Source: Promethearchaeota archaeon
Lineage (GTDB): Archaea > Asgardarchaeota > Lokiarchaeia > Sigyniarchaeales > SOKP01
Length of the DNA stretch: 21,008 nucleotides
Reading direction: 5' to 3'
Assembly (NCBI GenBank): GCA_004524535.1
Contig: SDNY01000062.1
Location: 1-21,008, forward strand
Shown here: positions 1-21,008 of the stretch, piece by piece
How positions within the stretch are numbered: the first letter of the stretch is position 1
How the letters are laid out: each line of letters opens with the position of its first letter
Notes under the pieces: model-generated
The model's database searches: none
What the model was told of the DNA's origin: nothing
What the model saw: only the letters and a program-made list of their open reading frames with translations
Translations under genes and position numbers: made by a program

Positions 1-1
1 A

Positions 2-553
2 GCATCAAAAGTAGGTATTTTTTTTAGTTATTCACTTGTGGTTTTAGGATTCATTCAATGGATTTTTCTTGGAGATTTTGGAGGAATGTGGCTTATTTTA
101 ATGGGATTTATTTTAAGTTCGGCAGCAAGGAGATCGTATTATCAAACTAAAAGTGAAGTAAAGTTATCTAATATCATTGTAAGAGATATTCTCGCTCAAA
201 AATTTGTGCTACCGTATGAATTGCCATTAATTGATGCAATAAAGTATTATTTTATGGCTTTTAATCAGTATTACTTCCCTGTTGTAGATGCTGGTAAATT
301 TGTAGGGATACTTCATCTGGAAGATGTTAAACAAATTCCAATTGAAAAACAAACAGAGTATATTGTGGGAGATATCGCAAAAAATCTCTCTGAATTTCCA
401 ATTGTTTTTGATGAAGAATCCGGAAAAGATGTAATGAAAATACTAACGCAAATGGATAAAAAGCCTAATATAGCAGTTGTTAAGGAAAGATATGATCAAA
501 ATATAATAGGTTTTATTGACACGACCGAATTAATCAATGCCTTAAAATTTTAA
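2..553 (+). CDS. Site-2 protease (peptidase M50) family protein with C-terminal CBS pair, 5'-truncated by window edge
   Basis: Frame is open from nt 2. Last TM helices (GGMWLILMGFILSSAARRSY) are followed by CBS-like repeats (VRDIL...FPVVDAGKFVGILHLEDV...VGDIA...IIGFIDTTELI), the usual M50+CBS layout. The HExxH motif is outside the window. Confidence 0.75.
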   Translation, partial: ASKVGIFFSYSLVVLGFIQWIFLGDFGGMWLILMGFILSSAARRSYYQTKSEVKLSNIIVRDILAQKFVLPYELPLIDAIKYYFMAFNQYYFPVVDAGKFVGILHLEDVKQIPIEKQTEYIVGDIAKNLSEFPIVFDEESGKDVMKILTQMDKKPNIAVVKERYDQNIIGFIDTTELINALKF

Positions 554-589
554 GTCTCTTAATATTTATTGAATTTGATTCATTCCTAA

Positions 590-1885
590 TTATTTCTCTA
601 TTTTTAACGTTTCTTCTACTCTTTTGAAAAGAAAAATTGAGAGGATTAAAAATATGGGCGCAACGACAAAAACCCACGGAAGTCCGTAAATCGTAGCAAC
701 TATACCACCCACCGTTGCACCAATTATCTGAGAGACAGTATTTACCACGTTTAAGATCCCCATGAATTTACCTCTTTTTTCTTCTGGAAAAAGATCCTGT
801 GACCATGAATTAAGAGGTATTTCAAGCCCCAAAAGCCCCATTAATACTAAAGGCGTTGCTATGAGCAATATAATAAATTTATTTTCAGGATTTAAGAATG
901 CTACTGGGGTTAGGAGAAATCCTATAAGTGCAATTAAAATACCAGGAATGAGTGAAGTTTTTCTCCCAAATTTATCAGCAATTTTTCCAAGAAGTATCAT
1001 AACTATAACTACTGTCGGAAGAGATACTAAAATAATTAATAAAAACTCCATTGTAGTGAGTGCTAAAAAGAAAAAATAATTGAATAAAAATGGTAAAACT
1101 ACATAGATATGAGCTCTAAAGATGATTAGGGCAACTAATATTCGATAAAATTGCTTATTTTGTTTAAATTCCTCCAAATTGAACATTTCTTTTAGTTCAA
1201 CAATGAACGCTTTTTTTGGAGGTAATTCAGATGGAGAGGGCTCACTTAGAAAAAGAAGTCCGATCGTAGCGCAAATCATAACTGCTCCTCCACCTATAAT
1301 AAATAAAAATAGATGACCTTCCCTCGTCAAAATATTTCCAGTACCTCGTTTTACTGTGTAGAATTCATTAGCAACAAGTGTCATTGAAATTGCAAATAAT
1401 AAAGCAATGAATGATATTACTCCAACAATCCCATTTGCCCTTCCTCGTTTTTTAAGTTCAACTAAATCTGGAATCAATAAACGACCAGCTAAATGATATG
1501 CGTTAGAGGCAATTCCTATAATTATTACGTCAATGATAATACACATTAAAAAATTTTCAGCATAAGCAAACGTAATCATTCCAATCCCCATTATGAATCC
1601 AAAAAATATATAAGGTTTTCGTCTACCAAGTTTTGATCTCGTATTATCACTCTTAATTCCCCAAATTATCATCATAATTAGACCCATTAAGGCAGAAAGC
1701 GAAACCATTATGGAGATGTAATAATATGGTAAATTTAGAATATGATCAAGATATGTGTTGAAAAAGGCTGATTCAAAATAACCAAAGATCAGAGAGCCAG
1801 CTACTAAAAATCCTGTTATTATAGCAATTTTCTTAACTTCTTTAGGTAATTTTTCTTTTGTTTCTTTGTTATCAATTTCTTCCAT
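590..1885 (-). CDS. MFS transporter, GPH/sugar:cation symporter-like
   Basis: About 12 hydrophobic segments; motif A variants GIKSDNTRSKLGRRKPY and GKIADKFGRK. Confidence 0.9.
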   Translation of the reverse strand: MEEIDNKETKEKLPKEVKKIAIITGFLVAGSLIFGYFESAFFNTYLDHILNLPYYYISIMVSLSALMGLIMMIIWGIKSDNTRSKLGRRKPYIFFGFIMGIGMITFAYAENFLMCIIIDVIIIGIASNAYHLAGRLLIPDLVELKKRGRANGIVGVISFIALLFAISMTLVANEFYTVKRGTGNILTREGHLFLFIIGGGAVMICATIGLLFLSEPSPSELPPKKAFIVELKEMFNLEEFKQNKQFYRILVALIIFRAHIYVVLPFLFNYFFFLALTTMEFLLIILVSLPTVVIVMILLGKIADKFGRKTSLIPGILIALIGFLLTPVAFLNPENKFIILLIATPLVLMGLLGLEIPLNSWSQDLFPEEKRGKFMGILNVVNTVSQIIGATVGGIVATIYGLPWVFVVAPIFLILSIFLFKRVEETLKIEK

Positions 1886-1969
1886 CTTAGTAGAGCATAT
1901 TTTATTGAATTTTAATTTAAAAATTACTTATTTATATTCAATTTGTTAAATATATTATAATTAAAAATA

Positions 1970-3145
1970 TTGGTTTTTTCACAGATGGAATTTTCACAGC
2001 CATTTCAGTTAACTCCCTCAAACGCCCATCATTTTTTTGGTTATTATTCAATATGTCCATGGAGCAAAAATCAAAGATATTATGTATGTTTAGAAACAGA
2101 GTTCCATCATAGAATGCCTAAAAAAGGAGAAAAAGCAAAAATACTTCTACTGGACTTAAAAGAAGATACCGTGAACATTCTTTTTGAAACAGAAGCTTGG
2201 AACTTCCAACAAGGCTCTATGCTAAATTGGCTTCCCTCCTCACCAAATACACATATAATTTTTAACGATCTTAAAGGAGATATCCCTATATCTCGTATAA
2301 TAGACATTAGAGATAAATCTATTAAGTCTCTTCCATGCGCAATTAGTGCTGTTGCTCATAATCGCGATCTTGCACTTTGTCTCAACTATTCTAGATTACG
2401 TCGCAACAGAAAGGTTGTTTCATATCCTAGCAGCAGAAATCATCTAAAGGGACACCATCCAGATAATGATGGGATTTTTTTAATGGATTTAAAAACTGGA
2501 GAAAAGCACCTTATTATAAGTTTAGGTCAAATATGGAATTCAAATCCTAAGACTAAAACGATTCCAAAAGAAGATATCGGAAAAAAAATAAGTAAAGAAT
2601 TTTGGTTTAATCATGTTGAATTAAATCCTAGTGATGAGAGATTCTTTTTTTTAGCACGCTATTCCAATCGCATTGGACAATTAGTAACGAGCATGTGGAC
2701 AATAAATATCGATGGGACTGATCCTTATTTGCTTGTAGATTTTGGCAAACAGCTTTCACATTTTGGATGGTTGAATGATACTAACCTAATTATAACAATG
2801 AAGCAGCTAAAAAGGATTGATAAAAGTCATGTGATATTAGAAGATAAGAAAGGTAATCCAAAAGTTTTAGCACCAAAAAAGTTGATCAGGGATGGTCATC
2901 CTGCTATAAATCCTAAAGGGAATTTGTTGGCAACCGATTGCTATCCAATAAAAGGAAAAAGATATGTCTATATCGTAAATATGAAATCAGAGGAAATATT
3001 TACGGTTGCTTCATTTCGGAATCCTCCGAATATCAATGGGAATATTCGATGCGATCCTCACCCCCGTTGGAATAGGGAGGGAACACAGCTTTCTTTCGAT
3101 GGTCTTGGGCCAAATGGAAGACAAGTATATGTAATTAATTTTTAA
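1970..3145 (+). CDS. TolB/oligogalacturonate-lyase-like beta-propeller protein
   Basis: Motifs HHFFGYY, WNFQQG, FNH, DGHP and RCDPHPRW. Start is TTG 1970 or ATG 1985. Divergent from the MFS gene. Confidence 0.65.
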   Translation: MVFSQMEFSQPFQLTPSNAHHFFGYYSICPWSKNQRYYVCLETEFHHRMPKKGEKAKILLLDLKEDTVNILFETEAWNFQQGSMLNWLPSSPNTHIIFNDLKGDIPISRIIDIRDKSIKSLPCAISAVAHNRDLALCLNYSRLRRNRKVVSYPSSRNHLKGHHPDNDGIFLMDLKTGEKHLIISLGQIWNSNPKTKTIPKEDIGKKISKEFWFNHVELNPSDERFFFLARYSNRIGQLVTSMWTINIDGTDPYLLVDFGKQLSHFGWLNDTNLIITMKQLKRIDKSHVILEDKKGNPKVLAPKKLIRDGHPAINPKGNLLATDCYPIKGKRYVYIVNMKSEEIFTVASFRNPPNINGNIRCDPHPRWNREGTQLSFDGLGPNGRQVYVINF

Positions 3146-3672
3146 TCATTTAGGTAAAAAACCAGCTCTTCTATGCATACATCTTTCTTTTCGTCGTTTT
3201 CTAAAAAATTTATATCGACTTTTTTAATTTTTGTCAAATCTGTGAAGGCGGTCTCAAAATAACCTTTATTGATTCTACAAAATGCCTTTCCATACTTTAA
3301 TCTTTCGCGATCTTTAATAGGTTCGCGGAGGAAACATCGGTTTTCTATAATCAGTCGAATTTTGTCCTTGCTTATTTCAACGTCTTTTATTTGTACAGAA
3401 TAAAAATCCTTTAATTCCTCCAAGAGGATTTGAAATGCTTCTTCTAATTCGAATACATCTTTTTTATATTTTTCTTTTATTCTTTTTGTAATAATTTCTG
3501 ACGTTCCCTTCCCAATCTGGTAAAGCATTGAAAGTAAAGCGTTTCTTCCGAAGAGATCGTAGATTTTATATACTAAATTTTCAGAAATGATTTCAAAACC
3601 TTTAAGTGAGGCAAACTCCTTTGTTGGATTACTTATTTTCTTATTTATTTCATCAATATTTATATCTACCAA
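3142..3672 (-). CDS. V4R / methanogen-output-domain-like small-ligand-binding protein
   Basis: LYQIGK helix and Cys pattern RCFLRE...FCRINKGYFE...VC; TTG start after a purine-rich RBS-like stretch. Confidence 0.65.
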   Translation of the reverse strand: MVDINIDEINKKISNPTKEFASLKGFEIISENLVYKIYDLFGRNALLSMLYQIGKGTSEIITKRIKEKYKKDVFELEEAFQILLEELKDFYSVQIKDVEISKDKIRLIIENRCFLREPIKDRERLKYGKAFCRINKGYFETAFTDLTKIKKVDINFLENDEKKDVCIEELVFYLND

Positions 3673-3797
3673 AATATATCCCCAAATTTTAGCAATATAA
3701 TTATTCTTATTTAACTAATTAAAAAAGGATTTTGTTAACAACTTAATTCATATGAAAAAGAATTGAAAAATAAAATCAATTAATTTTATATATAAAA

Positions 3798-4346
3798 CTA
3801 AGCTACTAAGCCATCAAGAACATTCTCAAAATCTTTATATTCAGGTAAATCTTTAAGATAAATTCCAATTTTTTTCAAGTTCTTGTTTTTTTCTAATAAA
3901 TATTTTTTCATCGTTGGAAGCATTACTTCGGCGCATATTTTTGTATTGAATCCAAGATTTTCAATTGAAATTGGATTAAATGCCAAGGACCTTAAACCTG
4001 CCTCATCTCCAATTTTTAAAGAATTCCACGTTGCAAACATTAATTGTTTTGCTACAACATTTGATTCCCCAAATCTAGGGCCCACAACATGAATAATGTG
4101 TTTTGCTTTCAGATTCCCAGCAGAAGTCATTACAGCGTCACCTACAGGGATTTTAACAATATCAAGTATTATTTTATTACACTCAATTTGTACTTTTGAT
4201 CCAGCCCTTCTTAGGATCTTGCATCTTGTCGTTCCACTCGGAAGTAAGCGACTATTTGAAGGAACTACAATAGCATCTAATTCTGTATCAATGATTTCAT
4301 TAATGATTAACTCTAAATCAGTATTACCAAGAACAATCTTATTCAT
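3798..4346 (-). CDS. Macro domain (Appr-1-p processing family) protein with degenerate binding motifs
   Basis: DAIVVPSNSRL, GDAVMTSAGNLKAKHIIHVVGP and SLAF motifs. Confidence 0.85.
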   Translation of the reverse strand: MNKIVLGNTDLELIINEIIDTELDAIVVPSNSRLLPSGTTRCKILRRAGSKVQIECNKIILDIVKIPVGDAVMTSAGNLKAKHIIHVVGPRFGESNVVAKQLMFATWNSLKIGDEAGLRSLAFNPISIENLGFNTKICAEVMLPTMKKYLLEKNKNLKKIGIYLKDLPEYKDFENVLDGLVA

Positions 4347-4372
4347 TAGAAATGTAATCTAAGAAGTGATAT

Positions 4373-4855
4373 TTATATTTTTTTTTTATTACTCTCAATA
4401 ATTTTTTTGACTAATTTTTCAATATTTTTATCGAGTTCTTTCATAACTCTCATATACGTTTCTTTATTCGTATAATATGGATCCATAATATCTCCTTTAC
4501 CTCCATTAAACTCTTTCAGTGTAAAAGCCTTAGAATCTATTTCTTCAATATCATAAAAATTGCTTTTTATTTGCTCTATATGGTACCTCTCCATAGTAAT
4601 AATTAGATCATTTTTTTGTAATAATTTTTTATTTATTGTCTTTGGACTGAAATCTGAATGATCTATTCCTTTTGAACTTAAATATTCTCGAGATTCGGGC
4701 TGCATATAGCTAAATGCATTAAAAAAGCCACAAGAATCAAACCTTAAATCAGCATTATATTTTTTTGCATAATATTTTCCAAGATATTCTCCAGCAGGGC
4801 TTCTGGCAGTGTTTCCGCTACAAACTATAAGGATTCGTCGGATTTTTGCATTCAA
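4373..4855 (-). CDS. Low-molecular-weight protein phosphatase (LMW-PTP/ArsC/YwlE fold), copy 2
   Basis: P-loop CSGNTARS, DLIITM and general-acid DPYY. Confidence 0.88.
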   Translation of the reverse strand: MNAKIRRILIVCSGNTARSPAGEYLGKYYAKKYNADLRFDSCGFFNAFSYMQPESREYLSSKGIDHSDFSPKTINKKLLQKNDLIITMERYHIEQIKSNFYDIEEIDSKAFTLKEFNGGKGDIMDPYYTNKETYMRVMKELDKNIEKLVKKIIESNKKKI

Positions 4856-4873
4856 ATTAAATTATCATCATCC

Positions 4874-5374
4874 TTATGATTTTTTATTGATTTCAATTAT
4901 TTTAAGTAAGGCTTTTGTTACCCCCTCTTCAACTCTTTCTAATGTTCTTTTATATTCATCAGGTTCAAAATTAATGGGATCAGGTATTTCTATATTATCT
5001 TTGCTGATCTCAGCAAAATCTAATAATAAGAAAGTTTTATTCTCCAATTCTTTAAGATTCTTAAATCTTCTTTTAAGTTTTCTTATATGCCACTTTTCTT
5101 CAAATCCTAAAATTAAATCCTGTTTTGTAATTAAGTCAGCAGTGATTTGTTTTCCTTCAAAATCACCGAAATCAATATTTTTAGATTTAAGATAATTAGC
5201 AGTTCCTTCTCGTGGAGTTTTATAATAACTATAGAGCCCGGCGGAGTCAAAAATTACATCTTTTAATTCAGCTTTATATTTTGTTTCTTTTAGCCATTTT
5301 GCGATATACTCAGCAGCAGGACTCCTTGAAGTGTTTCCGCTACACAAAAAGAGAACATTTTTTATCTTTCTCAT
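4874..5374 (-). CDS. Low-molecular-weight protein phosphatase (LMW-PTP/ArsC/YwlE fold), copy 1
   Basis: P-loop CSGNTSRS, DSAG, DLIL and EIPDP. Confidence 0.88.
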   Translation of the reverse strand: MRKIKNVLFLCSGNTSRSPAAEYIAKWLKETKYKAELKDVIFDSAGLYSYYKTPREGTANYLKSKNIDFGDFEGKQITADLITKQDLILGFEEKWHIRKLKRRFKNLKELENKTFLLLDFAEISKDNIEIPDPINFEPDEYKRTLERVEEGVTKALLKIIEINKKS

Positions 5375-5401
5375 ACCTATCTATTGGAAAAATATATTAA
5401 T

Positions 5402-5779
5402 TTAATTTAGTAAAAATTCATTAATAACTGAAGTTATTGCTTGAAAATCCATAAGTATTTCGGGTTCACCGTCAAAAGCAACATCGCCAGCTTCATGGGC
5501 GCTGGAGATTTCAACCTCTCCAAATATTATTCCTTTAAAAGTAGCTAAGTTGGTTGTAAAGGTTAATGTTGGATTATTAATCTCGCCTTCTCCATAGTCT
5601 ATTTTTCCTTCCTTGAATTTTAGCCATAATTTTGCATTAGCATCAGAAAGAATTATTTGCCCTAAGAAATCCATATCCAACATTGCCATATCTTCGAATT
5701 CTTCTTTCAATCCCTCATTTTCTAAAGAAGCTTTTTTATAAACATCTAATTTAGATTTAATTTCGTCTAATATTCCCAT
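5402..5779 (-). CDS. SCP2 sterol/lipid-binding domain protein
   Basis: GEGEINNPTLTF...FKGIIFGEVEISSAHEAGDVAFDGE fits the SCP2 pattern. ATG 5779 preferred over TTG 5788. Confidence 0.8.
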   Translation of the reverse strand: MGILDEIKSKLDVYKKASLENEGLKEEFEDMAMLDMDFLGQIILSDANAKLWLKFKEGKIDYGEGEINNPTLTFTTNLATFKGIIFGEVEISSAHEAGDVAFDGEPEILMDFQAITSVINEFLLN

Positions 5780-5865
5780 TAATTTCAACTTTTTTTATAT
5801 TTACATTATTATAAAAGTTGAATCGTTAAAAATTTTGATGAGGATGATTAATCATGGCAAAAGAC

Positions 5866-5887
5866 AAAAAAAATTAAAAAAAAAAAA
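5866..5887 (-). terminator. Oligo-T archaeal terminator of the sulfur-relay operon
   Basis: T12 and T8 tracts on the minus strand just after the stop at 5911. Confidence 0.5.
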
Positions 5888-5910
5888 GATTGTAAAAATT
5901 ATTTAAATTT

Positions 5911-6210
5911 CTACATATTTATTATGGTTTCACATTCAAAAATTAAATCAATTATCTCAGAATTATCAACTAATTTAATTTTATCTGAAATGAAGTTGGA
6001 TAACCCACGTGTATCTATATGCTCTTTGCACGCTGAGATTTTCTTGTTTTGATTAAGCGCTTGTGTTACTGCTTTGTTGGATTTATTAGCGAAATAGACA
6101 GCATTTTGAAGTAATAGAATTGTTACATCGTCGTCATCTGAGTGTTCCATTGCGAGTTCTATACCTGTGATATCCTCACTTGTAATAAAATATAATACTT
6201 TTTTTCCCAT
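5911..6210 (-). CDS. DsrH/TusB-family sulfur relay protein
   Basis: ILLLQNAVYFA and HIDTRGL motifs, about 99 aa. ATG 6210 follows a GGAGGA RBS. Confidence 0.75.
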   Translation of the reverse strand: MGKKVLYFITSEDITGIELAMEHSDDDDVTILLLQNAVYFANKSNKAVTQALNQNKKISACKEHIDTRGLSNFISDKIKLVDNSEIIDLIFECETIINM

Positions 6211-6224
6211 CTTTTTCAATCCTC

Positions 6225-6569
6225 CTAAAATGGTATGGTTACAGTTGAATTCGCAATTATATCTAATATTTCTTGATGTTCTTTTATTTCAACATCATCT
6301 ATTAAATCGTCCTTAGTAAGACCGCGGTCATCAAGAGATTTTTTATCAATCAGAATATCTAAATCTATGTTTCTAATAAATTCTATGTGCATGGAGTACA
6401 TGGTTTTATCTACGTCTTTGATAAATGCAAATACAGCATCATTAATGACGACAGTTATAGGGTCAAAATCAGCACTTACGGCAACTGTCATTCTTAATCC
6501 TTCAACAGGATAAAGTGTTCCGTGAGGAGGTTGCCGCAAAAGGATAACTATATTTTTTTCTTCGGACAT
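6225..6569 (-). CDS. DsrF/TusC-like (DsrE superfamily) protein
   Basis: ILLRQPPHGT..EGLR, DAVF and SLDDRGL motifs; no Cys; AGGTGA RBS. Confidence 0.8.
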   Translation of the reverse strand: MSEEKNIVILLRQPPHGTLYPVEGLRMTVAVSADFDPITVVINDAVFAFIKDVDKTMYSMHIEFIRNIDLDILIDKKSLDDRGLTKDDLIDDVEIKEHQEILDIIANSTVTIPF

Positions 6570-6581
6570 TTTGCATCACCT

Positions 6582-6944
6582 TTAACAAATTACTATTAAT
6601 CTATCTGTTTCTTCAATAATTTTCGCAAGATCAGGTGTTCCAGCTCGTTTTACATCGCCGCATTCTCTTTTTAAACAATTTTTCATTGTTCCTCTTACTA
6701 AGAGGCATAAATTGCATAATCTTACGACTGCTCCTTTTGTGAGTATCTCTCTAAATCCTTCCTCGATATTGAAGATGCCTTCAATTTTCTTTTGGTTATC
6801 CAAAAGTGCATTGACCGCATCCATATAGCAAAAAATACGAACTTCATGTCCTTTATCTAATGCTGCGTTTGATAGCTTAACAACCGTCTCAGAAGCTTGT
6901 TTCTGATAAGGTCCGTCAAAAAAGAGTATCCCTAATCGAGCCAT
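6582..6944 (-). CDS. DsrE/TusD-family sulfurtransferase
   Basis: GPY, AALDKGHEVRIFCYMDAV and catalytic CxxC..RG (LCNLCLLVRG). True start is ATG 6944 (MARLG) after GGAG; the longer ORF-track start lies inside yeeE. Confidence 0.85.
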   Translation of the reverse strand: MARLGILFFDGPYQKQASETVVKLSNAALDKGHEVRIFCYMDAVNALLDNQKKIEGIFNIEEGFREILTKGAVVRLCNLCLLVRGTMKNCLKRECGDVKRAGTPDLAKIIEETDRLIVIC

Positions 6945-6967
6945 TTGTTTATATTCAACTCCAATTC

Positions 6968-8002
6968 TTAATCTTCGTTTCTCATAAACAGTATATAGGT
7001 CATAACCCAGCAACCTAAGATGATACAAATTCCTACAACTAAACTACCTACTGAACCCATAGGAATTCCACTTAGGAAGTTTCCAACGTTACATCCTGCA
7101 GCGAGCACTGCTCCAAATCCCATAAGAAATCCACCGATGGCTTGTTTCACTAATGTCATTTTATCTTTTGGAACTCTTATTTTAAATTCTTTTGAAATGA
7201 CAGCCGCGATAAATGCTCCCACGACAATCCCTAGAACCAAAAATAAATCCCAAGATGGAACAAACAAAAGCAAGTCACCCCAGCCCTTAGTAATGCCCAT
7301 TGGGTAATTTCTTTGAGCAATATAAAAGGAAACAATCCATGCAATAGTGTTCAAAACACCAATAGCTAATCCAGCTACCCACCAAGGATAGGGTGTTTTA
7401 AACATTTTGTTTCCAATATTGCTAAAATCTAAAACAGGCTCGTTAGCTGACTTTTTCTCCTTTATAGATGGTAATAGCTCTTTAAAAGAAAGAATAGCTA
7501 TCACGATAATACCTATAATGAGCATTACAATCGGGGTAAATGCTCCAGCTATCGTAAGACTGCCCTTAGTAGTTGGATCATTTATGGGAAATAAGATTCC
7601 TGCCATTGCTGGTTTTATAAACAGGCTCGTAAGTACAACTCCAACTGCTAATGTTATCAATGCAACAAGAGAACCAATCATGCCTTCACCAACTCTATAA
7701 GTAGTTCCGCTAGCACATCCAGCTGCTAAAACCATTCCTATTCCAAAGATAAAACCTCCAAGAATACTCCCTACTATTGTAAAGGGTTTAGGCGCTGCTG
7801 TTAGAACTCCACTCAAAATCATGATTGAAAAGCCAATCATCGAGACTCCAAGTATAAGTATAACGCCTTTAAATAATTTGTATTCTTTTAATAAGATGAT
7901 ATCTCTAAATGCGGAATTCATGCAGAAACGACCACGTTGTAATATAAATCCAAAGATTATTCCTATAATCATTCCGGAAAGTATTACTAGTAGTAACGCC
8001 AT
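6968..8002 (-). CDS. yeeE: YeeE/YedE (TsuA-like) thiosulfate/sulfur-compound transporter
   Basis: Three conserved Cys motifs, GRFCM, LAAGCASG and LAAGCNVG; multi-TM; GAGGTGA RBS. Confidence 0.92.
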   Translation of the reverse strand: MALLLVILSGMIIGIIFGFILQRGRFCMNSAFRDIILLKEYKLFKGVILILGVSMIGFSIMILSGVLTAAPKPFTIVGSILGGFIFGIGMVLAAGCASGTTYRVGEGMIGSLVALITLAVGVVLTSLFIKPAMAGILFPINDPTTKGSLTIAGAFTPIVMLIIGIIVIAILSFKELLPSIKEKKSANEPVLDFSNIGNKMFKTPYPWWVAGLAIGVLNTIAWIVSFYIAQRNYPMGITKGWGDLLLFVPSWDLFLVLGIVVGAFIAAVISKEFKIRVPKDKMTLVKQAIGGFLMGFGAVLAAGCNVGNFLSGIPMGSVGSLVVGICIILGCWVMTYILFMRNED

Positions 8003-8011
8003 TTTTTCACC

Positions 8012-8245
8012 TCATTTCACTTTAACCAGGATGACCCATGCAGCTGTTCCCTCTTTTTCTGTTGAAATTACCTCGTGACCTAAAGATTTCATTGTTTCTG
8101 GAATTCTTTCAGCCGAAAGAGGATAATCAACTATTATCTTAAGAATCTCTCCTGATTTCATCTTTTTAATTTTTCTTTTACTTTTTACATCTGGATAAGG
8201 ACAAACATCGCCCGAACAATCCAGTGTTTCTGTTATATCGACCAT
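8012..8245 (-). CDS. tusA: TusA/YeeD-family sulfur carrier
   Basis: LDCSGDVCPYP (CPxP motif), GEILKIIVD, 77 aa. Confidence 0.92.
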   Translation of the reverse strand: MVDITETLDCSGDVCPYPDVKSKRKIKKMKSGEILKIIVDYPLSAERIPETMKSLGHEVISTEKEGTAAWVILVKVK

Positions 8246-8267
8246 TTTTCTTATACCAATTTTTTTT

Positions 8268-8357
8268 TTGAATCAATATTCAAATAAGAATTTGAATAAT
8301 TTTGGTTATATTTTACTCTTTATAAAATTAATTAATATATATCGAATATTTATTCAA
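8268..8357. promoter_or_regulatory. Candidate operator palindromes upstream of tusA
   Basis: TTGAAT-N4-ATTCAA at 8268-8283, TCGAAT-N4-ATTCAA at 8342-8357, and a 9-4-9 inverted repeat TATTCAAAT/ATTTGAATA at 8277-8298. Confidence 0.4.
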
Positions 8358-8426
8358 AATGGATACGCACCTTTAATGAAAATATTATTTCTTGAATATC
8401 TTTAGCATATTATTACAATAAACATA

Positions 8427-8450
8427 TATTATGGATAATTATTCATAATA
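8427..8450. promoter_or_regulatory. 24-bp near-perfect palindrome in the tusA/nadB divergent spacer
   Basis: TATTATGGATAATTATTCATAATA, one mismatched pair. Confidence 0.35.
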
Positions 8451-8605
8451 ATTCACGTAAGCTCATTTTTACATTTTTTTCAAATATTTTCAATATTGCC
8501 CATGGATAATATAACATTCAAAAATATAATGAAGTTATTATGGAAAAATAAAAAAAAACAAATATGATTAATTCTATTAAAGTTTAAATTAGCATTTTTT
8601 GATTA

Positions 8606-10177
8606 ATGAAAATTTCGACTGACATTTTAATAATTGGTGGAGGTATTTCAGGTTTATCATTGGCTATTAAATTAAGTAATTTAGCCAAAGATAGTAATAT
8701 TTTACTAATAACTAAAGAAAAATTAGAGGATTGTAATACCTATCACGCACAAGGTGGAATCGCTTGCGTTTGGAACAAAAATGATAATATTGAGACACAC
8801 GTTCAAGACACATTAATTGCCGGGGATGGTCTATGCGATGAAAATGTTGTAAGACAGATAATATCTAAAGCTCCTGAACGGATAAAAGAATTAATTAATT
8901 CGGGTGTTGAATTTACAAGAAAAGAAAATGGAGAATATGATCTGGGGCAAGAAGGAGGTCATTCAGAACGAAGGATTCTACATGTGAACGATCTTACTGG
9001 ACAAAGTATTGAATCTAAACTAATAGAAAAAGTAAAAACCTGTAAGAATGTAGAAATAAAGGAGAAATGGTGTGCGGTAAATTTATACGCAAAAAACTCT
9101 AAATGTTATGGTGCTTATATCTTGAATCATATTACGGGAGAGATTCACAATATTGCAGCTAAAGCTACCATTTTAGCTACGGGAGGTTCAGGCAAAATTT
9201 ACTTATACACTACAAATCCAGATGTTGCTTCGGGAGATGGGATCGCAATGGCATATCGAGCTGGAGCAATGATCTCAAACATGGAATTCTATCAATTTCA
9301 TCCCACATGCTTATTTCACCCCTTTGCAAAGAATTTTTTAATCACAGAAGCAATGCGAGGAGAAGGTGCAATTTTAAAGGACTTATCAGGGAATTCCTTT
9401 ATGGAAAAATATCATCCCCTAAAGGATTTAGCACCTAGAGATATTGTCTCGAGGGCAATTGATGCGGAATTAAAGAAATCTGGAGATGATCATGTTTTAT
9501 TAGATATTGCTTCATATAAAGATACAGATTTTATAAAAAGCCATTTTCCTGGGATCTATGAGAATTGTTTAGAATTTAATATAGATATAACCAAGGAGGC
9601 TATACCAGTGGTTCCCGCAGCACATTATTGTTGTGGAGGTGTAGTTGCCGGAATCGATGGAAAGACAGATATAAAGAATTTATTTGTTATTGGTGAATCC
9701 GCATGTACAGGCTTACATGGGGCAAATCGCTTAGCTAGTAATTCATTGTTGGAAGGTATTGTTAGTGCGCATCAATGCGCAACTACAATCGCTAATGAAA
9801 TCAAGGAAAGAAAGATTAAAGAATTTGAAGAATGGGAAATTGGAAGTGCCATACCATCAACTGAAGGTGTTGTTATAACACAAAATTGGGATGAAATAAG
9901 AATCTCAATGCAGAATCTAGTTGGAATTGTCAGATCGGACAGGAGATTAAAGAGAGCTTTGAAACGAATGAACCTCTTTTCTGAGGAAATCGATTATTAT
10001 TATTGGAATTACCAAATAGAAAAAAATTTAGTAGAATTAAGAAATTTATCGATGGTGGCTGAAATAATTATAAGATGTGCTATGAGCAGGAAGGAAAGTA
10101 GAGGCACTCATTTCAATATAGATTATCCTAATAAAGCAAAAATAGCACGAAATTCATATATCAGAAGACCTTGGTAA
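8606..10177 (+). CDS. nadB: L-aspartate oxidase
   Basis: GGGISG FAD loop; AQGGIA, EGGHSERRILH, QFHPT, LITEAMRGEG, LAPRDIVSRAI, GLHGANRLASNSLLEG and ESRGTH. Confidence 0.97.
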   Translation: MKISTDILIIGGGISGLSLAIKLSNLAKDSNILLITKEKLEDCNTYHAQGGIACVWNKNDNIETHVQDTLIAGDGLCDENVVRQIISKAPERIKELINSGVEFTRKENGEYDLGQEGGHSERRILHVNDLTGQSIESKLIEKVKTCKNVEIKEKWCAVNLYAKNSKCYGAYILNHITGEIHNIAAKATILATGGSGKIYLYTTNPDVASGDGIAMAYRAGAMISNMEFYQFHPTCLFHPFAKNFLITEAMRGEGAILKDLSGNSFMEKYHPLKDLAPRDIVSRAIDAELKKSGDDHVLLDIASYKDTDFIKSHFPGIYENCLEFNIDITKEAIPVVPAAHYCCGGVVAGIDGKTDIKNLFVIGESACTGLHGANRLASNSLLEGIVSAHQCATTIANEIKERKIKEFEEWEIGSAIPSTEGVVITQNWDEIRISMQNLVGIVRSDRRLKRALKRMNLFSEEIDYYYWNYQIEKNLVELRNLSMVAEIIIRCAMSRKESRGTHFNIDYPNKAKIARNSYIRRPW

Positions 10178-10183
10178 AAATAT

Positions 10184-10717
10184 CTATTCTTTTAATTCTT
10201 TAGCTTTTTTCAAAAATTTATTATATTTTGTTTTTTCAATCCAAAAACCTATATCAAGCATTTTATTAAATATATCATCAAACTCTTGGTAATTTTTTAA
10301 GAATCCTTTTTCAAGTGCTTCTAGTAGAATTTCTGTGCTCTATTTTGTTTTGATTCCTTTTGATTTTGCTATTGTTCTTGCTTTTTTATCATTTATCAGG
10401 AGCATATCAGCTTTTATTTCCATGCATAAAGCTATTGCGTAAGCTTCCTCACGTCCTAAATTTTTAGTGAGATTTAAGGCAATCTCATGATATTCCTCTG
10501 ATTTAGGATCTTCAACAATTAACCATCCTTCTTCTTTTGCTTTAATTTCATATTTAATATCTGATGGAATTTCAGCATCTGACTTTGAAAGGGGATAAAT
10601 TAATTCTTCCCATACTGCATTAGGAATAAAAATTTTTGAGTATAAATCTTTTAATAAAGTTAATTTCTCAATTTTAGCAAAAAAAATTATAGGAGATGTA
10701 TCAGAAATCACTAGCAT
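10184..10717 (-). pseudogene. PIN/DUF3368-family toxin interrupted by an in-frame TAG at 10340-10342
   Basis: N-terminal VISDTSPII...EEAYAIAL...LLINDKKAR. After the TAG the frame continues 51 codons (STEILLEALEKG...MLDIGFWIEK...), matching the DUF3368 C-terminal pattern. Confidence 0.75.
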
Positions 10718-10726
10718 ATAATCAAC

Positions 10727-10951
10727 TTAAATATGATAGGGAATTTTCGCTTTCGCCCGAATGGAGTCTATTTCGCGGTATGGAATACGAGCAATTACAG
10801 AAGCTTTTCCAATTGATATATCTCCTCGCATATATAACTCTAAAGCATCTTGAATGGCTTCTGGAAGAGATTTTATATATTCCCAATCAATAGGTTTTAT
10901 TAAATCCTTTTCATTAAACCAGTATTGCTTCGTATCACTTTTTTGAACCAT
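10727..10951 (-). CDS. UPF0175-family antitoxin
   Basis: ALELYMRGDISIGKASVIARI signature; directly upstream of the PIN gene. Confidence 0.8.
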   Translation of the reverse strand: MVQKSDTKQYWFNEKDLIKPIDWEYIKSLPEAIQDALELYMRGDISIGKASVIARIPYREIDSIRAKAKIPYHI

Positions 10952-11082
10952 AATAAATCCACATAATCTTATTCAAAAACTTATAAGAAACTCTAATATT
11001 AATATTTATCCCATTTGGTAATGATATTAAACTGATATCTCTTGAAATTTAAAATATTTAAAAATCAAGATGGGTGCTAATA

Positions 11083-11148
11083 CATTATAATATAGATTCT
11101 TAAAAAGTAAAATTACTTAGATTGATATTAATTAGAAGACCTTGGTAG
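11083..11148 (+). repeat. Degenerate duplicate of the nadB 3' end
   Basis: Translates HYNIDS*KVKLLRLILIRRPW* versus NadB HFNIDYPNKAKIARNSYIRRPW*. AGAAGACCTTGGTA is identical at 10163-10176 and 11134-11147. Confidence 0.8.
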
Positions 11149-11242
11149 ATTGATATAACATCATTTTAAATAAAATTTTAAATTATACTTAACATTAATA
11201 ATGAAAAACTAATATTATTTACATCAAAAATTAATAAAGAAG

Positions 11243-12055
11243 GTGCTTTTTATTCCTAATATTGGTAAGAACATACGGATGGAAAGGATTATAAATCGAG
11301 AAACAAGAAGAACGATTATCATTCCAATGGATCATGGTTTAACGCTCGGAACGATTAAGGGCTTAGAGAATATGGCCGGAATGGTAGATAAGGTTGCAAT
11401 AGGCGGAGCAAGCGCAGTATTAATGCATTCTGGAATGGTGGGTGCAGGACATCGCCAAAGCGGTAAAGATGTCGGATTGATAATACACCTCTCAGGCTCT
11501 ACATCATTATCTCCGCTGCCTAATAGGAAAGTCCTCGTATGTTCAGTAGAAAGAGCTTTAAAGTTGGGTGCTGATGGAGTTTCAATTCATATTAATATTG
11601 GTGCTGATGAGGAACCTGAAATGCTTCAAGACGCTCACAAGGTTGTAGAATCATCAAGAAAATGGGGTGTACCATTGATAGCTATGATGTATCCGCGAGG
11701 GAGTAACATATCAAATGAAAATGATCCCGAAGTAGTTAATATTGCAGTAAGAGTAGGAGCTGAGTTGGGTGCGGATATCGTGAAAACCAATTATACGGGG
11801 GATATAGAAAGTTTTAAATACATTGTGAAGGGAGTAGATATTCCTGTAATAATTGCTGGAGGTCCAAAAATGGATACAATTCCAGAACTACTTCAAATGG
11901 TTTATGACTCGATTCAAGCAGGGAGCGCAGGGGTAGCTTTTGGAAGAAATGTATTTCAAGCAGATAATCCAACTCAATTAGTTAAAGCCATCGCAAAGAT
12001 AATCCATAATAATTATACGGTTGAGGAAGTATTAAAAGAATTCAAGTTTGATTAA
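11243..12055 (+). CDS. aroA': 2-amino-3,7-dideoxy-D-threo-hept-6-ulosonate synthase (DhnA-type class I aldolase)
   Basis: [39 protein letters not shown], Schiff-base ELGADIVKT and GRNVFQ. The start may be ATT 11252. Confidence 0.85.
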
Positions 12056-12098
12056 TTAAACAATAGAAAAATAAATAGAAAAAAAATAAAATTTAAAA

Positions 12099-13202
12099 TT
12101 AATCTTCTGATTCCTTACCAAATAATACTTTTATATCTTTCTCACACAAGAACAGAGCTATAGCGACTGGAAATCCAAAAATGAGAAGTTCGCAACAAAT
12201 TGCAATTACAATATAGCGACATATGTTAATTTTAAAGAATAACCCTATTGAACCTATTAGCAACATTATTGAAACAATGAGTAAAATGTAACCAATAATA
12301 ACAACTGAAGTTGCGATTTCACTAGTGCTCTGTGTTGGGTTTTCACCAAACCTAAAAGCAATAATATCAGCATATCTTATGGCAAAATATGAATATACCA
12401 TAAAAAATAGCGCAATCAATATGGAAATAATGGCAACGATATTCAAGAGAGTTTTTCTATTAATTTTTTGTTCTTCAGGGGTTTCATTCGGATTATCTCG
12501 TACATCTCGAGCAGCATACATCAGCAGAAAAAGGGGGATTAAGACATATACAACACAATGAACAATTACACCAAATTCTCGTTCACCACCGTATACATCA
12601 GTTGAGATAAAAATCATTAGAGCAATTGATATTAAAGTTACTAAAACTAATACTATGAATGTTTCTTTGCTTCCTTTCCTAAAATAGAATAAAGACAACA
12701 ATATAGTTGCTACCACAATGATCTCACCAATAATTATTAAGGGTGTTACTGTATGATAAGCAGCTCCTCCCCATGCAAGCATCTCATCATGATGAATACT
12801 TATTCCAGGCCATAGGTACATTTTCTTTTCAAAATGATAAAATTGATCAATAAAAAAATGGGAAATCCCTCCAGCTACAGTAATACAGTAAGAATTTTTC
12901 CAGTTTACTTCTCTAATTCCCTCATCAACAAATTTTAAAGGAAAGAACTTTTTTTCCGAACTTATTAGAGAGAATCTTGAAGAATAGGAATAGACCAACG
13001 ATAAAGGGATGGCTAAAATCGCAAAACCGATAATACTGTGAGTTGGTATTATAAAAAGAAGATGTACGATATCTGGCCCAAAGATATTATTAGCAAGAAA
13101 AATAAAAGCAACTTTATAGTTGAAACCATCCTCATTTTTTGTGAAATACAAAATCGGGATGAGAAGACTTAATCCATACAAGATATGGCCAAATGTGGGC
13201 AT
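12099..13202 (-). CDS. Membrane-bound metal-dependent hydrolase (YdjM/DUF457-like) with extra C-terminal TM region
   Basis: GH, GPD, THS and SHFFID motifs; many TM helices. Confidence 0.6.
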   Translation of the reverse strand: MPTFGHILYGLSLLIPILYFTKNEDGFNYKVAFIFLANNIFGPDIVHLLFIIPTHSIIGFAILAIPLSLVYSYSSRFSLISSEKKFFPLKFVDEGIREVNWKNSYCITVAGGISHFFIDQFYHFEKKMYLWPGISIHHDEMLAWGGAAYHTVTPLIIIGEIIVVATILLSLFYFRKGSKETFIVLVLVTLISIALMIFISTDVYGGEREFGVIVHCVVYVLIPLFLLMYAARDVRDNPNETPEEQKINRKTLLNIVAIISILIALFFMVYSYFAIRYADIIAFRFGENPTQSTSEIATSVVIIGYILLIVSIMLLIGSIGLFFKINICRYIVIAICCELLIFGFPVAIALFLCEKDIKVLFGKESED

Positions 13203-13235
13203 GAGTTTAATCTCTCGGGTTTAATTTATTTTTAA

Positions 13236-13301
13236 GAACAATATTTAATCTAATGAATAATATTTAATTAAGACAACAAATTTTTATGAATAATATTTAA
13301 T
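13236..13301. repeat. Direct repeats in a divergent promoter region
   Basis: ATGAATAATATTTAAT at 13253-13268 and 13286-13301; partial copy GAACAATATTTAAT at 13236-13249. Confidence 0.55.
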
Positions 13302-13340
13302 AAATACATAAAAGATGTCTACAATTTTAATTGCCTAAAA

Positions 13341-14702
13341 ATGAATTCAGAAAAGATTTATCCCCTTTTTCTAAAAAAGCTTGAAAATCAGGTAAAAAAT
13401 CAAATCTTAGAGAATTTTAACGCTGATGATAAATCTGTAAAAGCTGAAAAATTCCGTATAATTATATCTTTTAAGGATATCTCGAAACGAGATGAATTTA
13501 TACTTAAAAATAAAAATTTAGTAATTTTAAAGCAATTCGATTTAATTCCATCTATTTCTTTAAATTTAACGAGAGATCAAATTCAAACCATACAAAATAA
13601 CAATTTAATAAAAAGAATTGAGGAAGATCAAAAATTATACCTATCAATGCTTCATGTTATTGAAGATATAGGGTTAAATAATTATCGTCGTTCCAAAAAG
13701 CCTTATTTGGGTAAAAATATTATAATTGGAATTATTGATAATGGCATAAATCAAGTGTATGATTCATTTAAGGGTGTAAAAATAAATCATTATTCTTTAA
13801 TTGAGCATAATAAAAAGGAAAAAATAACTCATGGAACCTTGATGGCAAATATAATTGTGAATCAATTTCAAGACGAAAATAAAAACATTATAGGTATTGC
13901 TCCAGATGCTAAAATAATTGATTTTGACATTTCAAATTCCAAAGAACAATATTTCTTCTCTGATATTCTGGGTGTTTTTGATTATATTATTCAAAACAAT
14001 ATCAAGGTTGATATTCTCTTAATACCTTTTACAACATTACATCCTTCTGATGGAAAGGATTCTCTTTCTTTATGCTGCAATTTATTAGTCGATAAAGGAT
14101 TTATAATAGTATGTCCGGCTGGTAATTTTGGTCCAGAATCATATACAATTGGAAGTCCCTCAGCAGCAGAAAAGGTCTTTACGATTGGTTCTTATACAAA
14201 AGATAAAAAAATATCTTATTTTAGTGGACGAGGTCCAACACTAGACGAAAGAATAAAGCCTGATTTTTGTTTACCTGGTTCTAAAATAGAAATCCCATTA
14301 TCAGAAGGAGTTCGAGTAAGATTATCAGGCACGAGTGTATCTGCAGCAATATGTGCTGGTTTAATAGCCTTAATTAAGGAATCTAATCCTAAGATGTCAT
14401 ATCCACAAATTTTTACGATAATTAAAAAGGCATGTATAACCTTAGGATATCAAAATATATCTCAAGGCTCGGGAACTATATTAATTTCGGATATTTTCAA
14501 AACAATTAAGGTTAAAAAAGGTAAAGATAAAGAAGTTGAAACTATTAAAAAAGAGGAAAAATTAGTATCTTATAATCACATTATGCTTAAAGCTTTAGGA
14601 ATTTCAATTGAATACTTTATATTTTTTATAATATTATTTTATTTAATCTATTATTTTGATTTTATCTTAAGATGGTTTATAAGAATTTTTGGAGTGATTT
14701 AA
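13341..14702 (+). CDS. S8 subtilisin-like serine protease with I9-like prodomain and C-terminal TM anchor
   Basis: Catalytic IIDNG, HGT and GTSVSA; oxyanion PAGN; SGRGPT..RIKPD; hydrophobic C-terminal tail. Confidence 0.9.
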   Translation: MNSEKIYPLFLKKLENQVKNQILENFNADDKSVKAEKFRIIISFKDISKRDEFILKNKNLVILKQFDLIPSISLNLTRDQIQTIQNNNLIKRIEEDQKLYLSMLHVIEDIGLNNYRRSKKPYLGKNIIIGIIDNGINQVYDSFKGVKINHYSLIEHNKKEKITHGTLMANIIVNQFQDENKNIIGIAPDAKIIDFDISNSKEQYFFSDILGVFDYIIQNNIKVDILLIPFTTLHPSDGKDSLSLCCNLLVDKGFIIVCPAGNFGPESYTIGSPSAAEKVFTIGSYTKDKKISYFSGRGPTLDERIKPDFCLPGSKIEIPLSEGVRVRLSGTSVSAAICAGLIALIKESNPKMSYPQIFTIIKKACITLGYQNISQGSGTILISDIFKTIKVKKGKDKEVETIKKEEKLVSYNHIMLKALGISIEYFIFFIILFYLIYYFDFILRWFIRIFGVI

Positions 14703-14703
14703 A

Positions 14704-15249
14704 ATTTTCCCCCTCTTTCATATAGCAGTACCTTTAATAATTTTTGAGATTCCTCAAATAAAGAAAAAATATAGAGTTAATAGGTTAGCATTAATAATTG
14801 GGTCTCTATTTCCTGATATTGCAGATAAATCTTTAATGTTTTTAAAGTTGATTAATGGTAGGGGGTATTTTCATTCGTTATTCATTGTTTTTCTCTGTTT
14901 TGGTATTTTATTTTTGTTAACTAAAGGGAATAAAGCAGTGTCGTTTCCTTTTTTAATTGGTATGCTTTTTCATTTATTATTAGATTTACCAAATATTCCG
15001 CTTTTTTATCCTTTTATATCATATGACTTCAAATACATTGATAATCCTTTACCCTATTGGATACATGATTTTCTTACCAAACCAGTTGTACAAGCAACAG
15101 AAATAATTGGGATTGTGTGTCTATTATTCATTGTAATAAGAAATAAATTATATAGCTTTAAAGATATAGCAGATTATCTTAGAACAAATCCTAAAGAAAT
15201 TATTTATTCAATAAAGAAAGATACGGAAATTGTAATTTCAGAAGATTAA
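14704..15249 (+). CDS. Membrane-bound metal-dependent hydrolase (YdjM/DUF457-like), probable ATT start
   Basis: Frame is open 44 codons upstream of ATG 14836 and encodes FPLFH and GSLFPDIADK, completing the H/PD/HS/HxxxD motif set. GGAGTGA RBS at 14691-14697. Confidence 0.8.
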   Translation: MFPLFHIAVPLIIFEIPQIKKKYRVNRLALIIGSLFPDIADKSLMFLKLINGRGYFHSLFIVFLCFGILFLLTKGNKAVSFPFLIGMLFHLLLDLPNIPLFYPFISYDFKYIDNPLPYWIHDFLTKPVVQATEIIGIVCLLFIVIRNKLYSFKDIADYLRTNPKEIIYSIKKDTEIVISED

Positions 15250-15290
15250 TTGTCTCGTGAACACTAGATTTTGCATTTACACTTTTTTTT

Positions 15291-15771
15291 GGTGGATGAA
15301 AAATTAAGTAATGATAAAATGACTTAAAAATTTTTTAAAGAACAATAGATAATATAATATTATCGAAATTCTATTTAAAATTATAATTTGAGCGTGAAAA
15401 TATTTGCCTAGATGTAAATCTTGTGGAAAAGAAATTGACGATTACCAATATCAGCAGTTTAAGGGTAAATGTTCTGATTGTGTTAGAGTAAAAAAAGCAG
15501 GTAAATCAGATGCAATAGGATGGGGGGCTTTTTTTGTAATAATGGGATTGCTTGCATTAGTTGCTGGAATTTTTCTTACTTTTCAGACCCAAAGTTTTGA
15601 AAGTATAATCTTTTTGGGTATAACAAGTTGCGCACTCTTAACATTAGGTGGTTTCTTAATACTCTATGGACGGAAATAATGTCTATTCCTTCTTTAAAAG
15701 TTCTATTGGAGGAATTATTATATTTGTAGAATTAGATTAACTTAATTCCACTACTAAATTTTTTATCCACC
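15291..15771. mobile_element. Non-autonomous TIR-bounded passenger cassette 1 (MIC/MITE-like)
   Basis: 23-bp TIRs at 15291-15313 and 15749-15771 (20/23 match), flanked by the 9-bp direct repeat CTTTTTTTT (15282-15290, 15772-15780). No transposase. Confidence 0.65.
15404..15679 (+). CDS. Small Zn-ribbon (CxxC-x15-CxxC) plus two-TM membrane protein, paralog A
   Basis: CKSC...CSDC, two hydrophobic helices, YGRK end; TTG start; co-linear with 18097-18372. Confidence 0.8.
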   Translation: MPRCKSCGKEIDDYQYQQFKGKCSDCVRVKKAGKSDAIGWGAFFVIMGLLALVAGIFLTFQTQSFESIIFLGITSCALLTLGGFLILYGRK

Positions 15772-15784
15772 CTTTTTTTTTTTC

Positions 15785-15883
15785 CTTTTTAAACTTTGAA
15801 AGTGAATATATATTATTCTAATATAAAAATTATTTAATCTTTGATTGAATAATACTTAATGAAATTATGAGTAAAAAGTTGCT
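15785..15883 (+). repeat. ERCC4 upstream region and first codons, copy 1
   Basis: Aligns with 18443-18539 at 86 of 99 columns (hand count). Confidence 0.9.
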
Positions 15884-16016
15884 TCAGATAATAATTGACC
15901 ATCGAGAACATAAGCTGAAAGAATTACTTGACCAAAAAAAGGATATAATTCAATATGAGTCAAAACAACTTGATATTGCTGATGTGATCGTTTCTAATGA
16001 GGTTATTTTAGAATAA
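15867..16016 (+). pseudogene. ERCC4/XPF 5' fragment 1 (49 aa)
   Basis: MSKKLLQIIIDHREHKL...QLDIADVIVSNEVILE*; about 26/49 identical to the N-terminus of the gene at 20392; stops at the ERK motif. Confidence 0.85.
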
Positions 16017-16150
16017 TATTTAATAACATATAGTAACACTTCTTACTTACATCTTTGAAAACTATTAAATCTTAATTTGGTTTAGTATCTTTAATTATTA
16101 GGTGTTTTAACGTATGACTTAAAAAACAATCATATTTGAGAATTTTATCT

Positions 16151-17524
16151 TTAAATCATTTTATTTTTTAAAGATTCAATATTAAGTTTGATTTTTTCTC
16201 CCAATTTACTATTTTCTAAATTATGCTCATTTAAGGTTTCTAATGCATTTTTTAATAAATCTAACGCCCGAGTGCTATCTCCCTGTTTGTGATATACCTT
16301 TCCAATATTATTTAAAGTAAGAGCGATTGTTGAGTGATTATTTTGGCTTTTTGCTAATTCAATAGCATGTTGGAATTTCTCCAAAGCTCTAGCATAATTA
16401 CCTAATTTATAATGTACTTTTCCAATACAATTGATATATATTGATTTATTTGATTGATTTGGTGATTTCTCTATAATTTCAACAGCTTTATTACATTTTT
16501 CCAATGCTAAATCATATTCTCTTTTTATTAAAGAAATTACACCAAGATAATTTAGAGAATTAGCTATATTTCCTGTTAATTCAAGTTCTAATGAATGTTT
16601 TAAAGCTTCTTCATACTTTATTAAAGCATCATAGTAATGATAATCAATGAGATCAAGTCCACCTAAGATATTAAGCAACTGAACTTTTAAAATTAATAGT
16701 AATTTCTTATTTTTTGAATCTTTCAATACATCTGCAATTTTTAATGCTTCAATACAAAAATTGTAAGCTTCCTGATAATTTTTCTTCTTAAGCAATATTG
16801 TACATATCATTAATGAGTTTTTTAATCTTTCTAGTGAATATCTATCACTTTCAGAGAAAGATAAATTTATTAAAAAATATTTATCTTCGCTATTTTTAAG
16901 TCTTTTTATATCTTCTTTTTTTAAAATCTTTTTTCTCATATTTTCAATCTTTTTTGATATTTTACGAATTCCTAAATTATCAAGGATATTAAAGTATCTA
17001 AAAGATTGTTTTAAATCTACTTCATTTTCCAATAAGCTCATAATTTTCAGGACTATTCCCTTTTTCATCATTTTAATTATGTCTAATATTTTTTTTTGTT
17101 GAAATTCTGAATTCTCAAGGATTTTACAAATCTCTAATAATCCCAATGGTGAACATTGAGGGTTTGCACAAATCTCTCCTAATTTTCGTCCTGTTTCCTC
17201 TCTTATCTCTCCTAAACTCACGGCTCGAGCACAATAGATTCCAGCTCTATTATAATCTCCAATTCTCAAATATGGTTCAATTAATTTTATTAATGCGGTT
17301 GATTTATTTAGACTGAGTAAATAAGCTAATTCATAAGATTTGATTGCCTTTTTGTACTGCTCATTAATATTATAAAGATCACCCAATATAATCCAATAAT
17401 TACTATCTGTTTCAAATTTTTTTTTTATATTTTTACAATAGTTAATTCCCTCTTCATACTCACCATTTAAAAGGCATTTTCTTATATAAAGAAGATCATC
17501 ATTAGAATTTTCCATATTATCCAT
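16151..17524 (-). CDS. Tetratricopeptide repeat protein
   Basis: Several TPR motifs, e.g. WIILGDLY...YKKAIKSYELA, SLNYLGVI, IGKVHYKLGNYARALEKFQHA and TLNNIGKVY. Confidence 0.9.
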   Translation of the reverse strand: MDNMENSNDDLLYIRKCLLNGEYEEGINYCKNIKKKFETDSNYWIILGDLYNINEQYKKAIKSYELAYLLSLNKSTALIKLIEPYLRIGDYNRAGIYCARAVSLGEIREETGRKLGEICANPQCSPLGLLEICKILENSEFQQKKILDIIKMMKKGIVLKIMSLLENEVDLKQSFRYFNILDNLGIRKISKKIENMRKKILKKEDIKRLKNSEDKYFLINLSFSESDRYSLERLKNSLMICTILLKKKNYQEAYNFCIEALKIADVLKDSKNKKLLLILKVQLLNILGGLDLIDYHYYDALIKYEEALKHSLELELTGNIANSLNYLGVISLIKREYDLALEKCNKAVEIIEKSPNQSNKSIYINCIGKVHYKLGNYARALEKFQHAIELAKSQNNHSTIALTLNNIGKVYHKQGDSTRALDLLKNALETLNEHNLENSKLGEKIKLNIESLKNKMI

Positions 17525-17638
17525 AAAACCTTCATTCTTTATGATTTTATATTTATTGGATTTATTAGTTTCTTTTATGTATCATAAATATTTAAATATT
17601 TTTGAAAATATAGTATAAAAACGTTATTGGACAACAAA

Positions 17639-17918
17639 TTAATTCATATTTTTCTTTAGTTTTAATTCTTCAATATAGAGTTAATTATTTTTTTTTAAAG
17701 GATTATCAGTTATTTTAAGACCATCTAAAATAGCTAAAGCAGTATTGTGATATTCAGTTGCTTTTTACTTACCTTGTTCCCCATATAACATAGCAATATT
17801 TTTGTATGCTATCGCCAGTTCTAATGGATTTTGAAAATTTTTTGCAATTTCAAGTGCTTTATTAAATCTATCTAACGCTTCAGAATACATCTTTTCTTTT
17901 AGATACCCATTCCCTATA
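17639..17918 (-). pseudogene. C-terminal remnant of a TPR paralog
   Basis: IGNGYLKEKMYSEALDRFNKALEIAK...NIAMLYGEQGK*KATEYHNTALAILDGLKITDNPLKKNN*LYIEELK aligns with the last ~90 aa of the 16151-17524 protein. Two in-frame stops; 5' part missing. Confidence 0.8.
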
Positions 17919-18030
17919 ACATTCGCTCCGTACGCTGTGGGAGTCACATTGATATATGGATCCTTCGGTTTAATGTGACACTGGGCTCCCTCCGCTGAAG
18001 TGTCGCAACCAGATGTGAGATTCGTTATCT
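17914..18030. other. GC-rich imperfect hairpin element, integron attC-like
   Basis: Bounded by ATAAC...GTTAT; internal stems GTCACATT/AATGTGAC, GGGAG/CTCCC and GACACT/AGTGTC; 51% GC over 17921-18020. Confidence 0.45.
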
Positions 18031-18045
18031 TTACACCAAAAAAAG

Positions 18046-18432
18046 GGGGGATATAAAATTCAGTGATTTAGATATTTTCTTAAATAGAATAAATAATCAT
18101 TTCCGCCCATAATAGACTAATAAGCCACCAATTATTAGTAATAATGATCCTATAGTCCACAAAAGTATTAATTCATCGGTGTTTGGTCGTGTGAATAAAA
18201 ACATTACTCCTACAGAAGTTACAATAATTCCTATTAAAAGAAGTAACGCACCAAAGCATGCAAAACTTCCACGACCTACTTTACCTACCCGAATACAATC
18301 TGAACATAGACCTTTATAATTTTTAAATTGGTAATCATCAATTTCTCTTCCACAAGATTTACATCTAGGCATAATTTATTATTTACATTTTTTAGTATTT
18401 AATTCTTTTTATCACTGAATTTGGTACCCAAT
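18046..18432. mobile_element. TIR-bounded passenger cassette 2
   Basis: IRs at 18049-18067 and 18411-18429 (16/19 match, perfect 12-bp AAATTCAGTGAT core); same motif family as cassette 1. Confidence 0.55.
18097..18372 (-). CDS. Small Zn-ribbon plus two-TM membrane protein, paralog B
   Basis: 91 aa, ungapped alignment to paralog A, 40/91 identical. Confidence 0.8.
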   Translation of the reverse strand: MPRCKSCGREIDDYQFKNYKGLCSDCIRVGKVGRGSFACFGALLLLIGIIVTSVGVMFLFTRPNTDELILLWTIGSLLLIIGGLLVYYGRK

Positions 18433-18442
18433 CTTTTTTTTT

Positions 18443-18539
18443 CTTTTTAAACTTTGAAAAAGAAAATATATTGTTCTAATATAAATTATTTTATATTTGA
18501 TTCAATAATACATAATGAATTGATGAGTAATAAGTTGCT
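18443..18539 (+). repeat. ERCC4 upstream region and first codons, copy 2
   Basis: Direct repeat of 15785-15883. Confidence 0.9.
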
Positions 18540-18556
18540 GATATAGTGATTTCTAA
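18523..18556 (+). pseudogene. ERCC4/XPF 5' fragment 2, internally deleted
   Basis: ATG AGT AAT AAG TTG CT (MSNKLL) is fused to GCT GAT ATA GTG ATT TCT AA (ADIVIS); similarity is lost after that. Confidence 0.7.
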
Positions 18557-18638
18557 GCATAAAATCTATAGCTAAACTGAAAAATGTTTAGAGATTATAC
18601 ATTTTTAAAGTAAAAAGATTTAATCAATATGATTTGTA

Positions 18639-20399
18639 ATGGTTTATAAATCTCCTGAAAGATATATTAAAATTAAAAAGGAATTATTAAAAGATATTTA
18701 TAAAGAATTAAAGAAAAAATCAGGTTTAACATATAAAGATATAAGTAATGAAATAGGTACGAATTTTGATAAAATTATTTTTAGGGGGGACCTCCTTTCC
18801 GAAAAATGCTTTAAAAAACTAAAAAAATTAATTATTAGAGAGTTAGGAAATGAATTTCTATCAAACTTTATTAAAAATGGAGACTTTCCCCATAAAACTA
18901 TAATAGGACGAGGTGGAAGTGAAGAAATAATATTAAAAGAAAATAATAAAAATGCTGAATTTGTTGGAATAATGCTTGGAGATGGAACACTTTATAACAA
19001 TGGTAATGTGGTTTCTGTAAGTCTTAATGGAGTTGATGAGGAAGATTATGTAAAATATGTGAAAAAATTAATGAGTGATATTTTTAAGAATTTTGAAATT
19101 CATGAGATTTGGGAAAGAAATAAATTTCCAAAATATAAACACAAAAAAGGACTTGAGCTATCTATTTTTTCACAAGCTGTACATTATTCACTTGTTTCAA
19201 TTGGTTTAGTTCCTGGAGATAAAGTAGAAAATCAAGTTAAAATTCCTGATTGGATTTATAAAAGAGATTCATTTAAAATTGGTTGTTTAAAAGGATTATT
19301 TGACACGGATGGCTCAATTTTTATTAATAAAAGAAATAGAAGTTTTGTTTTGAATTTTACGAATGGTTCAAAACCATTAGTTCAAGATTTTTATAAATTA
19401 TGTAATTCGCTTAACATTAAACCAATATCAAAAATATATGATGGATTAAATAAATCTAAGATTGAAACAAATAAAAGAGAAGTAATTAGAAAATTTTTAA
19501 ATATAGTAGATCCTGAAAAAATGAAAGAAACTTATAAAAAAAAATATTTAGGGACTAATTTAATTTATTTAAATACCTCTAAAAAAATCATAAAAGAAAT
19601 TAACGATAAAATTAAAAAAGATTATCCAAATGAATATAATCATCGTTATTCAAAAGAATTTACATTATACTTAAAAAAAATATGTGAAAAAATATTTGGT
19701 AAGAATAAAATTGATGAAATCAATGGGCATAAGTATACCTCCGAGATTTCTGATGAGATGATTGATTCTGCAATTGATAAAGCCCTTAAATTTAAATATC
19801 GACGATATAATAAACATTATGTAAAGAATTTGAAACACTTATTTGAAAAATTAGGTTCTTATTTATTTATGATAGAATATTTAAAAGAACATGATGAAAG
19901 ACCCATACTATTTGAAGAGAAAATTAGAGATCACCTAAGGCAATATTTTATAGAAAAGAATATATCTTATGAGAAATGGTTAAAAAAATATAAAATAAAA
20001 AAAATCCTAATAGATAAAAACAATAATGAGGTCTTAGAATTCCCTTTAAAATTAAGAAGAATAGTTGGCCAACAAATTTTCAAAATTCTAAATAATATAG
20101 ATCTTAAAAAAACAGATAATCAAGTGTTAAAAGAATTAATTGCCAGATTTAATGAGTTAGATATAGTTTTATTAACTTGGTTATTAGACAAACCTCATTA
20201 TAAACAAGCTCTGACAAAATATTTTATTGATTTCATAAGATTAATTCGAAAAATCAATGAATTGTATAATTTAAAAGAAAGTTATAGTGCTTATAGTATT
20301 GCAAATGATTCAAATTTGGATATCTCTCTTTCCTATAATTCTATAAAAGATATTTTAAATGATTTAATAAAATATTATCAAAACTATTACAATGAATAG
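18639..20399 (+). CDS. Free-standing double-motif LAGLIDADG (DOD-type) endonuclease with N-terminal HTH and long C-terminal extension
   Basis: HTH-like KKKSGLTYKDISNEIG; motifs AEFVGIMLGDG and CLKGLFDTDG; KIPDWI block; no intein splicing motifs seen. Confidence 0.85.
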   Translation: MVYKSPERYIKIKKELLKDIYKELKKKSGLTYKDISNEIGTNFDKIIFRGDLLSEKCFKKLKKLIIRELGNEFLSNFIKNGDFPHKTIIGRGGSEEIILKENNKNAEFVGIMLGDGTLYNNGNVVSVSLNGVDEEDYVKYVKKLMSDIFKNFEIHEIWERNKFPKYKHKKGLELSIFSQAVHYSLVSIGLVPGDKVENQVKIPDWIYKRDSFKIGCLKGLFDTDGSIFINKRNRSFVLNFTNGSKPLVQDFYKLCNSLNIKPISKIYDGLNKSKIETNKREVIRKFLNIVDPEKMKETYKKKYLGTNLIYLNTSKKIIKEINDKIKKDYPNEYNHRYSKEFTLYLKKICEKIFGKNKIDEINGHKYTSEISDEMIDSAIDKALKFKYRRYNKHYVKNLKHLFEKLGSYLFMIEYLKEHDERPILFEEKIRDHLRQYFIEKNISYEKWLKKYKIKKILIDKNNNEVLEFPLKLRRIVGQQIFKILNNIDLKKTDNQVLKELIARFNELDIVLLTWLLDKPHYKQALTKYFIDFIRLIRKINELYNLKESYSAYSIANDSNLDISLSYNSIKDILNDLIKYYQNYYNE

Positions 20400-21008
20400 A
20401 AACAAACCTTTAAAAATCATCATTGATGATCGTGAGACCAAATTATGTTCATTATTTGATAAAAAAGAAGACAGAATCTTAGAATATGAAAAAAAGAGAT
20501 TAAGTGTTGCGGATATCATTGTATCAAGCGAAATTGGTATTGAACGAAAAGAAGGTTTTGATTTCGCTAATTCTTTAACTGATAATCGCTTATTTGATCA
20601 ATTATTAAGGCTGAAAGATAATTATAATATCCCTATTCTTATTTTAGAAGGATTGAATCAAAATGTATTTAATAACATTGGAGTTTCGATCAATAGTATT
20701 TATGGGGCACTTTCTTTTATATCTTATAAATTACGTATATGCGTTATACCCACTATTAATTTAGAACATACAGCAATTGTAATAGAAAGAATCGCCTATA
20801 GAGAACAAGTCAAAGACGATTTACCATTGATAAGGAGAGTAGCTCCGAAAGAAATGTCTAAAAAGGATAGAAGGTCGTTTATAATTGAAGGGCTAATTGA
20901 TATTGGTCCAAAAAAGGCAAAAGCTCTAATTGAAAAATTTAAAACTCCTTATAATGTATTTAAAGCAATAAAAAAAACAGAGATTTTATTTACTCGCACT
21001 AACAATCC
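20392..21008 (+). CDS. xpf: ERCC4/XPF-family structure-specific endonuclease (short form), 3'-truncated by window edge
   Basis: Not in the ORF track. MNRNKPLKIIIDDRE...ADIIVSSEIGIERKEGFDF...RLFDQL...ILILEG...HhH GLIDIGPKKAKALIEKF. Overlaps the LAGLIDADG gene by 8 nt. Confidence 0.92.
   Translation, partial: MNRNKPLKIIIDDRETKLCSLFDKKEDRILEYEKKRLSVADIIVSSEIGIERKEGFDFANSLTDNRLFDQLLRLKDNYNIPILILEGLNQNVFNNIGVSINSIYGALSFISYKLRICVIPTINLEHTAIVIERIAYREQVKDDLPLIRRVAPKEMSKKDRRSFIIEGLIDIGPKKAKALIEKFKTPYNVFKAIKKTEILFTRTNN

Follow-up and report, generated by a model that had tools for sequence, protein, structure and literature searches.

The window, that is, the whole 21,008-nt stretch of DNA analysed here, belongs to an Asgard (Promethearchaeota-type) archaeon. 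It contains two cassettes of 387–481 bp (481 bp for cassette 1), each comprising terminal inverted repeats of about 22 nt, one intact gene for a 91-aa protein (ZR_A and ZR_B) and a C/T-run directly past the downstream repeat (Table 1). No enzyme gene was found inside either cassette, the sole ORF being the ZR gene, which shows no enzyme domain. Read in the direction of the gene, both units have the same order (upstream repeat, gene, downstream repeat and T-run) and are homologous throughout, and cassette 2 is the whole unit turned over relative to cassette 1. The spacers of cassettes 1 and 2 measure 91 vs 38 nt upstream and 70 vs 29 nt downstream of the gene. TTTACAC stands to the left of both cassettes (15276–15282 and 18030–18036), and left of cassette 2 no homology above shuffles was detected past these 7 nt. 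The right flanks are identical at 90% (52 nt) and 87% (61 nt), and copy 2 of the ERCC4 upstream region is about as close to the corresponding sequence of the closest relative as to copy 1. The window also carries a second insertion, a PIN/UPF0175 pair, which is marked by duplicated flanking sequence and not by terminal inverted repeats.

Table 1. Features of the two ZR cassettes and their surroundings (positions in the window; L001, L003 and L004 are related loci).
Feature	Position	Strand	Remarks
Left target flank of cassette 1	15276..15290	+	TTTACAC, then T8
End 1L, upstream inverted repeat of cassette 1	15291-15312	+	GGTGGATGAAAAATTAAGTAAT
ZR_A	15404..15679	+	91 aa; TTG start; N-terminal CxxC...CxxC zinc ribbon and two-helix membrane hairpin
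End 1R, downstream inverted repeat of cassette 1	15750-15771	-	GGTGGATAAAAAATTTAGTAGT
C, then T11, after cassette 1	15772..15783	+	
Native ERCC4 upstream region, copy 1	15784..15866	+	Conserved block CCTTTTTAAACTTTGAAAG...; conserved in L001, L003, L004
Native ERCC4 5' fragment	15867..16016	+	L001 homology to ~15998 (93% nt); ORF stop 16014-16016
TPR-repeat protein gene, inside foreign block	16151..17524	-	457 aa; absent from the 5 related loci
TPR pseudogene remnant	17681..18029	-	C-terminal repeats; frame break at 17764; 5' end missing
Left target flank of cassette 2	18030..18037	+	TTTACAC, then C; only left-flank part matching copy 1
A7, G, then end 2L	18038..18067	+	In gene orientation: downstream repeat, then T7
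End 2L, downstream repeat in gene orientation	18046-18067	+	GGGGGATATAAAATTCAGTGAT
ZR_B, paralog of ZR_A	18097..18372	-	91 aa; ATG start; 44% aa and 60.5% nt identity
End 2R, upstream repeat in gene orientation	18411-18432	-	ATTGGGTACCAAATTCAGTGAT
C-T9-C, then ERCC4 upstream region, copy 2	18433..18522	+	87-90% identical to copy 1
ERCC4 start remnant, 17 nt	18523..18539	+	ATGAGTAATAAGTTGCT; homology past remnant not above chance
Protein with two LAGLIDADG motifs	18639..20399	+	586 aa; absent from the 5 related loci
Foreign ERCC4 5' part	20392..20840	+	~150 codons; 65% nt identity with each of the 5 relatives
Native ERCC4 3' continuation	20841..21008	+	92-95% nt to L001; gene runs off window end

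The four ends are related 22-mers that form two inverted pairs. Their common pattern matches 4 times in the window against 0.04 expected, and at least 4 matches were reached in none of 100 shuffles, although this count is partly circular because the pattern was built from the four ends themselves. Inverted 22-mers with at least 19/22 complementarity and a span of 201–701 nt occur at only two places in the 21 kb, namely at the repeats of cassette 1 and at 15805/16024 (none in five of five shuffles; one each in two of ten block shuffles). With 30-mers and at least 24/30 complementarity, the single occurrence in the window is cassette 2 (18038–18067/18411–18440), and one was found in one of ten block shuffles. 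The inverted pairs of both cassettes are above the shuffled controls. The ends match at 19/22 within cassette 1 and at 16/22 within cassette 2, whose two ends have the same inner 12 nt, and at 14–17/22 between cassettes; they co-vary within each cassette. No further copies of the ends (at most 5 mismatches) were found in the window and five related loci (about 124 kb; loci 5 × 20.6 kb), where the search returned three lone, chance-like matches. An earlier sequence-only reading of this DNA had described four related ends as two inverted pairs around one 91-aa gene each, oppositely oriented passengers of 44% identity, a shared TTTACAC on the left with a C/T-tract and the ERCC4 upstream repeat on the right, and flanking repeats about 87% identical; all of these are present at both cassettes, with small corrections to the end coordinates and a range of 87–90% over the right flanks.

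Both ZR ORFs are intact, exactly 91 aa long and conserved at their termini, and in the N-terminal region pN is 0.165 vs a pS of 0.384. From these sequences we infer a small zinc-binding membrane protein whose N-terminus would be under purifying selection, so that ZR would be a working passenger gene. An A/T-rich, TATA-like stretch lies about 25–34 nt upstream of ZR_A, and the passenger appears to bring its own putative promoter (recognised by eye) and a T-run terminator. The ZR family is sparse elsewhere (of 1.84 billion representatives, 43 proteins reached E ≤ 0.001), and a word-indexed homolog search with ZR_A recovered only the protein of the window itself (one of five candidates). The Pfam matches of 17 family members were all weak (zinc-ribbon, DUF and holin-like), and ZR_A gave a sub-threshold match to TIGR04104 in NCBIfam (E 7e-4; 19.9 bits vs a cutoff of 45). 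PADLOC returned no match for ZR_A, ZR_B and the LAGLIDADG protein, the ESM Atlas none at or above 0.9 and the PDB none at E ≤ 0.001 for the AlphaFold model (pLDDT 85.9), which resembled only generic helical hairpins. In a phage collection, tblastn with ZR_A gave only matches at E ~0.8 in Enterococcus phages and blastn with cassette 1 two short matches at E 0.04, none of them meaningful.

The window was compared with five related loci of 20.6 kb each. The genes of the closest relative in this set (L001) are 85–97% identical to those of the window at the amino acid level and 90–94% at the nucleotide level, and there ydjM is followed directly by ERCC4. At the position of cassette 1, L001 reads TTACAC-T9-CCTTTTTAAAC and the window TTTACAC-T8-[481-bp cassette]-C-T11-CCTTTTTAAAC; the indel begins and ends exactly at the outermost bases of the repeats of cassette 1, i.e., L001 has an exact empty site. 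In three other loci (L003, L004 and L005) ydjM likewise adjoins ERCC4 without a cassette, so that the empty state is found in all four loci with this adjacency, which exists in four of the five. A search for empty sites in relatives, proposed in the sequence-only reading, has thus yielded one that is clean at the repeat ends and three more cassette-free loci, and the interpretation of the cassettes as discrete insertions is supported. It could be argued instead that ZR was ancestral between ydjM and ERCC4 and was lost in the relatives by slippage between the two T-runs, the repeats being an operator and a terminator. The T-runs around cassette 1 could mediate a precise deletion, and the downstream repeat with its T-run is terminator-like; however, ZR is missing in all four ydjM-ERCC4 relatives, including more distant ones with different spacers, no ZR homolog lies within ±10 kb in any of the five loci, and the opposite orientation of the cassettes and the contrast between 60% and 87–90% identity would be left unexplained. 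We consider such a resident gene quite unlikely.

The two cassettes are much more different from each other than their surroundings are: their ORFs and interiors are 60.5% identical at the nucleotide level vs 87–90% for the flanks. They therefore appear to be different members of one family with separate arrivals, rather than products of block copying or of a plain inversion, in agreement with the earlier argument that block duplication fails. The same reading had also offered an invertible cassette as an alternative, and an invertible segment, or a duplicated block of which one copy was later flipped between its inverted repeats, would account for inverted repeats that flank a unit found in both orientations, as in invertons. 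Such a segment is disfavoured because the bases that border the repeats are T8 at one copy and C-A7 at the other, a difference that crossing over within the repeats would not introduce, and because there is no invertase gene nearby. In addition to the divergence of the interiors, copy 2 lies inside demonstrably foreign DNA, and, unlike in invertons, the ZR unit is a whole self-contained gene represented by two 60% identical paralogs at two places rather than by one switching locus. Inversion is thus very improbable.

Cassette 1 has a 9-bp direct repeat (C+T8 at 15282–15290 and 15772–15780), which is a homopolymer, whereas cassette 2 has none, with C-A7 on its left and the complete native C-T9 on its right. 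The T-run of the left flank of cassette 1 is probably the ydjM terminator, and the C-T11 on the right may be either duplicated target or the terminator T-run of the cassette. The T-run past the downstream repeat is conserved between the cassettes (27 nt, 89%) and may, from this conservation, belong to the element as its own terminator, the function that the C/T-run would presumably have. Because it is conserved in both cassettes, the target duplication of cassette 1 is ambiguous: the 9-bp repeat noted previously exists, but may simply be the cassette's own T-run and has no counterpart at cassette 2. The sequence-only reading had likened the ends to those of the IS1 family, which are about 22–23 nt long, start with GGT and come with a 9-bp duplication. 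In these general features the GGT ends of about 22–23 nt and the possible 9-bp duplication of cassette 1 may be alike, whereas cassette 2 has no duplication, and no InsA/InsB-type transposase was found among the 27 ORFs of the window. An integron cassette (no attC-type 3' site, no integrase) and an IS200/IS605-type element (ends not same-orientation subterminal hairpins, no TnpA) were rejected on anatomical grounds.

The T-runs also bear on site-specific recombination, in which a circular intermediate would integrate through an att-like T-run core by a tyrosine or serine recombinase encoded elsewhere, and the inverted repeats would be recombinase or accessory sites. One short target has been used twice, T-runs flank cassette 1 on both sides like attL and attR, and the cassette has its own T-run; with two insertions at a single site, a site-specific process is no less plausible than a generic transposase. 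However, there is no recombinase among the 27 window ORFs, a single att core would fix the orientation although the cassettes are oppositely oriented, A7 and not a T-run lies to the left of cassette 2, and a homopolymer is a poor crossover core, which makes this explanation unlikely.

The target owes its second copy to a block of foreign DNA (about 4.8 kb, ~16000–20840) that recombined into native ERCC4, a feature absent from the sequence-only reading. This block stands in place of part of native ERCC4 and contains the TPR genes, cassette 2 in its own intergenic copy, the gene for the 586-aa LAGLIDADG protein and a divergent ERCC4 5' part. Codons 1–150 of ERCC4 are 65% identical at the nucleotide level to all five loci, which are 72–93% identical among themselves, whereas codons 150–206 are 93% identical to L001 and 78–79% to the other loci. 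P0008 and P0009 share the divergent N-terminal type but have C-termini unlike that of the window. At the left junction of the block (about nt 134 of ERCC4) there is no homology, and the right junction (about nt 450) is homologous and coincides with the identity switch. A second ERCC4 remnant collinear to the breakpoint of the first was dropped (z −0.22 to +0.23 over four references; observed score reached by 199–316 of 500 shuffles), as was the interpretation of 16000–16150 as a third, inverted intergenic copy, which was not above shuffles. A G+C-richer stretch (17900–18070) showed no structure on either strand (z −0.47 and +0.66) and matched no other DNA of the window or the loci. Searches for Rfam families (gathering thresholds) and for tRNA genes were both negative.

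The presence of the foreign block is relevant to another explanation, an old polymorphic presence/absence locus at which one ancient insertion gave rise to very divergent alleles that were traded between strains by homologous recombination through the conserved flanks, with no dedicated transposition today; the repeats would then be cis elements of the gene unit and the orientation would have been changed by rearrangement. Both copies lie at one type of locus and none elsewhere in the sequence scanned (~124 kb), similarity is much higher between the flanks than between the interiors, as expected if recombination homogenised the flanks, foreign DNA has clearly been acquired and recombined by this genome at the locus, and the PIN/UPF0175 insertion, too, has a flanking duplication in place of terminal inverted repeats. 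On the other hand, the repeats, the co-variation within cassettes and the coincidence of indel ends with repeat ends would need a separate explanation, the insertion points differ by T-run length, the sequence just outside the repeats differs between copies, and three states (empty, A forward and B reverse) in three close lineages would require a long-lived polymorphism. We regard this explanation as rather unlikely.

We favour, with a probability of about one half, the interpretation that each cassette is a non-autonomous, inverted-repeat-bounded gene cassette of the 'mobile insertion cassette' (MIC) type. Its mobility would depend on an enzyme whose gene lies elsewhere in the genome (most likely a DDE transposase) and which would recognise both ends and insert the cassette, in either orientation, into or beside the T-run between the ydjM terminator and the ERCC4 promoter block. 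As their divergence suggests, two different family members might have entered this one short target in two closely related lineages. The foreign DNA, whose outline is visible in the window, would later (an order of events that we infer) have recombined into native ERCC4 and brought with it the filled target of the other lineage, the LAGLIDADG homing-endonuclease gene and the divergent ERCC4 5' part, leaving the native 5' stump behind. Of the transposase-less mobile family proposed earlier, the insertions and the empty site have been recovered, but no further copies in ~124 kb. That only two copies are known, both at one kind of site, speaks against a mobile cassette, and no transposase or recombinase domain was found among the 27 window ORFs, nor a transposase (Pfam) among 9 ORFs of L001 and L002. 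In a more far-reaching and decidedly speculative scenario, which we think unlikely, the ZR cassettes would be an enzyme-less Asgard family homing in either orientation to the terminator-promoter junction upstream of ERCC4/XPF-type genes and moved by a host or linked nuclease instead of a classical transposase. The whole locus would then act as a hot spot: the LAGLIDADG enzyme would drive replacement of the 5' end of the nuclease gene and so drag neighbouring cassettes between lineages.

To our knowledge, small non-autonomous elements with a working gene have barely been described in archaea, and a non-exhaustive search of the literature found no description of such elements in Asgard archaea. 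The clean empty site and the two divergent members in one target provide a concrete case of the movement of a small accessory gene between close Asgard lineages, and in the surrounding mosaic a conserved repair gene of the chromosome has had one end replaced in association with a homing-endonuclease gene; replacement of this kind is better known from organelles and phages. A familiar MIC is MIC231 of Bacillus. MICs and MITE-like elements have IS-type terminal inverted repeats and passenger genes but no transposase (e.g. PMC3913671, PMC5444012). The ZR cassettes resemble these elements in their short terminal inverted repeats, their size (387–481 bp), their one passenger without a transposase and their presence or absence at an otherwise conserved site, and differ in lacking a known cognate IS, in having only two known copies, both in one target, in their ambiguous duplication, in their Asgard host and in a passenger that apparently has its own promoter and T-run terminator. 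Aloposons (PMC8813620) are also mobile DNA of Asgard archaea with a site preference, but these elements of tens of kb, which encode giant proteins and integrate at tRNA genes, are unrelated to the ZR cassettes in size, content and target.

The 586-aa protein is a candidate free-standing homing endonuclease, to judge from its match to PF14528 (E 3.5e-9, residues 212–289) and its LGDG and DTDG motifs about 105 residues apart; a PDB sequence search with it gave nothing below E 0.39. Its gene is missing at the matching site in the five loci, is flanked by a co-conversion-like chimeric tract, and shares its final 8 nt, stop codon included, with the start of ERCC4. Some free-standing LAGLIDADG homing-endonuclease genes leave shortened duplicates of the gene they invade. 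In Armillaria mitogenomes, short atp9 copies lie beside a free-standing LAGLIDADG ORF (PMC6506933), and here, too, a LAGLIDADG ORF adjoins a gene with truncated gene-end copies upstream. The window also resembles such systems in its chimeric ERCC4 allele with a sharp identity switch, and differs from them in being chromosomal and archaeal and in that the replaced part is the 5' end of a repair nuclease gene of nuclear type (ERCC4/XPF-Hef). The candidate endonuclease differs, too, in carrying about 290 extra C-terminal residues.

The ERCC4 protein served as query in a single scan of species-representative genomes, which yielded five related loci. The closest is L001, from a Promethearchaeota MAG; this contig is collinear with the window and 85-97% identical to it in its proteins and 90-94% in the nucleotides of its genes. 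In L001, 114 nt separate ydjM from the ERCC4-domain nuclease gene, and this spacer reads ...TTACAC-T9-CCTTTTTAAACTTTGAAAG...; at the same place the window reads ...TTTACAC-T8-(GGTGGATG ... ATCCACC)-C-T11-CCTTTTTAAACTTTGAAAG..., and its extra 481 bp (cassette 1) extend exactly from the outermost base of one inverted-repeat arm to that of the other. ydjM also adjoins ERCC4 without a cassette in L003, L004 and L005; L002 has different genes at this position. A profile of 17 proteins of the zinc-ribbon (ZR) family, run against the six-frame ORFs of the five loci and the window, found no ZR homolog beyond the window's two genes (ZR_A and ZR_B). Because ZR genes were present only in the window and the sites of its relatives are empty, cassette 1 is an insertion; the sequence-only reading had proposed such empty sites in relatives as a check, and they exist.

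Imperfect inverted repeats are common in this A+T-rich DNA (225 pairs in 5 kb), so the cassette ends were subjected to specific tests. Two places in the 21 kb have 22-mer pairs with at least 19/22 complementarity and an outer span of 201-701 nt, namely cassette 1 and 15805/16024; the same criterion gave no pairs in 5/5 shuffles and one pair each in two of ten composition-preserving block shuffles. A complementarity of at least 24/30 between 30-mers is reached at one place in the window, cassette 2, and at one place in one of the ten block shuffles. The two ends of one cassette are more alike (19/22 in cassette 1, 16/22 in cassette 2) than ends from different cassettes (14-17/22), and the inner 12 nt of the cassette 2 ends are identical. 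The four related ends previously described as two inverted pairs, each around one 91-aa ORF, were recovered (see table).

Coordinates and content of the two cassettes and of the imported DNA
Feature	Position	Strand	Description
ZR_A	15404-15679	+	91-aa ORF, TTG start
ZR_B	18097-18372	-	91-aa ORF, ATG start
Cassette 1 ends	15291-15312 and 15750-15771	+ and -	end-pattern matches
Cassette 2 ends	18046-18067 and 18411-18432	+ and -	end-pattern matches
Imported DNA			TPR gene and TPR pseudogene
Imported DNA			second ydjM-ERCC4 spacer, running from TTTACAC until 17 nt into ERCC4, with cassette 2 inside
Imported DNA			99 nt without match
Imported DNA			586-aa ORF with two LAGLIDADG motifs, directly upstream of ERCC4; its stop overlaps the ERCC4 start

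Put in gene orientation, cassette 2 aligns with cassette 1 over its full length in a shared order of upstream repeat, A/T-rich spacer, ORF, downstream repeat and C/T-run. The spacers differ in length (91 vs 38 nt upstream, 70 vs 29 nt downstream), and the best conserved non-coding part is the downstream repeat with the T-run (27 nt, 89%), so that cassette 2 is inverted as a whole unit, T-run included, between flanks that are the same in both copies. The two ORFs are intact and do not differ in length; they share 60.5% of their nucleotides (79% over the initial 90 nt and 47-57% where the membrane part is encoded) and 44% of their amino acids. In the N-terminal part pN is lower than pS (0.165 vs 0.384), which points to purifying selection. 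The opening MPRCKSCG is identical except for the start codon, TTG in ZR_A (15404) and ATG in ZR_B (18372); this codon may mean less efficient translation of ZR_A, or the onset of its decay.

The ZR proteins belong to a small family: when 1.84 billion representative proteins were searched exhaustively with a profile, 43 relatives came out at E<=0.001 and only two at E<=1e-10, one of them ZR_B itself. They have in common the motif MPxCxxCG...Q...C..C followed by two hydrophobic helices, and an AlphaFold model from 17 sequences (mean pLDDT 85.9) shows a predicted zinc knuckle, after which residues 24-61 and 65-90 form a helical hairpin. No library searched gave a functional assignment.

TTTACAC on the left and a conserved block on the right, both noted earlier, do frame the two cassettes; the right flanks share stretches of 52 nt (90% identity) and 61 nt (87%) and are much closer to each other than the interiors. 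Block duplication is rejected on this ground (ORFs 60.5%, flanks 87-90%), in agreement with the sequence-only reading, which had also judged it insufficient. Cassettes far more diverged than their flanks are most simply explained if different members of the family reached one and the same short target separately, which supports mobility with target preference. Among three closely related lineages, the site is empty (L001), occupied by type A in forward orientation (the window's native copy) or occupied by type B in reverse orientation (the donor). The opposite orientations had also suggested an invertible cassette; a crossover inside the repeats, however, retains the sequence outside them, and the left outside sequence is T8 in cassette 1 but C-A7 in cassette 2, so that simple inversion is disfavoured. 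The best explanation, to which we give a probability of about one half, is a mobile gene cassette that lacks a transposase, is bounded by repeats and has a target preference. Such mobility had been proposed from the sequence and is now partly supported: the empty sites and the separate arrivals speak for it, whereas no further copy of the ends was found in ~124 kb (the window and the five related loci) and no transposase or recombinase gene in the window.

As to the mode of insertion, cassette 1 is flanked by a 9-bp direct repeat, C+T8, compatible with duplication at a staggered cut. Against this, the two cassettes have kept the T-run 3' of their downstream repeats, and in cassette 2 the native C-T9 is complete on the right, with nothing but the cassette's A7 on the left. 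An element that carries its own T-run and inserts at either edge of the native run, without any duplication, would therefore explain both copies equally well. Downstream of ERCC4 in L001 (10766-10818) there is a GGGGG...CCCCC hairpin, probably an ordinary terminator-like one, whose 3' arm (AAATTTTTTATCCCCC) is similar to the downstream repeat of the cassettes (4 mismatches in 22); by this hint, that repeat may also serve as part of a terminator.

Mobile insertion cassettes are already described from bacteria, and the ZR cassette would be of this transposase-less, repeat-bounded type; a non-exhaustive literature search found no published description of it. Asgard genomes carry a mean of 8.5 IS elements each, with IS200/IS605 the most widespread family, according to a 2026 survey (PMC13343696). 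The aloposons of Heimdallarchaeia, as described in PMC8813620, differ in being giant elements, unrelated to the ZR cassettes.

That the cassette is seen twice is due to a homing-endonuclease-associated mosaic at ERCC4. The window is A+T-rich (G+C ~20-35% in 300-nt windows) with ordinary archaeal housekeeping genes, and its ERCC4 gene starts at 20392 and reaches the end of the window. Hundreds of proteins are close homologs of the nuclease; the sources named for them are Promethearchaeota, Lokiarchaeota, Hodarchaeota and Thorarchaeota, which identifies the window as DNA of an Asgard archaeon. Between ydjM and this full-length gene lie 5.1 kb absent from L001: cassette 1 is followed by the native upstream region and the first ~132 nt of ERCC4, a stump 93% identical to L001 in nucleotides whose homology ends at ~15998. 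The full-length gene is, again in nucleotides, 53-78% identical to L001 (60-nt windows) over its first ~450 nt and 92-95% thereafter; codons 1-150 are ~65% identical to all five loci, which share 72-93% among themselves, and codons 150-206 are 93% identical to L001 and 78-79% to the others. The divergent N-terminal type recurs in two database ERCC4 proteins (P0008, P0009) whose C-terminal parts are unlike the window's; together with the identity switch, this marks the window's ERCC4 as a chimera, a foreign 5' part joined to a native 3' part. Judged by its sequence, ~16000-20840 is imported DNA. Its LAGLIDADG ORF has no counterpart in the five loci and 50 homologs elsewhere, the closest 94% and 88% identical (P0169, P0170) and the others from 43% down. 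The second spacer copy is about as distant from L001 as the first, which places its origin in a third, closely related lineage. An ERCC4 allele linked to the candidate homing endonuclease would have entered that lineage, from which a larger piece would then have recombined into the window's ancestor. This looks like replacement of the ERCC4 5' end linked to a homing-endonuclease gene in an archaeal chromosome, and it resembles cases described in fungal mitogenomes (PMC6506933) in that a truncated gene copy lies beside a free-standing LAGLIDADG ORF.

A 25-nt inverted repeat (84%; 15802-15826 and 16003-16027) brackets the native stump and accounts for the second of the two 22-mer places (15805/16024); its right arm begins just past the left breakpoint, and the homology extends no further. 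It may be a trace of the formation of the left junction, or chance. The TPR pseudogene (17681-18067, minus strand) has readable last repeats but breaks frame at 17764 and lacks its 5' part; its open frame crosses the end of cassette 2, which places a rearrangement breakpoint at most ~8 nt from the left end of that cassette. Between the two, 17920-18030 has a G+C of ~35% (20-25% around it); neither strand folds significantly, and nothing in the window or the five loci matches it.

Elsewhere, relative to L001, a PIN/UPF0175 toxin-antitoxin-like pair (10178-11150) is inserted 3' of an FAD-oxidoreductase gene, with a perfect 14-nt direct repeat on both sides (AGAAGACCTTGGTA), followed by a decayed second copy of ~80 nt of that gene's 3' end; by its sequence, this is the window's second insertion that goes with a duplicated gene end. 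L001 also lacks a block at 5405-8618 (SCP2, three DsrE/DsrH-like genes, a YeeE-type sulfur transporter and TusA), and the two genes that flank it in the window lie ~110 nt apart there. At 587-3140, an MFS transporter gene and a 391-aa ORF without family stand where L001 (764-1933) has a different 1.1-kb segment, and a 51-nt piece (587-637) is 100% identical to L001 1858-1908.

Follow-up and report, generated by a model that had tools for sequence, protein, structure and literature searches.

A free-standing LAGLIDADG gene between displaced 5' fragments and a mosaic copy of ERCC4 in a Lokiarchaeon: a probable homing system

Homing endonuclease genes that stand beside a complete host gene and have supplied it with a new terminus are described from fungi. 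The WHO elements of Torulaspora and Lachancea yeasts, as reported by Coughlan et al. (2020, PMC7282813), target FBA1. The mORFs of fungal mitochondria are described by Beaudet et al. (2013, PMC3630166) for atp6 of Allomyces and for atp6, atp9, cox2 and nad3 of Glomus, and N-terminal duplications tied to intron mobility have been described in Tremella (PMC8393795). By analogy, mORFs and WHO elements are the closest known counterparts of the locus presented here. It occupies the 3' part of a contig of 21,008 nucleotides (SDNY01000062.1, positions 1 to 21,008, analysed as a whole and referred to as the window) of a Promethearchaeota archaeon, whose genome was binned from a metagenome and comprises 198 contigs. 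The 5' end of the ERCC4 gene is present in three versions in tandem, two of which are cut off just 5' of the AIERK codons. We consider it probable that the 586-aa gene in front of the intact copy encodes a LAGLIDADG homing endonuclease, is free-standing and moves a cassette carrying an ERCC4 5' end.

The left flank is native and allows to define the empty site. The closest relative, G008, serves as reference for nucleotide comparisons at this locus. The subtilase (Peptidase_S8) gene (13341..14702, plus strand; Pfam PF00082, E 1.2e-34), which serves as synteny anchor, is 86% identical to its counterpart in G008 at the amino acid and 88% at the nucleotide level. It is followed by a gene for a YdjM-like membrane protein of 137 aa (14836..15249, plus strand; PF04307; 91% nucleotide identity), the gene that natively precedes ERCC4 in relatives. 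Their uninvaded arrangement is S8 peptidase, YdjM-like gene, ERCC4, with nothing interposed; of 29 loci from relatives, 14 have the latter two side by side, approximately 100-190 nt apart (118 nt in G008). None of the 29 loci, G008 included, contains a match to the endonuclease, to the TPR gene described below or to zr91, and the comparison of empty and occupied alleles proposed in the earlier note thus demonstrates that empty alleles exist.

In the window, the YdjM-like gene is followed by an insert of about 480 nt (15291..15771, plus strand), which sits in a T-run ahead of the ERCC4 promoter and is missing in G008, where the T-run is continuous. Its 19-nt ends are inverted repeats (17 of 19 positions matching), and it carries zr91A (15404-15679), a zinc-ribbon membrane protein gene of 91 aa. 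The native ERCC4 upstream region P_A (15774..15866, plus strand) and the displaced 5' fragment A (codons 1-46; 15867..16004, plus strand) align as one block of 224 nt to G008 upstream of and within ERCC4. The coding part of fragment A shares 95% of its nucleotides and 83% of its amino acids with G008; the final 44 nt are identical, up to position 15998. An uninvaded database allele, P0054 (..VSNEVAIERK), extends the native sequence to 16004 (..AAT GAG GTT), such that fragment A ends with ..VSNEV, directly before AIERK. The reading frame, annotated earlier as 15867-16016, continues to a stop at 16016. With 95% identity and no frameshift, the fragment is kept no worse than the functional genes next to it, which show 91% and 88%.

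Foreign DNA follows. The junction segment 16005..16150 (no strand assigned) flanks the TPR gene on its 3' side and resembles neither native ERCC4 (the score is attained by 391 of 500 shuffles) nor the other contigs of the genome. The carried TPR protein gene (16151..17524, minus strand; 457 aa; Pfam TPR_12, E 1.2e-22) finds only generic TPR-repeat matches in relatives (best E 1.5e-19 over residues 296-456) and has no ortholog at their ERCC4 loci (0 of 29); a TPR gene fragment of 60 aa lies at 17765..17947 (minus strand; TPR_12, E 4.3e-7). The region of the TPR gene, putatively the donor's upstream DNA, lacks the conserved synteny that a close-relative donor would be expected to show, a point that counts against the homing interpretation. 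Next comes a second unit (18045..18433, minus strand), bounded by inverted repeats (18038-18067 and 18411-18440, 80% complementary) and again placed directly ahead of an ERCC4-type promoter. It carries zr91B (18097-18372), which is oriented opposite to zr91A and 43% identical to it in amino acids. The presence of such units beside both promoter copies might suggest an insertion driven by an integrase or transposase, with the endonuclease gene as cargo; however, no integrase or transposase ORF occurs within 15999-20391, no att-like direct repeats were found at the outer joints, and both zr91 units are located outside the break points in ERCC4, which makes this scenario extremely unlikely.

The second copy of the upstream region, P_B (18434..18522, plus strand), is 87-90% identical to P_A. 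In agreement with the roughly 87% noticed before, the copies match in two blocks (15776-15827 versus 18434-18485, 90% over 52 nt; 15823-15883 versus 18479-18539, 87% over 61 nt). Aligned with G008, P_B and fragment B together show a similar likeness, as judged by eye. Fragment B (18523..18557, plus strand) is decayed: it comprises codons 1-6 (ATG..AAGTTGCT), a 97-nt deletion with a TTGCT word on either side, and codons 40-47 with the ADIVISK codons. The fragment thus represents more than the 34 nt given earlier (18523-18556) and ends at 18557. The 21-mer of fragment B reaches at least 16 of 21 matches in 13 of 22 ERCC4 loci, always at the ADI(V/I)(V/I)S site and with 19 of 21 as the best value; among 200 shuffled 21-mers, 18 of 21 was reached by two and 19 of 21 by none. 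An alternative collinear alignment of 18607-18633 with native codons 23-31 is weak (reached by 16 of 500 shuffles). Both fragments lose similarity to ERCC4 near the ERK codons, as had been noted; their end points are at most about 9 nt apart, directly 5' of the AIERK codons.

This common end site could be due to two successive homing events on the same chromosome: a first element displaced A and installed a gene that began with P_B and fragment B, the 586-aa element then cut this gene and displaced B, and the endonuclease gene of the first element subsequently disappeared. The model of WHO elements, as published, does stack fragments with the newest element nearest to the full gene (PMC7282813). 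Successive hits would, however, decay the outer, older fragment A more than B, and the reverse is seen: A is pristine, whereas the inner B has suffered the 97-nt deletion. Moreover, 12 family queries detected no endonuclease remnant between A and zr91B (best E 0.56). The earlier suggestion that the locus was hit more than once is thus at odds with the states of decay, and we regard two hits as rather unlikely; it is more likely that the cassette, coming from an earlier host, already contained fragment B. P_B then likely acts as the promoter of the endonuclease-ERCC4 pair and as the cassette's left homology arm. The stacked arrangement of A and B is known only from this contig. An assembly artefact, merging strains with and without the cassette, might be suspected given the binned metagenome, the contig end inside ERCC4 and the presence of the whole stretch in the probable source run only. 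Repeats of about 110 nt that are just 87-90% alike and share short exact words are poor assembler bridges, and the mosaic gene described below also occurs in two other database proteins; such an artefact is accordingly very unlikely.

The 586-aa gene (18639..20399, plus strand) follows the second break, as the TPR gene follows the first, which confirms the earlier reading at both positions. Its product scores 37.2 bits with Pfam LAGLIDADG_3 (cut-off 22.5) and contains two LAGLIDADG motifs; their catalytic aspartates, D115 and D224, recur without exception in the alignment (12 of 12 sequences). About 95 aa precede the core as an N-terminal extension, and a helical C-terminal extension of about 290 aa follows it. 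An AlphaFold model (pLDDT 86.6) has the double-motif LAGLIDADG nuclease fold. In a fold comparison with the PDB, the core (residues ~100-300) is matched best by I-Tsp061I (E 1.4e-7) and I-DmoI (E 1.1e-5), with TM-scores by target of 0.64-0.72; a PDB search by sequence gave no match. No intron was found at the gene by Rfam and no Hint domain in the protein by Pfam, which supports the view that the gene is free-standing, with neither intron nor intein.

The stop codon of the endonuclease gene overlaps the start of the intact ERCC4 gene by 8 nt (20392-20399), as had been noted. The N-terminus of this ERCC4 is divergent, with 54% amino acid identity to fragment A (26 of 48 residues; about 53% had been estimated). 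In 15-codon windows, codons 1-150 share 47-78% of their nucleotides with G008, codons 151-205 share 89-96%, and the mismatch density falls at residues 150-152 (nt ~20840). The gene is thus a mosaic of a foreign-type part (codons 1 to ~151; 20392..20845, plus strand) and a native part (codons ~152-205; 20846..21008, plus strand), which has 11 mismatches to G008 in 165 nt (93% identity) and 98% amino acid identity to P0058 over 46 columns. The contig end cuts off about 40 codons, which were not found elsewhere in the genome. A full gene with a foreign 5' part behind displaced native 5' fragments is hence supported; the breakpoint proposed near ERK, with codons 1-48 replaced, is not, as approximately 150 codons were exchanged.

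The foreign part recurs in two database ERCC4 proteins, P0052 and P0053 (85-100% amino acid identity in 20-residue windows over residues 1-140), and the last 85 residues of each match a different native lineage (88-97%). The predicted discordance of the two gene parts was found, with its junction at codon ~151 and not at ERK: in the 5' tree the three sequences form a clade (SH-aLRT 100%, stem 0.33), which an AU test on the 3' parts rejects (p 0.0017). Judged from these sequences, the cassette appears to have entered at least three host backgrounds. The close endonuclease homologs P0001 (94%) and P0002 (88%) both end with ..YNE, which fits the same overlap with the starts of P0053 (MNR..) and P0052 (MSK..); by this overlap logic, P0052 may be linked to P0002, and P0053 to P0001.

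The endonuclease family is distributed patchily (present in 10 of 40 related genomes, a count that includes G000), with three paralogs in this genome. The check proposed in the earlier note, whether its members consistently precede ERCC4, was negative: ERCC4 is the neighbour at none of 96 genome loci and at 3 of 80 metagenome loci, where a different endonuclease clade lies in convergent orientation at the gene's 3' end. What recurs at other host genes is the signature of an intact host gene, an endonuclease gene and a displaced copy of the host-gene terminus. It was found with a metallo-beta-lactamase-fold gene (L007), an FAD oxidoreductase gene (L072), an AMP-binding enzyme gene (L165) and the 3' end of ERCC4 (L153, L159). 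Flanking duplications are a minority among family loci: 9 of 36 testable long-form loci have a flank-to-flank match, 3 of these with clear terminus fragments, and over all loci the ratio is 8 of 63 compared with 6 of 137 control spans. The 27 long-form loci without duplication, the three paralogs, the large extra domains without assigned role and the occurrence of WhiA, a non-nuclease regulator with LAGLIDADG fold, among the fold matches would suit a domesticated, non-cutting DNA-binding protein of WhiA type, which is a passenger at a locus shaped by ordinary recombination and transfer among Lokiarchaeia. We consider this unlikely given the invariance of both motif aspartates, the patchy distribution, the recurrence of terminus duplications in unrelated host genes, precisely at the edges of the family members, and the same cassette in three host backgrounds.

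Under the homing interpretation, which we prefer, the cassette would have three parts: a left section, serving as arm and promoter, in which an ERCC4-type promoter precedes a decayed 5' fragment; the endonuclease gene; and foreign ERCC4 codons 1 to ~151, translationally coupled to the endonuclease via the 8-nt overlap. The enzyme would cut uninvaded ERCC4 alleles in or beside the conserved sequence that codes for ..VS-x-x-V|AIERK. This position is suggested by where fragments A and B end; as the fragments stop at codon 46-49 but the mosaic boundary is at codon ~151, the cut site could lie elsewhere. A copy with the cassette would then serve as template for repair of the break. On the right side, the foreign tract (~60-77% nucleotide identity to native alleles) would be too diverged to recombine within, so that repair would resolve only beyond codon ~151, which would explain the same right boundary in three hosts. 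On the left side, the cut end in this genome would have failed to resolve in the decayed arm and been fused to donor sequence about 2.5 kb farther upstream. Fragment A (codons 1-46) and its native promoter would thereby remain where they were, and the TPR gene, the zr91B unit, the promoter copy and the old fragment B would have arrived as baggage from the donor. In summary, most observations of the earlier note were confirmed at the positions given there, two required refinement, and its interpretation was supported in part.

As to known systems, the archaeal enzymes I-Tsp061I and I-DmoI, the best structural matches of the modeled core, are likewise monomeric with two motifs; however, they reside in rRNA introns and have ~180-200 residues, whereas the 586-aa protein is three times longer and shares 12-16% identity with them. 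The phage enzymes SegF and MobE are free-standing and accomplish intronless homing via a break in the endonuclease-free allele and co-conversion of flanking markers, as is proposed here; unlike this locus, their genes, which encode GIY-YIG and HNH enzymes, lie between genes without a duplicate gene terminus. The WHO elements, as described, also combine a free-standing endonuclease gene beside a full-length host gene with one gene end swapped for a foreign (in WHO, resistant) version, an old end pushed outward that serves as homology arm, discordant trees of the two gene parts, and possible stacks of fragments (PMC7282813). According to the same description, the WHO protein is intein-like with a zinc finger, the setting is the yeast nucleus, the 3' end is replaced, and fragment and mosaic boundaries coincide; here, a double LAGLIDADG core has helical extensions, the chromosome is archaeal, the 5' end is replaced, the boundaries lie at codon 46-49 and ~151, and unrelated genes are carried between fragment and endonuclease gene. 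In the mORF cases described, a LAGLIDADG or GIY-YIG ORF is likewise inserted in a protein gene with a foreign terminus copy, and the native terminus is left as a duplicate grouping with close relatives, whereas the inserted one groups elsewhere (PMC3630166). These cases are mitochondrial, concern the carboxy terminus and often have the ORF in frame with the host gene; here, a separate, overlapping ORF accompanies the exchange of ~150 5' codons. The replacement of a gene's terminus by a foreign version, with the original end left stranded, thus extends, here at the 5' end, to the chromosome of an Asgard archaeon, a Lokiarchaeon, and to a DNA-repair nuclease gene.

The window comprises an entire contig of 21,008 nt, which is part of a 3.66-Mb metagenome bin. 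Starting at position 13341, a subtilase gene is followed by a gene for a YdjM-like membrane protein, by zr91A, which codes for a zinc-ribbon membrane protein of 91 residues, and by a first ERCC4 upstream region (P_A) that leads into an ERCC4 start of 49 codons (fragment A; ORF 15867-16016). Then come, on the minus strand, a TPR gene of 457 codons, a TPR gene fragment and a second 91-residue gene (zr91B); these precede a second ERCC4 upstream region (P_B), whose ERCC4 start (fragment B) is short, and the 586-residue endonuclease ORF (18639-20399). The intact ERCC4 gene begins at 20392, overlaps the endonuclease stop by 8 nt and leaves the contig at residue 205. P_A and P_B share 87-90% identity across some 110 nt, and the coordinates and figures previously noted for the locus proved correct. 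The succession of fragment A, fragment B, endonuclease gene and intact ERCC4 along the DNA is the layout of terminus-replacing homing elements (mORF and WHO type), a term that designates a working kind and not a protein family. The stack of fragments A and B is known from one contig; the full stretch is present in the probable source run alone, and other sequencing runs contain 3-15% of the sampled words.

The ERCC4 loci of relatives, 29 in number and drawn from 40 related genomes, allowed us to compare empty with occupied alleles, as an earlier note had suggested. None of these 29 loci contained a match to the endonuclease, to the TPR protein or to zr91A or zr91B, and the database protein P0054 represents an allele that is uninvaded and closely resembles fragment A. 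The YdjM-like gene directly precedes ERCC4 in 14 of the 29 loci; in the closest relative (G008), the two are separated by 118 nt. The first upstream region and fragment A align to G008 as a single block of 224 nt, with 95% nucleotide identity in the coding part and identity throughout the final 44 nt. Because P0054 reads ..VSNEVAIERK, the native part of fragment A stops after ..AAT GAG GTT at position 16004. Fragment B consists of ATG..AAGTTGCT followed by GATATAGTGATTTCTAAG, which encodes ADIVISK; its structure can be read as the loss of 97 nt between two TTGCT words. A 21-mer of fragment B matched 13 of 22 ERCC4 loci in at least 16 of 21 positions, always at the ADI(V/I)(V/I)S site and at best in 19 of 21; among 200 shuffled controls, two reached 18 matches and none reached 19. 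The ends of the two fragments therefore fall within about 9 nt of each other, immediately ahead of the block in which the nucleotides of ERCC4 are best conserved (GCa AT. GAa AGa AAa GAa GGa TTt GAT). A further segment (18607-18633) can be aligned collinearly with native codons 23-31; this alignment is weak, as its score was reached in 16 of 500 shuffles.

Three further leads within the window yielded no signal. A comparison of the 3' end of the endonuclease gene with the ERCC4 promoter, in which a remnant was sought, was not significant (score reached in 34 of 300 and 19 of 300 shuffles); neither was the homology between the left flank of the zr91B unit and the 3' flank of the YdjM-like gene (45 of 300 shuffles), and a search for endonuclease remnants between fragment A and zr91B detected none.

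Two units bounded by inverted repeats (15291-15771 and 18045-18433) contain one of the 91-residue zinc-ribbon membrane protein genes each. The proteins zr91A and zr91B are 43% identical, and the first 100 or so nucleotides of their genes are 80% alike. Both units are placed, in opposite orientations, inside a T-run directly before an ERCC4-type promoter; at this site the T-run is unbroken in G008. No further DNA copies occur in the genome, and the units may constitute a small site-specific or invertible element. The segment 17950-18040 is GC-rich within an AT-rich region, and contains neither a tRNA gene nor an Rfam match.

The intact ERCC4 gene is a mosaic. Compared with G008 in windows of 15 codons, codons 1-45 show 57-62% identity, codons 45-150 show 47-78%, and the remainder, beginning at codon 150, shows 89-96%; the values for the two neighbouring genes are 91% and 88%. 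Residues 141-150 have 14 mismatches per 30 nt and residues 151-160 have 2, a drop that places the boundary at residues 150-152, i.e. at about nt 20840-20847. The breakpoint had been anticipated near the ERK codons, with codons 1-48 as the replacement; this expectation has to be abandoned. The displaced terminus is native (fragment A, 95% nucleotide identity to G008), whereas the terminus in use is foreign (57-62% over codons 1-45). The foreign-type 5' part is shared with the database proteins P0052 (89%) and P0053 (90%). Over residues 1-140, these two and the intact ERCC4 are mutually 85-100% identical in windows of 20 residues; for the closest native sequence, the best among 120 listed matches, identity to the foreign part is 58-85% over residues 1-100. 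Beyond residue 160, the mutual identity of the three proteins falls to 70-85%, and each has its own best native counterpart in the 3' part: P0058 for the ERCC4 of the window (98% of 46 columns), P0103 for P0052 (97% of 86 columns), and P0067 for P0053 (88% of 86 columns).

The two parts of the gene give discordant phylogenies. For residues 1-155, the three mosaic proteins form a clade with an SH-aLRT support of 100% and a stem of 0.33 beside P0134, with which they have a one-codon insertion (..ILEYEKK..) in common; for residues 160 to the end, the AU test rejected this three-member clade (p 0.0017). As the 5' parts form a clade and the 3' parts match different native genes, the first 150 codons or so have passed between at least three host backgrounds. 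The host gene, which the contig end cuts at residue 205, matches Pfam ERCC4 with 72.9 bits (cut-off 24), and its ERK motif (..ADIIVSSEIGIERKEGFDF..) is intact. The C-terminal region of the host protein, a short archaeal nuclease of the ERCC4/XPF type, is presumably a helix-hairpin-helix.

The end of the contig (21006-21008) falls at ERCC4 residue 205 (..TRTNN), and a search of the whole genome did not recover the final 40 or so codons of the gene. Residue 205 is within one or two codons of the point (..KGIQGPL) at which displaced ERCC4 3' fragments begin in two metagenome loci, L153 (1-114) and L159 (99-218). The assembly may have been broken at this 3' site by a polymorphism or by the insertion of a second endonuclease gene.

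Other irregular ERCC4 sequences among the relatives were considered as instances of the event seen in the window; none is the same. The ortholog of genome G019 (locus L052 on contig C124, 6560-6900, minus strand), a pseudogene if not a product of faulty assembly, has a frameshifting 5' deletion of about 100 nt between ..KIIID and ..IIVSKDVAIERK, which is located at another place. In genome G014 (locus L050 on contig C10, 6005-6211), an ERCC4 5' fragment of 68 residues includes the ERK motif and breaks at about residue 64; it belongs to an unrelated locus with iron-sulfur protein genes on either side and no endonuclease gene nearby. Genome G012 (locus L051 on contig C82, 14152-14640, minus strand) has a GC-rich, truncated ERCC4 paralog of 162 residues, 11 kb from the normal ERCC4, which is probably foreign DNA.

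The endonuclease has two motifs, ..IMLGDG (residues 107-116, with Asp 115) and ..LFDTDG (with Asp 224); Gly 114, Asp 115, Gly 116, Thr 223, Asp 224 and Gly 225 are invariant in all 12 aligned family members. Pfam detects LAGLIDADG_3 in the second domain only (residues 212-289; 37.2 bits, cut-off 22.5). With the AlphaFold model (pLDDT 86.6), Foldseek found 74 PDB chains at E ≤ 0.001. The best ones were two enzymes from archaeal introns, I-Tsp061I (E 1.4e-7) and I-DmoI (TM-score by target up to 0.72), followed by WhiA and maturases. The model thus indicates the fold of a monomeric two-motif LAGLIDADG endonuclease, in which two alpha-beta-beta-alpha-beta-beta-alpha domains build a predicted DNA-binding saddle. 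The N-terminal 95 and the C-terminal 290 residues are helical; for the C-terminal 287 residues the ESM Atlas offered no usable match (TM ≤ 0.37), and the family profile had no match among PDB sequences. An intron- or intein-borne enzyme was rejected: the ORF has its own start and stop, there is no Rfam match (E ≤ 1) in 15000-21008, and Pfam reports no Hint or intein domain. The window as a whole is free of tRNA genes. Because neither an Rfam family nor an intein domain was found, the gene is regarded as free-standing, which agrees with the earlier proposal of a system without intron or intein.

Two close homologs, P0001 (94%) and P0002 (88%), likewise have 586 residues and end with ..YNE. The ending TAC AAT GAA TAG includes ATG AAT AGA, i.e. 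MNR.., the start of both the ERCC4 of the window and P0053; a variant TAC AAT GAG TAA would include ATG AGT AAA, i.e. MSK.., the start of P0052. These codons suggest that the same overlap of endonuclease and ERCC4 gene exists in the window and for P0001 and P0002 with P0053 and P0052.

Members of the family were found in 10 of the 40 related genomes, including the genome of the window, which has two paralogs (37-38% identical), neither of them beside ERCC4. The notion that such genes consistently precede ERCC4 was not borne out, as ERCC4 is missing from all 96 genome loci in which family members occur. In three of 80 metagenome loci (L153, L159, L161), members of another clade (64-80% identity within, 33-39% to the protein of the window) are convergent with the same short ERCC4 at its 3' end. 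Both L153 and L159 contain a displaced ERCC4 3' fragment that begins with ..KGIQGPL; between fragment and endonuclease, L153 has a Roadblock/zinc-ribbon gene and L159 an ORF of 91 codons, so the baggage varies. At three further loci, an intact gene, an endonuclease gene and a displaced terminus of the former occur together: a metallo-beta-lactamase-fold gene in L007, which is from the same genus (49-51% amino acid identity over 55 residues), an FAD oxidoreductase gene in L072 (59% over 37 residues), and a gene for an AMP-binding enzyme in L165 (78% over 46 residues). The numbers overall are modest. Flank-to-flank matches exist in 9 of 36 testable long-form loci; these are three clear terminus fragments, one paralog pair and five short repeats of uncertain kind. 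With flanks of 2 kb, 8 of 63 real spans gave a match compared with 6 of 137 control spans from the same loci. Among the matches listed in a metagenome scan, no relative exceeded 40% identity, and viral contigs yielded five distant matches (25-32%) and no close one.

Three loci were noted besides. In the genome of the window, a 3.7-kb contig (L002, contig C12) has a gene for a paralog of 822 residues (451-3279), which converges on the 3' end of a TFIIB-repeat (TFB) gene. The short flank shows no displaced fragment, and the paralog may represent another terminus-directed insertion. In the bacterial loci L106 (Planctomycetales) and L121 (Omnitrophota), short LAGLIDADG_3 genes lie between duplicated segments whose translations look tRNA-like, which would be a different setting of this domain.

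In the mechanism we propose, the enzyme would cut uninvaded ERCC4 alleles at or near the sequence coding for V|AIERK; the site is placed there because two fragments of different ages end at this point. By a hand count on the alignment, the cassette allele differs from the native one in 7 of 22 positions at the putative cut site. Repair would then copy the cassette into the cut allele. The right crossover would be possible only beyond codon 151 or so, because the foreign tract has diverged too far from native alleles for recombination inside it; with this restriction, the boundary would stay constant across hosts. The fragment ends (codons 46-49) and the mosaic boundary (codons 150-152) are at different places; fragment boundary, mosaic boundary and putative cut site do not all coincide. 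Two stacked fragments had also been taken as a sign that the locus was hit more than once. Two hits on this chromosome are disfavoured by the states of decay, since the outer fragment A is kept like functional genes and the inner fragment B is broken; this is why we read fragment B and P_B as the cassette's old left arm. P_B is probably the promoter of the endonuclease-ERCC4 pair, and the TPR-zr91B block may stem from the donor, caught up in a homology-independent joining of the left end.

The endonuclease-ERCC4 feature is real, and the core of the original idea, a candidate intron-less homing system at ERCC4, stands, whereas details such as the position of the breakpoint, now at residues 150-152, do not. 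A broader reading is that Promethearchaeota (Lokiarchaeia) harbor an expanded family of large LAGLIDADG cassettes which home into ordinary chromosomal protein genes by terminus swap, making mosaic genes, taking up adjacent genes as baggage and carrying these between lineages, with ERCC4 as a hot target attacked at two sites by two clades; this prokaryotic counterpart of WHO/HO and mORFs has, in our judgement, an even chance of being correct. If homing by replacement of a gene end is confirmed here, parts of core genes would be reshuffled between Asgard lineages by selfish endonucleases, which bears on the gene trees used in work on eukaryote origins and is a warning that ERCC4 phylogenies are mosaic in this group. 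It would also mean a route by which gene cargo hitch-hikes between genomes, and natural meganucleases would gain a large new group whose recognition modules are long.

Homing without intron or intein by replacement of a gene end is documented for fungal mitochondria (PMC3630166) and yeast nuclei (PMC7282813); literature searches listed no account of it from an archaeal chromosome. In the passages found on Asgard mobile elements, two papers name homing endonucleases in other contexts only; one of these (PMC8813620) describes an 8-kb Heimdallarchaeal element with an endonuclease of the rRNA-intron type that is thought to guide integration. Both the fungal mitochondrial mORFs (PMC3630166) and the yeast WHO elements at FBA1 (PMC7282813) are terminus-replacing homing elements with the layout found here. 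Membership in the WHO protein family was considered and rejected, as it requires a Hint domain and a zinc finger and Pfam gives LAGLIDADG_3 alone; the element of the window works like WHO, yet its protein is outside that family. Fragment and mosaic boundaries coincide in WHO elements, whereas here they are separated, at codons 46-49 and 150-152.
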